Position numbers and translations under genes: made by a program. Positions 1-64,000 of a stretch of 64,000 bases of DNA are shown piece by piece; position 1 is the first letter of the stretch; each line of letters begins with the position of its first letter. Under the pieces are notes generated by a model that had not been told where the DNA came from, made no database searches, and was given only the letters and a program-made list of their open reading frames with translations. The DNA comes from an uncultured Pseudomonadales bacterium. Its GTDB lineage: Bacteria > Patescibacteriota > Microgenomatia > UBA1400 > UBA1396. The stretch lies in contig CAZEEI010000003.1 of NCBI GenBank assembly GCA_964511175.1, forward strand, positions 13,716 through 77,715. Direction: 5' to 3'.

Positions 1-304
1 CGTTTACTTTAATCCTAAGGATTTTGCCGAAGACCTCAAAAAGTCAGGTACTTACGTGCCAGCAGTCCGTCCCGGTAAACCAACCGCCAACTTACTAATG
101 CGTATTCTCACCCGTATTTCTTTGGTAGGCGGACTTTATTTGGGTACAGTGGCCTTGTTGCCGATTTTGGCGCAAAAAGCAACCGGTGTGAACACTCTAA
201 CTGTGGGCGGTACCGGCCTATTAATCGTGGTTTCGGTAATTTTAGAAATGGTAAGGGCGGTGGAGGCGCAACTAGTACAGGATCAATATGAACAATACAT
301 CTGA
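1..304 (+). CDS. secY: Preprotein translocase SecY, C-terminal fragment; the gene starts upstream of the window
   Basis: Frame 2 reads ...FNPKDFAEDLKKSGTYVPAVRPGKPTANLL...GGTGLLIVVSV..., the conserved SecY C-terminus. It sits before adk as in the spc operon. Confidence 0.9.
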   Translation, partial: VYFNPKDFAEDLKKSGTYVPAVRPGKPTANLLMRILTRISLVGGLYLGTVALLPILAQKATGVNTLTVGGTGLLIVVSVILEMVRAVEAQLVQDQYEQYI

Positions 305-884
305 ATCCCAACCTAAACAGCCGATGAAGATTGTTTTGATCGGTATCCAGGGAGCTGGCAAATCAACTCAGGGCAATTTGCTGGCGGAAAAATACCAAAT
401 TCCCTATCTTTCTTCTGGTCATATTTTTCGGGAAATGGCCAAAGAAAAGGCTCCTTTGGGACGTTACATCAAAGAAACGATGAATGCCGGCGCCTTAATC
501 CCAGACGACAAAGTATTGGAAATTGTGGAAGAATATTTATCGCGGGACGAATACCAAAAGGGTTACATTTTGGATGGGTTTCCCCGTACTATTGCCCAGG
601 CCGAAGCTTTCAGCAACGGGGTGACAGCGGTAGTTTATCTAGACGTTTCCGACCGTGAAGCTCTGTGGCGTATTGCTGGCCGCATCCTTAACTCGGCTGA
701 AGTGCGGGAAGATGAGACGTTGCCGGCCATCCGTAAACGTATCTCCCAATTTCACGAATTTACCGAACCAGTGATTGAGTATTATCGCCGAAAGGGTATT
801 CTGGAAGACGTTGATGGCGAGCGGGATGTCCAAACCATTTTCGTTGACATTTGTGCACGATTGGAAAAAAGCCATAGGGCCTGA
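288..884 (+). CDS. adk: Adenylate kinase
   Basis: P-loop GIQGAGKSTQG with the AK fold motifs. An AGGAT Shine-Dalgarno precedes 288, and an alternative start, MKIVLIG, lies at 321. Confidence 0.9.
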   Translation: MNNTSESQPKQPMKIVLIGIQGAGKSTQGNLLAEKYQIPYLSSGHIFREMAKEKAPLGRYIKETMNAGALIPDDKVLEIVEEYLSRDEYQKGYILDGFPRTIAQAEAFSNGVTAVVYLDVSDREALWRIAGRILNSAEVREDETLPAIRKRISQFHEFTEPVIEYYRRKGILEDVDGERDVQTIFVDICARLEKSHRA

Positions 885-989
885 TTAGGGGCTTGAGGAA
901 GTCTGGTAATTTTGATACAATTCGACTTCTGTAAAAGGACTAGAGAAAAAGTAAAAGGAGTATAACTGAAACAACAGCGCGCTGACGTT

Positions 990-1238
990 TTGGCTGTCCA
1001 AGGGACAGTCACCGAAGCTCTGCCCAACACGATGTTTAGGGTACAGGTCACGGAAGGCCCGGCCGAAATGATTGGACGGATCATTCTGTGTACGCTGACT
1101 GGCAATATGCGCCGCTTTAGTATCCGGGTTTTGCCTGGTGATATGGTTTTGGCTGATGTTTCGATCTACGACACCAGCAAGGGACGTATCACTCGCCGCC
1201 TGCGAGAAGGTGATCTAGGTTTGGGAAAGAACTTATGA
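990..1238 (+). CDS. infA: Translation initiation factor IF-1; TTG start, exact start uncertain
   Basis: QGTVTEALPNTMFRV...ILPGD...YD.SKGRI matches the IF-1 S1-like fold. Confidence 0.85.
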   Translation: MAVQGTVTEALPNTMFRVQVTEGPAEMIGRIILCTLTGNMRRFSIRVLPGDMVLADVSIYDTSKGRITRRLREGDLGLGKNL

Positions 1239-1348
1239 AGTATAAGACAAGTATTAAGCCACGCTGTATGCAGTGCAAAACAATACGTCGCAAAGGGGTG
1301 CGGCAAATTCGTTGTGTCAACCGCCGTCACAACCAAACTCAGGGTTAA
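1235..1348 (+). CDS. rpmJ: 50S ribosomal protein L36; 37 aa, absent from the ORF track because it is under 60 aa
   Basis: MKYKTSIKPRCMQCKTIRRKGVRQIRCVNRRHNQTQG. The ATG overlaps the infA stop (ATGA), giving the canonical infA-rpmJ-rpsM order. Confidence 0.9.
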   Translation: MKYKTSIKPRCMQCKTIRRKGVRQIRCVNRRHNQTQG

Positions 1349-1359
1349 GAAGGAAAATT

Positions 1360-1767
1360 ATGCCTCGTATCGCCGGTATCGATCTCCCAATCCACAAAAG
1401 AATGTTCATTGCTTTAACCTATATTCATGGCGTTGGTCGAGCGAACGCTAAGCTCATTTTGCAAAAAGCTAATGTTGATGCTCAAAAGCGAGTTGAGGAA
1501 CTAACTCCGGAAGAAATTAGCCGTTTGCAGAAAGTAATTGAAACAGGTTACGTAGTGGAAGGTAATCTCCGCCGCAGTGTGCGTGATGCCATTGAACGGT
1601 TAAAGCGTATCGGTTCCTACCGCGGTATCCGCCACCTGCGTGGTTTACCAGTGCGTGGTCAGCGAACCCGGACCAACGCCCGTACTGGCCGTGGCAAACG
1701 CCGCACCGTGGGTGCTTTAACTAAGGACATGGCCGCCAAGTTAGAAACTCAGGCGAAAAAGGCATAA
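1360..1767 (+). CDS. rpsM: 30S ribosomal protein S13
   Basis: MPRIAGIDLP...HGVGR..., with an AGGAAA Shine-Dalgarno upstream of the ATG at 1360. The track ORF starts earlier, at 1273. Confidence 0.95.
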   Translation: MPRIAGIDLPIHKRMFIALTYIHGVGRANAKLILQKANVDAQKRVEELTPEEISRLQKVIETGYVVEGNLRRSVRDAIERLKRIGSYRGIRHLRGLPVRGQRTRTNARTGRGKRRTVGALTKDMAAKLETQAKKA

Positions 1768-1782
1768 GGAAAATAACACCAT

Positions 1783-2178
1783 ATGATGAGACCAAAGCAA
1801 TCTAAAGCAGCAAAGAAGAAAGTAATTCAGGCCGTACCTAGTGGTCGGATTTACGTTAACGCTACTTTCAATAACACTATTGTTACCATTGCTGATGGGC
1901 AAGGTAATGTTTTGGTTAATACCTCTACCGGCCAGGTCGGTTTTGCCGGTTCACGCAAGTCTACTCCCTATGCCGCTACCGTTACGATCGAACAAGCCGT
2001 AGAAAAGTCGCGCGCCTATGGCTTGCGAACCGCTGAATTGTTCATTAAAGGTCCCGGCCCCGGTCGTGACGCCGCCCTGCGGGTGGTAAAAAATGCTGGT
2101 ATTCACTTAACGATGATCGCCGATGTGACGCCGATTCCGCACAACGGTACGAAAGCGAGGAAGATCCGCCATGGCTAG
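1783..2178 (+). CDS. rpsK: 30S ribosomal protein S11
   Basis: S11 signature sequence, in alpha-operon position. Confidence 0.95.
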   Translation: MMRPKQSKAAKKKVIQAVPSGRIYVNATFNNTIVTIADGQGNVLVNTSTGQVGFAGSRKSTPYAATVTIEQAVEKSRAYGLRTAELFIKGPGPGRDAALRVVKNAGIHLTMIADVTPIPHNGTKARKIRHG

Positions 2179-2779
2179 ATATATTGGACCGAAAAATAAA
2201 TTAGCTCGTAAACTTGGTCAGGATTTGGGCTTGAAGTCTAATCCGCTCAAGGTAGCGCGCCGATTAAACATTTTACCCGGATCGCACGGTAAAAAAATGC
2301 GCCGTAAGCAGTCGGAGTATGGCCGTCAGTTGGCGGAAAAGCAGAAGCTGCGTTTTGTGTATGGCGTTCAGGAGAAATACCTGTCTAAGTTGTACACCAT
2401 AGCGATGCAGACGCCCTCAGCCACTGGTCAAGCCCTGCTGAAATTACTAGAACGCCGCCTGGACAACGTGGTTTTCCGACTCGGATTGGCCCCTACCCGC
2501 GCTGCCGCGCGACAATTGGTCAACCATGGTCACATTAAAGTTGGGGATAAACGTTTGTCCGTGGCTTCTTACCGCGTGCAAGTAGGTGACACCATCACTT
2601 TAAGCGATAAAGCGGCTAAGATTCCCGCCACAGCCGAATTATTGTCCAACAAAACAATCGGTGTTCCCAAGTGGTTGGAACGGCAGGCAACCATCGGTAA
2701 GGTTATGACTCTACCGGAGCGCGACGACATTACCGAAGGCATAGACGAGCAATTAGTGGTTGAGTACTATTCAAGATAA
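2171..2779 (+). CDS. rpsD: 30S ribosomal protein S4
   Basis: MARYIGPKNKLARKLG... together with an S4 domain. Confidence 0.95.
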   Translation: MARYIGPKNKLARKLGQDLGLKSNPLKVARRLNILPGSHGKKMRRKQSEYGRQLAEKQKLRFVYGVQEKYLSKLYTIAMQTPSATGQALLKLLERRLDNVVFRLGLAPTRAAARQLVNHGHIKVGDKRLSVASYRVQVGDTITLSDKAAKIPATAELLSNKTIGVPKWLERQATIGKVMTLPERDDITEGIDEQLVVEYYSR

Positions 2780-2787
2780 GGAGAATT

Positions 2788-3714
2788 ATGATTAAACCAG
2801 TTTTTAACGTGGCGATCGCCAACCAAGAAGACAATTTTGTCCAGTTTGTTCTGGAACCGCTTGAGCGTGGTTACGGCCACACTTTAGGTAACGCTTTGCG
2901 TCGGGTTCTGCTTTCTTCGATCGAAGGCCACGCCATTACCCGTGCCAAAATTAAGGGTGCTGATCATCAATTTTCGACGATCAAAGGTGCCACTGAGGAT
3001 GTGGTAGAAATTTTGCTTAACATCAAGGAAATTCGGGTAGAGTCCAGTTTGGATGACGTTTCTACTTTAACTTTGTCGGCTAAGGGTGGTGAAGTCACCG
3101 CTGGCCAGATTAATTGCCCGGCTGGAGTTAAGATCATTAATCCCAATATACATTTGGCTACGCTGGCCGCTAATGCCACGTTGGAAATGGAACTAACCGT
3201 CGAAAAAGGCATGGGTTACAGCGCCGCCACGGATCGGGAAGCCGGTAGTGTTTCCGGAGAATTGTTGGTGGATGCTTTATACTCCCCAATCACGAAGGTA
3301 GCTTATGATGTTGAAGAAACTCGGGTTGGTCAGCGCACCGACTATGATCGCTTAATCCTGAAGATTTGGACGGATGGTACGATCGACGCACGCCGGGCAT
3401 TAGACCAAGCCGCTGAGACCCTCATCGTGCATTTCCAGCAGGTGATTAATCCTACTGATGTGATGAAGAAAGTTACCGCCCCAACGGTTCGCCTCGTTAA
3501 TGAAGCAGCTCACCTCACCATTGAAGAACTAGATTTGCCCACCCGGATCGCTAATGCTTTGCGTAAAGGCGGTTATAATACAGTTGGAGATTTGGCCAAA
3601 GCCACCCAATCACAGGTGTCGCTGGTCAAAAACTTGGGAGGCAAATCGGTCAATATTGTCGCCGAGGCAATGGGTAAGGTCGGCGCCTCTTTTAAGGAAG
3701 AAAGCCAAGCTTAA
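2788..3714 (+). CDS. rpoA: DNA-directed RNA polymerase subunit alpha
   Basis: N-terminal dimerisation domain followed by a C-terminal domain, in alpha-operon order. Confidence 0.95.
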   Translation: MIKPVFNVAIANQEDNFVQFVLEPLERGYGHTLGNALRRVLLSSIEGHAITRAKIKGADHQFSTIKGATEDVVEILLNIKEIRVESSLDDVSTLTLSAKGGEVTAGQINCPAGVKIINPNIHLATLAANATLEMELTVEKGMGYSAATDREAGSVSGELLVDALYSPITKVAYDVEETRVGQRTDYDRLILKIWTDGTIDARRALDQAAETLIVHFQQVINPTDVMKKVTAPTVRLVNEAAHLTIEELDLPTRIANALRKGGYNTVGDLAKATQSQVSLVKNLGGKSVNIVAEAMGKVGASFKEESQA

Positions 3715-3735
3715 AGATATACTGTTAAGGAAGTT

Positions 3736-4203
3736 ATGCGTCACCGAGTCAAAGATAAACACTTTAATCGCGATACCAAAGGGCGGAAAGCCTTGTTTAA
3801 GAGCTTGCTTTTAGCCTTGTTCGAACATGGTGCTATTGAAACTACCGAGACCAAAGCTAAGGCCATGAAGCGCCTGGCGGATAAAGTGATTGGTCGGGCG
3901 ATGCCCCGTACTTTAAACGCCCGTCGCGTTTTGGAGCGTTTCTTTGGTTCCAAACAAGCGGTTAACCGCGTTGTCGACGGTGTAGCACCAACCATGCAGG
4001 GTAGAATGTCTGGTTTTACCCGAATTGTACGTTTGGGTCACCGCCGGGGTGATGATGCCGAGATGGTGAAGTTAGAATTGGTTAACCCACCGGTGGATAA
4101 GCCAGCGGTAACGGTAGCAACACCAGAGGTTAAACTGAAACCAGTCAAGGCTAAAAACACCTCGGCCAAGACCAAAAAAGCGGTTAAAGTTTCCCAGAAA
4201 TAA
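3736..4203 (+). CDS. rplQ: 50S ribosomal protein L17
   Basis: L17 family sequence directly after rpoA. Confidence 0.93.
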   Translation: MRHRVKDKHFNRDTKGRKALFKSLLLALFEHGAIETTETKAKAMKRLADKVIGRAMPRTLNARRVLERFFGSKQAVNRVVDGVAPTMQGRMSGFTRIVRLGHRRGDDAEMVKLELVNPPVDKPAVTVATPEVKLKPVKAKNTSAKTKKAVKVSQK

Positions 4204-4211
4204 GGCATCCT

Positions 4212-4637
4212 ATGATTAAAACGTACATGCAAAAAAAAGAAGAAGTGGTGCGCCAGTGGCATCTCATTGATGCTCAGGGTCGGATTTTAGGGGAAGTGGC
4301 TACGGAGATTGCTAATCTATTGACCGGCAAACATAAACCAACTTTTACCCCACATGTTGATGGTGGTGATTACGTGGTACTAATTAATGCTCAAAAAGTG
4401 GTGGTGACTGGCAATAAAGCCACGGACAAAAAATATTATCGCCACTCACGTTATCCGGGCAGCTTAAAGGAAGAGAGTTTTGCCACGTTGCTGGCTCGTA
4501 ATCCGGAACGCCTTTTCAATCAGGCTGTTAAAGGCATGTTGCCAAAGAATAAACATCAGGAACCGCGTCTGCGCCGCTTGAAGGTATTTCCCGGTGCCGA
4601 ACATTCCTATGCCGACAAGTTAGGATCAGTGAAGTAA
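4212..4637 (+). CDS. rplM: 50S ribosomal protein L13
   Basis: L13 family sequence in the conserved rplM-rpsI pairing. Confidence 0.93.
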   Translation: MIKTYMQKKEEVVRQWHLIDAQGRILGEVATEIANLLTGKHKPTFTPHVDGGDYVVLINAQKVVVTGNKATDKKYYRHSRYPGSLKEESFATLLARNPERLFNQAVKGMLPKNKHQEPRLRRLKVFPGAEHSYADKLGSVK

Positions 4638-4646
4638 GGATTTTTT

Positions 4647-5156
4647 ATGGCCAAGCAATTTAAAAAAGCTCCTCATAAAGTGCAGAAAATAGTTAAGAAA
4701 GCCGTGCCGGTTAGAGCCAAGGCAACCGTTGCCTCGCGCGGCGGTAAAGTTACGCCGCCCAGCGGTGCTTACGTAGCGGCCATCGGTCGCCGCAAAGTGG
4801 CTACCGCCCGCGTCCGTCTTTATCAGCAAGCCGGTGATTATTCGGTTAACGAACTGCCAATGGCCGAGTATTTTGCTACCCTAATTAGTCCAGAAGTGCG
4901 TTTTTTGGAACCGTTCCGGGCTACCGGCACAGTTGGCAAGTTTGCCGTTAGTGTTAAAGTTAACGGCTCCGGTGCTTCAGCCCAGCTGGATGCTGCTGTA
5001 TTAGGTATTGCCCGGGCTTTAATTAAAATCGACGCAGGTTTTCGTCAGCCTCTGCGTGCCGCCGGTTTGTTAACCAGTGACCCACGTATGAAAGAAACGC
5101 GCAAACCTAATACTGGTGGTAAGGCACGCCGGAAGCGTCAGTCGCCAAAGCGTTAA
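4647..5156 (+). CDS. rpsI: 30S ribosomal protein S9; carries an N-terminal extension
   Basis: The C-terminus ...GGKARRKRQSPKR is typical of S9. Confidence 0.93.
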   Translation: MAKQFKKAPHKVQKIVKKAVPVRAKATVASRGGKVTPPSGAYVAAIGRRKVATARVRLYQQAGDYSVNELPMAEYFATLISPEVRFLEPFRATGTVGKFAVSVKVNGSGASAQLDAAVLGIARALIKIDAGFRQPLRAAGLLTSDPRMKETRKPNTGGKARRKRQSPKR

Positions 5157-5205
5157 ACTCTGGGTAGGATTTTCTCGTCGATTGATGTGTTAAAATGCTT
5201 TCTAT

Positions 5206-5910
5206 ATGAGTTCTACAGAGACAGACCGACCGGAAGTACAACACGAGGTAGAGGTGGTTCAAGAGGGATTCGATCAACGATTAATAGAATTCAGTTGGGC
5301 GGCCGATTTTCTCAAGCAAGAAGTTCCTGCCTACGTTGAGATTCAGAGTTATGAGCAACTGGCTAATCAATTTGTTGCAAAATTTGTCAGAGGTCAATTA
5401 ATTCAAAGGATGGGTGAATCCGGTCAGCCAACAATATCGGAGCTTAGAACAGAGGATTTGGCTGATCGATTTGCCAAGTGGTTTGCTCCGCTCATCGAGT
5501 TGATTGTTAAACAAAATTATCGTCCAAAGGGAGCTACGGTTTTGCAATTGACGCACGCTGATGTTCCAAAAACGCAACAAATAGCACTTGGCTTGGTGGC
5601 AGAATCTGGTGTGCATCCACCAATTGATGCAAGGATAAATACTGTCCTAAGTGATTTTTCCTGGATGAAAAAAGATCGCGTTGAGTCGACTATTGCGGTG
5701 CTAATTCGGGAATATAGCATCAATAATATTGGTCAACTAGAACGGGTGCTTCATGATCTTTTCATCAATCGTAGTAAAGGCACGCCCTCCAAACCAGTAT
5801 TGGGCGGTGAGGATTTTATGATTAAGCTATCTTCCGAATTACTTAAAGACCTTTACAGCCTTCCCTTTATTTTTACCAAGGCTTATGCCTCCCGGATATT
5901 AGCAAGCTAA
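5206..5910 (+). CDS. Hypothetical protein
   Basis: ORF of 234 aa with no motif I recognise. It lies between rpsI and dnaX. Confidence 0.5.
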   Translation: MSSTETDRPEVQHEVEVVQEGFDQRLIEFSWAADFLKQEVPAYVEIQSYEQLANQFVAKFVRGQLIQRMGESGQPTISELRTEDLADRFAKWFAPLIELIVKQNYRPKGATVLQLTHADVPKTQQIALGLVAESGVHPPIDARINTVLSDFSWMKKDRVESTIAVLIREYSINNIGQLERVLHDLFINRSKGTPSKPVLGGEDFMIKLSSELLKDLYSLPFIFTKAYASRILAS

Positions 5911-5954
5911 ACACCACTTAAGCTTCGTTTGCTCAATCTGCTAAGATACCCTCT

Positions 5955-7469
5955 GTGGCATGGTATCGCAAATATCGACCCCAACGCATTGCTGATTTGC
6001 AAATTAAGCCGGTACGTGAGCAGTTATTGGCTGTTTTGCAGTCTGGCCAGGTGGCTCACGCCTACTTATTTGCCGGACCCAAAGGTACAGGCAAAACTTC
6101 CGCCGCCCGCATTTTGGCGCGGGTTTTAAACGATCCCGCCAATGCTAAAGTGGTGCAACAGGGTAAGGGTAAATTGCGGGAACCAGATTCCGCCAATCCG
6201 CTGTTGGCGAGAATCGCGGCGGGGCAGTCGCAGGTGGTGATTGAGCTGGATGCGGCGAGCCACCGGGGCATAGACGACGTTCGCCATTTGCAAGAAATGA
6301 TTGCGGTAGCACCGGCCGAGGGGTTAGTGCGGGTGGTTATTCTCGACGAAGCACACATGTTAACCAACGAGGCTTTTAATGCTTTACTCAAGTCACTTGA
6401 GGAACCACCGGAACGGGTGATATTTGTTTTAGCTACGACCGAACCGCACCGGGTGCCGGTCACCATCCAGTCGCGCTGCGAAATGATCCAATTCCGCCAG
6501 GCCACCACCGCGGAAATCGAGGCGGTTTTAGAACAAGTAGCAGCTGGGGAAAAAATTAAGTTAACGGCCGAACAGATCAAGCTTTTAGCCGAAGCCGCCC
6601 AAGGTAGTTTTCGGGATGCAGTAAAGTATTTTGAGCAGGTGGCGCGCGGCGGGGCGGTGGATGATAGCCAACTTGCCCAGCTTACTTTTGGTCAGCAACG
6701 TTTAGCACTTTTACTACATGCCCTCGCCGCGCGCGATAGTGCCGCCGCCGTTCAGTTTTTTCAAGACGTACGGCAAAAAGGAGAAAATTGGTCGGCTTTA
6801 GAAGTGGCCATGGTGACCGCTCTACAGAATCGGCTGCACCGCGCCCTCATTCGCCAGGAAAAGAAATCGACGGCTCAAACCTTGGCGAGTTTACTCGATC
6901 ATTTAGTTCAGCGACTAGGCGGATCGGAGCCGGTAGATGGTATTAAGTTAGAGATTGCCTGTTTGACTTGGTGTCTTGGGGATGGGAAGGAGAGAGAATC
7001 CACTGAGTGTGATGAAGCAGACCAACCAGCCGCCACCGTGGCTTGCGCCCGTCCTATTCCCACCACTCAAACCACCTTAGCGGCGGCCAAGGAACAGGCT
7101 AAGGCTACTGCCCCACCCGTGACCGAATTACACCTTGATCCAGAGGAAGTTGCCGCTCGCTGGCCGCAAATTCTCTTGTTGGCCCGCACTAAGAGTCAAG
7201 TTTTGGAGGCAATTCTGCGCCAAGCCCAGCTGGGTACAATCGCTGATTCCCGTCTCGAACTGGTTTTTACCCACGGTTTCCACCAAGAGCAACTCAACAC
7301 ACCCAAATATCAGCTAGCTTTTTTGTCCGTGCTGGCGGAGGCCTTGGGCGAAGGGGCAAGTTTTGTTATTAGAGTACAGCCGCTGGAACCACCGGTAACA
7401 TCGGCCGCTAATCAGGGTAATGATTTATTACTCAAAGCGGTCGAGGAGGCTGTTTTGTCTCTCGACTAA
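5955..7469 (+). CDS. dnaX: DNA polymerase III subunit gamma/tau; GTG start
   Basis: AAA+ Walker A GPKGTGKTS, the clamp-loader box and a tau-type C-terminus. Confidence 0.92.
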   Translation: MAWYRKYRPQRIADLQIKPVREQLLAVLQSGQVAHAYLFAGPKGTGKTSAARILARVLNDPANAKVVQQGKGKLREPDSANPLLARIAAGQSQVVIELDAASHRGIDDVRHLQEMIAVAPAEGLVRVVILDEAHMLTNEAFNALLKSLEEPPERVIFVLATTEPHRVPVTIQSRCEMIQFRQATTAEIEAVLEQVAAGEKIKLTAEQIKLLAEAAQGSFRDAVKYFEQVARGGAVDDSQLAQLTFGQQRLALLLHALAARDSAAAVQFFQDVRQKGENWSALEVAMVTALQNRLHRALIRQEKKSTAQTLASLLDHLVQRLGGSEPVDGIKLEIACLTWCLGDGKERESTECDEADQPAATVACARPIPTTQTTLAAAKEQAKATAPPVTELHLDPEEVAARWPQILLLARTKSQVLEAILRQAQLGTIADSRLELVFTHGFHQEQLNTPKYQLAFLSVLAEALGEGASFVIRVQPLEPPVTSAANQGNDLLLKAVEEAVLSLD

Positions 7470-7509
7470 GTATGGTACAGTTGGCGTACGTAAAGAAAGG
7501 AAAAAGAAT

Positions 7510-7791
7510 ATGCAAAACCCTCTCAAAGCACTTGGCGACTTGAATCAGTTGCGCAAGCAAGCTCTCCAGATGCAAAAAGATTTGGCTCAACAGCAGATTG
7601 TGGTCGAAGAAGGTGACGTCAAAGTGGTAATCACCGGTGACCAGCGCATTATTGAGTTTAGTGTCCAAGGAGTTACCTCCGATGTGGCCGTGACAGCGCT
7701 CAACCAGGCCATTAAAAAATCGCAAGAGATGGCTGCTGCCAAGTTGCAAGAGATGACTGGCGGCTTGGGCGGCATGATGGGCGGCCGCTAA
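7510..7791 (+). CDS. ybaB: Nucleoid-associated protein YbaB/EbfC
   Basis: About 94 aa, from MQNPLK to GGMMGGR, placed between dnaX and recR as is conserved. The track ORF starts earlier, at 7420. Confidence 0.85.
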   Translation: MQNPLKALGDLNQLRKQALQMQKDLAQQQIVVEEGDVKVVITGDQRIIEFSVQGVTSDVAVTALNQAIKKSQEMAAAKLQEMTGGLGGMMGGR

Positions 7792-7804
7792 ACCTTACCC
7801 AGTT

Positions 7805-8410
7805 ATGAAGTTACCGCGATCCGTTCGGGCTTTAACCGAACAGTTTGAGCGTTTGCCTGGTATTGGGCCAAAAACAGCCCAGCGTTTGGCCTTGTATCTT
7901 CTGCATGTTCCTGATCACGTTTTGGCTGATTTTGCTCAGGATTTAACCACCTTGAAAGCCAATACCCGTTTTTGTAGTGAGTGTCACTTAATCGGTGAGG
8001 CGCAGCAGTGCGATATCTGTACCGATGAGACGCGCGACCGCACCATTATCTGCATAGTCGAACAGCCTTTGGATGTCATTGCGCTGGAGCAGGCCGGTCA
8101 GTATCACGGCCTCTACCACGTCCTGCACGGGGTCATTTCGCCGCTGGAGAACGTAGGACCGGACGAGTTATACTTGCGCGACATTCTTAGTCGCCTAGAC
8201 GGTGTAGAGGAAGTGATTGTCGCTACTAATGCCACCATGGAGGGCGAAGCTACGGCTTTATACTTGGAACGCCTCATTCGCGAGGCCGGCCATCCGTCGG
8301 ACGAGCTTAAAATTACCCGCATTGGCCACGGTTTACCCATTGGCGCCAATATCGAGTTTGCCGATGGTATTACCTTGGCTCGGGCTCTTGAGGGACGGCG
8401 GGAGATTTAG
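7805..8410 (+). CDS. recR: Recombination protein RecR
   Basis: HhH motif, a C4 zinc finger (CSEC...CDIC) and a Toprim domain. Confidence 0.92.
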   Translation: MKLPRSVRALTEQFERLPGIGPKTAQRLALYLLHVPDHVLADFAQDLTTLKANTRFCSECHLIGEAQQCDICTDETRDRTIICIVEQPLDVIALEQAGQYHGLYHVLHGVISPLENVGPDELYLRDILSRLDGVEEVIVATNATMEGEATALYLERLIREAGHPSDELKITRIGHGLPIGANIEFADGITLARALEGRREI

Positions 8411-8450
8411 CAGGCTTGGCGGCTTATCTCAAAATGGTTAAAACTGGTAA

Positions 8451-8530
8451 TTGTACAAAAGTGATACCGATTTTGTACAAGATAATTGGTCGAACTGTAC
8501 AACTCTTAGTTTTGCCGTTTTTGATATATT
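8451..8530 (+). promoter_or_regulatory. Putative operator/promoter module: three TTGTACAA-type palindromic boxes at 22-bp phasing, followed by GTTTTGCCGTTTTTGATATATT (extended -10 TGaTATATT)
   Basis: Boxes at 8451, 8473 and 8495 (CTGTACAA). The -10 begins 20 nt after the last box. The same architecture recurs at 24759-24857 and 39839-39920. Confidence 0.55.
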
Positions 8531-8580
8531 GCCAACTACCTCAACTTGACGCTGATACCCAGACATTCTACGCTGTTGGC

Positions 8581-9243
8581 ATGGATAATCAGCCGCCAGT
8601 ACCGGTGGGTACCCCAATATCTAGTACGCCGCCGCCCCAACCAATAGCACAGATTTTTCAACCCCAAGACGTTCACGCCAACGTCAATGTTAGTGTTGTG
8701 CCGCGCGAAAACGGCTGGGTACAAACTGCTCCCGTTGATCCAGCTACACTTGGTTCCACGGACGTTGTTCCACCGGTTGTTATGCCTGCACCTCAGCCTA
8801 CTGCACCGCTACCAATCGAACCAGTTGTCCAGCCTCCGTCGGTTCCCCAACCAGAATCACCGGCCGTACCACCACCACAAGCAGAAGAAAAGCCGTCCGC
8901 CGCAGACGAAGGCAAGCCAGCCAAAGGCGACGAGGATAAATCACCACTTGAGATTCTCGAAGAAATTTTGGCCAATGCCGGTGAGGAAAAGGCCGAGCAA
9001 GAGAAAGAGGCCGCTGCTAAAAAAGCAGCTGCTGATCAGGAAAAGGCTGCCATGGCCGCCAAAGAAGCGCAGTTTAAGGAGGAAGCCGCCCAAAAAATCG
9101 CCGCCATCGCGCCGGAACTACAAGCCGCGCAGCAGCAGCGCGACAATATCGATGCCCAGCACCCAGAGGCTAAAAGCGATCAGTTGACGCCAGACCTAAC
9201 CATCAACCAACTGCGCCACGAAACGACGCTTAAGTCCGAATAA
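8581..9243 (+). CDS. Proline-rich, low-complexity protein with an Ala/Glu/Lys-rich coiled-coil C-terminus; start assigned to an internal ATG
   Basis: PxxP-rich N-terminal half followed by AEEKA-type repeats. The track ORF starts at 8416, but 8416-8580 overlaps a conserved non-coding module. Confidence 0.6.
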   Translation: MDNQPPVPVGTPISSTPPPQPIAQIFQPQDVHANVNVSVVPRENGWVQTAPVDPATLGSTDVVPPVVMPAPQPTAPLPIEPVVQPPSVPQPESPAVPPPQAEEKPSAADEGKPAKGDEDKSPLEILEEILANAGEEKAEQEKEAAAKKAAADQEKAAMAAKEAQFKEEAAQKIAAIAPELQAAQQQRDNIDAQHPEAKSDQLTPDLTINQLRHETTLKSE

Positions 9244-9300
9244 CTAATTATCTTAATTAGTCACAATCGACCATAAGCTATAATAACTAAAATAAACAGC

Positions 9301-10533
9301 ATGGATATCTATAACACCTTAACACAATCGGTTGAAACCATTAGTAATCTACCAAACAAGAACAAATTTGGTGTTTATACTTGTGGTCCCACCGTTTACG
9401 ACTACGCCCACTTAGGTCATATGCGCAAGTACACTATGGATGACATTTTGCTGCGCACGCTGCGACTAGCCGGTTTTCCGGTTAAGCACGTTATGAACAT
9501 TACTGACGTCGGCCACCTGGTTTCTGATGCCGATACCGGCGAAGATAAAATGGAGAAAGGCGCCCGCCGGACGGGTAAAACCGTTTGGGAAGTGGCCAAG
9601 TTTTTTGAGGACGACTTCTGGCGTAAGTTTGATCTGATGGGTCTGATTCGCCCGGACATTGCGCCCCGCGCTACCGACCATATCCCGGAGCAGATCGAGT
9701 TAGTCCAAGCTTTGGAGAAAAATGGCTTCACCTACGTTATACCTGGCGATGGTGTGTATTTTGATACCAGTAAAGACCCACACTACGGTGAACTGGCCCA
9801 TCTTAAACTCAGTCAACAACAGGAGGGGGCGAGGATTGGTGTAGTTGAAGGTAAGCGCAATGCCAGCGATTTTGCCTTATGGAAGTTTTCACCTCAAGAT
9901 CAACAGCGACAAATGGAGTGGGAATCGCCTTGGGGGATTGGTTTCCCGGGTTGGCATATCGAATGTTCCGCTATGAGTATGAAATATTTGGGTTCGCAGT
10001 TCGCCCTACATACTGGTGGTATTGACCATATTCCCGTTCATCACCCTAACGAAATTGCTCAAGCCGAAAACGCCACCGGTAAAAGACCCTTTGTGCGTTA
10101 CTGGGTACACCACAACTTTTTGCGGATCGATGGACAAAAAATGAGTAAGTCTCTGCAGAACTTCTACACTTTGGAAGACATTGTGGCCAAAGGATTTTCA
10201 CCGATGGCTCTCAAATTGCTTTTCCTGCAGGCGCATTACCGTGACGAGCTGAACTTTACCTGGGACAGTTTGGCGGCGGCGCAAAAAGGTTACGAGCGGC
10301 TACAACGGCAGATCCAGAAATTACTGGCGGCGGCGGGTTACCAAAATCTCGAAGAAGTGCCAGATTTGGTGGGAGAACCATCGCCGGAACTGGCGCGCTT
10401 TATCGAGTTAATGGAAAATGACCTGAAGACGCCGCAGGCACTGGCGATCATGTGGGGAACGCTTAAGGGTGCCAGTTCAGCTGAGTTGCCGGATTTGAAG
10501 CGGATGTTGGGGTATTTTGGGTTAGAGGTATAG
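9301..10533 (+). CDS. cysS: Cysteinyl-tRNA synthetase (class I); short form of 410 aa
   Basis: HIGH-type motif (HLGHMR), KMSKS, and CysRS zinc-binding cysteines. Confidence 0.85.
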   Translation: MDIYNTLTQSVETISNLPNKNKFGVYTCGPTVYDYAHLGHMRKYTMDDILLRTLRLAGFPVKHVMNITDVGHLVSDADTGEDKMEKGARRTGKTVWEVAKFFEDDFWRKFDLMGLIRPDIAPRATDHIPEQIELVQALEKNGFTYVIPGDGVYFDTSKDPHYGELAHLKLSQQQEGARIGVVEGKRNASDFALWKFSPQDQQRQMEWESPWGIGFPGWHIECSAMSMKYLGSQFALHTGGIDHIPVHHPNEIAQAENATGKRPFVRYWVHHNFLRIDGQKMSKSLQNFYTLEDIVAKGFSPMALKLLFLQAHYRDELNFTWDSLAAAQKGYERLQRQIQKLLAAAGYQNLEEVPDLVGEPSPELARFIELMENDLKTPQALAIMWGTLKGASSAELPDLKRMLGYFGLEV

Positions 10534-10564
10534 TATTTTTGACCTTAACCTATGATATCTTGTG

Positions 10565-10578
10565 AATATCTAGATATT
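10565..10578 (+). promoter_or_regulatory. 14-bp palindrome AATATCTAGATATT in the hsdM upstream region; candidate operator
   Basis: Perfect core palindrome ATATCTAGATAT about 55 nt upstream of the hsdM start. The downstream HsdM carries an N-terminal HTH domain. Confidence 0.4.
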
Positions 10579-10633
10579 TACAAATCATATTTTTCTGCTA
10601 CAGTGAGCCCATGAGCAAACGAGCAGAAACAAT

Positions 10634-12340
10634 ATGAACAATTCCAACCAGCCCCAATCTCTCCTGTTAAGTATCGGTCAAGTAGCCAAAATCTTTGGTA
10701 TTCATCAAGATACCCTGAGGAATTGGGAAAAAAGGGGAATATTAACACCACTAAGGGTTGGGGCACGTAGAGATCGTCGTTACAAACAGGCAGACATTGA
10801 AAAGATTGTCGACAAAGACCTAGGCAGCTTGTTAGTCGAGATCAGCGAGCAAAAAATAACGCTCACGCAACTTAAACAATTTTTATGGAAAAGCGCCGAC
10901 ATTCTTAGGGGGAAAATCGACAGCAGTGATTATAAAAAGTACATCTTTGGGCTTTTATTTTACAAGCGAATCAGTGATACCTGGGACGAAGAATATCAGA
11001 TAACTCTGGATGAATATCATGATGAGGCGCTAGCCTTAGCTGACTATAATCACCGATTCCAAGTACCCAGGGATTGTCAGTGGTCAGTGATTACTGAGAC
11101 TTCAAAAAATATTGGGCAAAAACTAAACGACATTTTCGATAAGATTACTAATGTAAACAGCCCAAAACTAGATAAGATTTTTGCTGACCTTGACTTTGCC
11201 AACAAAGACCGCTTTCCAAATGAAACACTTCAACGACTAATTAACCACTTCTCTCAGTATAACTTTGGTAATACCTACATTAACTCTGATCTTCTAGGCG
11301 ATGCCTACGAGTACCTTATTGGCCAATTTGCAGCCGATGCAGGTAAGAAAGGCGGAGAATTCTATACCCCCCGCGAAGTTGAGCGCGTCATTATTAATAT
11401 TGTTAAGCCACATCAAAAGGACCACATCTATGACCCCACCGTAGGTTCAGGTGGCTTTCTTCTTGAGGCGTATAACTATCTTAAAAATAAGTCTGGAGAA
11501 CAGATTGCCCGCAGCCTATATCTCTATGGGCAAGAAATCAACCTCAGCACTTTTGCCATTGCCAAGATTAACATGTTCCTGCATGGACTGGATAGCGCCG
11601 ACATTAGGCGTGGTGATACACTGGCTAACCCGCAATTCCTTAACGATGTAGGCAATCTGCAAACCTTTGATATTGTTGTGGCTAATCCCCCATACTCCAT
11701 TAAGGATTGGGAGTTCGAACTATTCAAAAGTGACAAATATGGTCGAACGGAGGGTTTTGACCAGCCACCTAAAAAGAATGCTGATTACGCTTTTGTTCTC
11801 CATATTCTCAAGTCGATGAACGCCAATGGTCGGGCCGGGGTGGTATTACCGCACGGCGTTTTGTTTCGCGGCGGGAGTGAAGGGCGTATCCGTGAGCAAA
11901 TTATTAAAAGTGACCTTTTAGAGGCCATCGTGGCCCTGCCAGCTAAGCTATTCTATGGTACTGGTATTCCAGCCGCCATCCTGATCTTTAACAGAAACAA
12001 GCCGGAACATAAAAAGGGCAAGGTTCTCATTATTGATGGCGAACACGATTATTTGGAAGGTAAAAATCAAAATACGCTCAGGAAACAGGATATAGACAAA
12101 ATTGTTAAGGCTTATGACCAGTATGGGGATGCTGAAAAGTACGCCAAAGTAGTAGGTGTTAAAGAGATTGAAGAAAACGATTTCAACCTCAATGTCAGAC
12201 GCTACATTGACTCGACGGATGAGCAGGAAATGATTGATGTCAAGCAGGTTTGGAGTGAAATTAAACAGTTGGAAATAGAAAGAGACGAGATTGATAAAAA
12301 AGTGACAGGTTTTATTAAGGAGCTAGGCTATGACGATTAA
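10634..12340 (+). CDS. hsdM: Type I restriction-modification methyltransferase subunit HsdM, with an N-terminal MerR/excisionase-like HTH domain
   Basis: HTH at aa 10-60 (IGQVAKIFGIHQDTLRNWEKRG), then an HsdM_N-like helical domain and an N6-adenine methyltransferase with the NPPY motif (VVANPPYS). Confidence 0.9.
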   Translation: MNNSNQPQSLLLSIGQVAKIFGIHQDTLRNWEKRGILTPLRVGARRDRRYKQADIEKIVDKDLGSLLVEISEQKITLTQLKQFLWKSADILRGKIDSSDYKKYIFGLLFYKRISDTWDEEYQITLDEYHDEALALADYNHRFQVPRDCQWSVITETSKNIGQKLNDIFDKITNVNSPKLDKIFADLDFANKDRFPNETLQRLINHFSQYNFGNTYINSDLLGDAYEYLIGQFAADAGKKGGEFYTPREVERVIINIVKPHQKDHIYDPTVGSGGFLLEAYNYLKNKSGEQIARSLYLYGQEINLSTFAIAKINMFLHGLDSADIRRGDTLANPQFLNDVGNLQTFDIVVANPPYSIKDWEFELFKSDKYGRTEGFDQPPKKNADYAFVLHILKSMNANGRAGVVLPHGVLFRGGSEGRIREQIIKSDLLEAIVALPAKLFYGTGIPAAILIFNRNKPEHKKGKVLIIDGEHDYLEGKNQNTLRKQDIDKIVKAYDQYGDAEKYAKVVGVKEIEENDFNLNVRRYIDSTDEQEMIDVKQVWSEIKQLEIERDEIDKKVTGFIKELGYDD

Positions 12341-13154
12341 ACTAGTCATTTTTGAAGAAATCAAGCGCACCAATGAGTACCAATCAGAATATTGGTCGGC
12401 ACGGCAATTAGCCAGGGCTTTGGAGTATAAAGATTACCGCAATTTTGAAACGGTGCTTGGAAAAGCCAAAGAAGCGTGTAAAAACAGTGGTCAATCGGTA
12501 GAAGATCATTTCGGTGATGTCACCGACATGATCGAAGTCGGTAAAACTGCTTCACGAGAAATTAGTGATACCTATCTGTCCCGGTACGCTTGTTATTTGG
12601 TTGTACAAAATGCTGATCCGGCTAAAGAAATAGTCGCTTTGGGGCAAACCTATTTTGCGATCCAAACCAGAAAGCAAGAAGTTCAGGAGCAGCTTGTCGA
12701 AGATCAGAAACGATTGTTTTTGCGGGATGAAGTTACCACGCACAATAAACATCTGGCAGAAACGGCCTCTAAGGCTGGAGTGAAAAACTATGCTGTCTTT
12801 ACTAACTATGGCTATATGGGGTTATACGGTGGTTTGAAAGTGCAGGATCTCCACAAACAGAAGAGGCTTAAGAAGAGCCAGAAGATTTTAGATCACATGG
12901 GTAGTGAAGAGCTGGCAGCCAATTTATTCCGTGCTACTCAAACCGATGCCAAGATTAAGCGGGAGCAGATCCAAGGTGAGGCCAGAGCTAATCAAGCCCA
13001 TTTTGTTGTGGGCAGAAAGGTTAGGCAGACGATTGGAGAATTAGGCGGAACCATGCCGGAGAAGTTGCCAACTCCCGACGGGGTGGGACGGGCAAAGACT
13101 AGAGCTAATAAGTTGGCGGCGCAGAAGAGAAAAGAGTTGGAAAAGTCGACATGA
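12330..13154 (+). CDS. dinD: DinD/RhuM-family protein (DNA-damage-inducible protein D-like), embedded in the R-M operon
   Basis: Strong resemblance to DinD (..YWSARQLA..L.Y.D.RNF..VL.KA..AC..SG.....HF......YLSRYACYLVVQNADP..IALGQTYFAIQTR). Confidence 0.75.
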   Translation: MTIKLVIFEEIKRTNEYQSEYWSARQLARALEYKDYRNFETVLGKAKEACKNSGQSVEDHFGDVTDMIEVGKTASREISDTYLSRYACYLVVQNADPAKEIVALGQTYFAIQTRKQEVQEQLVEDQKRLFLRDEVTTHNKHLAETASKAGVKNYAVFTNYGYMGLYGGLKVQDLHKQKRLKKSQKILDHMGSEELAANLFRATQTDAKIKREQIQGEARANQAHFVVGRKVRQTIGELGGTMPEKLPTPDGVGRAKTRANKLAAQKRKELEKST

Positions 13155-14341
13155 AAAACCAAATGACAAGCAACTGGCAGGCAAAGCAAATTAAGGACTT
13201 GCTCGATTACGAGCGTCCTGATAAATATATTGTTGAAAACACATACTATATTGACTCAGGAACTCCAGTGCTGACCGCTAATAAATCCTTTATTTTGGGT
13301 TATACAGATGAAGAAACAGGTATCTACGATAATGTACCCGCAATAATTTTTGATGATTTTACAACAGACAGTAAATTTGTTGATTTTCCTTTCAAAGTTA
13401 AGTCATCCGCAATTAAAATTCTAAAAGAAAAAAGCAAAGAGGTGGATATAAGGTTTGTATTTGAGAGAATGAAATCCATCAATTTCCCTACAGGAAATCA
13501 TAAGCGATATTATATCTCTCAATACCAAAACATGAAGATTGCAGTACCCTCTTTGCCTATTCAGAAAAAAATATCCAACATTCTTTCTACTATTGATGAA
13601 GCTATTCAAAAAACGGATCAAATAATCAAAAAAACTAAAAAACTCAAGCAAGGGCTAATGAACGAATTACTAACGAAGGGTATTGGGCATAAAAAGTTTA
13701 AAAAGACAAAAATCGGTGAGATTCCTAAAAAGTGGAAAGTAACTTCTATTCTGGATTCTGATATACAAATCATTGACGGCGATAGAGGCCTTAGCTATCC
13801 CAACAAGAACGATTTTTCTAATGAAGGATATTGCTTATTCTTAAGCGCTAGAAATTTTATTGATGATCATTTTGATTTTAGAGAATACGTCTTTATTTCT
13901 AAAGAAAAAGATAATCAACTGAGAAAAGGCAAACTGAAAAAAGGGGATGTCGTTCTCACTACAAGAGGTACTGTTGGAAGTGTGGCAATTTATAATGATT
14001 CAGTTCCATTTGAGGACATTAGAATTAACTCAGGAATGTTAATTTTTCGTGCAGAGGGTGAAATCGACAATAATTTCCTTTATTTTTTACTAAAAAGTCC
14101 GTACTTTAAGGAAAGATATAATCAGTTGGGGTCTGGTTCAGCGCAACCTCAACTTCCGATTAGGAGTTTAAGAAATCTATTAATACCAATACCTACTATT
14201 GACGAACAGCGCGAAATAGCGAGCAAATTATCTTTTTTGGATTTAAAACATGATAAAGAAATTGCACAATTATTGAACTTAAAAATGCTTAAGAGTGGCT
14301 TGATGTACGATATTTTTAACCAGAAAGTACAAATTAACTAA
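13151..14341 (+). CDS. hsdS: Type I restriction-modification specificity subunit HsdS
   Basis: Two target-recognition domains separated by conserved coiled-coil spacers. Very AT-rich. Confidence 0.85.
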   Translation: MKNQMTSNWQAKQIKDLLDYERPDKYIVENTYYIDSGTPVLTANKSFILGYTDEETGIYDNVPAIIFDDFTTDSKFVDFPFKVKSSAIKILKEKSKEVDIRFVFERMKSINFPTGNHKRYYISQYQNMKIAVPSLPIQKKISNILSTIDEAIQKTDQIIKKTKKLKQGLMNELLTKGIGHKKFKKTKIGEIPKKWKVTSILDSDIQIIDGDRGLSYPNKNDFSNEGYCLFLSARNFIDDHFDFREYVFISKEKDNQLRKGKLKKGDVVLTTRGTVGSVAIYNDSVPFEDIRINSGMLIFRAEGEIDNNFLYFLLKSPYFKERYNQLGSGSAQPQLPIRSLRNLLIPIPTIDEQREIASKLSFLDLKHDKEIAQLLNLKMLKSGLMYDIFNQKVQIN

Positions 14342-14342
14342 T

Positions 14343-15215
14343 ATGAGTACATCAAGTAGATTTGACCAATTTTTAAGCAATATCAAACTAACATCTGATC
14401 AACTTGCCGATGCAAAGACTAAGTACGATGGAGTCTGTAAAAAAATACATGATCATTACTATTCGAGTGACTATGATGGTTCTACAAAACTACTTATTGG
14501 TTCTTATGGAAAGAGAACAAATATCCGTCCAGCACGAGATGTAGATGTGATTTTCATGCTTCCAGCCTCTGAATACAAACAATCAACAAATGATTATAAT
14601 TACCAGTCTTCTCTACTGCAAAAGATAAAACGCATTTTAGAAGAAAAATACCCCGATACTGACATTTGTGGCGATGGACCAGTTGTTGTCGTTAATTTTA
14701 GTAACAATCATTTTATTGAAGTAGTTCCTGCCATTGAGTTAACAAATGACAAATTTTATATTCCTTCTACAAGTAGTGGTGGCTACTGGAAGCTTGACGA
14801 CCCTCGAGCTTTATATAGGTTCATCAACGACTCAGACAATAACACCAACGGTAACACACGAAATCTTATCCGTATGATAAAAAAATGGCAGGACTCTTGT
14901 AATGTTCCAGTTAAGTCACTTGTTATAGAAATCAGAGCAGTATTATTTTTAATTGATTATGAATACAAAGATAAAGGTTCTACATACTATGACTGGATGA
15001 TTAGAGATTATTTCAAACAACTCATCGAGAAAACCAACAACACATATATTTTACCTGGATTAACCGAGAAAATTTATTACGGTGATGCTTGGAAATCAAA
15101 AGCAAAGACAGCTTATGCTCGTGCAATAAAAGCCTGTCAGTATGAGTCAGATAAAGAAGAAACATTAGCGGCCGAAGAATGGAAGAAAATATTCGGTGAA
15201 GACTATTGGTATTAA
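14343..15215 (+). CDS. cGAS/DncV-like (SMODS-type) Pol-beta superfamily nucleotidyltransferase
   Basis: hGSYGKRTNIRPARDVDVIFML gives the GS...DxD catalytic pattern, and a third acidic residue lies in the strand HFIEVVPA. The gene sits 1 nt after hsdS and is followed by an overlapping 2-TM partner. Confidence 0.65.
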   Translation: MSTSSRFDQFLSNIKLTSDQLADAKTKYDGVCKKIHDHYYSSDYDGSTKLLIGSYGKRTNIRPARDVDVIFMLPASEYKQSTNDYNYQSSLLQKIKRILEEKYPDTDICGDGPVVVVNFSNNHFIEVVPAIELTNDKFYIPSTSSGGYWKLDDPRALYRFINDSDNNTNGNTRNLIRMIKKWQDSCNVPVKSLVIEIRAVLFLIDYEYKDKGSTYYDWMIRDYFKQLIEKTNNTYILPGLTEKIYYGDAWKSKAKTAYARAIKACQYESDKEETLAAEEWKKIFGEDYWY

Positions 15216-15790
15216 ATATGGACAAAACAAATTTAGAAGTTATCAGGGAGTCTTTCGGCAAAGTTTGCTACTCTCACAAAACTCACGAAAAGGACTGCGA
15301 AATACAATCTAGGTACGCAACAATGGTGAAGTGGGTAAATATCGCTCTAATTGCCACCACGACAGGATCATTACTTAGCACATTGCTTGCTGATCAAAAC
15401 CTGATTGTTGTCAGTGCTATTTTTTCCTCCATCACGCTAGGTTTCAGCATTTTTCAAATCAGCTTTAATCCAGAAAAAAAGGCAGCGAGGTACAAACAGG
15501 TAGCTAACTCCCTGTGGCTTATTAGAGAAAAATACGTAAGCCTAATGGCCGATATTATTAACTCAAGTGTTAAGGAGAAAGAAATTATTAAACGCAGAGA
15601 CGAATTGATGAATGAACTTGATTTTCTTTATAAAGCTGCACCAAGCACCAGTAGCTCTGCATACGAAAAGGCTGGGGTTGCTCTACAGTTAAACGAGGAG
15701 CTTACATTTTCTGATAAAGAAATTAATCAATTCCTCCCAAATAGTTTGCATATTACGAGTCCAAAAAAGAATAAGCATTATGAAATTTAA
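15206..15790 (+). CDS. Two-transmembrane SLATT-like putative effector
   Basis: Two hydrophobic helices (WVNIALIATTTGSLLSTLL and LIVVSAIFSSITLGFSIFQISF) followed by a charged helical tail. Start and stop both overlap neighbouring genes, so it is translationally coupled to the nucleotidyltransferase and to hsdR. Confidence 0.55.
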   Translation: MVLNMDKTNLEVIRESFGKVCYSHKTHEKDCEIQSRYATMVKWVNIALIATTTGSLLSTLLADQNLIVVSAIFSSITLGFSIFQISFNPEKKAARYKQVANSLWLIREKYVSLMADIINSSVKEKEIIKRRDELMNELDFLYKAAPSTSSSAYEKAGVALQLNEELTFSDKEINQFLPNSLHITSPKKNKHYEI

Positions 15791-18719
15791 CGAACAGCAC
15801 ACCGTCGAAAATCATATCATCAAGTTTCTATCCATAACTCTTGGCTATGAGTACATCAAGCCAGAGGAGTTTGCCCTTTTGCGGGAGCTTGAAAACCAGT
15901 ATTTGGTTACTTCACACCTGGCAGAAGCCATTAAACAGATCAACAACCTAACCGATGATACCGAAGTGCAAAGTGTTATCAGAGAAATAAAGAAGATTGA
16001 CTCCAATGAGGGCTTCTTAGACCTGATGAGAAACGGGGTCAATCTCAAGGATCCTTCGACGGGCAAGACGAAGGATTACGCGGTTGTTGACGCCGACAAT
16101 CCCGAAAATAATCGTTTTGTCGTTACTAATCAATTTTATTTTGAAGGTAATCTGGAAAACATCAGAACCGATGTGATGGTTTTCTTGAATGGTATCCCTG
16201 TAGTCGATATCGAGGCCAAAAGCCCCACTGCCTCAACTAGTGTTAGTTACGAGAACGCCATTGGCCAGATCAAACGCTATGAGAGAGCGGCCATGAAACT
16301 CTTTTGGCCCAATATGTTTAATATAGCTACTGATGGATTAAAGACTGTTTATGGTACTACTTACGCCCCAGATCAGTATTTTCTGCAATGGCGTGATGAT
16401 GAGCTTGAAAAGAAACTAGGCAGACAATTAGAGATGACTTTGGCGGCACTATTGGACAAAGAGAGATTATTGGACATTATCAAGAACTTTATTCTTTTTG
16501 AACAAACCAAAGATGGCCGCATTAAAAAGATGGCTCGTTATCAGCAGTTAAGGGCCACCAATAAGATTCTGGAGCGAGTACGGGGTGGCGAAAAAAGACG
16601 TGGCTTAGTTTGGCATACTCAGGGTTCCGGCAAGTCACTCACGATGTTTTTCACTGCGTGGAAGCTAAGGTTTTCTAAAGAATTGAAGAATCCTAAGGTT
16701 TTTATATTAGTAGATCGAATTGACCTTGATGACCAGATTTATGACACGTTCGTCAATGCAGGCGGCACAAACGTTATACGAGTGACTTCTAGGCGTGATC
16801 TTCAGGAAAAAATCACCAATGATGAGCGAGGTATCTTTATCTCGACCATCGAAAAATTCAACGAACTGCCGCTTGATTTAGACAATCCTAATGAGAACAT
16901 TATTGTCCTTTCTGATGAAGCGCACCGGACTAACGAGGGTGTGGCGGCGATTAAATTGCGGGATTCTATGGGAAAGGCATTTTTCTTTGGCTTTACCGGT
17001 ACACCGATTGACAAAAAAACACTCAATACTCATCGTAATTTTGGTCAAGAGGGTGAGAGGTATTTGGATTATTACTCAATTCAGCAGGCTATTGATGATG
17101 GGGCAACCCTGCCGGTCACCTATGAAGCAAGGTTATCTAAATTTTTTATTAACGAGGATCGAATTGATGAGCAATTCGACGCAGTAACACAGGATCTCAG
17201 TGCAGAACAAAAACAGCTAATTATGAGGCGCTTTGGTAAGAAAGAGGCCTTGATCAAACTCGATCAACGGATGAGGATCATTGCTCAGGATATTATTGAT
17301 CACTATAGGCTTTATATTGAACCCAATGGTTTCAAAGCGCAAATTGTCTGCTATGACCGGGAAGAGACGGCTAAATATAAACAATTGCTGGATGAGCTGG
17401 TGTCCCCCGAATGTACGGCGGTGGTGTATTCATCTGGAGATCCAAATACAGATAGTGAGCGCTTGCGCGAGTACAACACGACTAAATCTCAGCGTGAACA
17501 GATAATTGCTTCTTTTAAGGATCCAAATAGTTCTCTCAAATTGCTTCTGGTCTGTGACATGCTTTTAACCGGTTTTGATGCGCCAATTGAGCAGGCAATG
17601 TACCTGGACAAGCCTCTAAGAGACCATAATTTACTACAAGCAATTGCTCGGACAAACCGTACTTATCCTCATAAGGGTTGTGGCAAAATTATTGACTACT
17701 ACGGCATTACGCGCAATCTCTATGATGCTCTTAATTTTGACGAGAGCATCATTGATTCAGCTTTGATTGATCTTGATTATTTGAAGCAGGAGTTTCTCGA
17801 AATACTGGGTGAAATTAAAGATATTTTTGTTGGCATCAATCAGGAAGATCCGTCCATCAACAACCTCAGAGTTTGTCTGAAAATTTTTATTGATAATGAG
17901 GATAAGCAGAGATTCTTTACCGACAAGTATTCCAGGATGAAGCTATTATTTGAGGTATTATCTCCCGATCCTTTCTTGGGTGAATATATTCGCATTTTTG
18001 AGTGGATTACTAGTGTTTATATTGCTTTTGTCAATGAGTTTCGATCGGAAAACTTGGCAATGAACGCTTTTAGGAATGGTGATATTCCCACTTTTGGTGA
18101 ATATGGGGAAAAAGTCAAAAAACTTATTCAAGACAATCTGGATTATGAGGGCATTACCAAAAACTTTCGAGAATTAAATATTAATGATATTTACACTCTC
18201 GAGCGTCTGGACAAAATGGATGATGAAGAAAAAGCACTAGCACTCGAAAAAATGCTCAGCCAGGAAATTACAGCCAATCTTGACACAGACCCCACTTTTC
18301 AGAAGTTTAGTGAAAGACTTAGAGCCATTCGTGAGGAGTTTGAGCATCATCAGATTGATCTTTCGGAACGAATTAAACGCTATTACGAGTTAATGAATGA
18401 CATTAAAAATAAAAATGACTTGGCTAAAGAACTGGGACTAAATCTGAGAGAATACGGTTTATATCTAATTTGTCAGGAATATATACCAGAAACTTCTCAA
18501 TCAGTGTTAACCGATTTATCTAGAGATTTGTCAAGAAGAATAGAATCAATTCTCGACGTAGATTGGCAAACCTCCTCAAAACGTGAGGAATTTTTGAAAG
18601 GTATTAAACAGGCAATACAAGAGGTTATTTTAAGGGATTATCGGGGAAGAATTAAAGTAGGTGCTTTCCCCAAAATGCTCAATAGGTTGGTGGATATAAC
18701 TTTTAAAAAATTTACCTAG
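15780..18719 (+). CDS. hsdR: Type I restriction enzyme R subunit HsdR
   Basis: SF2 helicase motifs (TQGSGKSLTMFF, DEAHR), the ResIII/HsdR family and a long C-terminal domain. Confidence 0.92.
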   Translation: MKFNEQHTVENHIIKFLSITLGYEYIKPEEFALLRELENQYLVTSHLAEAIKQINNLTDDTEVQSVIREIKKIDSNEGFLDLMRNGVNLKDPSTGKTKDYAVVDADNPENNRFVVTNQFYFEGNLENIRTDVMVFLNGIPVVDIEAKSPTASTSVSYENAIGQIKRYERAAMKLFWPNMFNIATDGLKTVYGTTYAPDQYFLQWRDDELEKKLGRQLEMTLAALLDKERLLDIIKNFILFEQTKDGRIKKMARYQQLRATNKILERVRGGEKRRGLVWHTQGSGKSLTMFFTAWKLRFSKELKNPKVFILVDRIDLDDQIYDTFVNAGGTNVIRVTSRRDLQEKITNDERGIFISTIEKFNELPLDLDNPNENIIVLSDEAHRTNEGVAAIKLRDSMGKAFFFGFTGTPIDKKTLNTHRNFGQEGERYLDYYSIQQAIDDGATLPVTYEARLSKFFINEDRIDEQFDAVTQDLSAEQKQLIMRRFGKKEALIKLDQRMRIIAQDIIDHYRLYIEPNGFKAQIVCYDREETAKYKQLLDELVSPECTAVVYSSGDPNTDSERLREYNTTKSQREQIIASFKDPNSSLKLLLVCDMLLTGFDAPIEQAMYLDKPLRDHNLLQAIARTNRTYPHKGCGKIIDYYGITRNLYDALNFDESIIDSALIDLDYLKQEFLEILGEIKDIFVGINQEDPSINNLRVCLKIFIDNEDKQRFFTDKYSRMKLLFEVLSPDPFLGEYIRIFEWITSVYIAFVNEFRSENLAMNAFRNGDIPTFGEYGEKVKKLIQDNLDYEGITKNFRELNINDIYTLERLDKMDDEEKALALEKMLSQEITANLDTDPTFQKFSERLRAIREEFEHHQIDLSERIKRYYELMNDIKNKNDLAKELGLNLREYGLYLICQEYIPETSQSVLTDLSRDLSRRIESILDVDWQTSSKREEFLKGIKQAIQEVILRDYRGRIKVGAFPKMLNRLVDITFKKFT

Positions 18720-18867
18720 CCAACAAAAAAACGCCCGGGGCGGTTCTTTGCACTTGCCACTCCATTACTGGGGTGTCGTCTTGTCTGTTTAATGGTAGCA
18801 AAATTGGTTTTTCTGTCAAGGTGTTAACCGTGGACCTAAGAAAAAAAAGTTTCGTTTTAGGAAAAAA

Positions 18868-21801
18868 CTAAGGCCGATACTTGAGTTCTTCCACCAGGTA
18901 CCTACCGGTTTCCGACAACGGATTCTGAGCAACCTGCGCCGGACTGCCGGCCGCTACGACACGACCGCCATCATCGCCGCCGCCGGGACCCAAGTCAATC
19001 AGCCAATCGGCATTCTTGATCACGTCCAGATTATGTTCGATTAGTACTACCGAATTACCCTGGCGAATTAATTTATCCAGCACGTCCAGGAGTTTGCGAA
19101 CGTCTTCAAAATGGAGGCCGGTGGTTGGTTCGTCCAGCAGGTAGAGTGTATGGACAGTGGTGTTGGTAGTGAGTTCTTTGGCCAATTTGACGCGCTGGGC
19201 TTCACCGCCGGAAAGAGTGGGAGCCGGCTGACCAAGCTTAATGTAACCCAGGCCAACCTCGAGCAGAGTCTGTAGCTTCTGCTGCACTTTTTTATAGTGG
19301 GCAAAAAACTGGGCTGCTTCTTCAATAGTCATTGCTAAAACTTCGGCAATCGTCTTGTCGTGGTAGTGTACTTCCAGGGTTTCACGGTTGTAACGACTGC
19401 CGTGGCAAACGTCGCAATCCACGTAAATATCTGGCAAAAACTGCATTTCGATCTTAACCTGACCCTCACCCTGACAAGCTTCACAGCGACCGCCCTTGAC
19501 GTTGAAACTAAAGCGACCTGGTTTGTAGCCGCGCTCCTTGGCGTCATGAGTCTCGGCAAAAACTTCGCGGATGAGATCAAAAACTTTGGTGTAGGTTGCA
19601 GGGTTGGAGCGCGGCGTACGGCCGATCGGGCTCTGGTCAATTAGAGCTAGCCGCTTAATGTTTTCGTAGCCGTTAATTGCTGTCACCGGACCAGGTGTGG
19701 CGGTCGAAACGCGATCAAGAAGTAGGAGCAGGTTTTGGTAAAGAGTGTCGTAGAGCAGGGTTGATTTACCGGAGCCGGATAAGCCGGTGATGCAGGTGAG
19801 CTGGTGCAGCGGGATTTCGACCGTCAGATTTTGCAAATTATGGGCAGTAGCGCCGTGGATCATCAGTGATTTTCCCCGCTGGCTAAGCGGTTGAGTGCGC
19901 GGTGCCAACCAAATGTCTTGTCGCCGGCTCAGGTAGGCGCCGGTGAGGGATTTTTTGTTTTTAATGATATCGGCTGGTTCGCCTTGGGCAATAACGTGAC
20001 CGCCGTGAACACCGGCGCCGGGGCCAAAGTCAATCAGTTGGTCGCTGGTTAACATGACATCGCGGTCGTGTTCGACTACCACTACCGTGTTGCCCAAATC
20101 ACGCAAGTGTTTGAGCGTAGTAATTAGCCGATGGTTATCTTTTTGGTGCAAGCCGATGGTTGGTTCATCCAAAACATACAGGACGCCGGAAAGACCGGTG
20201 CCGATTTGCGAGGCCAGGCGAATACGCTGCGCTTCGCCGCCAGCTAAGGTATTGGCTTCCCGCGCGAGCGTCAGGTAGGACAACCCCACGGATACCAGGA
20301 AGTTAAGGCGGGTAATGATTTCTTTAGCAATCGGTTCCACCACCTGACGCTCGCGCGCGGTTAAATCCAAGTTTTGTTCCAGCAGATTACTGATCCAAGT
20401 TAAAGCTTCGTTGATGCTAAATTCGGTAACGTCCGCAATCGACAGATCTCCAATGGTGACTGCTAAACTTTCCGGTTTAAGCCGTCGGCCCTGACAATCG
20501 GGACAAGCGTTTTTTTGCATAAAACGTTCAATTTCCTGTCGAATATAGTCGGAACTGGACTCGCGGTAGCGCCGTTCTAAATTAGGAATGAATCCCTCAA
20601 AGTTTTCCCGGATCAGGGTTTCTTCACCAAAGCGGTTGGTGCCGCGGACGGTATAAACTGTATCGCTGCCGTACATTAACTCCTGCTGTAACTCGGCCGC
20701 CAGATCGCGCCAGGGTTTACGCCAATCTTCGCCATACTCTTCGACAATTGTACGTACAATGCGGGCAAACCAAGTATCGCTCTCCAGCATGCGGGCAAAG
20801 GGAATGATGGCTCCTTCCGACAGGGTGAGACTGGGTGCAATCAGTTTGTTTAACTCAATAGCCAGAATAGTCCCCAAGCCGCTGCAGCGGGCGCAGGCGC
20901 CGTGGGGCGTGTTAAATGAGAACATCCGCGGTTCAATTTCTGGTACCGGCAAGCCGGTGCTGGGGTAGACGCGTTTTTCCGTGAATTCGCGCCGCTCGAG
21001 TTTTTTAGGATGATCAGGAAAAGTCAGGCCGGCATCCAGGACGAAGGCCACATCCACCCAACCATCGGATAGGGCCAGGGCTTGTTCGATGTCACCGTTA
21101 AGGCGTGATCGGAGGGCGTGTTGCTCACTGGTGTCGGCGAGTTGTTGGGAAGAGATCACCACCCGGTCGACAATGGCAGCGATGGCGTGTTTATTATTTT
21201 TGAATAAAGTAATTTCGTCACGCAAATCATAGAGATCACCATCGATTAGCGCCTGGGAATAACCCTTCTGGCGTAGGTTGGCGAACAGCGATTGGAATTC
21301 GCCCTTGCGATCTTTAATGACTGGTGCCAGGACGAGGAAGCGGACGGGGGCTTCAATCGCGCGCCGGCCGACCTCAGCAAACAGTTCGTCCAGGATTTGA
21401 TCCAAGGAAAAAGGCATCACTTCTTCACCGGTCTGCGGGTCGTGCGGTCGGCCGGCGCGCGCAAACAGCAGCCGCAAATAATCGTAAACTTCCGTAATTG
21501 TGCCGACGGTAGAGCGCGGGTTATGGGAAGTAGTTTTTTGATCGATCGAAATAGCTGGTGACAGGCCGGTAATACTTTCAACTTTAGGCTTTTGCATCAC
21601 GCCTAAAAACTGGCGCGCGTAAGCGGAAAGCGATTCTACATAACGCCGCTGCCCTTCGGCGTATAACGTGTCAAAAGCAAAAGAAGATTTGCCCGAACCA
21701 GACAAGCCGGTGACTACTACCAGTTTATTCTTGGGAATATCCAAATCGATGTTCTGGAGGTTATGTTCTTGCGCCCCGCGCACACTAATTAAGTCGGCCA
21801 T
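18868..21801 (-). CDS. uvrA: Excinuclease ABC subunit A
   Basis: Two ABC ATPase modules (GLSGSGKSS and GLSGSGKST) plus zinc fingers. Full length, 977 aa. Confidence 0.95.
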
Positions 21802-21876
21802 GAAGGTCAGTATTATACGTTAATTACGGCCGAATTGCTAGCTAACGTGGGTCGCCACTACCGGAGTTGGATGTGT

Positions 21877-22434
21877 TTAAGTAGACAAAGGTAAGCGAGT
21901 ATAACATTGTTCAAATAATGTTGGGTCGAATTGCGTAATTTGCCAATGGATTAACTTGTCGGCGCCATCACTTTCGATAGTAATAATATTTTTCTTGATG
22001 AAAAATTCCGAGGGATAATCTCCTAAATCGGTAGTGACGATACAGGAATTTGGGTAAAGCATAGCTCTACCCATCAAAGTTAGGTCTACCACAGAGGGGC
22101 TGTATCGCCTTTTTTTAAATTGCTGAGTAATAATTCTGGATATTACTAAAGCATTATGCAAAACCTGTTGGAATATATGTTGGTCATTAGGACAGTCTAA
22201 AAAAGGCTCATTGGATAAAAGAGACTCCTTTTTAAGGATGTAACTCAGCTCAAACGTATTGCGCAGGAATTCAAGCCTGACTAGAGGATCAACGATAAAG
22301 AATTGAGTAGGAAACAACTCAAGTAGTGCATGGTTGCAAATCTCGTTTTCACTAAAGTCGCTTAAAATGCCAGTATCAAGAAAAATCCAGCTGCTCAGCA
22401 ACCGCTTCTGCTTGTCTTTGTCGTAGAATATCAT
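21877..22434 (-). CDS. PIN-domain protein; putative type II toxin/ribonuclease
   Basis: N-terminal WIFLDTGIL is a PIN Asp-box. The gene is AT-rich and pairs with an overlapping small upstream ORF. Confidence 0.5.
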   Translation of the reverse strand: MIFYDKDKQKRLLSSWIFLDTGILSDFSENEICNHALLELFPTQFFIVDPLVRLEFLRNTFELSYILKKESLLSNEPFLDCPNDQHIFQQVLHNALVISRIITQQFKKRRYSPSVVDLTLMGRAMLYPNSCIVTTDLGDYPSEFFIKKNIITIESDGADKLIHWQITQFDPTLFEQCYTRLPLST

Positions 22435-22567
22435 CGTTTCTTTCCCTTAGTTTTTCAGTATCCTGCAAGAACCGTTTCATTTTCTGTAGGAGTAGGGTAT
22501 TAGTTCCAGGGTTTCTGACGGGTGGTTTGGTTTTAATTGTTCCGATATAAACTTGCGTTTGAGGCAT
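22376..22567 (-). CDS. Small protein upstream of and overlapping the PIN gene; putative antitoxin
   Basis: 63 aa and charged. Its stop overlaps the PIN gene 5' end, in the usual TA arrangement. Confidence 0.35.
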   Translation of the reverse strand: MPQTQVYIGTIKTKPPVRNPGTNTLLLQKMKRFLQDTEKLRERNDDILRQRQAEAVAEQLDFS

Positions 22568-22619
22568 TGTGTTCCTTATTTGTTAATAATATACCGCAAT
22601 AGTTACCAAAATCGAACAT

Positions 22620-24047
22620 TTATTGTTGTTGCAAAATATGAACTTTAACGTTGCCGCCGCAGCTGTACACTTTTTGCTCAGTCGAAAGACCAAACAAAGT
22701 TAGCTCATGGAAGCTAGTTTCGCCATGACGATAAGTACCATTGTCCACGACAACCGCCATTTTCTTAGCTTGCCCTGGTTCACGATACTCGTCTTTTACC
22801 TGACAGCCCGCCCGGCGCATGAAGTAACGGTGTTCGGGACCGTTGTGAAAGGGCAATAAATCGGTTTCTACACTGACGTATAAAGGAGCGGTTTCAGCGG
22901 CACAAACTTGGGCAAAACAGGCCGTTAGTTCAGCGACGGTACGGGGAGCACGGGTAAAGTAATGTCGTAGCTGGAGAGGGCGCAGCCAGTAAGCGGCCAA
23001 GATCAACACTACCAGGATGGCTAAGCGCCGGTGTAGGGCAGCAATGGCAAAAAATAACAAAGTGGCCATCGCAAAAATATAATGTTTTTGGATCGCTACT
23101 GGTGACAGCATGGTTAAACCGATGGTGAGGCCGGTTAACCAACCTAGCGTTACCCAGTCGCTCGACAAAGCGGCTGGTTCGCGGCGGTGCTGGTACCAGT
23201 ACACACCGATGGCCGCTATTAACATAATAATCAAAACCCAACCCAGCCAAATCGATTCGGTGGCTAAAAGCTGTTGCGGTAAGGCCATAATTTTAGTTAG
23301 CCACGGGGCGTTGGGTTGACCCGCTTGGTCCGGGCGTAACAGAGCTTGGGTTAACAGAAAGTGGTGGCGTAGTTCGAAAATAATAGTGCCGGCGTTGATA
23401 ATCAAACCACTCAAGGCCAAGCCGGCTACCCAGCGCCAAACTTTGCCTCGTAACTGCCAAATCGCCACTAGGCCAAAAGCAATCAGAGCTGGGGCAGCGG
23501 AGTAGTTAAATGAAACTGCCAGGGCGAGAAAAAAAGTGGTGAGCAACACATTGGTCCAACTTACTTGATCGCGGAGGCGCAAATAACCCAGGGTAGCCAG
23601 AGCCAAAAACGGTCCTAAGAAGGATGGATTCCAGACGAAGCGGTTTTGGTCGATAAATTGCGGGTGGATAGTCATGAGAGCAAAGACCAACAGCCAGATG
23701 CGTTGGCGCCGCGGGCGCTCGCGCGTCAGCCAGAGGCCAAAACCAAAAGTAATTAAATAGATAATGGCGCAAGTAATCAGAGTGGTCAGCGGCGAGCGCC
23801 CGCTCAACCAATAAATCGGATAGAAAATATAGAAATACCAAGCACTTTGGTTAAATGGCAGAGCACTGGTCTGCGGTCCCAGCAGCGGCGGTTTGCCGGT
23901 TTGTTCCCAATCCAGCAGAACCAAAAAATCGCGACCCATGTCGTTAATAAATAGTAAAGACTGATCGATGCGATAAAAGCGGAGAAAGAGGAAAAAAATA
24001 ATGAGCAATAGCGCGAAGATTCCAACTTGTTTTTGCGCTGCCGTCAT
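22620..24047 (-). CDS. Polytopic membrane protein; putative GT-C-fold glycosyltransferase
   Basis: Roughly 12 predicted TM helices with a large first loop containing acidic residues (INDMGRDF). Confidence 0.45.
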   Translation of the reverse strand: MTAAQKQVGIFALLLIIFFLFLRFYRIDQSLLFINDMGRDFLVLLDWEQTGKPPLLGPQTSALPFNQSAWYFYIFYPIYWLSGRSPLTTLITCAIIYLITFGFGLWLTRERPRRQRIWLLVFALMTIHPQFIDQNRFVWNPSFLGPFLALATLGYLRLRDQVSWTNVLLTTFFLALAVSFNYSAAPALIAFGLVAIWQLRGKVWRWVAGLALSGLIINAGTIIFELRHHFLLTQALLRPDQAGQPNAPWLTKIMALPQQLLATESIWLGWVLIIMLIAAIGVYWYQHRREPAALSSDWVTLGWLTGLTIGLTMLSPVAIQKHYIFAMATLLFFAIAALHRRLAILVVLILAAYWLRPLQLRHYFTRAPRTVAELTACFAQVCAAETAPLYVSVETDLLPFHNGPEHRYFMRRAGCQVKDEYREPGQAKKMAVVVDNGTYRHGETSFHELTLFGLSTEQKVYSCGGNVKVHILQQQ

Positions 24048-24094
24048 ACTTAGATTGTAAGGGACAACCAGGTGTTATAGTAAGGGGGAAGCGC

Positions 24095-24571
24095 ATGAAA
24101 TTTCACCAGCGATTATTCCCCCATTTTTTCGCTAAAGAGCCGATCCCGCCGATTACCAATCGCGACCTGCAACAAGCGATCACCCGAGTAAAGCAAGCGG
24201 TTTCATTGATGGCGGCCATTCAAATGGCACTGGATATTATGGCCGATAAATACTGTTCGCGGCACTTTATGACTTATCTATTGCTTTATCGCTTATTCGA
24301 AAAAGATCCAAACAAGTTGTGGCAAAGAAGTGGTTTTTTGCACTGCACCCAGCAGAATTATTTACTACGGGTTTTACTGATCAAAAGCGGCTGGTTGACC
24401 GAAAACCAAATTCATTTGAACTATAGTTTGGTTTGGTATATTTCGCCGCATCAATTCTTGCGGTTGATTTTACCAACCAGGCCAGTGGCGGTTGATCCCT
24501 GGAATTATGATCAAGGTGTACCACTGGGCTGTTACGCGGTGGGTTTTGGTAGTCGGAAACTTAAAAGTTAA
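24095..24571 (+). CDS. Hypothetical protein; possible transglutaminase-like Cys-His-Asp fold
   Basis: KYCSRHF resembles the GxCxxFA transglutaminase core, followed by ..SPHQF.. and ..DPW.. at the expected spacing. Confidence 0.35.
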   Translation: MKFHQRLFPHFFAKEPIPPITNRDLQQAITRVKQAVSLMAAIQMALDIMADKYCSRHFMTYLLLYRLFEKDPNKLWQRSGFLHCTQQNYLLRVLLIKSGWLTENQIHLNYSLVWYISPHQFLRLILPTRPVAVDPWNYDQGVPLGCYAVGFGSRKLKS

Positions 24572-24758
24572 TAATGTTGCGGGGCAAGGAATCGGACCTT
24601 GTCTGCGAGATTATGAGCCTCACGTGCAACCGTACACTACCCCGCGCGACAGGGACTTATTATAGCACAATGTTAAGGAATCCGGCGCCTACGGCCGCCA
24701 ACAATGGTGGTAATTGTTAGATTTAGGCCTAGTGTATCAAAATGACCAAAACCGATAG

Positions 24759-24857
24759 TTGTACAACTTACCTCGAGTCCAGTCTCAATAGAAAAGACCC
24801 CACCAGATTGTAGTTGTACAACTGTTGGTTTTGCCAATTTTGATATGTCGGCTCCGG
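24759..24857 (+). promoter_or_regulatory. Second copy of the TTGTACAA operator/promoter module (boxes at 24759 and 24824, then GGTTTTGCCAATTTTGATATG)
   Basis: The -10-like TGaTATG begins 20 nt after the last box. It lies upstream of the GT4 gene, whose GTG start is at 24886. Confidence 0.5.
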
Positions 24858-24885
24858 CTTTTTAAAAGCACGCTACAATAACTTT

Positions 24886-25977
24886 GTGAAGGTCGCTCTA
24901 ATCCATGACTATTTGCGCGAATACGGCGGGGCCGAGCGCGTAGTGGAAGCTTTGCACGGGATGTTTCCGGAAGCACCATTGTATGTGGCTTTCTACGATC
25001 CCGCCACGCTCGGCCCGCAGAACCAACGCTTCGCTAACTGGGACATTCGCCAAACGTCTCTAACCAAACTGCCTTTTTACCGCCGCTTATTTTCGCCTTA
25101 TCGGATTTTTTCGGCTTGGGCTTTCCGTCAGTTGGATTTGCGTGAGTTCGATCTAATTATTTCTTCGACTAACATGTATATGGCTAAAGCCGTGCGGCAG
25201 CGTCCGGATGCCCGCCATTTCAGTTATATCCATACACCACCGCGTTCGTTATACGGTTTTACGACCCAAACCAATTGGCGCCGTAACCCATTGCTGCGGT
25301 TGGGCGGCTCATTAATCAACGTCTGGATGCGTCGACTTGATTACCAAACGGCCCAGAACCCCGATGTTCTAATCGCCAACTCCCGCACCACGCAGGAGCG
25401 CATTCAAAGATATTACCGCCGTAGTTCCACGATTATTTACCCGCCAGTAGCCTTGGTTGACGCTGAGCCAGCTGTTTTACCGTCCGACCAGCGTAATTAT
25501 GTGTTATTTGTGGGACGACTGGCCTATAGCAAACATCCAGAGCTGGTGGTCGAAGTTTGCCGTAAATTGAATTTACCGCTGAAAGTGGTGGGGGTTGGTA
25601 CGCTGCTGGCCGATCTGCGCGCTCAGGCTGGCGAAAAAACGGAGTTCTTGGGATCGGTGAGCGATGCTGAGCTAGTTGGACTTTACCAGCACGCGCGGCT
25701 CGCCGTTTTTCCGGCGGAAGATGAGGATTTTGGGATTGTGCCGATCGAAGCCATGGCCACCGGCACGCCGGTGATGGCGCACTACTCCGGCGAGCCGCGC
25801 TATACCGTAACCGGTGGTCTGTCTGGTTTCCACGTCAAATCGCTCGATCCAGCCGACTGGCAGGACGTTGTGCAAAAAGCTTGGGAACATCAGTGGGACT
25901 ACCACGCCATTCAAACTTCGGTGGCGGAGTTTTCGTTAAAAAACTTCCAACAGCGGTGGAATGAATTACTGGCTTGA
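24886..25977 (+). CDS. Glycosyltransferase family 4 (GT-B, group 1); GTG start
   Basis: N-terminal MKVALIHDYL..GGAERV plus the C-terminal EDFGIVPIEAMA motif (E-x7-E-like). Confidence 0.8.
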   Translation: MKVALIHDYLREYGGAERVVEALHGMFPEAPLYVAFYDPATLGPQNQRFANWDIRQTSLTKLPFYRRLFSPYRIFSAWAFRQLDLREFDLIISSTNMYMAKAVRQRPDARHFSYIHTPPRSLYGFTTQTNWRRNPLLRLGGSLINVWMRRLDYQTAQNPDVLIANSRTTQERIQRYYRRSSTIIYPPVALVDAEPAVLPSDQRNYVLFVGRLAYSKHPELVVEVCRKLNLPLKVVGVGTLLADLRAQAGEKTEFLGSVSDAELVGLYQHARLAVFPAEDEDFGIVPIEAMATGTPVMAHYSGEPRYTVTGGLSGFHVKSLDPADWQDVVQKAWEHQWDYHAIQTSVAEFSLKNFQQRWNELLA

Positions 25978-26011
25978 GGTAGAATACGGCAATTACTAAC
26001 TAGAGATTTTT

Positions 26012-26620
26012 ATGATTGCCACTGCACCCGAACGAATTCGACTTGATTATTCTCTCGATCCGTTGAAGCAGGCCTTAGAGGCGTATTCTCCAGAACAGCT
26101 GCTGGTTTTATACCGCGGTCGCGACAAAGGTGCTGAAGAGGGCAGTAACTTAAACTGGACGATTGATCCGTTTTATGCTCTTTTTCACGCCGGAATATGG
26201 GGAGTGGATGATTATCCAGATAACTACGGCACACTAAGTTATACGGTTGCGCCGCTAACCAAAACAATCAGTTTTGATTCCCGTACCAGTTCTTACCGAA
26301 TCTTATCTTTACCATGGGGCAGCCGCCAATTAGTGCCTGGAGAAATACAGCGCTTATTAAACTGGCGAATTATTACTAGCCAGCAAGAAGCCCTGGTTGA
26401 GCCGGAACTGCGCCAAGCGATTGGTCGTGGTGGTGTAATTGGGGTTGATTGGCCCCAATCAGAAACCGCTAAAATCGAAGCCGATCGGCTTCGCTCACAA
26501 CTATTGTACCGCACGTTAATGTCGAATGACCCCTTGGCCGACCAAGCTTGGCAGCAAGTTCTACCAAACGCTTCACTTGATTTATTAAGATTAATTGCCG
26601 CCAAATATAATCAGCATTAA
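26012..26620 (+). CDS. Hypothetical protein
   Basis: 202-aa ORF with no recognised motif. Confidence 0.45.
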   Translation: MIATAPERIRLDYSLDPLKQALEAYSPEQLLVLYRGRDKGAEEGSNLNWTIDPFYALFHAGIWGVDDYPDNYGTLSYTVAPLTKTISFDSRTSSYRILSLPWGSRQLVPGEIQRLLNWRIITSQQEALVEPELRQAIGRGGVIGVDWPQSETAKIEADRLRSQLLYRTLMSNDPLADQAWQQVLPNASLDLLRLIAAKYNQH

Positions 26621-28059
26621 GGAGCAGGCACCGTAGCTGGTGTTGTGGCCGCCGCACCAGGTGTAGGCACCAGGCGCAAGTACATGACCGAATTAGCCGG
26701 CATAAATAAAGTAGTGGCCAACTCATCAGTCTCTGTAGACAGATCGACTTTACGCGAAGAACCGCCCAAATCGGTAATTTCCAGTTGATAGCTGCCAGGA
26801 AAGACGTTCTTAAAGGTAAGCGGTACGTTTTCTACGTGCGCAGCGTAACGGTCATAATTAGCCACTAACATTTCAGTAAAGAAGCCATTTTTGGTAGCCA
26901 AAGCCTTCACCCAGGTACCCCGACCATTAAGCTGGAGCACATTACCGCTAATCCGATTCATGAGGCGTAAGGCTAAATAACGCGGCTTAATATTGGCGCC
27001 AAACTCGTGGTTAGTCAGCAAACCCCAGCGCCCCCAACGTTCTTGACCCTTAGGATCCTTACCGTCTTCTACTTCAAAGACAAAACCACGGTCAATGGCT
27101 CCCACCATTTCAATACCGGCTGCTGCGGTATGAGCCGCACCCAAGTTGCCGTCATAACCGGCGTGATTATTACTATCATGACCAAACTCCGTGATGTGCA
27201 GTTGCAAGTTGGCCAGAGCTGGATTAGCGGCTTTCCATTCGTTGGCCAGAGCGAAATCCTTACGGAATTGTTCAATGTCCAAGTTATAACGATGCCAAGA
27301 GAAAAAGTCGAGCCGCAAGCCGTTCTCCTGAGTGTACTTAGTTAGGGTTCGAAACCAATTTTCATACAAGGCGGTAGTGGCAGGACCACCAAAACTATAC
27401 GGCTGGGCGTTTTTTACCTGGGCTCGGCCACGGTCAGCGTAACTGTAAAGGGTTAAGTAATTGCGGTCGCCGTAAGTTTTCCAACCGCCAAACAGGTCAG
27501 GCTCGTTCCATACTTCGTAAATAATGTTGGGAATTTTTTTATCACCCGAATAGTGCTGGATAGTGGCGCGAATGGTCTCCTGCCAGTATTCCCATTTTTG
27601 CGGCGGGCTGGTAATTTGGCCGTCGCTAGCAATGGTGGCTGGCATGTACGAAAGGGCGATATAGGGTTTGGCACCCGTGGCCAGGATATCGTCAATGAGA
27701 GGATCTAATTTGCTGAAGTCAAAACGCAAAGTTTCACCATCTTTTTGGACAATGTCGTAGAAGGAATAGATATGATCCAAACGGATATACTGCGGGTTTA
27801 AGGCACTAACTTTACCCTTAATGTCAGTTAGGCGCCAATTGCTCATTTCACCACCCTGAGCCAGATTTTGCCAAGGTTTAGTGAGTGGTCCAACTTCCTG
27901 GCGTACGTCGACTACTAAATTGGCGGGAGTACCGGAAGCGCCAGCCAAAAATTGACGTACTACTTTTAGTTGGGCAGCCCCCACGATTCCGGCTATGGCT
28001 ACTAAAATAACGGGCACAAGCTGCAAAAAAAGTTTCCAACGCGACACTAATCGAGGCAT
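26617..28059 (-). CDS. Membrane-anchored or secreted clan GH-A glycoside hydrolase (GH5/GH39-like)
   Basis: N-terminal TM/signal anchor, YEVWNEPD (acid/base) and ITEFG (nucleophile) motifs. Confidence 0.65.
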   Translation of the reverse strand: MPRLVSRWKLFLQLVPVILVAIAGIVGAAQLKVVRQFLAGASGTPANLVVDVRQEVGPLTKPWQNLAQGGEMSNWRLTDIKGKVSALNPQYIRLDHIYSFYDIVQKDGETLRFDFSKLDPLIDDILATGAKPYIALSYMPATIASDGQITSPPQKWEYWQETIRATIQHYSGDKKIPNIIYEVWNEPDLFGGWKTYGDRNYLTLYSYADRGRAQVKNAQPYSFGGPATTALYENWFRTLTKYTQENGLRLDFFSWHRYNLDIEQFRKDFALANEWKAANPALANLQLHITEFGHDSNNHAGYDGNLGAAHTAAAGIEMVGAIDRGFVFEVEDGKDPKGQERWGRWGLLTNHEFGANIKPRYLALRLMNRISGNVLQLNGRGTWVKALATKNGFFTEMLVANYDRYAAHVENVPLTFKNVFPGSYQLEITDLGGSSRKVDLSTETDELATTLFMPANSVMYLRLVPTPGAAATTPATVPAP

Positions 28060-28095
28060 AAATGCAGTTTACCTGTCCTGCGTAGCGCTTGGCAA

Positions 28096-28142
28096 GGGGT
28101 CAGACCCATGGCAGGGTCAGACCCTGCCATGGGTCTGACCCC
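28096..28142. repeat. 47-nt perfect palindrome, two 23-nt arms around a single central A, with core CCATGG
   Basis: GGGGTCAGACCCATGGCAGGGTC-A-GACCCTGCCATGGGTCTGACCCC. It is flanked by the outer inverted repeat TTGGCAAG (28089-28096) and CTTGCCAA (28153-28160). Confidence 0.8.
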
Positions 28143-28144
28143 TA

Positions 28145-28171
28145 ATAGCACTCTTGCCAAAATACTGCTAA
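28145..28171 (+). promoter_or_regulatory. CIRCE-like HrcA operator (aTAGCACTC-N9-tACTGCTAA)
   Basis: Matches the consensus TTAGCACTC-N9-GAGTGCTAA with about 3 mismatches, and lies about 20 nt upstream of hrcA. Confidence 0.7.
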
Positions 28172-28191
28172 TGAGTTAGAGTAGAGCCGCT

Positions 28192-28917
28192 ATGGTAGAT
28201 CTAACGGGACGCCAAATTCAAATCCTGCGGGCCATTGTCGAAAAGTACATGGAAACCGCCGAGGCGGTTGGTTCGGAAACTATCGACAAAAAGTTTAACT
28301 TTGGTGTTTCGCCGGCAACCATCCGTAATGAGATGGTTTATTTGGCCGAACAGGGTTATTTGCGCAAACCGCATAGTTCGGCGGGGCGTATTCCCACTTC
28401 CCAGGCTATCAAATTTTATGTCCGTGAGTTGATGCGTGAGAAAGATCTATCCGTGGCCGATGAAGTTTCGCTCAAAGAACGCATTTGGTCTAATCGCACG
28501 CAAGTAGCGGATCTTTTTAACGAAGCCGCTCACATTTTAGCCGAACGTGCCCGCTGTATCGGTCTGATTATGGACAGCGAAGATGGTCATTTGTACCACT
28601 CCGGCTACGCCCACATTCTGACTTTTCCCGAATTCGATAACATTGATGTGACTCGCACCGTGCTTACTCTCATCGAGGAGTTTCATGCCATGCAGGAAAT
28701 TTTCGATTACGCGCGTGGCGAGGAACCAGTTCACTTGGTACTGGGAGAGGACTTGGGCAATCAATATTTGGAACCGGTCGGTTTTGTCTTTACCGACGTC
28801 CAGGTTGGCAGTACTAAATATAACCTAAGCGTAATCGGACCGACGCGCATGGATTATGCTTACGTGATGCCGATGATGAAGTACTTCCGTGGCTTGATTG
28901 TGGAATTGATCGGTTAA
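28192..28917 (+). CDS. hrcA: Heat-inducible transcription repressor HrcA; short, 241 aa
   Basis: N-terminal winged-helix (LRAIVEKYMETAEAVGSETI...IRNEMVYLAEQGYL) in front of grpE-dnaK-dnaJ. Confidence 0.85.
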   Translation: MVDLTGRQIQILRAIVEKYMETAEAVGSETIDKKFNFGVSPATIRNEMVYLAEQGYLRKPHSSAGRIPTSQAIKFYVRELMREKDLSVADEVSLKERIWSNRTQVADLFNEAAHILAERARCIGLIMDSEDGHLYHSGYAHILTFPEFDNIDVTRTVLTLIEEFHAMQEIFDYARGEEPVHLVLGEDLGNQYLEPVGFVFTDVQVGSTKYNLSVIGPTRMDYAYVMPMMKYFRGLIVELIG

Positions 28918-28944
28918 AACATCAGATTTAAAGGGGAAAAATAA

Positions 28945-29445
28945 ATGGCGAAAACCAACGCTACTAATACTAATGAAGATCAGGAGCAGCAACTAGTGCG
29001 TTTGGCGCAACTGGAGCAGGAGCTGGCCGCCAGCCAGGAGGCGCATAAGCGTGCACTGGCTGATTTTGCCAACCTGAAACAGCGTACAGTAGCGCAGCAG
29101 CAACAGCAGCGCGAACAGGCCTGTCGGGATTTGATGTTGGCCTTACTGCCGACCCTAGATAGTCTTAATTTAGCTATGGTTCACCAGACGGATCCAGGAC
29201 TAAACCTAATCGTGGCTGAGTTTCAGCGGGTTCTGAGCAGATACGGTCTTCAGCCCATTGCGGCGCGTGGCCAAGTTTTTGATCCCCACACCATGGAGGC
29301 CGTTGGTACGGCTCCTGGTCCCCAAGATCAAGTGATTAGCGAAGAGCAGCTTGGTTACCAACTTAACGGCATCATTTTACGACCGACTCGCGTTATCGTG
29401 GGAGCCGGCTCTAATTCAGAAAAAAAGCAAGAGGAAAAGGAGTAG
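28945..29445 (+). CDS. grpE: Nucleotide exchange factor GrpE
   Basis: Coiled-coil N-terminus, the DFANLKQRT motif, and operon position. Confidence 0.85.
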
Positions 29446-29446
29446 T

Positions 29447-31354
29447 ATGGCAAAAATTATTGGTATCGATTTAGGCACCACCAACTCTGCGGTAGCGGTC
29501 ATGCAGGGTGGTAAAGCGGTAATCATTCCTTCGGCGGAAGGGCGTAACACTTTTCCTTCGATTGTGGAACCAGTGAAGCAATTGGTGGGTGACGCGGCCA
29601 AGCGCCAGATGATTCTTAACCCGCAAAACACGGTCGTATCAGTGAAGCGTCTCATGGGTCGCCGCTTTGGTGATGCAGAAGTGAAGAAAGTGCAAGAGCA
29701 CTTCACTTATGAAGTGGCTAAAGGCAAGGACAACCAAGCGGTAGTTAAAGTCAGCGATAAACAATACACGCCGCAGGAAATTTCCGCCAAAATTTTGCAG
29801 AAAGCCAAGGTTGATGCTGAAGCTTTCCTGGGCGAAAGTGTTGATCGCGCTGTGATTACGGTGCCAGCTTATTTTGACGATTCCCAGCGCCAGGCTACCA
29901 AGCAAGCGGGCGAGATTGCTGGTCTCAAAGTAGAACGCATCATCAACGAACCAACCGCTTCATCTCTGGCTTATGGTTTGGACAAGAAGAACAACGAAGT
30001 GATTGCTGTTTACGATTTAGGCGGTGGCACGTTTGATATCTCTATTCTCGAAATCGGTGATGGTGTATTTGAAGTTAAGTCAACTAACGGTGATACCTTC
30101 CTAGGAGGCAACGACTTTGACGGGGTGGTGATCGACTGGATTGTTGCCGAATTTAAGAAGGAGCACGGTGTTGATCTTAGTAAAGATCGTCAAGCGCTAC
30201 AGCGGATTCGTGATGCGGCCGAAAAAGCCAAGATTGAACTGTCTTCGGCAGTAGAGACGGAGATTAATCAGCCTTTCATTACCCAGGGCAGCGAGGGGCC
30301 GCTACACTTAACTTTAACCCTGACCCGCGCCAAGCTGGAAGAGCTGGTAGCTGATCTAATTGCTAAAACTTTTGAACCGGTTAAACAGGCGTTGAAAGAT
30401 GCTGGTGTCAAAGCGGCTGACATCAACGAAGTGGTGTTGGTGGGTGGTATGACCCGGATGCCTAAAGTTATGGCTGAGGTCGAAAAATTCTTTGGCAAGA
30501 AACCCAACCAGAGCGTCAACCCGGATGAGGTAGTGGCCTTAGGTGCCGCTATTCAAGGTGGAGTGATTGCCGGTGACGTACAAGATATTGTGTTACTAGA
30601 CGTTACACCTTTGACGCTGGGTGTGGAAACATTGGGCAGCGTGCGTACGCCGCTGATTACACGCAACACGACAGTGCCAACTAGCAAGTCACAGACTTTC
30701 TCTACGGCGGCTGATAACCAGACGCAGGTAGAAATTCACGTCCTGCAAGGCGAGCGCGAAATGGCGGCAGACAACAAGTCACTGGGACGCTTTGTCCTAG
30801 ACGGGATTCCGCCCGCACCACGCGGTATGCCACAGATTGAAGTTACTTATGACATTGACAGCAACGGCATTCTGCACGTTTCGGCTAAGGAGAAAAACAC
30901 CGGCAAGGAAGCCAAGATTACCATCCAAAACGCCACTAACCTTTCCGAAGAAGAAGTCGAAAAAATGAAGGCGGAAGCGGAGAAGTACGCAGCGCAGGAC
31001 AAGCAGAAACGGGAAACCGTGGAAGCCCGCAACCACGCCCAGGGTGTGGTTGCCGAACTGCGTAAACAGATGAAGGATTATGGCGACAAGCTGGAAGAAG
31101 CCGATAAGAAGAAGATCGAAGAGCAGCTGACCAAACTGGAAGAGCTGACCCAAGACCAAAACGCCGACAAAGAAACCATCGATAAAGCGGTGGACGAAAC
31201 TTTTGCCGCTGCGCAGAAGATTGGTGAAGTGATGCAGAAGGCGCAAGCGCAGGCACCTAAAGCGGAAGAAGGTGAAGCCAAGTCGGACGAGAAAAAGTCG
31301 ACAGACGACAAGGGTTCAGCCGAAGAAGGTGAAGTTGTTGAGGGTGATGAGTAG
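29447..31354 (+). CDS. dnaK: Chaperone DnaK (Hsp70)
   Basis: [18 protein letters not shown]..., DLGGGTFD, and a C-terminal EEVD-like acidic tail. The ATG at 29447 is preceded by GGAG; the track ORF starts earlier, at 29351. Confidence 0.95.
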
Positions 31355-31363
31355 AACTAGCCT

Positions 31364-32224
31364 ATGGCCACGAAGCGCGACTACTACGAGATCCTGGATG
31401 TGGCCAAATCGGCTACCGCCGCGGAGATTAAGAAAGCTTACCGCAAGCTGGCGCTGACGTACCACCCGGACCGCAACAAAGAGAAAGACGCCGAAGCTAA
31501 GTTTAAGGAAATTAATGAGGCCTACGAGGTTTTAAGCAACGAACAAAAACGTGCCGCTTACGACCGTTTTGGCCACGCGGCGTTTGATGCCGCGGCCGGT
31601 ATGGGCGGTAACCCGTTTGCGGGCGGCTCTCGCCAAGGTCCGTTTACTTACACTTATTCCACTGGCGGTGGATCGCCGTTTGGCCAAGACATGGGTTTTG
31701 ATTTCTCCGACCCGTTTGAGATTTTTGAACAGTTTTTTGGCGGCGGCTTTGCCGCCGCCCACCAACGCCGGCCGCGGTATTCACTGGCTATTTCTTTTGA
31801 AGAAGCAATGCGAGGTACGGAAAAGCACGTTACGATCGATGGTAAAAAGCACACGATCAAGGTTCCGGCTGGGGCTGATGACGGTACGCGGATTCGGTTT
31901 GAAAAATTTGATATTACGATTGAGGTGACACCGGATTCCCGTTGGCGCCGCGACGGTTATGATCTTTTTGCGGATACGGAAATTGACTTTTTTACCGCTG
32001 TTTTAGGTGGTGAAGCCCAGATTCCCACGCTGGACGGATCACTTAAGTTGAAGATTCGCCCTGGCACACAGTCACACACTCTGGTTCGCTTGCGCAGTAT
32101 GGGTGTGCCGCACCTGCGCGGCAGCGGCAAAGGCGATCTTTACGTGCGGCTGATGGTGAAAGTACCGGAAAAACTCACTCGTGAACAGAAAAAAGCCCTT
32201 GCTAATGCACAAAATCTTTTCTAA
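31364..32224 (+). CDS. dnaJ: J-domain co-chaperone (DnaJ/CbpA-type, lacking the Cys-rich zinc-finger domain)
   Basis: J domain with HPD (YHPDRN), a G/F-rich linker, and a C-terminal substrate-binding domain with no CxxCxGxG repeats. Confidence 0.8.
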
Positions 32225-32233
32225 GCTAGAGTT

Positions 32234-33358
32234 ATGTTTAAACGTTTATTGAGTGGATTGTTTTTGGCGGTTTTAGTTTTAGCGATGGCGGTAGTTCCAG
32301 CGCGTGCCGCCGAAGCAAGGTTGACTACAGACCCGGTGATAGTTGCTTCCCAGAAGACGGACAGTTGGGCCGATGGTCCCCACTTCTTTGCCGATCGCCG
32401 CGTGGAACTCAAAGATGATTATCTTGGTAGTGTTTACGTAGCTGGCGGTGACGTTGAGATTACCGGTGCAATTGACGGCGATCTGATTGTGGCTGGCAGT
32501 AGTATCGTAATTGCCGGTTCGGTAACCCAGGATGTGTACGCGGCTGGCGGAACGGTAACCGTCACCGGTAATATTGGCGGCAACTTAACAGTGGCGGGCG
32601 GCGAAGTAATTATTGCGGATACTGGCAAAGTGGCTCAAGCCGTGATTGCTGGCGCACGCGTTTACCGCCAATCAGGGACGGTTTTGGGCGATGTTTTAGC
32701 AGGTGCTCAGGACGCTAACCTAGATGGTGCGGTGGGGCAAAGCGCTCGCTTTGAGGCTGATCGTCTTAATATCAGTGACCGCGCCGTAGTAGGCGAACAA
32801 TTAACGGCGGAAGTACGTCGGGAGGCCAATATTAGTGATGCGGCCAAGATTACCGGTGAGCGCAACGTGACGGTTAAACCGCAAACTAAGTACGAAAAGA
32901 AGATTTCACCGATAAGTTGGTCGGCTCACTGGCTGTTGAGTCTGGTTGGTCGGTTAATCGTGATGACCTTGGCCGTAGCTCTCTTTGGCCAGGTATTAAA
33001 GCGGGCGGGCGCTGTCTTTGACCGACGCTGGCCCGATGCGTTTTGGAAGGGTGCCGCTTTTACGGTTTTAGTTCCATTCTTGGTTTTGGCTTTAGTAATT
33101 ACTATCATCGGTTTGCCGGCAGCCATGACGGTGGGATTGCTTTATATCTTGGTGATGACCACTGCCTGGGTGGTGCCTGGTTTTTGGCTAGGCCAGCGGT
33201 TAGTACCCAAAACCTCGCTTTATCTCCAGGGCGCGGCGGGCGCGGCGATCATTAGTCTAGTGGGTGTCATTCCAATCTTAGGTTGGTTGGTACGATTCTT
33301 ACTGGCGGTGCTAGGTGTGGGAGCTTTGCTTAATCTCTGGCGACGCGCAGGTAAATAG
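32234..33358 (+). CDS. Signal-peptide-bearing beta-helical repeat (bactofilin/DUF4097-like) protein with a C-terminal polytopic membrane domain
   Basis: Signal peptide ...PARAAEA, then repeats of V.VAGG.V.ItG.I.GdL.VaG, then about 4-5 TM helices. It is the last gene of the hrcA-dnaK operon. Confidence 0.5.
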   Translation: MFKRLLSGLFLAVLVLAMAVVPARAAEARLTTDPVIVASQKTDSWADGPHFFADRRVELKDDYLGSVYVAGGDVEITGAIDGDLIVAGSSIVIAGSVTQDVYAAGGTVTVTGNIGGNLTVAGGEVIIADTGKVAQAVIAGARVYRQSGTVLGDVLAGAQDANLDGAVGQSARFEADRLNISDRAVVGEQLTAEVRREANISDAAKITGERNVTVKPQTKYEKKISPISWSAHWLLSLVGRLIVMTLAVALFGQVLKRAGAVFDRRWPDAFWKGAAFTVLVPFLVLALVITIIGLPAAMTVGLLYILVMTTAWVVPGFWLGQRLVPKTSLYLQGAAGAAIISLVGVIPILGWLVRFLLAVLGVGALLNLWRRAGK

Positions 33359-33428
33359 AGCAACTGTAATCTTCTTACCTTTGCTCGATTTTAGTGTATA
33401 ATCTACCCTGTCCTTGAACCTTGATCGA

Positions 33429-33450
33429 GGCGGGTGTTCCCGCCTTTTTT
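33429..33450 (+). terminator. Rho-independent terminator (GGCGGG-tgtt-CCCGCC followed by TTTTTT)
   Basis: 6-bp GC stem plus a T6 tract immediately after the dnaK-operon's last gene. Confidence 0.75.
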
Positions 33451-33486
33451 AATAAAAGGACACCAAACAGTTAACAAGGAGTCAGC

Positions 33487-34731
33487 ATGTCGAATAGCAT
33501 GATTAGAAGCGGATTTTTAGCCCTGCTGGAACAAGTGGCTAAGGAACGCAACATTCCCGTGGATAAAGTTGTGGAATCTATCGAGCAAGCCATTGAGGCC
33601 GCTTTACGCAAGGATCGTCCGGAATTATTTGAAGAAGAAGAGTACGACGCCGAAGGTAACCTCATCCCTGGAAAAGTACATTTCCAGGTGGAGTTGGACC
33701 GCACGGAAGGTTCAGCTCGTATTTTCCGGATCGAAGATGATAAAAAAGACGATGTTACGCCGGCTGGTTTTGGCCGCATTGCCTCTCAAACTGCTAAGAA
33801 CGTAATCTTTCAGAAAGTACGCGAAGCCGAGCGCGACGCCATGATCGCTGATTTTAGTGAACGCGTTGGTACCTTGGTTCAAGGTTTAGTGGTCCGTTAT
33901 GACGGTCGCAATGCGATCGTTGATCTTGGCCGTGGCCAAGCGATGATGCCGCCGGAAGAACAGATGCGCGGCGAGTTCTACAAGCCCAACATGCGTGTAA
34001 CGGTGCTCGTGAAGGATATTCGCGATACTTTCCGCGGCAAACAAGTAGTTGTTTCGCGGGCAGACAAAGATTTGATTGTTAAGTTGTTTACACGTGAGGT
34101 GCCGGAGTTAGCTTCTGGTGCCGTCCAGATTAAGGGTATTGCCCGTGAGGCTGGTGTGCGCACTAAAATTGCGGTTTTCTCTGATCAGTCAGGGGTTGAC
34201 CCAGTGGGTTCCTGCGTGGGTCAGCGGGGTGTGCGGGTACAAGAAGTAATTCGCGAAGTTAATAACGAAAAAATCGATATTATCCAGTTTGCCGAAGATC
34301 CCAAAATGTATCTCGCCGCGGCCTTAGGGCCAGCGGAATCCTTGGTGATCGAAGTTGATGCCAAAACTAATGTGGCGACAGTTACCGCACCGGACGACCA
34401 GCTCCCGCTGGCCATCGGCCGCGGCGGCCAGAACGTGCGTTTGGCGGCTAAACTGACCGGCTACCAGATTGTTGTGAAATCAGCCACCGGTAAGCAAGAA
34501 GCGGCTGTGACCGGTGAAGAAGAGTACGAAATCGACCAGATCAAAGGTCTGAACGAAGCAACCCGTACTCACCTTATCGAAAATCGTGTTACCACTTTAG
34601 AGGATTTGCGCCGCAAGTGGGGCGACGAGCGTTTTACAAGTGCCTTGGTTGAAGATCAGAGCGCCTTAATCGCGCCAGCCGTTGCCGCCTACCAAGCTGA
34701 ATTGGATGCGCAGACCAGAAGTGAAGTCTAA
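33487..34731 (+). CDS. nusA: Transcription termination/antitermination factor NusA
   Basis: NusA N-terminal domain, S1 and KH domains; nusA-infB linkage. Confidence 0.92.
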   Translation: MSNSMIRSGFLALLEQVAKERNIPVDKVVESIEQAIEAALRKDRPELFEEEEYDAEGNLIPGKVHFQVELDRTEGSARIFRIEDDKKDDVTPAGFGRIASQTAKNVIFQKVREAERDAMIADFSERVGTLVQGLVVRYDGRNAIVDLGRGQAMMPPEEQMRGEFYKPNMRVTVLVKDIRDTFRGKQVVVSRADKDLIVKLFTREVPELASGAVQIKGIAREAGVRTKIAVFSDQSGVDPVGSCVGQRGVRVQEVIREVNNEKIDIIQFAEDPKMYLAAALGPAESLVIEVDAKTNVATVTAPDDQLPLAIGRGGQNVRLAAKLTGYQIVVKSATGKQEAAVTGEEEYEIDQIKGLNEATRTHLIENRVTTLEDLRRKWGDERFTSALVEDQSALIAPAVAAYQAELDAQTRSEV

Positions 34732-34749
34732 TAAAAAAGGAAATAAAGC

Positions 34750-36183
34750 ATGGCGTTACAACCGCGACCACCTGTCGTGACCATCATGGGGCACGTCGAC
34801 CATGGCAAGACGAGCCTCTTGGATTATATTCGCCAGACACGGGTGGCGGCCGGTGAAGCGGGTGGCATTACCCAACATATCGGTGCTTACCAAGCTGAGT
34901 TCCATGGTCAGAAGATTACTTTCATTGATACTCCCGGACACGCGGCTTTTTCACAAATGCGTTCGCGCGGTGCGCAAATTACGGATATTGTCGTGCTAGT
35001 AGTAGCGGCTGATGACGGCGTCATGCCCCAGACCGTGGAGTCCATTCAACATATCAAGAAATCCGGCGTCGCTTACGTTGTGGCCATCAATAAAATGGAT
35101 GCTCCTGGCGCTTCCGCCGAAATGGTGAAGGCCCAATTAACCGAAAAGGAAGTTTACGTTACCGGTTATGGTGGTGATATTGACGCTATCGAAATTTCCG
35201 CTAAAACTGGCCAGGGCGTGGACCAACTGCTCGAAACTTTGGTGACGATGGGTGAGCTGCTAGAGTTAAAAGCCGATCCTGACGGTGAGTTAGTGGCGGT
35301 GGTGATCGAATCCAGTAAACACAAATCACGGGGATCGGTTGCTACCTTGTTGGTTCGCAACGGTACCTTGTCTCTACGGGAAACGGTTTATGCTGGTACC
35401 ATTCCTTGCTCGGTACGGTTAATGTCGGATGCCTTAGGCAAGCCTTGTCAAACAGCTGGGCCGGCTATGCCGATTGAAGTAGCGGGTTTTGACGCTGTGC
35501 CGCCGGTGGGTGCGGTAGTGACACGTCAGCCACAAGCCACGGAAACTATATCCCAGACTACCACTGCTTTGGTTGTGCCTACTTTAACCGAAGCTCAAAA
35601 ATTAAAGATTATTCTCAAAGCTGATTTTGTCGGGACGCTAGAAGCGATTCGGCACAACTTGGCTTCCGATAATCTCGAGATTATTGCCGAAGGGGTTGGC
35701 GATGTTTTAGAATCAGACGTACAGCTGGCCGAAACAACCGGTTCGCTGATTATTACTTTCCAGGTTAAAACGCCAACCGCGATCCAGAAACTGGCTCAAC
35801 GTAGTGGCGTAAAGATCCAGTCTTATCAGATTATTTATGATTTGTTGGAAGATATTCAGAAAAAGCTGCTACGTCTTTTGGCTCCTGATATTAATGAACA
35901 TGAAACCGGTCGAGCCGAAGTAATTCAGATCTTTAGCATCCGTGGCGAGCAAGTTTTGGGTTGTAAAGTAATGTCTGGCCTCATTCGTAAAGGTGACACT
36001 ATTCACCTCAAACATGGTGACACGGTGCTGGGTGACGCTAAAATCCTTTCTCTCAAACAGAGTAAGACCGAAATTAATACTGCCGACGAGGGGCTGGAGT
36101 TTGGTTTGCAGTTAGATAAACCGATCGCTGCCGTGCTGGTAGGCGACTTAGTTACTGCTTTTACGGTTGCTGCAGAGGTCTAA
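34750..36183 (+). CDS. infB: Translation initiation factor IF-2; short form starting at the G domain
   Basis: [12 protein letters not shown] and DTPGH G-domain motifs, with a C-terminal beta-barrel. Confidence 0.92.
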
Positions 36184-36231
36184 CTGCCGCTATCTTCCCA
36201 TTATTCTTGTTTTCGGGTAAAATACGTTACT

Positions 36232-37236
36232 ATGCAAAACACTAACTTAGACCTATCGGCTTTAGCGGCAGCTTACGAGAAGGCGCAGAGTGCAGTGGTT
36301 TTCATTCACCCCCAGGCTACTTATGATGCGGTGGCGGCAGCTTTAGCCCTGCATTTAGCCCTGCGCGAGGCTGGCAAAAGTTGCGCGGTAGTTTGTGTAG
36401 AGCCCATGCGGGTGGAGTTTTCGCGCCTGGTGGCTATTGATCAGGTTCATACTGAAGCCGGCAATCGTGATTTGGTGATTTCTTTTGCCTATACGGAAGA
36501 GCAAGTAGACAAAGTAAGTTATAACGTTGATGAAGATAACGGCCGTTTCGAGTTAGTGGTAGCTCCCAAGACTGGTGGACAACCCCTAGATCCCAGCAGC
36601 ATTGAGTTTCGCCGCACCGGCTTATCGGCGGATCTGGTGTTCTTGTTTGGTTATCATAGTCTGAGCGAGTTAGAAACAATTTACGACAAAGAAAAATACA
36701 CGATTGATAGTGCGTATACCGTGGCAGTAACCCAAAATAAGATTGCGCCCTACGCTAAATTACATCTCACCTTGCAGCCGGAGCAGTTGTCTTACGCTGA
36801 ACTAGTCTACTTTATTGTTCGCCAACTGCAGATTGCGGAGATTAAAGACGATTTAGCGACTAATATTTTGTCCGGTATCGAGTACGCTACCGATCGTTTT
36901 GCCCAAGCTAATTTGGCACCACGTACCTTTGAAACGATTGCTAATTTAATGCGCCGCGGCGCCCGTCGTGACGCAGACAATCCGGCTTTCCAGTATTTGG
37001 GTATGCCGATTCGCCAAAGCACCAATCAACCGGCACCCGTAGGTGAATCAGGCTGGGCTGATCAAGCTATGCCGTTTACCGGCGGTCCGCAAACCATCCA
37101 GTTAGGTGGTAGCCATCCTAATACCAATATGGTAATGCCAGCCATGCCGCCAGCTGCCGTTCAACCAACTGCAACTGTTCAACCGCAAACCGTTTCCCCA
37201 GGTGATTTTGCCCGGGCGATGTCTAACCGTTCTTAA
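36232..37236 (+). CDS. Hypothetical protein; possibly a degenerate DHH/DHHA1 (NrnA-like) phosphoesterase
   Basis: Occupies the position after infB where nrnA is often found, but lacks the canonical DHH residues. Has a Pro/Thr-rich C-terminus. Confidence 0.3.
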
Positions 37237-38300
37237 GCGGTTTTAGTTTTGCTTTGGCGTGAGGCTTTAATTTTGTCCCAAACTTTACGCTTAATTTCTT
37301 CCATCATTTTGGGATCTTCCTCAAGAACCGCTTTGGCGTTTTCTCGCCCTTGAGCAAAGGTGGCACCGTTATATTTATAGAAAGCACCGGCTTTTTCCAA
37401 TACTTCCATTTCAGTAGCTACATCCAGAACTCCGCCCGACTGAGAAATACCGGAAGCAGCCATCATGTCAAACTCGGTAGTGCGGAAAGGTGGAGCAACT
37501 TTATTTTTGACCACCCGCGCTCGATGGTGGGTACCAACTACTAAGTCGCCTTCTTGGATATTGCCGGTCTTGCGCATATCCAGGCGGATAGAGGCATAGA
37601 ACTTTAAGGCTTGGCCACCAGCAGTAGTTTCCGGATTGCCAAACATGACACCGATCTTGATCCGGAGTTGGTTGGTAAAGATAACCACTGTCTGCGATTT
37701 ACTAATGACGGCTGCCAATTTACGCATCGCCTTAGACATTAGACGCGCTTGGGTACCAACTGAGGCATCCGACATTTCGCCTTCAATTTCTGATTTGGGT
37801 ACGAGGGCGGCTACCGAATCAATCACCAGCACATCGATACCACCGGAACGGATCAAAGTTTCCGCAATTTCCAGGGCTTGCTCGCCGTAATCTGGTTGGG
37901 AAATAAGTAAGTCATCCAGATTAACGCCAATCGCTTGGGCGCGTTCGGGATCCAGAGCGTGTTCAGCATCAATAAAGGCAGCCACACCACCCTGTTTCTG
38001 GGCTTCCGCAATAACGTGGAGACAAACAGTAGTTTTACCAGATGCCTCCGGACCATAAATTTCCACTACCCGGCCGCGAGGTAACCCGCCAACACCCAGA
38101 GCCAAATCCAGTGGCAGACACTGGGTAGAGATAACGGGCATCGAATACATGCCGTCCAATCTGGCGCCAAGACGCATAATCGAACCGTCGCCGTGGCTTT
38201 TTTGAATTTGCTTTAACGCAATCTCAATCGCTTCCCGCCTTTGCTGATTAATGCCCTCTGGTGCCTGACTGGTGGTACCCGAATCACTAGCTTTCGCCAT
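37233..38300 (-). CDS. recA: Recombinase RecA
   Basis: Walker [10 protein letters not shown], the L1/L2 loops, and strong overall RecA similarity. Confidence 0.95.
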
Positions 38301-38357
38301 ATTCTAATCCTCCCTTAAGTAGTGGCCTTATTATGACAGGAGAAAGTAACCCAAAGG

Positions 38358-38690
38358 TTACACCGAAGGATCTTTTTTGGGAAACTTCGGAAACTTATCC
38401 TGCCATTCAGTCGCCGTTTGTTTGATTGCCGTTAATTGTTTTTTGGTCTTGGGCGTAATTAGTTCGCCAGAATGTTCATCGATTTGTTTTTTCCAGTCGC
38501 GCAAAACCTCGTGTCCTTGCTTAGTTCCAAATAAGAACATGCCGGTAATACCGCCCAATAGTCCCAGTAGAAACCCCACCCCAAAATTACCGCCATCACT
38601 TTCAGGGGGAACCACGGTCGACGAATTAGTTGAGGTTTTACTTTTCCGCATCATCGCTTTGTTTCTTAATGAAATGGGCAAAAGATTCAA
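38358..38690 (-). CDS. YtxH-like small membrane protein
   Basis: GFLLGLLGGITGMFLFG helix followed by a charged helical tail. Confidence 0.5.
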   Translation of the reverse strand: MNLLPISLRNKAMMRKSKTSTNSSTVVPPESDGGNFGVGFLLGLLGGITGMFLFGTKQGHEVLRDWKKQIDEHSGELITPKTKKQLTAIKQTATEWQDKFPKFPKKDPSV

Positions 38691-38913
38691 ACATTTTTAG
38701 ACCAACCTTCATGCCCTGCATCATGCCGCCTAGGTTTTGTAGGGGTGCAAAGGCGCGATCCAAAGTTTGTTCGAGCACCTCTGCCAGTTCGTTAAAACGT
38801 TGCAATGAGCGACGCATTTCTTGAAGAACCAAAATGGTTTGCACACCCACCACAACTAAAATGATTGATAGTACCGCCGCAACAACAGTCAGGACAATAA
38901 CGAGTGGATCCAT
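38638..38913 (-). CDS. DUF948-like membrane-anchored small protein
   Basis: N-terminal TM helix plus a coiled tail. Pairs with the YtxH-like gene, as in Firmicutes. Confidence 0.45.
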   Translation of the reverse strand: MDPLVIVLTVVAAVLSIILVVVGVQTILVLQEMRRSLQRFNELAEVLEQTLDRAFAPLQNLGGMMQGMKVGLKMFESFAHFIKKQSDDAEK

Positions 38914-38937
38914 ATTCCTAATCTAAGCACGGAGTGG

Positions 38938-38946
38938 TGATATAAT
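38938..38946 (+). promoter_or_regulatory. Extended -10 promoter element TGaTATAAT
   Basis: A perfect TGnTATAAT about 160 nt upstream of the racemase start. The leader it would produce ends in a terminator hairpin. Confidence 0.5.
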
Positions 38947-39065
38947 CAACCCTTATGAATCAGAGCAATCGAGTTCTAAATTGGCATTATTATTTAACTG
39001 CTAAAAGCGGAAGGGTTAGTTTGGCTCAAAAAATCTAAAAAATAGAAAAAAGTCACATCAGTACA

Positions 39066-39089
39066 CCCCTCCGCCCAGAGGGGTTTTTT
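39066..39089 (+). terminator. Rho-independent terminator/attenuator hairpin (CCCCTC-cgccca-GAGGGG plus T6) just before the racemase Shine-Dalgarno
   Basis: 6-bp GC-rich stem and a TTTTTT tract, ending about 17 nt before the ATG at 39107. Confidence 0.6.
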
Positions 39090-39106
39090 GTGGCAGAAAG
39101 GAAAAT

Positions 39107-39805
39107 ATGACTAGAAAAACAGTAGGTATTTTAGGCGGCATGGGAGCACGGGCTAGTGTGCGGTTTTATGATGAAGTAATCCAATCCTGTACCGCAGTCT
39201 TTGGTGTGCAGGAAAATGATCAATTTCCGCGCTTATTAATCTCGAATTTACCCATTCCAGACATTATCGGCGATAACAGCAACCCAACTATTGCTCGCCG
39301 AATGATTGTCGAGGAGGGAAAGCGTTTGGTTCAGGCAGGGGCTGAGTGTCTAATTATGGCTTGTAATACCGCTCACGTGGCTTTGCCACAACTGCGCCAA
39401 TCTGTATCGGTGGAGGTATTGGACCTAGTAGCCGAGACAGTTGCCGCTGTGCCGCTTCCGCTTAAACGAGTTGGCGTGCTAGCCACACCCACTACCTTGT
39501 TGACCGAACTTTACCAACAGGCGTTGGCTAAACAGGGTAAAACCACTCTCTTGCCGACGCGCGCTGAACAAGCAGTTTTGGAAAATGCGATTCGAACAAC
39601 GATTGCCGGTACCAATGGTCGAGCCGAAACGCGTCGGCTAATTAAAATTACTAATCGTCTGCAACGCGACGGGGCGGCGGCCGTTATTTTAGGCTGCACG
39701 GAACTGGGTTTAATACTATCCGCCAGTGATTTAGCGATACCAATGATTGATTCAGTGGTGGCCGGCGCTAATAAAGTGGCGCGAATTGGTTTGGGCAAGG
39801 TATAA
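39107..39805 (+). CDS. Asp/Glu/hydantoin racemase family protein (aspartate racemase-like)
   Basis: GILGGMGARAS and the CNTAH motif with the two catalytic Cys contexts. Confidence 0.8.
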   Translation: MTRKTVGILGGMGARASVRFYDEVIQSCTAVFGVQENDQFPRLLISNLPIPDIIGDNSNPTIARRMIVEEGKRLVQAGAECLIMACNTAHVALPQLRQSVSVEVLDLVAETVAAVPLPLKRVGVLATPTTLLTELYQQALAKQGKTTLLPTRAEQAVLENAIRTTIAGTNGRAETRRLIKITNRLQRDGAAAVILGCTELGLILSASDLAIPMIDSVVAGANKVARIGLGKV

Positions 39806-39838
39806 GATTGGAGTGTATTAAAAGTTGTCTTTTCTGGT

Positions 39839-39920
39839 TTTGTACAAAATCAGCCACCAAGTTGTGCAAGAATGTACGCGAATTTGTACAAAACGCGCCC
39901 AAGCGGTTTTTGATATACAA
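39839..39920 (+). promoter_or_regulatory. Third copy of the TTGTACAA module (boxes at 39839, 39862 (TTGTGCAA) and 39884, then GGTTTTTGATATACA); no annotated downstream gene on the + strand
   Basis: Same 22-bp box phasing and the same 20-nt spacing to TGaTATA as the site at 8451-8530. It lies in a convergent intergenic region. Confidence 0.45.
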
Positions 39921-39926
39921 CGCAGG

Positions 39927-40553
39927 TTACTCGACAGTTAAGAAAATGATTGTTTCAGCAACCCGGCCGCGGCGGTCGGTGGCTTGGATAACTACTGTTC
40001 TTTCGCCTGGAGGCAGATCAAGTTCATAAGCAAAGCGTCCTTGCGGATCAAGCGACACCGCCTCGGTGTTAATGGTTAAGGCCGTATTACTGCTAGTTTT
40101 GCCAACCACACTAAAGGGGGTGGCGACGGTTTCGTAGTTATGCGGCGAGGTAACAGTTAAGGGTGGCGGTTGGCCTAGTTGTCGCCACTGCCAAATCAGC
40201 CCGCCGCCGCCGACTAGGGCGACTAAAATCAAGGCCAACAACGATAGGATACGGGGAGTAATCACCCAGTGCCATCGCGGGCGGCGGCGGGCCTTTTTAC
40301 CAACCATATCTATTTCGCGATAAGCTAGGTCGCGGCGGAAGAGAGCTAAGACATTTTCCTCAGGTAAACCAATTTCCGGCGCCATCAGCCGAACATAGCC
40401 ACGCACTAGGGCTTGAGCTGGCAACCGCGTCAGGTCTTCGGCCTCCAGCGCTTCAATAAAATCAACCGGCACTGCAGTACATCGGGCCAATTCCGCCACA
40501 CTTAACTGTTTTTGTTGACGGTAATCCCGCAGAACGTGGCCAATGGTTTTCAT
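39927..40553 (-). CDS. RodZ-like protein (XRE-type HTH, a single TM and a C-terminal domain)
   Basis: N-terminal HTH (LRDYRQQKQLSVAELARCTAV), central TM (ILSLLALILVALVGGGG), downstream of and overlapping ftsK. Confidence 0.6.
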   Translation of the reverse strand: MKTIGHVLRDYRQQKQLSVAELARCTAVPVDFIEALEAEDLTRLPAQALVRGYVRLMAPEIGLPEENVLALFRRDLAYREIDMVGKKARRRPRWHWVITPRILSLLALILVALVGGGGLIWQWRQLGQPPPLTVTSPHNYETVATPFSVVGKTSSNTALTINTEAVSLDPQGRFAYELDLPPGERTVVIQATDRRGRVAETIIFLTVE

Positions 40554-42691
40554 GATTGTTTTGGTTCGCTGCCTTGCAGGAACTGATGGGCGGCGGTGGT
40601 ATTAATCTCACGCGGTTTGGCGCCGTTGACGGCTCCTACAATACCAAGAGCGTGCAGTTGGTCCAAAATACGGGCGGCACGGTTATAACCCACCGATAAA
40701 CGCCGTTGAATATAAGAAGAAGAAGCTTCACCTTTTTCCAAAATGACCCGGATCGCCTCACCAATCAGCTCATCATGCTCTTCGGCGCCATCCTTATTGC
40801 CTCCCACGACATTGCTTTGGAACTTGGTCACGATCTCCTCTTCGTAAGCCGGAGTAGTGTTTTGTTTCTTGAGGAAGTCGATCAACCCTCTGATTTCCTG
40901 ATCGGAAACAAAAGTGCCTTGGATACGCACCGGCTTGGCCTGATCCGGCGGAATATATAACATATCGCCACGGCCCAACAACTTTTCCGCACCGGGCGTA
41001 TCCAAAATGACCCGTGAATCGATGTTGGAAGAGACGTTAAAGGCAATACGCGCCGGAATGTTGGCTTTAATTAAGCCGGTAATGATATCGACGGAAGGAC
41101 GCTGTGTGGAGATCAACAGGTGAATACCTACTGCCCGGGCCATTTGGGCGAGACGCGCAATTGATTCTTCTACCTCGGAAGGAGAGTACATGATGATATC
41201 GGCCAATTCATCAATAACAATGACAATGTAGGGCATTGCCTGGAAACCGGAGGCTTCGTTAAAGCTGGCAATGTTGCGCACCCCCACTTCCTGGAAAACT
41301 TTGTAACGTTTTTCCATTTCGGAACAAGCCCATTTCAAGGCGGCGATTACTTTCTTTGGTTCGACAATAACCGGCGTTAACAGGTGGGGAATATCGTTGT
41401 ACTGGGTTAATTCCACCCGTTTAGGATCAACCATGATGAACTTAACTTCGGTGGGGGCGGCGCGGAACAAGATAGAAGCAATAAAGGCGTTGACGGCCAC
41501 CGATTTACCTGAGCCAGTAGCACCAGCAATCAAAGCGTGCGGCATCTTGGCTACGTCGGCTACCACCTCTTTACCAGCCACGTCCAGGCCTAGTGAAACC
41601 GCCAGCTTGGAGGGGTTCTTTTTCATATCCGGTGACATTAAAACTTGCCGCAGAGTCACCACTTGGAGAGAGCGGTTAGGCACTTCAATGCCCACTAAAT
41701 CCCGTCCTGGAATGGGAGCTTCAATACGAATTTGACCAGTAGGAGCGGCCAGCGCCAATGCCAAGTCATTAGCTAGGGAAGTAATTTTGGTCAGTTTAGT
41801 GCCAACCGACGGGCGAATAGCGTACTGAGTGACGGCAGGACCAATGTTCACTTCTACCATCTGGGTTTTAATACCAAAGGAATCGAGGGTTTGTTCAATC
41901 ATCTGCGCGTTTTGTTTGACGTCGCCAGCATCAGCTGTATTGCCGCGTTTGGCACTCAGTAGTGACAAGGGTGGATACTCCCAAGCTTGATCGGAAGGCT
42001 GGTTGGCCAGCGGTGTGGTTGATGAAGTATCTTCCAAATCAAGAGTCGGCGAAAGCGGTTTATTAACTTTATAAGGTTCATTGGGAGCGGCCGTGTTAGT
42101 TGCCGGCGCAGCCTCAGTGGGCGCCTTTTTCTTCATTAAATTAATACCGGGTATGCGAAAGCCGGAGGTTTTTTCCACAACTTGATCTTTATTACTCGTC
42201 TTATCAACCGATTTGTGATTGATCTCCACAATCGTGCCGAGGAAATAAAATATTTCCCGCAGGGAAGTATCGGTGAGAATTAGAAAACCAGCTAACCCCA
42301 GCAAAGAAAAAACTATTGTCACCCCTAGGGGTTGAATTAATTCAGCGAAATTAGCAAATAAGGTGTGTCCCAAATCACCACTTTGGCGGGTGATCAAAAT
42401 GGATAAGAAAAACAAAAACGAACCCACTAAAACTTGCGGTTTGGCAAAAGACCATTTAGCGCCGGTTAACACCATACCCATGCAAATAAAGAGAAAAGGC
42501 AGAAGCAGACTGACTACCCCAAAATTTTGTCGCAGTACTTCGTTAACGGCTTGCAGCGATTCGCCCTGTCCGGAAAAAGAAATAATAGTCAAACCGGCTA
42601 GGGCAAAAAACAGCAAACTACCCAGCGAATAAACAGTCTCAATACGTAACCTTAATTTAAATGGTGATCTCTTGCGGCCGCGCCTCCCCAT
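40550..42691 (-). CDS. ftsK: DNA translocase FtsK/SpoIIIE
   Basis: N-terminal TM helices, a Pro/Thr linker, and a motor domain with Walker A GATGSGKS and the gamma winged helix. Confidence 0.92.
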   Translation of the reverse strand: MGRRGRKRSPFKLRLRIETVYSLGSLLFFALAGLTIISFSGQGESLQAVNEVLRQNFGVVSLLLPFLFICMGMVLTGAKWSFAKPQVLVGSFLFFLSILITRQSGDLGHTLFANFAELIQPLGVTIVFSLLGLAGFLILTDTSLREIFYFLGTIVEINHKSVDKTSNKDQVVEKTSGFRIPGINLMKKKAPTEAAPATNTAAPNEPYKVNKPLSPTLDLEDTSSTTPLANQPSDQAWEYPPLSLLSAKRGNTADAGDVKQNAQMIEQTLDSFGIKTQMVEVNIGPAVTQYAIRPSVGTKLTKITSLANDLALALAAPTGQIRIEAPIPGRDLVGIEVPNRSLQVVTLRQVLMSPDMKKNPSKLAVSLGLDVAGKEVVADVAKMPHALIAGATGSGKSVAVNAFIASILFRAAPTEVKFIMVDPKRVELTQYNDIPHLLTPVIVEPKKVIAALKWACSEMEKRYKVFQEVGVRNIASFNEASGFQAMPYIVIVIDELADIIMYSPSEVEESIARLAQMARAVGIHLLISTQRPSVDIITGLIKANIPARIAFNVSSNIDSRVILDTPGAEKLLGRGDMLYIPPDQAKPVRIQGTFVSDQEIRGLIDFLKKQNTTPAYEEEIVTKFQSNVVGGNKDGAEEHDELIGEAIRVILEKGEASSSYIQRRLSVGYNRAARILDQLHALGIVGAVNGAKPREINTTAAHQFLQGSEPKQS

Positions 42692-42750
42692 AGACTACTA
42701 CTTTATCACTTCACCCCAGGGGTTTACAATCTAGGAGAAAGCGAGGCGTT

Positions 42751-44160
42751 ATGCAGAAAACCAAAATCGTAGCCACAATCGGTCCTTCTTCCGATACAGA
42801 GGAAAAAATTACCGCTCTGATTCAAGCTGGCGCTAACGTTTTTCGCTTTAACATGAAACACGGTGACGTAGCTTGGCATACGGAACGCATTCAGCGGGCG
42901 CAAGCCGTTGCTGATCGTTTAAACGTTTCTATTGGTATTTTAATTGATCTACAAGGTCCGGAGATTCGGATCGAAACCCTTAATAAAGAACCGGTGACGG
43001 TAGTTAAGGGTGAAGAAATTCTCCTGTCGGCTGACTTTGTTTCTGGGCGTAAAGGTTTTCGTGTGCCCGATCCGCTGGTGATCAATGGCTTACAAGTTGG
43101 CGACCAAGTACTGATCGATGACGGTTTCTTAGAGTTTAAAGTAGTACGACGGGATGAGCAGGGATTAGTTTTACAAGCCGCCGCCGATTATCTGATTAAT
43201 AATCGCAAGGGCATGAATTTACCTGGCGTGCACTTAGAGTTGGCTTCTTTGATTGAAGACGATTTTAAGAAGTTGGATATGGCCGCCCAGGAAAAGGTGG
43301 ATTTTGTGGCGCTTTCTTTTGTGCGCACCGCTGAGGATCTGCGTATTTTGCGGTCCGAAATGGCAAAGCGTCAAATTAATGCCCACATTGTGGCTAAAAT
43401 CGAAAACGCCAAAGCGATTGAAAACCTAGACGAAATTATTAGCGAATGCGACGCCGTCATGGTGGCGCGGGGCGATTTGGCAGTGGAAATACCTTACGAA
43501 GAACTAACTTACTGGCAGAAGACCATCATCCACAAGTGCCGTCAGGCGGGCAAGGCCGTCATTACGGCGACCCAAATGTTACAGTCAATGATTGATAGTC
43601 CGCGCCCCACCCGGGCGGAGGTATCGGATGTGGCTAACGCTGTATTTGATGGCACCGATGCGGTAATGTTGTCGGGAGAAACGGCGCAGGGTAATTATCC
43701 AGAAGAAGCGGTAAAAGCCATGCACCGCATTGCGGAGTTTAATGAGGCCAAAGTAATGTTACCACCCCTGGAAGAGACGCACGCTTTATCCCAAACGGAA
43801 AGCATAACGCGCGCCGTCACTACTTTACTGGGACAACGACGAGCCTTTGATATTTCCGCGATTGTCGTCTTTACCGAAACCGGTGAGACGGCGCGCAAAT
43901 TGGCTCGTTTCCGTCCTGAACTGCCGATCATCGCTTTGACCGAAACCGCCAAAACCTGTGATGAACTTTGTCTCAGTTATGGTGTTTACCCCTTGGTAAT
44001 GGAGTTTCCGGAGGGCGATATCGTGTCGCTGGAGCCGATCATCGCCAAACTGAAAGATCTGAAAATTATTCATACCGGCGACCGCTTAATGTTTGTCCAC
44101 GGTCATCGCTGGAAGGAACCAGGTTTAACGAACACACTTTCGGTTAAAGAAGTGGTCTAA
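42751..44160 (+). CDS. pyk: Pyruvate kinase
   Basis: MQKTKIVATIGP..., the PK barrel motifs and MVARGDLAVE. Confidence 0.92.
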   Translation: MQKTKIVATIGPSSDTEEKITALIQAGANVFRFNMKHGDVAWHTERIQRAQAVADRLNVSIGILIDLQGPEIRIETLNKEPVTVVKGEEILLSADFVSGRKGFRVPDPLVINGLQVGDQVLIDDGFLEFKVVRRDEQGLVLQAAADYLINNRKGMNLPGVHLELASLIEDDFKKLDMAAQEKVDFVALSFVRTAEDLRILRSEMAKRQINAHIVAKIENAKAIENLDEIISECDAVMVARGDLAVEIPYEELTYWQKTIIHKCRQAGKAVITATQMLQSMIDSPRPTRAEVSDVANAVFDGTDAVMLSGETAQGNYPEEAVKAMHRIAEFNEAKVMLPPLEETHALSQTESITRAVTTLLGQRRAFDISAIVVFTETGETARKLARFRPELPIIALTETAKTCDELCLSYGVYPLVMEFPEGDIVSLEPIIAKLKDLKIIHTGDRLMFVHGHRWKEPGLTNTLSVKEVV

Positions 44161-44161
44161 C

Positions 44162-44791
44162 ATGAAACAACTGCTCTATACGACGGGCAATGCGGCTAAG
44201 TTTGCGGAAGTTAATCATTTGGCCAATCAGTTAGGCTTTAATTTATTGAGCCGTCGCGATGTTGGCCTTGACCTGGATCCAGAAGAAACTGGTCAGACCC
44301 TGGAAGAGAATGCGGCTCTTAAAGTGCATGCCTATCAGCAGTTTTTGCCGGAGGATGTGTACGTTATCGCCGACGATACCGGGGTAGAAATTGATGCGCT
44401 CGGTGGTGAACCCGGCATCTACGTGCGCCGCTGGCGGGAACGGTCACGTCAGATGAGTGATACGGAGATTATTGAATACGCCATTGAGCGTTTGCAGGGC
44501 ATTCCGCCCGCCCGCCGCGGCGCCCAAATGCGGACGGTTTTAGCCTTAGGACACCCGAGCGGCGAAATAGAGTTGTTTGACGGGGTAATTCGGGGGGTGA
44601 TTGTCGAACAACCCACACCACAACCAATTCCTGGCTTTCCGTTTGCTTCACTTTTGTACGTTCCGGAATATCAGATGATGCTGGGAGAAATGCGCCAGTT
44701 GTCCAGCCAACAGCAGATGCAGTATCCCACCCAACGCGGCCGGGCTCTTACTAAATTATTGCAGCGCTGGCGGGAGATTACGGTGGCTTAA
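44162..44791 (+). CDS. rdgB: Non-canonical purine NTP pyrophosphatase (RdgB/Ham1)
   Basis: TGNAAKFAE...DDTGVEIDALGGEPGIY, the Ham1 family pattern. Confidence 0.85.
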   Translation: MKQLLYTTGNAAKFAEVNHLANQLGFNLLSRRDVGLDLDPEETGQTLEENAALKVHAYQQFLPEDVYVIADDTGVEIDALGGEPGIYVRRWRERSRQMSDTEIIEYAIERLQGIPPARRGAQMRTVLALGHPSGEIELFDGVIRGVIVEQPTPQPIPGFPFASLLYVPEYQMMLGEMRQLSSQQQMQYPTQRGRALTKLLQRWREITVA

Positions 44792-44793
44792 GA

Positions 44794-44822
44794 TTGACAA
44801 AAAGAACGGAAACGAGTATAAA
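44794..44822 (+). promoter_or_regulatory. Sigma70-like promoter TTGACA-N17-TATAAA
   Basis: Consensus -35 with 17-bp spacing, directly after the rdgB stop. Confidence 0.5.
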
Positions 44823-44872
44823 CTAAACCATCTCGATTCTGGCAAGCTATTCTAAGATAGCCAAGCGAAAAG

Positions 44873-44896
44873 TCCCTCCCGGTGAGGGATTTTTTG
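44873..44896 (+). terminator. Rho-independent terminator (TCCCTC-ccggt-GAGGGA plus T6)
   Basis: Stem-loop with a T tract about 50 nt downstream of the promoter at 44794. Confidence 0.7.
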
Positions 44897-44935
44897 TAAT
44901 TATTTGGTAATTTTCTTTTGTTAAAAGTAATAGGT

Positions 44936-45003
44936 GGGCCCGACTTGGGTAGTAAGCCGGAATCGAGAACCTGGCTGTGGGGGTTCGAATCCCCTCGGGT
45001 CCA
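44936..45003 (+). ncRNA. tRNA-like element: good acceptor stem and T-arm (GGGGG-TTCGAAT-CCCCT), but a non-canonical middle and no encoded CCA
   Basis: 5' GGGCCCG pairs with 3' CGGGTCC (one G-U) with discriminator A. The central hairpin AGCCGG-(10 nt)-CTGGCT does not fit a 5/7/5 anticodon arm. Total length 68 nt. Confidence 0.35.
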
Positions 45004-45061
45004 CGTTTTTAGTCAGATAAAATTATTTTTCTTTCTGATACTTTTTGATATAATAACAGCA

Positions 45062-45328
45062 ATGAAATCACGAGAAAAACAACCGCAAAGTTTAATTGAG
45101 GCCATATCTTTTTTTGCGACTGAATCAAATTTGGCTCTGTTGGTAATGGCTAGGATTTACCTTGACCATTATCTTCTCGATGAAAATCAGAACAATCTGG
45201 ACGCCGATATTAGAGAAAAAGTGGTAGACTTCCGGACTATGCTGGAAAATTTGTGTACAGCTATGCCCTACGATCGCCAACAGATTCAACGTCGAGCGGC
45301 TAATTTACACCGCCTTCTCACTTGCTAG
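45062..45328 (+). CDS. Small hypothetical protein in an AT-rich islet next to the tRNA-like element
   Basis: 88 aa, beginning MKSREKQ. A TTTTTGATATAAT extended -10 lies about 12 nt upstream. The track ORF at 44918 overlaps the tRNA-like element. Confidence 0.4.
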   Translation: MKSREKQPQSLIEAISFFATESNLALLVMARIYLDHYLLDENQNNLDADIREKVVDFRTMLENLCTAMPYDRQQIQRRAANLHRLLTC

Positions 45329-46971
45329 TTAGCACGATAAATAAACCAAATTGGTTTACCGTCCAGATTATTCACTAAACTAAGTACCGGATATTTTTCC
45401 GGCTGGGTAGTGACAGCGTGCAGGCCGAATTCGGTGCCGGTACTGGTGCCAAAGAACCAGTTTTGAAAAGCCAAACGTTCCAACTGATCCCTCGGCGCAC
45501 TTTCTTCTTCCGCTTGTACCAGAAGTGGATCGACTGTTTGGGTGAAGAACAAATACATGGCCGGCCGACCGTACTGGCGAGACACAAAAATCGGTTCATT
45601 ATTTTGCCGCAAAGTAGTTAATTGGTCGAACAACTGCTGGTAGCCATACTGCCATTCGCCGGCGTACTGGAGGCGATACTGCGTCATAAAGTAGAAAGCG
45701 AGTACCAGCCAACTACCCAATATGCCGATTACCGTCAGCGGCGCAACCAAGCGGCGGATCAATAACCAACGATTGGACAGATAATCGGTAATAACGACTA
45801 AGCCAAGTCCAGACAATACTGCCAGCCAAGGACTAAGCGGCAAAGCGCGCAAGGCGTGCGGGGTGGTGACGGTAAGGGCGGCGGCCAACGGTGCCGCCGC
45901 AGTGAGGGTCAAGAATGCCCACCACTGTCGACGCGATCGCCAATGACTGGCGCCATAGGCCAAACCGATCAAGATAGTTAGTAACTCCCAGGGGTATAAA
46001 GCGCCAAACCACTGCGAAGTATGGCGGGGGTTAACGTCGCCCCGGCCGAACAAAAATTGCGGACTAAAGTGATCCAGATAATGAGCGGCGATAGTTTCGC
46101 CCCAGAACCAGTAACGGTGGTAAAGAACACGGCTCAGCAGGCTGAAATGATTAGCTTCCCGCAGAGCGTTAGATCGTTCAACCGGTTTGGTTTGGGCGAA
46201 GACCGAAGTTTCCGCAATCCGTTGCTGGATGGCCGGTGTGCGTAAAACCAATAGAATCGGCAACACCATGACTACGCCAACCAGCACAGCTGGTATCCAA
46301 GGTTGCCAGAAACGGCGAGGTTGTTTTTTGAGGAGCGACCAGTTGAAATTAAAGCCGAAAATAATCAGCGCAAACAGGGGGGCGAGGACGCGCGCGCCGT
46401 GGTAAGTGTACATCGATAGGGCAAAACAAATGGCAGCAGCGACGCTACTAAACCAGAATGACCGGCGCGCGCGCTGGCTGCTTGACCGATCGAGTGCTTC
46501 AGTAAGTAGTAGTGCGCCGGTTAACAATAGGAAAGTAGCTAAATTAGTTTCAAAACCAACCCGACCCACTTGCCATGACCAGGGTTGGACGGCCAAAACA
46601 AAACTGGACCAGCCAGCCACCTTAGTATTGGTCCAGCGCTTTAGGAGAAAATAAAGTACCATTACCGTACCGGCGCTGGCCAGGATAGCCGGCAGTCGTA
46701 CGGCAAAACTGTTAAGTCCAAATAGAGCAATCGCCGGCACTAAAGTATAAAAATACAGGGCTGGTTTGTAATCGCCAAAAGAGGGGAAAGCCACAATCGG
46801 CCAGGCGTTGCCGTGGTGATCGCGGCCGGTGCGCAGGATCGAGTAAGCATCATAACCTAAAGCAGCCTCTTCCCAATAAGGGCTGGGTGGTGACCAAGTT
46901 GCTCCCCAGACGCGTAAGCCCAAAGCAACCAGAAATAACACTAATGGCAGCCAGTGCTCCCAGCGTTTCAT
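45325..46971 (-). CDS. GT-C glycosyltransferase, PMT/ArnT-like (GT39/GT83 family)
   Basis: First-loop acidic motif YWEEAALGYDAYSIL and about 12 TM helices. Confidence 0.75.
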   Translation of the reverse strand: MKRWEHWLPLVLFLVALGLRVWGATWSPPSPYWEEAALGYDAYSILRTGRDHHGNAWPIVAFPSFGDYKPALYFYTLVPAIALFGLNSFAVRLPAILASAGTVMVLYFLLKRWTNTKVAGWSSFVLAVQPWSWQVGRVGFETNLATFLLLTGALLLTEALDRSSSQRARRSFWFSSVAAAICFALSMYTYHGARVLAPLFALIIFGFNFNWSLLKKQPRRFWQPWIPAVLVGVVMVLPILLVLRTPAIQQRIAETSVFAQTKPVERSNALREANHFSLLSRVLYHRYWFWGETIAAHYLDHFSPQFLFGRGDVNPRHTSQWFGALYPWELLTILIGLAYGASHWRSRRQWWAFLTLTAAAPLAAALTVTTPHALRALPLSPWLAVLSGLGLVVITDYLSNRWLLIRRLVAPLTVIGILGSWLVLAFYFMTQYRLQYAGEWQYGYQQLFDQLTTLRQNNEPIFVSRQYGRPAMYLFFTQTVDPLLVQAEEESAPRDQLERLAFQNWFFGTSTGTEFGLHAVTTQPEKYPVLSLVNNLDGKPIWFIYRAN

Positions 46972-48692
46972 AAGGACCTTGCCTCCGCCACCCAGAAAAT
47001 AACTTGGCCGGTGTGATCGGTAATGGTTTCGTGCAGTTGTAGGCGTGGGTCAGCTAGTTGTTGCGGACTAATTTCCGTGGGTTGAAGAAAGAGGATCAGT
47101 CGCTGGTTAACGGTTCTGGCCCAAATATCATCCCAATGAATAGTTTCGAACGACAAATTACCAATTCTTTTAACGTGCTGGAAACCCTCATCATCAACCG
47201 GATAGTACTCAACCGTGCGGTGGAATTGTTGTGGATCAATCCGATTTTTCCAGAGATACCAAATGTACGGTGAAGAGGCTGGCGACTGAACGATTAACTG
47301 GGCGTTTTCATTTTGATAATGCGGTACTGCCTCTGCCCAACGCGACCACTTTTCTTCACTAAAGCGGTAATCCTGCTGCGGCGCGATCACTAAATAATTT
47401 ATTTCGTAGCGCAGGATCGAGAGAATAATGATGCCGCTTAGGCCAACCCCAAACACTAGATGAGACCGCCAAGTTGTTAAAGCTTGCCACACCGCTACTA
47501 TGCCAATGGCCGCGCAAATTTCCAGTAGCGGGAAAATGGGTGAAAGGCGAATCGTATGTTGAGGAGCGACAGTAAGGGAGGGGGCAACTAAGCCGCAGAT
47601 CAGCCACAACCACAATACCGAGACGATCGGATTGGTTCGCCGCCGCCATAGTTCAGCCAAACCAATCAAGAGAAATGGTGCGATAAACAAATGTAAATTG
47701 CCGATCCCGGTTTGGTTGTGGACGTGATGATCGGTGGTAGAGGTAAAAAGGAAATCAGTGGAGAGTGTTTCGACTAGGTGGCTGGCAAAGATAGCGGCAG
47801 TTTCCGTCCAACGATTGGCGATTAATTTGTCCGCCAACGTATTACCTAACAGAGCCTGACGGTAGAGCACCCAACGATCGGCGAGAACTTCGGTAGCAAA
47901 CGGATTAATACCAGCTAGTTTAGTTTGGTTGGCCGACCACACCCCGCCAAACCAGAGTAGAGCCAGGGTAATGCCGCCAATCATGAGACCGCCCAGTATT
48001 CCCGGTCGATCGTACTTAGTTAAGGAGCGGTGGTTAAGAATGATTAGTCCAACTATCATCAGCGGCACCAAAATTTGGTAGGAGTGATAAGTCAACATGC
48101 TCAGGGAAAAACCACCAGCTGATACCAGCCACCACCACCGTTCGTAGCGGGGTTGGGATTGAGCTTCCAACCAAGCCACTAACCCACTCAAAAAGAAAGC
48201 CATGGCCAAATGTGCTTCATAGGCCACGCGCGAAAAGTGGTTGCCCCAAGGGCTAATGGCCACTAGAAGCATAGCCACTAAGGGTAGATAGCGAACTTTA
48301 AATGACGGTTTGGTTTTGGTGACCAGGTGCCAACCGATTCGTCCTACCAGACCAATGACCACCAAGCCGGCCAGAAACGATGGTAGTTTAACTACCCAAT
48401 CGCCAGTGCCCAGTGTAGCTACCAAAGGAATTAAGGTATAAACATAACCTGGTAGTTTTTGATCGCCGAAGGAAGCTAGAGAAACGGGCCAGGATATGCC
48501 ATGTTCATCTTGGCCGGAACGCCACAGTGACCAAGCGTTATAACCCAAAGCGGCCTCATCGCGGTTTAAACCGATTGGAACTTGACCAAACCAAGGCAGA
48601 CGAATCGCCAGAGCTAACAGTAAGATAGCGGTAATCCACCACTTAAGGTTTTTCATAGAAGTAAAAAGCACCATAACCATCGGCTCGTTCAA
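46968..48692 (-). CDS. GT-C glycosyltransferase, PMT/ArnT-like; paralog of the gene at 45325
   Basis: LNRDEAALGYNAWSL motif in a polytopic protein. Confidence 0.75.
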   Translation of the reverse strand: MNEPMVMVLFTSMKNLKWWITAILLLALAIRLPWFGQVPIGLNRDEAALGYNAWSLWRSGQDEHGISWPVSLASFGDQKLPGYVYTLIPLVATLGTGDWVVKLPSFLAGLVVIGLVGRIGWHLVTKTKPSFKVRYLPLVAMLLVAISPWGNHFSRVAYEAHLAMAFFLSGLVAWLEAQSQPRYERWWWLVSAGGFSLSMLTYHSYQILVPLMIVGLIILNHRSLTKYDRPGILGGLMIGGITLALLWFGGVWSANQTKLAGINPFATEVLADRWVLYRQALLGNTLADKLIANRWTETAAIFASHLVETLSTDFLFTSTTDHHVHNQTGIGNLHLFIAPFLLIGLAELWRRRTNPIVSVLWLWLICGLVAPSLTVAPQHTIRLSPIFPLLEICAAIGIVAVWQALTTWRSHLVFGVGLSGIIILSILRYEINYLVIAPQQDYRFSEEKWSRWAEAVPHYQNENAQLIVQSPASSPYIWYLWKNRIDPQQFHRTVEYYPVDDEGFQHVKRIGNLSFETIHWDDIWARTVNQRLILFLQPTEISPQQLADPRLQLHETITDHTGQVIFWVAEARSL

Positions 48693-50250
48693 CCACGTAA
48701 GCTGGCACCCCCGCTATTCTTTCTGCTGGGCTGGTAACGATCACATCATAGTGGTTTAGATCATTTGGTTCAATTGAACCGAAAGTGACCTGGGGTACCA
48801 ACTGACTGCGGTAGACATTTGGCGGGATATCCAGCCCAAATCCGAAGAAAATCGCCGGCTGGCCATAGGCATCAGTGAACTTGATGTTTTTTCCGGCTTG
48901 ACGGTAGCGATCGGTTATTTGGACAGCCGGCAGATAACCCTGCATCCAGGCGGCACTAGCACTGGCTTGATAAGGTCCCTGGTAAAAACGCCAAAAATTA
49001 GCTAGTTCTAGACCGGAAAAAAGGATCAACATTCCAACTACCGAGGTGAAAATTAAGTGTTTTAAATCGTGGCGCAGTTCATCGATTGCGGTCACCATTA
49101 GCATAATGAAGGCTGGCAGTGATAGTATAGCCCGATTAGCGTGGGGCAGTTCGAACCCTAAAGCCGCCGGCAAAATACCAATGATAACCAACAATACCCA
49201 AAAGCAGGCTGGTATCGTCGCTGACTGCTCCCGACGTTGCCAAATCCGCTGCCACCAGGAAGCATTGGTTAAGCAGTCCAGTCCGTGGCCTAAAACATAG
49301 CTAACTCCGAGGATTACCAACAACATTTGGCTATAAGTCAGTACTCCCCACTGACTGGTACCATGACGCAGGGTATCGGTTTGTCCCCAGACTAAAAACT
49401 GAAAACTTAAGTGGACCAGCAGGCCATGTAAAACGGCGGCGAGGTTAGTCAGCAAACTGCCTCCCTGGCTAAAGATGAGAGTTTGCCCAGCACGAACCGC
49501 TCCCGAGCCGATGATGACGCTCATGGCTAAGGGCAGAGCGAGCATACCGGTAGGGATGGCGACCGCCGCTAAAGTTAAGCGATTATCCCGCCACCACTGA
49601 CGCGAGCGGTACCAACTGAAGCCAGCCATGAGTAACAAGGCCAAAGGAATGACAATTTTAGCCGAATGATAAGTGTATAACGCGCCTAGTGTACCCACTG
49701 CGCCTACTGCCAACCAGCGCCAATCGACTTTTTTCTGCTGGCTAATCTCAACCCAGCTCAGTAGTAGGAGTAGATAGAAAAATAAGGCCAGTCCAGACTC
49801 AAAAGCGACCCGGGAAAACAAAAGATGCCAAGGGGCAACTAGCAACAGCCAGCCGCTAAGCAAACCCAGCCAGCGGTGGTTAAAGTTACGGGCGCCTAGT
49901 CGGATCATTAAGCCCACACTCGCAATGCCAGCCAGCGCAAAAGGCAGGCGTACCACCCAAGGTTTGAGGCCGAGCAGCGTCGTAAAAAGTCCGGTCAAAT
50001 ACATAGCTAGCGGTGCTTTGTAATCGCCAAAAGATTGAAAAGTGAGCGGCAAAAAATGAGCGTACTCATCGCGGCGGGTGGTAATTACCATCTTACCAAT
50101 GTAACCCAACGCTGCCTCATCCCAGCTCATACCAGGGGGAGCGGCACCTAGCCGCCACAGCCGCGTGGCCGCGGCCAGAAACAAAACAAAACCAACCGCG
50201 CACCAGTAGTAACGATTGTCTTTGGAAAAGGCTTTTTGCCACCAACGCAT
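48643..50250 (-). CDS. GT-C glycosyltransferase, PMT/ArnT-like; third tandem paralog
   Basis: MSWDEAALGYIGKM motif in a polytopic protein. Confidence 0.75.
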   Translation of the reverse strand: MRWWQKAFSKDNRYYWCAVGFVLFLAAATRLWRLGAAPPGMSWDEAALGYIGKMVITTRRDEYAHFLPLTFQSFGDYKAPLAMYLTGLFTTLLGLKPWVVRLPFALAGIASVGLMIRLGARNFNHRWLGLLSGWLLLVAPWHLLFSRVAFESGLALFFYLLLLLSWVEISQQKKVDWRWLAVGAVGTLGALYTYHSAKIVIPLALLLMAGFSWYRSRQWWRDNRLTLAAVAIPTGMLALPLAMSVIIGSGAVRAGQTLIFSQGGSLLTNLAAVLHGLLVHLSFQFLVWGQTDTLRHGTSQWGVLTYSQMLLVILGVSYVLGHGLDCLTNASWWQRIWQRREQSATIPACFWVLLVIIGILPAALGFELPHANRAILSLPAFIMLMVTAIDELRHDLKHLIFTSVVGMLILFSGLELANFWRFYQGPYQASASAAWMQGYLPAVQITDRYRQAGKNIKFTDAYGQPAIFFGFGLDIPPNVYRSQLVPQVTFGSIEPNDLNHYDVIVTSPAERIAGVPAYVVERADGYGAFYFYEKP

Positions 50251-50299
50251 GAGGCTATTGTGGCACAGAGACGGCAGAAAATAAACGTATCGCGGCGCG

Positions 50300-50308
50300 T
50301 GGTATAAT
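50300..50308 (+). promoter_or_regulatory. Extended -10 TGgTATAAT promoter for the gene at 50378
   Basis: Perfect TGnTATAAT about 70 nt upstream of the start codon. Confidence 0.5.
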
Positions 50309-50377
50309 ACTAGCGTTTAGGCGAAGGCAGCGCTAACATAGGTGTCACTTGTAATTATCTGCCTTAGATAGGAATGT

Positions 50378-50686
50378 ATGAGTAAAAGACCAGCGACTAC
50401 AAGGGAGAAGGCTGCGAGGTCGCTGCCAGAGACAGCCACGATTGCTGTTATGCAATCCTTTTTACGACAGGAATCAGACGCTCGCGATCAAAATTCGTTA
50501 GCAGCGATTCGGACGTTAGTCGCTAAGATAAAAACAATGACCGGTTTGCGCAATGTGATCTTTGCTTGCAAATTAGGCGCTATTGATTTGAGTACCAGAG
50601 ATGGGCAAAGGAGACAGTGGCTGTTGGATATAGTGCAATCAGCTATCACTACTTTAATTGAAAAAGAAAAGCAACAAACGCGTTAA
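50378..50686 (+). CDS. Small hypothetical protein; paralog of the gene at 51274
   Basis: Shares the 5' region TAGATAGGA(GA)ATGTATG and the N-terminal pattern ..M.SFLR..S with the gene at 51274. Confidence 0.45.
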   Translation: MSKRPATTREKAARSLPETATIAVMQSFLRQESDARDQNSLAAIRTLVAKIKTMTGLRNVIFACKLGAIDLSTRDGQRRQWLLDIVQSAITTLIEKEKQQTR

Positions 50687-51150
50687 CGCACTGTCTGGTA
50701 GTCTTCGAATTCAGGCCAAGGGTTGGATCCATCGGACACAAATCGTTGGGTTTTAACATCATAGTGGTAGTACAGCACGTAGGACTCCCCTCGGAGATCA
50801 ACTATTGTTGTGAAAAAAATGTCCCTCCCCCATTCGGTTGCCAATTTAACAATGGTGGGTATTAATTCTCCAGCCGGTGTTATGGAGAGAGGATCACAAA
50901 CAAAAGCTGTTTCTACGGATGAACCGTCTTCAACACGTGAATGGCAGCCGTCGTCAGTTTCCTTAGCCTTGCTCCCACTTTTGTCTCCGCCTTTATTACG
51001 CCTAGAAGCATTGTCTGCGATTATCGCATCAATGGACATCGCATTAATATAGTACTGCCGAGCTTCGGCATGTTTACCCCTATTGGTTAATATATCGCCC
51101 ATCAACGTACGAAGCGCACTCTCAAGACGTAAATTACTCATACAAAACAC
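50683..51150 (-). CDS. Hypothetical protein with an N-terminal TPR-like helix pair
   Basis: GKHAEARQYYINAMSID is a TPR-like motif. Convergent with the gene at 50378. Confidence 0.4.
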   Translation of the reverse strand: MFCMSNLRLESALRTLMGDILTNRGKHAEARQYYINAMSIDAIIADNASRRNKGGDKSGSKAKETDDGCHSRVEDGSSVETAFVCDPLSITPAGELIPTIVKLATEWGRDIFFTTIVDLRGESYVLYYHYDVKTQRFVSDGSNPWPEFEDYQTVR

Positions 51151-51233
51151 CTTTCCTTAGTAGATGCTAGCGATTATTGGGCAGTATACAACATGAGGTA
51201 AAAATTACCAAGTAATTTGTTAATTGAGTGCTA

Positions 51234-51242
51234 TGTTACAAT
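51234..51242 (+). promoter_or_regulatory. Extended -10 TGtTACAAT promoter for the gene at 51274
   Basis: A TGnTACAAT lies about 30 nt upstream of the start. Confidence 0.45.
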
Positions 51243-51273
51243 GATAGCCAACTTGTCCTAGATAGGAGAATGT

Positions 51274-51816
51274 ATGTTGGGTGATAGTCGAGAGGTGGAG
51301 TGCGCAGCAGGAACGGTATCCCAAGCAGAAACCAAAATTTCGCAGGAGGCGCTACAGGCTTTTGGTGCGATGGAGTCTTTTTTAAGGTCTAACTCCGAGA
51401 CTATGTTAGAGAAAGAAGAAGTTAAGGCCGCCATCGATGCGGTGCCGGTTTTGGGAGAGTTGCAGACCCTGCTTTTTCATTTTCGTTTAGGCTCGTATAG
51501 TTCTGAGACGATGTTGCAATGCAAACTTAACTACTTGAGTCAGGTGGTTAATGAAGCCATGACTCAATTAATTAACCAAAGGAATGCAGATCAAGAACGA
51601 TTAGAAGGTATGATTGTTGCTGCTCAGAGGGATAGCACCGCGGACATGGACTTGATTTTGCCAGGGATAAGGGCAGTGGCAGCGCGACTAGATCTTGATG
51701 GACTAGAGAGTGCCTATAACCGCTTTCGTACTTGGTCTGGCAATAGTCGATTCGAGCGTGCCTTCTCAATTCTTAAGGAAACCTTAGAGGCGAGAAAAAG
51801 TGTGCCTGTTCGATAG
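51274..51816 (+). CDS. Hypothetical protein; paralog of the gene at 50378
   Basis: See the entry at 50378. Confidence 0.45.
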   Translation: MLGDSREVECAAGTVSQAETKISQEALQAFGAMESFLRSNSETMLEKEEVKAAIDAVPVLGELQTLLFHFRLGSYSSETMLQCKLNYLSQVVNEAMTQLINQRNADQERLEGMIVAAQRDSTADMDLILPGIRAVAARLDLDGLESAYNRFRTWSGNSRFERAFSILKETLEARKSVPVR

Positions 51817-51836
51817 TAGTAAATTATTTTGCTAAA

Positions 51837-52784
51837 TTAAGACTGAGCCAGCACTTGTCGGTCGGTAAGCTGCCAGAGCTGGTTAACTTGGTGACGTCGC
51901 CTTAAAAGTAAAGGTAATTGTTTTGTTGCCCGAATAAAACCAGCTAGCACTGTCCCCTTGGTTCGCCAGTTAGTGATCGTTAAATGGTACGGCAGCCACA
52001 GTAAGTGTTGGATCAATAGCGATTGGTCGGTAATATTTTTCCAAACGATTAGAAACTGGTTTTTACAACTGACAATTTCAGTCTGACGCTGGCCAAATAC
52101 CGTAATGTTAGTGGTTTCGTGCTGGTGAAGTACTAGAGCAGCTGGTTCAAAGGCGATTTTCCAGCCGTGTTTGAGCGCGCGGTAGGACAGATCACGATCT
52201 TCCTGGTAGGCCGGATAAAACAAGGTATCCATCCCACCGATAGCTAAAAACTTGGCGCGGTCGACCATCATACTGCCGCCGGTGGTCCAAAGGGTATCGT
52301 GTTTAGTTTGATCCGGGTCGTACCAGTGGACTAAAAGACCGCGCCGGAAACCACCCGTGCCACGACCGGATACTTTGGCGCCTGGTTTGTCTTGGTCTAC
52401 TTCGGCACAACCCACCGCAAACATCAGTGGATCGCTGAACCACGCTAGGAGTGTGGCAACAATATCTTTGGTCAGCGGCGAAACGTCATTGTTGAGCAAA
52501 AAAATGAACGGGTGTTGCGCCGCTTTTATGCCAGTATTGACAGCGGCGGCAAAACGCTGATTGGAGTGATGCTGCGCTAAGGTTAAGTCGATGCCCTTAG
52601 TTTGGTAGCGTGGTGCCAGAGTGCGTACCCAGTTGGCGGTGTCATCGGTTGAAGCGTCATCGACAATGACGATTTCATCACCGGCGCGTAAAACCTTAGC
52701 TACCTCCGGCAAATGCTTGGCCAACAGAAGGCGGGCGTTGTAGGTGGGGATGACAACTGAGACCGGGACAGGCGCGCGCGGCAT
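51837..52784 (-). CDS. Glycosyltransferase family 2
   Basis: VSVVIPTYNAR...DDASTDDT, with a DxD motif. Confidence 0.85.
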   Translation of the reverse strand: MPRAPVPVSVVIPTYNARLLLAKHLPEVAKVLRAGDEIVIVDDASTDDTANWVRTLAPRYQTKGIDLTLAQHHSNQRFAAAVNTGIKAAQHPFIFLLNNDVSPLTKDIVATLLAWFSDPLMFAVGCAEVDQDKPGAKVSGRGTGGFRRGLLVHWYDPDQTKHDTLWTTGGSMMVDRAKFLAIGGMDTLFYPAYQEDRDLSYRALKHGWKIAFEPAALVLHQHETTNITVFGQRQTEIVSCKNQFLIVWKNITDQSLLIQHLLWLPYHLTITNWRTKGTVLAGFIRATKQLPLLLRRRHQVNQLWQLTDRQVLAQS

Positions 52785-53905
52785 TAAACCTCCAGCATTT
52801 GGTCGATAGTTTGGCAGAATCGTTCTAAGGAAAAAGTCGCCGCTTTGGTCCGCGCCGCGCGCGCCAGCTCAGTATGTGCTTTAACGCCCTGGCGCAGAAT
52901 GTGGTTAGTTAATTCGTCTAACTGAGCGGTGGTGGCAAAACGGAAACCGTTAACACCATGGTCAACACTTTCCTTGAGGCCACCGCGGTCAACTACTAAG
53001 GGAATGCAGCCGTGCGCCATGGCTTCAATCGTACTCATGCCAAAGTGCTCCACGCGCTGGGGTTCTTGTTCTTCATCGATCTGGTAGCCGGCGGCGTGCC
53101 AAAAGAGCAAACTTTCGTCGTAAAGACGGTGCAGTCGCTCGTAGGATATGTCGTGGTAGAACTTGACCGGATAGTGTCCCACTTTTTGTTTGAGGCGGCG
53201 GACGAAATCACTATGGATACTGCCTGGTTCTACTCCGCCTACTAAAACGAGGGAAAGTTTTTTCCGGCTCCAGTTGTATTTTTCGTAGCCAGTGAGAAAA
53301 GCTTCCAGGAGAATATCCTGGCGCTTGGCGTGGACATCGGTATGCTCCGGGTCAAAGAAGCGACCCACCGCAATAATCTGGTTTTTCTTTTTGGTTAAAT
53401 CGGGGAAGGGCAAATGGCTGGTATCGACGTAAGGATAATGAATAAAAGGAATGTCGATTTGCCAAGATTCCTGTACCGCCCGTTGGGTAAAAGCAGAATT
53501 GGCGTTGCGAACTTGCCAAGACATTAGTTTTTGGCGGGCGAACCAGCCGCGGTGCTGGTTACGGAACGGGATCTGAATGTGTAAAACATTTTTAGGAGCG
53601 CCGGCCCAAAATAGACTACCATCAGTGGCGTACCAAAAAACATCGTAATGTCGTGTTTCTTGCCAGTGGGTAAGCGGGTTACCGCGACCGGAGGCCAACG
53701 GTGAGGGTCGCCACTGGACGCGTGACAAATCAAGGGCAAATAAGCGTTCGTATTCTCGCGCCCGACCATCAATATCTTTGACCGTATGGGGAATTAAAAT
53801 ACTAACTTGATGATTTTGGGATAAATACCAAGCCGTAGTGAGGAGATGTTTTTCGCCGCCGCCCGCGTGCTTAGGTAAATAAGGAGAATAAATACCAATC
53901 TTCAT
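52784..53905 (-). CDS. Glycosyltransferase family 4; start assigned to the internal MKIGIYSPY
   Basis: GT-B fold with the EHFGMSTIEAMA motif. The ATG at 53905 overlaps the upstream GT2 stop (ATGA); the track ORF extends to 54061. Confidence 0.8.
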   Translation of the reverse strand: MKIGIYSPYLPKHAGGGEKHLLTTAWYLSQNHQVSILIPHTVKDIDGRAREYERLFALDLSRVQWRPSPLASGRGNPLTHWQETRHYDVFWYATDGSLFWAGAPKNVLHIQIPFRNQHRGWFARQKLMSWQVRNANSAFTQRAVQESWQIDIPFIHYPYVDTSHLPFPDLTKKKNQIIAVGRFFDPEHTDVHAKRQDILLEAFLTGYEKYNWSRKKLSLVLVGGVEPGSIHSDFVRRLKQKVGHYPVKFYHDISYERLHRLYDESLLFWHAAGYQIDEEQEPQRVEHFGMSTIEAMAHGCIPLVVDRGGLKESVDHGVNGFRFATTAQLDELTNHILRQGVKAHTELARAARTKAATFSLERFCQTIDQMLEV

Positions 53906-54759
53906 GATGCCCGCCACTGCTTCTGGATTTCTTCCTCGATTCGTTCGTAACGTTTTGGGAGCGGCGGCTTTTGTTGCAACTCCCAGAGCCGAACGTAAAC
54001 TAAAAAGCGGTTCATGGTTTGAATCATGGCTTCGATCAAACCTTCGGCGCCATCTTTCCAAGCCAACTGCCAGCCTACCCGCTTACCAAAATCAAAGACC
54101 ACTATTTTGATCAGACGCAGTGGTCCGACGCGTGGGTGATTAGCATCCAGTAGAAGTTGAGCTTCGGTATCAGTCCACTCAATCGATTTGCGCAGGCCGT
54201 CGAATAAACTGCGGTGGGTTAAATGGACGAGCGGTTCCTCGATCGCGCCCAGCCGACCCACGATTTCCGCGTGTTCGTGCACATCACCGACCCAATTTTT
54301 CAGACGATCGCGCCGCATTAGGCGCAGCAGAGCATCATTTTCCCAGCCACCGTGTTGCATCCAGCGGCCGTAGTGGATATTGTTGCGCTTGAGAGTGTAG
54401 GCGTCAAAGTCAGGCCGGCGGATCCGGCTTTGAATGGCTTTAGCCAGCGCCGGCGTCACCCGTTCGTCAGCATCAATGTAGAGTAGCCAGTCGCCCGTAG
54501 CATGTTGAGCGGCCTCATTCCGCCAGGCCGAAAAATTTTTACCAGTAGCCTGCACCACCGTGGCGCCTGCCCGACGGGCAATACCTTTAGTGCGATCGGT
54601 AGAGCCGGTATCCAACAAAATAATCTCATTGGCCCAGCGCAAAGTTTCCAAGCAATTAACAATCATCATCTCTTCATTTTTCGCAATGACGATCGCGGTC
54701 AACTGGGGGTTTAATTCAGTCGGTGTGGTAGTAAGCGCATTTGCCATAGTGGTCACCAA
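53902..54759 (-). CDS. Glycosyltransferase family 2
   Basis: TAIVIAKNEE...LDTGSTD...DADE. Confidence 0.85.
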   Translation of the reverse strand: MVTTMANALTTTPTELNPQLTAIVIAKNEEMMIVNCLETLRWANEIILLDTGSTDRTKGIARRAGATVVQATGKNFSAWRNEAAQHATGDWLLYIDADERVTPALAKAIQSRIRRPDFDAYTLKRNNIHYGRWMQHGGWENDALLRLMRRDRLKNWVGDVHEHAEIVGRLGAIEEPLVHLTHRSLFDGLRKSIEWTDTEAQLLLDANHPRVGPLRLIKIVVFDFGKRVGWQLAWKDGAEGLIEAMIQTMNRFLVYVRLWELQQKPPLPKRYERIEEEIQKQWRAS

Positions 54760-55636
54760 TGACGTCTAGTATAGCGCGTCGCACCGCCTGGTTGCCAGAG
54801 CGGTACTGCTGCACTAATTGTTTGAGTAGAAACAACTTAGTACGCCAAGGCGCATAAGTAAAGCCCAAACGGTAACGGTTACGGGTTTGATAGTACTGGT
54901 GCAGAGTTGAGCCAGCGCCGGAAGAGCCGGCGTTGTCGTGCCAGACTACTGCTTCTGGTTGGTAGATTGTTTGGTATCCTGCCCGCTGGAGGCGTAGCGA
55001 CAGCTCAACATCTTCCCAGTATAAAAAGTATTTTTCATCGAAGCCGCCTAACTTGGCTAACAAATGGGGACGTAGGGCAACACAACAGCCGGTGACAAAA
55101 GGAGTTGGTTCAAGCTCATCATATTGGCCACGATCGATCTCATCGACGGCGCGGTGAAAAGTATACATTTCCGGCCAATCGATGGCGCCGCCGCCGTACC
55201 AAAACACCTGGCCTTTTTCTGCCGTCTGGTAACCAGATTGAAATTCGCGGCCAGCGGTAAAATAAATTTTGGGTACTACGGCACCGCATAGCGGCCGCGC
55301 GTGGAGGGTATGGTGCAGAGTAGCGATCGCCGTCGGCTCAACTGTAGCGTCGTCGTTAAGCAAAACAATGGTATCAGGGTCCAAGTTATTCCGCGCAAAC
55401 TGGATGCCGGCATTATTACCGCCAGTAAAACCCAGATTTTGTTCAGTGCGGATTACCGTTAGCCAATCGGCAAATTCGGTGAGCAGAACTTCGGCCGATT
55501 CTGCCGCAGCATTATCGACCACAATAGGCGAAATGTTGAGGTCGCCTTTACTTCGGCGCAAAGACTGTAGGCAAGTACGCACATTAGGTAGCGAACGATA
55601 ATGAATAATAATGACAGCAACGTGGTTATTGGTCAT
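54716..55636 (-). CDS. Glycosyltransferase family 2
   Basis: VAVIIIHYRS...VVDNA...LNDD. Confidence 0.8.
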   Translation of the reverse strand: MTNNHVAVIIIHYRSLPNVRTCLQSLRRSKGDLNISPIVVDNAAAESAEVLLTEFADWLTVIRTEQNLGFTGGNNAGIQFARNNLDPDTIVLLNDDATVEPTAIATLHHTLHARPLCGAVVPKIYFTAGREFQSGYQTAEKGQVFWYGGGAIDWPEMYTFHRAVDEIDRGQYDELEPTPFVTGCCVALRPHLLAKLGGFDEKYFLYWEDVELSLRLQRAGYQTIYQPEAVVWHDNAGSSGAGSTLHQYYQTRNRYRLGFTYAPWRTKLFLLKQLVQQYRSGNQAVRRAILDVIGDHYGKCAYYHTD

Positions 55637-56535
55637 TGGTTAAAGATTTGCTTGATTTTAGCCAGCCACCGTCGCAAGCCACTTGATTGTTCGTACTCTC
55701 GTTTGGCTTCCCACCAACGGGCGTCGCGGGCATATTTTTGGAGAATGGCGGATAGTTTGGGCGGTTCATTTTTATCGGCAAAACCACGGTGTTCCCAACT
55801 TTGAGCCACTTCCATGACGCTGGTACATCCTTGCAGGATACTAAGGAATTCGCCGTGGCGGCCATCTTGACAGCCAGACTGGGCGTAATAACGGTTGAGT
55901 AACTCGGTAAAAAATGCCCCTAATGGATCAAGATCTTTGTCCGCCGCCGTAGCATTTTGCGCCGCCACAATCGCCGCGTAGCGTTGGGCTCGGTCCCAAT
56001 ATTCGTCTATGCCATTGTAGTTGTAATGGATAATGGCCACTTTTTCGTCTGGCGGTAAGTAAATAGCTTTACCGCTCACTTTTGGCACGCTATGGATTTG
56101 TGGCAACCAGGTTACTGCGTCACGCCGAAACAGGCGCAGTTGGTAATCCGGCCACCAGCCGGTGTGCATGAATTTGCCAAAGATAATATTTTGGCGAGGT
56201 AGAAAATAAGCATCAGCTTCCGGATCGCTGATCAACTTAATCAGTTGATCCCGTAATTGTTCGGACAGAATTTCGTCCGCATCTAGAATTAAAATCCAGT
56301 CACCGCTGGCCGCGGCAATAGCAGCGTTACGTGCCGGTTCCACATAACCCACATCGTCATGAAAAAACACCCGCGCGTCAAACATTGCCGCCACGTCAGT
56401 AGTGGCGTCGGTGCTGTGCATATCCATCACCACAATTTCGTCAACCACTTCTTTAGCGCTGTGCAAGCACCGCTCCAGAGTTCCGGCGGCGTTTTTGGTA
56501 TTAACTACTAGACTTAAATTTGGTTTCATCGCCAT
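55633..56535 (-). CDS. Glycosyltransferase family 2
   Basis: LSLVVNTKN...MDMHSTD...LDADE. Confidence 0.8.
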   Translation of the reverse strand: MAMKPNLSLVVNTKNAAGTLERCLHSAKEVVDEIVVMDMHSTDATTDVAAMFDARVFFHDDVGYVEPARNAAIAAASGDWILILDADEILSEQLRDQLIKLISDPEADAYFLPRQNIIFGKFMHTGWWPDYQLRLFRRDAVTWLPQIHSVPKVSGKAIYLPPDEKVAIIHYNYNGIDEYWDRAQRYAAIVAAQNATAADKDLDPLGAFFTELLNRYYAQSGCQDGRHGEFLSILQGCTSVMEVAQSWEHRGFADKNEPPKLSAILQKYARDARWWEAKREYEQSSGLRRWLAKIKQIFNQ

Positions 56536-58049
56536 ATTCCTAAAGATTGTAGTTCGCTTTTGAGGCTCTTCCAGCCTACCAAAAGAAAGGCCAGTGTGTA
56601 TACACCACTAGTCAATAACATACCGCTGCCTAAGTATAGGAAAGATCGCGACCAAAAGCTCCAGCCGATTAGCCCCACGGCAATCATGGCACTAGTGGCC
56701 GCCAATTGCCGCCAAATTGCTGGCCAGACGCGAAAGGGTACAACTTGGCGTAGCAGATAAATCGTGGCTACCGAAGAAAAGCCAATCAAAGCGGAAGCAA
56801 CGGCCACGCCATTAAAGCCAATCAACCAAACTGCTATGGGGGAAATAGTCCAAGTGAGCACGGTCCACATAATCATCAACTTCAACGTTTTATTGATTTC
56901 ACCGATGGCATTGAGCGTGTTGGTGAGCGGTGTGGAAATGGATCCCCAAGCGATATTGACGGCAAAGAAAACAAACGACCAAACTGCCGGCGTCCATTTG
57001 GTGTATTGCGGGACGAGCTGGAGAATCGGGAAAAGGAAAAGTGACATGCCGGCCAAAAGCGGCAGGATCAGCAAGGTGATAAAGTATAGCGTTTTATGCA
57101 AAGCCCGCGCTAGTCGCTCCTTGTCATGTTGAAGGCGAGCGAAGGTGGGAAAAGTAACGGCCATGACGTTGTTAACGCTAAATTGTTGTGGAAAAGTCAC
57201 CCACCGCCGTGCCCACGCGATATAGCCCAACTGGTTGAGCGGCAGGAAGGAACCCAGCACGACGATAAATAAGTCGTCTTTAATTCGAGCCAATAGATCA
57301 TTGAGTTGGAACTTAGCCCCAAAGCGCAGCAGGTGACGAAACGCTGACCAGTCGAAACCAAAACCAAAGGGCCAGCGCTTAATGGCGTACATAGTTATTA
57401 CGCCCGCCAGTCCCCGCAACACTACGGCGACGGTGTAGCTAGTGATACCCCAACCTTGCCAAGCCAGGATAATCGTGGTGCCGTGGAAAATAGTGTTCTC
57501 CACAATGCCGGGGATAACGATCTGGTCAAAACGCAACTCACGTTCCAGTAGAATCGAAGGAATAGTTTTAAGAGAAGCCAAAAAGAACGAGCTGGCTAGG
57601 GCGTACAACAGAGCCAATTCGGCAGTGCCAAAACCACGACCCCTCCAATAGGGAGTCAGGGCTACCAAAATACCGGCAATCACCAGCGACAAAACTTGTT
57701 GGACGGTGAAAGTGGTGCGCATTTCCGGCACAGTAGGCGATTCTTTCTTTTGTACCAGCGAGGCAGCCAGACCGATATCGGACAAAAAAGTAAAAAGACC
57801 GATTACGGCCGTAACCAGGTAGTAGACACCAAATTCGGCTTCGGTTAGGAAAGCACTTAGTACGGCCGCGGCAACCAAGGCCATGCCATATAACCAAAAG
57901 GAACGGATCGAGTAACTAAGTACCCCTTTTACCGAACGCTGTTTGACTTGCTGCAGCGATTCGGTGGTAATTTCCGCCAATTCCGCTTCATTATCTGTTT
58001 CGCGGTTAGAGATAATATTTTTAAGAGTAGTTTCAGTGAGTGGTTTCAT
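56526..58049 (-). CDS. Polysaccharide/oligosaccharide flippase (Wzx-like, MOP superfamily)
   Basis: About 12-14 TM helices with a polysaccharide-biosynthesis-protein-like N-terminus. Confidence 0.7.
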   Translation of the reverse strand: MKPLTETTLKNIISNRETDNEAELAEITTESLQQVKQRSVKGVLSYSIRSFWLYGMALVAAAVLSAFLTEAEFGVYYLVTAVIGLFTFLSDIGLAASLVQKKESPTVPEMRTTFTVQQVLSLVIAGILVALTPYWRGRGFGTAELALLYALASSFFLASLKTIPSILLERELRFDQIVIPGIVENTIFHGTTIILAWQGWGITSYTVAVVLRGLAGVITMYAIKRWPFGFGFDWSAFRHLLRFGAKFQLNDLLARIKDDLFIVVLGSFLPLNQLGYIAWARRWVTFPQQFSVNNVMAVTFPTFARLQHDKERLARALHKTLYFITLLILPLLAGMSLFLFPILQLVPQYTKWTPAVWSFVFFAVNIAWGSISTPLTNTLNAIGEINKTLKLMIMWTVLTWTISPIAVWLIGFNGVAVASALIGFSSVATIYLLRQVVPFRVWPAIWRQLAATSAMIAVGLIGWSFWSRSFLYLGSGMLLTSGVYTLAFLLVGWKSLKSELQSLGIWR

Positions 58050-59740
58050 CGTCCTTTTCTCCGTTTAACTGACCAAGTAGCCATAGCGGCAAGGCTAATC
58101 CAGGCCAGTTCACTAACTAGCAGTGTACGCCAACGCCAAGGAGTGGGGGTAAAGCGGGCGCCCACACTAGTCACTGGTTTGGTGAATTGATGCTGTCGCC
58201 GTCCATCCGGCAAAAGCAGTGGCGTGATGGGTTGATCATTAACATAGTATTCCCATCCCGGAAAATCGGCGATATTCCAAGTGATAGTACCAGCGGATTG
58301 ATCGGTAAACAGGAGTAATTCCTGCGGCCGGTTTAGTTCCCAACGAGTGCTATTGTCTGGTTCGACGACAATCCGTTGATCTGGAGCCACTGGCGGTAGA
58401 GAGCGGTTGAAGGTGAGTGGTAAATAATCCGGCAAGATTTCACTCATTTGGGTGCGGATCCGCTGGGGATCGGTGTAGTAGTAACCATCATCTTCGGGTA
58501 AAAACTTTTCGGGACGGTGGAAAGACCACTGGCCAATCAACACCAGCCCAATTAAGCCCAAGCCAGTCAGCCAGCGATAAAGTGGAGCGTGAATACGGCT
58601 CACACCCCAACTAGCTACGGCGGTCAAAAGGACAATCGCTACTCCCAAAAAACGCCAGGGAAATTGGATGAAGGGTAAAATGGGAACTGCTTCCCAAATT
58701 AGTTGGGAATGGGTTAGGGTGAGGGCGAGTGAGCCAACTGCCGCCAAGCCGAAGCTGATAATTAGGTAGTCGCGCTCGTCGCCGGACCAACGGTGTTTTT
58801 TTTGCCACTGGTGCCAAACACGGTGAATTAAATTTAAGCCGGTTAGAGCGACAGCGGCAATCAAAGGCCAACCGAGGTGAAAACTAAAGCCGTCGTTAGG
58901 GCCAAACTCGGAACCGCCGTAACCCCAGTGTGGCAGGAAAAGTTGGCGGATATACAAGAAATGGAGGTGGTAGTCAAAATAGCCAGAGAGTATTTCGCCG
59001 ATTGTGGTTTGGTCTTTTTCCAGCCAGGCTGGTAGGGCGTAAAACAAACTGAGCAGTAGGCCCAGTAGGCCGGCCATGATTAGGGTGAAACTTTTGTGGC
59101 GGCGGCGGGGCTGGGTGGTTAACCAAATGTTTAGTAAGCCGAGGGTATAGAGAATGGGTAATGCCAGCAAAGCAGTAAGATTGTGGGTCAAAACTAGGGC
59201 GGCTGTCCAAAAGGCGGTGTAGATTAAACCGCGGCGCGCGTGTTGGGGAATCAGCCAGAGGCCGTACAAAATCCAGGGCAGGATACCGATGGCGAAAACT
59301 TCGTTCAGCGCGCCGCGCACATATAAATCCACGGCACGATAGGGCGCAGCTAGCAGCAAGGTGGCTCCCACCAAACCAGCAACTCGACCCCAACGGCGCA
59401 AAAACAAATACATGCCGGTAAACGCCAATAGCCCCGTTAGGGCAAACACCATTTTAACCGACCAAACCGGCGTCAGTCCCAAGCTGTTGAGCACGACACT
59501 CAAGAAGGAAGGTAGCGGACCATAGAATAGGAATAAAGGCATACCGTAGCCAAAGCCTAAGTTTTGCGCCCAGATCGCCGGCCACTGCCCGGCATCCAGC
59601 GCCCGTTTCATCTCCACTAGGCGGGCTACGTGGGTAAAGTCATGTACCCGGAAAAAAGTCGGTTGGAAAAAAGCCCAGCTAAACGCCGCTAACAAAACGA
59701 GCGACAGAGATAAGACGAACCAGTTTTTTAAGTACTTCAT
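58046..59740 (-). CDS. Polytopic membrane protein; putative GT-C glycosyltransferase (YfhO/DUF2079-like)
   Basis: Many TM helices, a large C-terminal periplasmic domain, and RVHDFTHV in the first loop. Confidence 0.45.
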   Translation of the reverse strand: MKYLKNWFVLSLSLVLLAAFSWAFFQPTFFRVHDFTHVARLVEMKRALDAGQWPAIWAQNLGFGYGMPLFLFYGPLPSFLSVVLNSLGLTPVWSVKMVFALTGLLAFTGMYLFLRRWGRVAGLVGATLLLAAPYRAVDLYVRGALNEVFAIGILPWILYGLWLIPQHARRGLIYTAFWTAALVLTHNLTALLALPILYTLGLLNIWLTTQPRRRHKSFTLIMAGLLGLLLSLFYALPAWLEKDQTTIGEILSGYFDYHLHFLYIRQLFLPHWGYGGSEFGPNDGFSFHLGWPLIAAVALTGLNLIHRVWHQWQKKHRWSGDERDYLIISFGLAAVGSLALTLTHSQLIWEAVPILPFIQFPWRFLGVAIVLLTAVASWGVSRIHAPLYRWLTGLGLIGLVLIGQWSFHRPEKFLPEDDGYYYTDPQRIRTQMSEILPDYLPLTFNRSLPPVAPDQRIVVEPDNSTRWELNRPQELLLFTDQSAGTITWNIADFPGWEYYVNDQPITPLLLPDGRRQHQFTKPVTSVGARFTPTPWRWRTLLVSELAWISLAAMATWSVKRRKGR

Positions 59741-61287
59741 AACACCTCATATAACTCTAGATCGGTAGCCCCGTAAGGACGCGGATAACGAGCCAATAGT
59801 TTGACCTGATCAGCCGGCACTTCCATTCGGTTAGCGTTGACGACCAGCCAAGTCGGATGATCCAATGCCTCAGCCCGGACCCAATCGGGCAGGTATTTTA
59901 CTGGATATTGTTCCAAACCCTCGATCCGCAGGTATTGAATTTCCGGTGCGCGGTCAAAGTACATCAGTAAGCCATCTGGCAGAGTACCAAAGGAACCTTC
60001 TGTAACCACGGTGGTGCGTTCCCCGCGACGCGCGCGAGTCAGCAATTGGTCACGAATGGCGGTTAGGCCATGGCCGGAAGACCAACTAGTTAAGTATTGT
60101 TCCCGATCGGCTAGGACAAAAGGAATCTGGTTGGGAGTAAAGTAACTAAGCAGCATAAAACGTAGTGAGCCGATCAGAAAGAAGCCAACCAGAACCACAA
60201 ACACCAGGCGGAAGAAACCATCTTTGGCGTGATCGACCATCTGCCAAGCTTCGGCCGTAAATAGTGCGGCGCTCAAAGTTAGGAAAGGCGCAACCGGCAA
60301 AAAGTAGCGCGGGTGTAGAGTACGGCCGTAAACGACCAGGGGTGCGGCCATCATTGCGGCGCCTAACCACCAGAGCCAATGGCGTCGATTTTGCCGTGAA
60401 AGTAGCAGAGCAATAGCGCTGAGTGACAACAATTCGGGCCGCAAGTAAGCACTAAGCCACTGCAGTAATCGACCGACATTATCTAAGGAAGTCCGCCACT
60501 GTCCAGCTAGTAATTCAGCGGTGGTAAAAGTGAAATCATTAGAGCGGCCGAACAAACTGCCAAAGTTTGGTTGCAGGCGCAGGGAGTAAAAGATGAGCAG
60601 ACCTAGCAAACCAGCACTGCCAAAGTAAATCAGCCGCCCCAGCCACTCGCGCCAGGCCAGTGAACGTAGTGGCCGGTGGTCAAGACACCAGGGTCCCGAG
60701 AGAGCAAAGGCGACAAAAAAGGGAGCTAAGAAAAGGGCCGGCGTTTTGGTCCAAAGAGCTAATCCCCAACCTAGGCCGCCAACCAAAACGCCGGCCCAGC
60801 GTCGCCCCGGAAAATGGATTAAAGTCAGACCGACTATGGTCACACTCAACCACAAAGTCAATGTCGCATCCAGCAGTGCCATGCGGTGGTGGAAGAACCA
60901 AAACGGAGCCAGCAGAATAATCGACGCGCTGGCCAGTCGGGCAATGCGGTTGCCCCCATAACGTCGCACCAGCCAGTCGCTGGTGGCCAGTTGGCCTAAA
61001 CCAACCACCACACTAACCAGCCGACCAGCCCACAACGGATCGTTGGCTACCGTCAGAAAAGGGGTTAACATCCAGATAAATAAGGGAGGTTTACCATCGT
61101 TAAGCGAAAAGAAAGCATAGCGGGACGGTTCGTGCAAAATCAACTGAGCCCAGCGAATATAAATGGCTTCGTCGGCAAAAACCGGCAGAGTAGTGAGTCG
61201 AATTAGGCGTGAAGCCAGATACAGCAACCCGGCGCCAACCGCGCTCAGCCACGGTAACCAGCGCGCCGACTGCCAGTGTTTGGTCAT
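59737..61287 (-). CDS. GT-C glycosyltransferase, ArnT/PMT-like (GT83/GT39)
   Basis: FADEAIYIRWAQ motif and a polytopic topology. Confidence 0.7.
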   Translation of the reverse strand: MTKHWQSARWLPWLSAVGAGLLYLASRLIRLTTLPVFADEAIYIRWAQLILHEPSRYAFFSLNDGKPPLFIWMLTPFLTVANDPLWAGRLVSVVVGLGQLATSDWLVRRYGGNRIARLASASIILLAPFWFFHHRMALLDATLTLWLSVTIVGLTLIHFPGRRWAGVLVGGLGWGLALWTKTPALFLAPFFVAFALSGPWCLDHRPLRSLAWREWLGRLIYFGSAGLLGLLIFYSLRLQPNFGSLFGRSNDFTFTTAELLAGQWRTSLDNVGRLLQWLSAYLRPELLSLSAIALLLSRQNRRHWLWWLGAAMMAAPLVVYGRTLHPRYFLPVAPFLTLSAALFTAEAWQMVDHAKDGFFRLVFVVLVGFFLIGSLRFMLLSYFTPNQIPFVLADREQYLTSWSSGHGLTAIRDQLLTRARRGERTTVVTEGSFGTLPDGLLMYFDRAPEIQYLRIEGLEQYPVKYLPDWVRAEALDHPTWLVVNANRMEVPADQVKLLARYPRPYGATDLELYEVL

Positions 61288-61342
61288 GATTTTATTGTAG
61301 GGGAGAAGGGGTGATTATGCCATCAAGAGTTATAATTGTCCT

Positions 61343-61852
61343 GTGTCTAACGACCTCAAATTAATCGCCAATGATTTTAATCACAGTCAAGCCCTTTTTG
61401 ATGCGCAAAAATTAGTTTTACAACAACTTCTTCAGGGTTTCGATGTTTTAATTGAACACTTTGGCAGCACCGCCATTCCTGGCACTATTGGCAAAGGCAT
61501 CATCGATATTTTGGTTTCGGTAAACGAAGAAGATCAGCTGAAGATTAAGGATTTACTGATATCATCCGGTTACCGCCGGGGTGAACTTAATAAAAAACCG
61601 GACGGTCGACTTTTCTTTTGTAACGTAATGGGGCAAAGCCAAGCCGGCGATATCCATTTACATTTAGTAATTAAGAATTCAGAAAACCGACTGCAAGTTA
61701 TTCGTTTTCGCGATTATTTACTCAGTCATCCGAAAGAAATAGAACTCTACAACCAGGAAAAACGACGTTTGGCTAAAACTACCGGCTATAACCGACATGA
61801 ATATACATCCCAGAAAGCTGGATTTATCAGGAAGCTGATCGGTAAGGCCTAG
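61343..61852 (+). CDS. GrpB/UPF0157 family protein (nucleotidyltransferase-like)
   Basis: HFGSTAIPGTIGKGIIDILV matches the GrpB signature. Confidence 0.75.
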   Translation: MSNDLKLIANDFNHSQALFDAQKLVLQQLLQGFDVLIEHFGSTAIPGTIGKGIIDILVSVNEEDQLKIKDLLISSGYRRGELNKKPDGRLFFCNVMGQSQAGDIHLHLVIKNSENRLQVIRFRDYLLSHPKEIELYNQEKRRLAKTTGYNRHEYTSQKAGFIRKLIGKA

Positions 61853-62124
61853 TTATTGTGTAGAGTATAGTTTTGCAACAATACGCCATACATTAAATAC
61901 CGTTCAATGGCCTCCGAGGAAAGATCGTTGGTCTCAACTTGATTAATCTGATCGGCGATATCTTTGATGTATCTTTTCTTAGCTTGCTGGGCAAGTGGTT
62001 TTGACCAACGCTTGGCTTCCTGTAAAAAACGTTTTGCTGCAGCGATCGATCCCCGTTGTTGCAAACTAACTACGCGAAACAGATCGTTCGAAAGTGAACC
62101 CACTAAAAGAATGTTGTCGGTCAT
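61849..62124 (-). CDS. Small hypothetical protein
   Basis: 91-aa ORF with no recognised motif. Confidence 0.35.
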   Translation of the reverse strand: MTDNILLVGSLSNDLFRVVSLQQRGSIAAAKRFLQEAKRWSKPLAQQAKKRYIKDIADQINQVETNDLSSEAIERYLMYGVLLQNYTLHNN

Positions 62125-62181
62125 AGCATTGCTCTAAGGATCATGACCGTATGATAACAAATTAGTTGCTGACGAAAAGAG

Positions 62182-63093
62182 TTACATCGGGCCCAGTACG
62201 CCAGCCACGGCAATCACTCCAGTAATCACTTTATCCTCAAAAATATCGTCGTCGAACGCTTGGCCCTCGCCCGCTTCTAGTATTTCGGCAATAAGATTAT
62301 CTTCGGTAAGGGTTTCATCTTCCTGGGAATAAATGGCCATCATTTCCGCGAAGGTAATCCCCAGCTGGTTAACAACCACTTCCCGTACGAGTGCGTTTTG
62401 ATATGCCTCTAAACGGCTGTCGCTGATCCAACCTAAGCCGCCTTCCGCTTTACCGCGCCGCCAAACAGCGAAAATATCGGCAAAGCGGCCACGGCGCAAG
62501 TTTTCCAAAATAAGTACATCGGTCATCGCCGTTAGGAAATAATCTTTACGTTGAGCCATCGGAATCTCTAATTTTCGGTAGGTTTGAGTCATAAAGCGTT
62601 CAATAAAGTGGCAGATCAAAAAGTGCATTTGCGCTAGTACGTGTTCAGGTGCAATTTGCGTGAATCCCCAAATGGCTTGATCGGAGCGCAGATCACCGTC
62701 CTGCGGTTTTAATCCGGCGTCGGCAATATCTTGCCCGTTTTGCATCCGCTCGCGCAGTTCGGTTAAAGCTGCTTGGTAAAGAGGAGACTGGGGGTCTAAA
62801 GCTTCATTTAGTGTCTGGATCATGGTTTGGCGATGTGGGCCCAGTTCAGCCAAGAGCGAATCGGCGCCCGGTTTCCCCCTGGACTGGTTAACATCGGCAA
62901 TGATTTTTGTGTCATCAGGAGATAAAGCGATTAATCTTTTCAAAAGCAGCCGATAAGCAAAGAAAGTATGACCAATCTCTGCCTGATTCTCTGGTGAGGC
63001 AAAGTTAGCGCGGGTTTGCTCTAACCGATCAAACTTCAATTGGTCGGCAAAATGCTGCACGTGGGAGCTGATGGTTTCAAGCGGAAACTTCAT
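62182..63093 (-). CDS. Hypothetical protein, translationally coupled to the upstream histidine kinase; not a response regulator
   Basis: Its ATG overlaps the HK stop (ATGA). There is no receiver-domain motif, and the C-terminus is hydrophobic. Confidence 0.5.
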   Translation of the reverse strand: MKFPLETISSHVQHFADQLKFDRLEQTRANFASPENQAEIGHTFFAYRLLLKRLIALSPDDTKIIADVNQSRGKPGADSLLAELGPHRQTMIQTLNEALDPQSPLYQAALTELRERMQNGQDIADAGLKPQDGDLRSDQAIWGFTQIAPEHVLAQMHFLICHFIERFMTQTYRKLEIPMAQRKDYFLTAMTDVLILENLRRGRFADIFAVWRRGKAEGGLGWISDSRLEAYQNALVREVVVNQLGITFAEMMAIYSQEDETLTEDNLIAEILEAGEGQAFDDDIFEDKVITGVIAVAGVLGPM

Positions 63094-64000
63094 TGGTTGT
63101 ATTGTACAACGGTTGGTTTTTCGGTTTTGGTGATACCGACTGGCAAGATTACCGTCACTGTGGTTCCGTGATTCAACTGCGATTCATATTGACATTCGCC
63201 ACCAAACTTTTTCTGTATTGTTTCTTGGACAAAAGCCACACCCAAGCCGGTACCACCTCGCTTTTGGGTGTAGAAGCGCTGGCCCAACCGCCGCAGTTGA
63301 GCAGTTGACATGCCTTTACCATTATCTTTAACCATAATCATAATTTTTCTTTTTTGTTGAGTGGCTCGCAAGCTGATTTTTCCGCCCGATTGATCGATTA
63401 GTGCTTCCAAGCTATTTTGCACCAGGTTTAATAAAACTTGGCGGAGTAAAGTTAAATCGCCAGCAATGGTAAGATCGACCGGGCAAAATAAACGTAACTC
63501 CACTTGTTGGCGGACTAAAAGGTGATGCACCACGTGCTGCACTTCGCTAAAGACCGCGCTAATTTTGATGTTGGTTGATGTGGCCGGTTCATTTTTTAAA
63601 TGACTGCGTGCCTGCCGGAGAACACTACAGGCATAGCCGAGACAAGATTCTAAGTCACTGCGTTGCCGATTAGAAAGTTGCGGACCGATTTCGGTAACAA
63701 TATTACTTAAAGTCGAAAGTGGCCCCGATAAATTGTGTAAGACCGCCGCTGCGTAATATCCCAGAGTTTGTAAAGTGGAAGCAGTTTGCCACTGAGACGA
63801 CAAGGCCAGAGCCTGCTCTTCGCGTTCTTGGCCAAGCCGTTGTACTAAGTGTCGTAGCCACAACAGTTGTTGAGTATGGTGGCGGCGCTGTTGAATTAGC
63901 CGGATACTTTCCAACCAGCCGCTTAGAAGTAAAAAAGCCAAAATTGGTAGGGAGGCTATGGTTGAGCGATTAAACCAAAGTAAAATAATTAACCACGCGT
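63090..64000 (-). CDS. Sensor histidine kinase; 5'-partial, continuing beyond the window
   Basis: H-box region LHNLSGPLSTL..., HATPase_c motifs (DNGKGM, GGTGLGVA), and an N-terminal TM region that runs off the window end. Confidence 0.8.
   Translation of the reverse strand, partial: AWLIILLWFNRSTIASLPILAFLLLSGWLESIRLIQQRRHHTQQLLWLRHLVQRLGQEREEQALALSSQWQTASTLQTLGYYAAAVLHNLSGPLSTLSNIVTEIGPQLSNRQRSDLESCLGYACSVLRQARSHLKNEPATSTNIKISAVFSEVQHVVHHLLVRQQVELRLFCPVDLTIAGDLTLLRQVLLNLVQNSLEALIDQSGGKISLRATQQKRKIMIMVKDNGKGMSTAQLRRLGQRFYTQKRGGTGLGVAFVQETIQKKFGGECQYESQLNHGTTVTVILPVGITKTEKPTVVQYNQ

Follow-up and report, generated by a model that had tools for sequence, protein, structure and literature searches.

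A perfect palindrome between the GH39 and hrcA promoters is probably a stray copy of a transposase-associated repeat

Results

The window, as we call the whole 64-kb stretch of DNA that was analysed, carries hrcA (28192–28917, plus strand) as the first gene of an hrcA-grpE-dnaK-dnaJ cluster. Divergent from it lies a gene for a GH39-family glycoside hydrolase (26617–28059, minus strand). HrcA is short (241 aa), as it is in all close homologues, and these homologues bear CPR/Patescibacteria names. DnaJ (31364–32224, 286 aa) has matches to the J and C-terminal domains, while a match to the zinc-finger domain is absent. Elsewhere in the window, a low-GC (0.37) defence island of the type I restriction-modification kind (10634–18719) encodes hsdM with a MerR-type HTH, a Bro-N protein, hsdS and hsdR; the last two are separated by an insertion that encodes a SMODS nucleotidyltransferase and a SLATT_4 two-helix effector. 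An inverted repeat of 34 nt at 24735–24845, 85% complementary, includes the perfect 12-bp palindrome AGTTGTACAACT twice (24757 and 24812). This repeat closely precedes a GT4 glycosyltransferase gene (24886) and may represent a pair of operators.

The intergenic region between the GH39 gene and hrcA contains a CIRCE-like HrcA operator, read from the sequence at 28144–28170 on the plus strand as ATAGCACTC-N9-TACTGCTAA. The CIRCE consensus is TTAGCACTC-N9-GAGTGCTAA. A promoter scan found exactly two sigma-70-like sites, one per strand and divergent. The predicted GH39 promoter (28066–28095, minus strand) consists of TTGCCA (28095–28090), an 18-nt spacer and TAAACT (28071–28066), followed after 6 nt by the ATG at 28059. 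The predicted hrcA promoter (28154–28182, plus strand) consists of TTGCCA (28154–28159), a 17-nt spacer and TAGAGT, with the ATG 9 nt further on. Its −35 box sits within the 9-nt CIRCE spacer, an unusual overlap of operator and promoter that is conserved in the clade.

Between the two −35-like boxes, a repeat search of the window identified a 49-nt palindrome (28095–28143), whose 24-nt arms (28095–28118 and 28120–28143) are 100% complementary and separated by 1 nt. The first-pass annotation had described a perfect palindrome of 47 nt built around a CCATGG core. It was right about the perfection, but the element is one pair longer, and CCATGG occurs twice (28106–28111 and 28127–28132), in both cases in a spacer and not at the centre. 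Internally, the palindrome is made of three copies of the 11-nt mini-palindrome GGGTCNGACCC with a period of 17 nt. Unit 1 (GGGTCAGACCC, 28097–28107) pairs with unit 3 (GGGTCTGACCC, 28131–28141), and unit 2 (GGGTCAGACCC, 28114–28124) is self-complementary and forms the palindrome centre, GGGTC-A-GACCC. The 6-nt spacers between the units, ATGGCA and TGCCAT, are reverse complements of each other.

The palindrome ends 48 nt upstream of the hrcA ATG and, as first described, directly abuts the CIRCE-like element. It had also been seen as nested inside an outer 8-bp inverted repeat. The two 8-mers are present (TTGGCAAG at 28089–28096 and CTTGCCAA at 28153–28160), but they are better explained as the divergent −35-like hexamers than as part of the element: the left one is the −35 box of the predicted GH39 promoter and the right one contains that of hrcA. 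Both promoters, predicted from consensus and conservation, are sited outward of the palindrome, so it is probably not transcribed.

The palindrome is not due to chance. As single-stranded DNA, the region folds with −32.1 kcal/mol, compared to −10.7 ± 2.4 kcal/mol for shuffled sequences (n = 200; z = −8.85), and the RNA fold of the palindrome region reaches −50.6 kcal/mol. When the two-unit pattern was searched with up to three mismatches, the window held no other match and none of 100 shuffles gave one. An assembly artefact was rejected because the Logan assembly of SRR8925802, an independent assembly that probably used the same reads, is identical over 261 nt, and because both flanks run on into normal genes.

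We compared the same locus in six relatives whose HrcA proteins are 76–88% identical (L002, L003, L004, L005, L251 and L252). The CIRCE-like element and the plus-strand hexamers were kept in all of these except L252, where the intergenic region is only 60 nt long and both the CIRCE and the promoter hexamers are degenerate. The hrcA promoter of the relatives reads TTGCCA, TTGATA, TTGCTA or TTGACT, then 17 nt, then TAAAGT, TAGAGT, TACAGT or TATAAC. The minus-strand layout (−35 box, 18 nt, TAAACT or TACACT, 6 nt, ATG) was also kept in L002 and L251. The minus-strand −35 hexamer of the relatives is TTGAAC or TTGCTT, so there is no outer inverted repeat there. No conserved alternative promoter was found upstream of CIRCE at the relatives' hrcA loci.

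The GH39 −10 box is always 6 nt from its ATG and the hrcA −10 box 7–11 nt from its own (window, L002 and L251), and both mRNAs are predicted to be leaderless or near-leaderless (window 28059–28095 and 28154–28192; L002, L251). The promoters and near-leaderless starts are inferred from consensus and conservation, and an AGGA that directly follows the putative −10 box in some relatives could instead be a ribosome-binding site.

The palindrome itself was absent from the loci of all six relatives, in which not even one unit was present, and about 75 kb of sequence from these relatives contained no units. The distance from the minus-strand −35 box to CIRCE is 7 bp in L002 (GCAGGGG), 9 bp in L251 and 47 bp in the window, and the two −35 boxes are 58 bp apart in the window versus 18 bp in relatives. 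This comparison points to a lineage-specific gain of about 40 bp at a place where no conserved signal is broken. The spacer is too diverged, even in the nearest of the six relatives, for an empty site or a target-site duplication to be defined. In L005, a small gene with a Tad4-family Pfam match (9519–9845) is inserted between the GH39 gene and hrcA; after it comes a hairpin with a T-run that resembles a terminator (GGACCCCG...CGGGGTCC).

Next, we searched public genome contigs for the pattern GGGTCNGACCC-N6-GGGTCNGACCC, which holds 20 specified bases in the 17-nt register. We found at least 120 matches, where by our own estimate chance would give about 0.5–9 in 596 Gb. Among the matches listed, genomes with many copies included the Parapusillimonas JC17 chromosome (many 8-kb blocks) and Duganella species; other listed hosts included Rugamonas, Marinobacter, Ferrovum, several Actinomycetota, Vicinamibacterales, Planctomycetia, Bacteroidota and Lachnospiraceae. 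Copies are likewise present in CPR MAGs of Woesebacteria (L014) and Curtissbacteria (L254). One matching MAG is labelled Bathyarchaeia, and its neighbouring genes look bacterial. A narrower pattern that excluded the G/C-closed form was used on metagenome contigs, where the unit pair was likewise far more frequent than chance would give, and the matches listed included many low-GC contigs and 0.1-µm groundwater fractions. A phage origin was rejected since the viral collection gave only 5 matches to the pattern.

The common form of the repeat is a hairpin, [A/G]GGGTC-N-GACCC[T/C] followed by a loop of about 4 nt and the complementary arm. Across 288 distinct copies, the central N of one arm is complementary to that of the other in 226; the two are the same base in 51 copies and differ in some other way in the remaining 11. 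Pairing is seen at the spacer ends in 239 copies and between the bases immediately outside the units in 257. Three-unit arrays like that of the window also occur in L132, L162, L180 (the same sequence as L029) and L190, and the one in L162, an unrelated contig, forms a perfect nested palindrome of 57 nt that is built like the window copy. In the Candidatus Woesebacteria MAG, a 28-nt perfect two-unit palindrome (L014:2938–2965) lies between two divergent tRNA genes, one of which has its 5' end 10 nt away, a divergent context like that of the window copy. This context is a minority one, found for 5 of 32 intergenic low-GC copies, which we count against reading the window copy as a repeat; REPs between divergent genes are likewise in the minority (PMC3733652).

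Rfam gave nothing at gathering score: the window returned generic hairpin models (miRNA precursors) far below their cut-offs, and eight loci of the family returned tRNAs only. A literature search with the 11-mer and a 13-mer retrieved unrelated primer and viral matches only, and a keyword search on CPR and in-frame palindromes retrieved nothing specific.

The surroundings of the repeat in other genomes connect it to a Y1/HUH transposase. An ORF of 216–232 aa is enclosed by two hairpins, about 700 nt from each other, in L180, L071 and L132. In flanking copies of the repeat the spacing between units ranges from 13 to 17 nt. The ORF scores above the Pfam Y1_Tnp cut-off and contains the motifs PNHFHLL (HUH; NHFH), FQ and RYIHLNP (Y[IV]HLNP). 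Its best NCBIfam match is the REP-associated tyrosine transposase (E = 1e-10 to 1e-12), and in the PDB it matches ISDra2 TnpA weakly (E = 0.6). An HMM built from these ORFs detected 14 ORFs at 11 distinct loci among about 245 loci that had been picked by DNA pattern only. All but one have units no more than 400 nt away, usually on both sides. In other genomes (L180 (=L029), L071 (=L231), L132, L250, L152 (=L194), L205, L235, L160, L079, L015 and L254), GGGTCNGACCC flanks the Y1/HUH gene in inverted orientation, which shows what the unit is, not that an enzyme of this kind moved the copy in the window. More than 7,000 proteins belong to this large family at E ≤ 1e-20, and its named members include Candidatus Levybacteria, Curtissbacteria and 'Patescibacteria group'. 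In Curtissbacteria GCA_030647775.1, the Y1 gene is bracketed by single units, TAGGGTCCGACCCTA and TAGGGTCGGACCCT.

The motif set and length of the ORF fit a known enzyme group. TnpAY1 subclass 2.1, which corresponds to RAYT group 1, has the motifs NH[YF]H, FQ and Y[IV]HLNP and a median length of 238 aa (PMC6006769, PMC5581495). Enzymes of this kind were named TIRYTs by Di Nocera et al. (2013, PMC3733652). The TIRs that flank TIRYT genes share the motif GGGGWSAS; they are sometimes self-complementary, can form dimers or clusters, and are repeated to a moderate degree (PMC3733652). We would place the ORF in TnpAY1 subclass 2.1/RAYT group 1/TIRYT. The window palindrome has the TIRYT motif in its arms: GGGGTCAG, an exact GGGGWSAS match, stands at the left end (28096–28103, plus strand) and at the right end (28135–28142, minus strand). 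In total, GGGGWSAS occurs 6 times in the window versus 10.5 expected, and elsewhere it is at or below chance level. REP-like neighbours of subclass 2.1 genes were reportedly not found (Quentin et al., 2018, PMC6006769), and mobility of TIRYT-associated repeats has never been shown experimentally (PMC3733652, PMC6006769).

We found neither a second copy of the palindrome in the 64-kb window, including with up to three mismatches, nor degenerate copies in relaxed searches of it. Tblastn and HMM searches of the window gave no Y1 transposase homologue, and the less than 3 kb beyond the window ends that Logan contigs cover contained no units and no transposase homologue. One Patescibacteria contig, L256, has two related Y1 genes (9880–10830 and 16500–17440) with other flanking palindromes: GGTTTAACC-type units at one gene and CCACCTCTAAGGTGG hairpins at the other. 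This difference suggests that each enzyme has its own matched repeat.

Copies of the hairpin are also found inside genes. In the low-GC metagenome contigs, 38 of about 82 copies (roughly half) lie within long ORFs; counts for high-GC contigs were set aside, as long spurious ORFs are common at high GC. Ten host ORFs were checked against Pfam and all are genuine housekeeping genes, namely those for CysRS, LeuRS, IleRS, MiaA, TsaD, RecJ, a P-type ATPase, a methyltransferase and two others. The in-frame copies (among them L162:4412–4456, L172:6007, L229:3641, L199:1020, L187:2444, L195:2406, L227:6459, L193:6484, L238:3653 and L254:14032) use all three frames, reading G-S-D-P, R-V-[R/G]-P or G-x-T-L, so the peptide is apparently not what is selected. 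The three-unit palindrome of L162 translates as RVRPSSGSDPDEGLTL.

Several of these in-gene copies could be placed on known proteins. L193 and L238 are diverged RecJ orthologues with a copy at the identical site. In the MiaA-like ORF of L227 (6237–7205), the hairpin supplies ten codons (GSDPREGQTL), which in an alignment with solved MiaA structures fall on the segment ...AEEMDGVPH..., and the net length change relative to these structures is only +1 residue. The IleRS copy in L229 presumably occupies the place of the usual RRFW segment. The MiaA and IleRS copies seem to have taken the place of native sequence and not merely to have been added to it. Even the Y1 transposase genes contain units or hairpins in frame, read as GSDP (L250:1698–2474; L254:10160 and 10430), located just after the RYIHxNP tyrosine motif and in an N-terminal loop.

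Discussion

The GH39-hrcA intergenic region of the window thus holds a perfect palindrome made of a unit that is dispersed in many other genomes, that pairs as hairpins there and flanks Y1 genes, and that is missing from the orthologous promoters. We propose that the palindrome is a stray copy of a TIRYT/RAYT group 1-associated palindromic repeat that lies between two promoters and has no dedicated heat-shock role, and we give this reading a probability of about 0.7. The assignment of the window copy to the family would follow from its unit sequence, whereas repetition and the cognate enzyme are known from other genomes. A miniature repeat element had been one of the options offered in the first-pass annotation, and it gains from the recurrence of this 11-nt unit, with its 17-nt register, across many other genomes and around Y1 genes. 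The annotation had further held that copies scattered in unrelated contexts would speak against a role specific to hrcA. Such copies are plentiful in other genomes, and they do argue against that role, but in the window the element is confined to one locus. An hrcA-specific role is not supported.

According to this proposal, the palindrome would be a short non-autonomous repeat whose unit GGGTCNGACCC, with the outer motif GGGGWSAS, serves as the cognate DNA of a Y1/HUH transposase of RAYT group 1, that is, TnpAY1 subclass 2.1 or TIRYT. If it works as IS200/IS605 TnpA and E. coli RAYT do, the enzyme would recognise a hairpin in single-stranded DNA and cut and rejoin beside it. We infer that a copy deposited or seeded by such an enzyme entered the 7–9-bp gap between the back-to-back −35 boxes of GH39 and hrcA, where some 40 extra bp would leave every conserved signal intact. 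Fold-back (inverted) duplication, with the self-complementary middle unit as its pivot, is the probable origin of the three-unit perfect palindrome. In all likelihood the element is transcriptionally silent, and any effect would be a side effect, for example promoters moved apart or a cruciform extruded.

Among known systems, the closest likeness is to the TIRs of TIRtrons (PMC3733652, PMC6006769, PMC5581495), with which the family shares the outer GGGGWSAS motif, self-complementary arms and the tendency to form dimers and clusters; in 11 loci, moreover, Y1 genes with subclass 2.1 motifs are enclosed by the identical unit. In contrast to those TIRs, the window copy is solitary, with no transposase gene within 64 kb; its host is of the CPR/Patescibacteria type, a group outside those complete-genome surveys; and the unit is 11–13 nt, shorter than the 'long TIRs'.

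The classical REP/REPIN-RAYT systems of E. coli and Pseudomonas are also similar, in their short GC-rich palindromes, inverted doublets able to form a longer hairpin, an HUH/Y1 enzyme encoded once and situated between its own repeats, and occasional copies within genes. Unlike these, the repeat described here lacks the GTAG or CGTC tag at the stem, and its enzyme scores 40–47 bits against the NCBIfam RAYT equivalog cut-off of 80. A classical tagged REP was rejected for the window copy, where the sequence passes from ...GGCAAG into GGGG at one end and from CCCC into TAATAG at the other and the nearest GTAG (28082–28085) is about 10 nt off. The unit is also common to several phyla, whereas REPs are described as species-specific (PMC6006769).

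The subterminal hairpins of IS200/IS605 elements belong with enzymes of the same superfamily (Pfam Y1_Tnp) and presumably share recognition of a single-stranded hairpin; they differ in that the present family has no tnpB and no IS-like multi-copy gene, and its hairpin repeats are dispersed alone. Rickettsia palindromic elements, of which RPE-1 measures roughly 100–150 nt, offer a parallel for the copies within genes. Like these elements and intragenic REPs (PMC3733652), the family occurs in frame in housekeeping genes, including those for tRNA synthetases, and in any of the three frames; unlike the Rickettsia elements, its copies are much shorter (about 30 nt or 10 codons), and the window copy is intergenic.

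Other classes were considered for the window palindrome and rejected. A MITE derives from a DDE insertion sequence that has lost its transposase and would show terminal inverted repeats and a target-site duplication; here no direct repeat flanks the palindrome and the whole element consists of the two arms. For an intrinsic terminator, there is no terminator-like site in 27800–28400 and no T-run, and both genes point away. Tn3-family inverted repeats start GGGGTCTGAC; the match stops at 10 nt, the context is not Tn3-like, and the motif is better accounted for by the link to TIRYTs. The CtsR heptad operator is made of GGTCAAA repeats, to which neither spacing nor sequence fits, and the element is not conserved.

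We next consider the explanations that compete with a stray repeat copy. In the first, which we regard as doubtful, the palindrome is a co-opted DNA element, either a promoter spacer or insulator or a supercoil-dependent cruciform beside CIRCE. As a spacer it would push the promoters apart by about 40 bp and so end the competition between two RNA polymerases; as a cruciform it would add a temperature or supercoiling input to hrcA. Its position exactly between the −35 boxes and against CIRCE, the greater separation of these boxes than in relatives, and the very strong stem potential of a perfect palindrome with 24-bp arms would all suit such a function, and divergent transcription generates negative supercoiling between promoters. 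Co-option is also compatible with a repeat origin. Set against it, the element is kept in no relative and so is not ancestral to hrcA control, and its perfect arms fit a recent origin equally well as selection.

A more far-reaching version of the same idea is highly doubtful in our judgement. It would make GGGTCNGACCC and group-1 RAYT/TIRYT a single cross-phylum system, in frame in the essential genes of small CPR-like genomes, with the window copy co-opted as a supercoil-sensitive cruciform spacer that uncouples the near-leaderless promoters and adds a topology or temperature input to HrcA/CIRCE.

A local accident that involved no transposase, in the form of a fold-back or template-switch duplication with a coincidental likeness to the widespread unit, seems to us very unlikely. 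Perfect arms are typical of template-switch events, and the window has neither a transposase nor a second copy. Yet such an accident would have to produce three exact units of 10 specified bases each, in the 17-nt register and with GGGGWSAS at both ends, an implausible coincidence given that no shuffle reproduced the pattern, and the relatives hold no proto-unit at the orthologous site from which it could have started.

The annotation had also raised a binding site for a second regulator. A transcription factor dimer would bind each GGGTC-N-GACCC, three in a row, and co-regulate GH39 and hrcA, as might be expected of three 11-bp sites with dyad symmetry that are set at even intervals between divergent promoters; the Woesebacteria copy likewise lies between divergent genes. 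We consider this most improbable. Conservation lends it no support, since the sites are absent from the orthologous promoters of L002, L003, L004, L005, L251 and L252, and units occur in coding sequences and around transposase genes of unrelated organisms. The 13–17-nt spacing and the covariation of the arms fit a hairpin better than fixed double-stranded sites. The CIRCE operator itself is an inverted repeat in the same promoter, directly adjacent to the palindrome, but the two sequences are unrelated, and CIRCE is conserved in relatives while the palindrome is not conserved with hrcA.

The remaining suggestion of the first-pass annotation, an RNA hairpin in the hrcA leader that acts on mRNA stability or as a thermosensor, is extremely unlikely despite the great stability of the stem as RNA: the plus strand has no promoter-like site upstream of the palindrome and the only such site conserved in relatives (TTGCCA-17-TAGAGT, in CIRCE) is downstream of it, so that the predicted transcript would start beyond the stem; the upstream gene is on the opposite strand, which precludes read-through; and the stem pairs only with itself, excludes the start codon and any ribosome-binding site, would not melt at physiological temperature with its perfect 23–24 bp, and is absent from relatives.

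A stray copy of the TIRYT/RAYT group 1-associated repeat remains our preferred reading, and it makes this locus a caution: a striking palindrome beside a well-known operator appears to be a lineage-specific passenger, and should not be read as part of the heat-shock circuit without transcription-start data. The family ties the RAYT group 1/subclass 2.1 enzymes, for which one survey reported finding no REP-like partners (PMC6006769), to a concrete and very short cognate palindrome. This palindrome is common to distant phyla (Burkholderiales, Actinomycetota and CPR bacteria), and in low-GC contigs the repeats often lie in frame within essential genes. If confirmed, the family could lend itself well to studies of repeat seeding by HUH enzymes.
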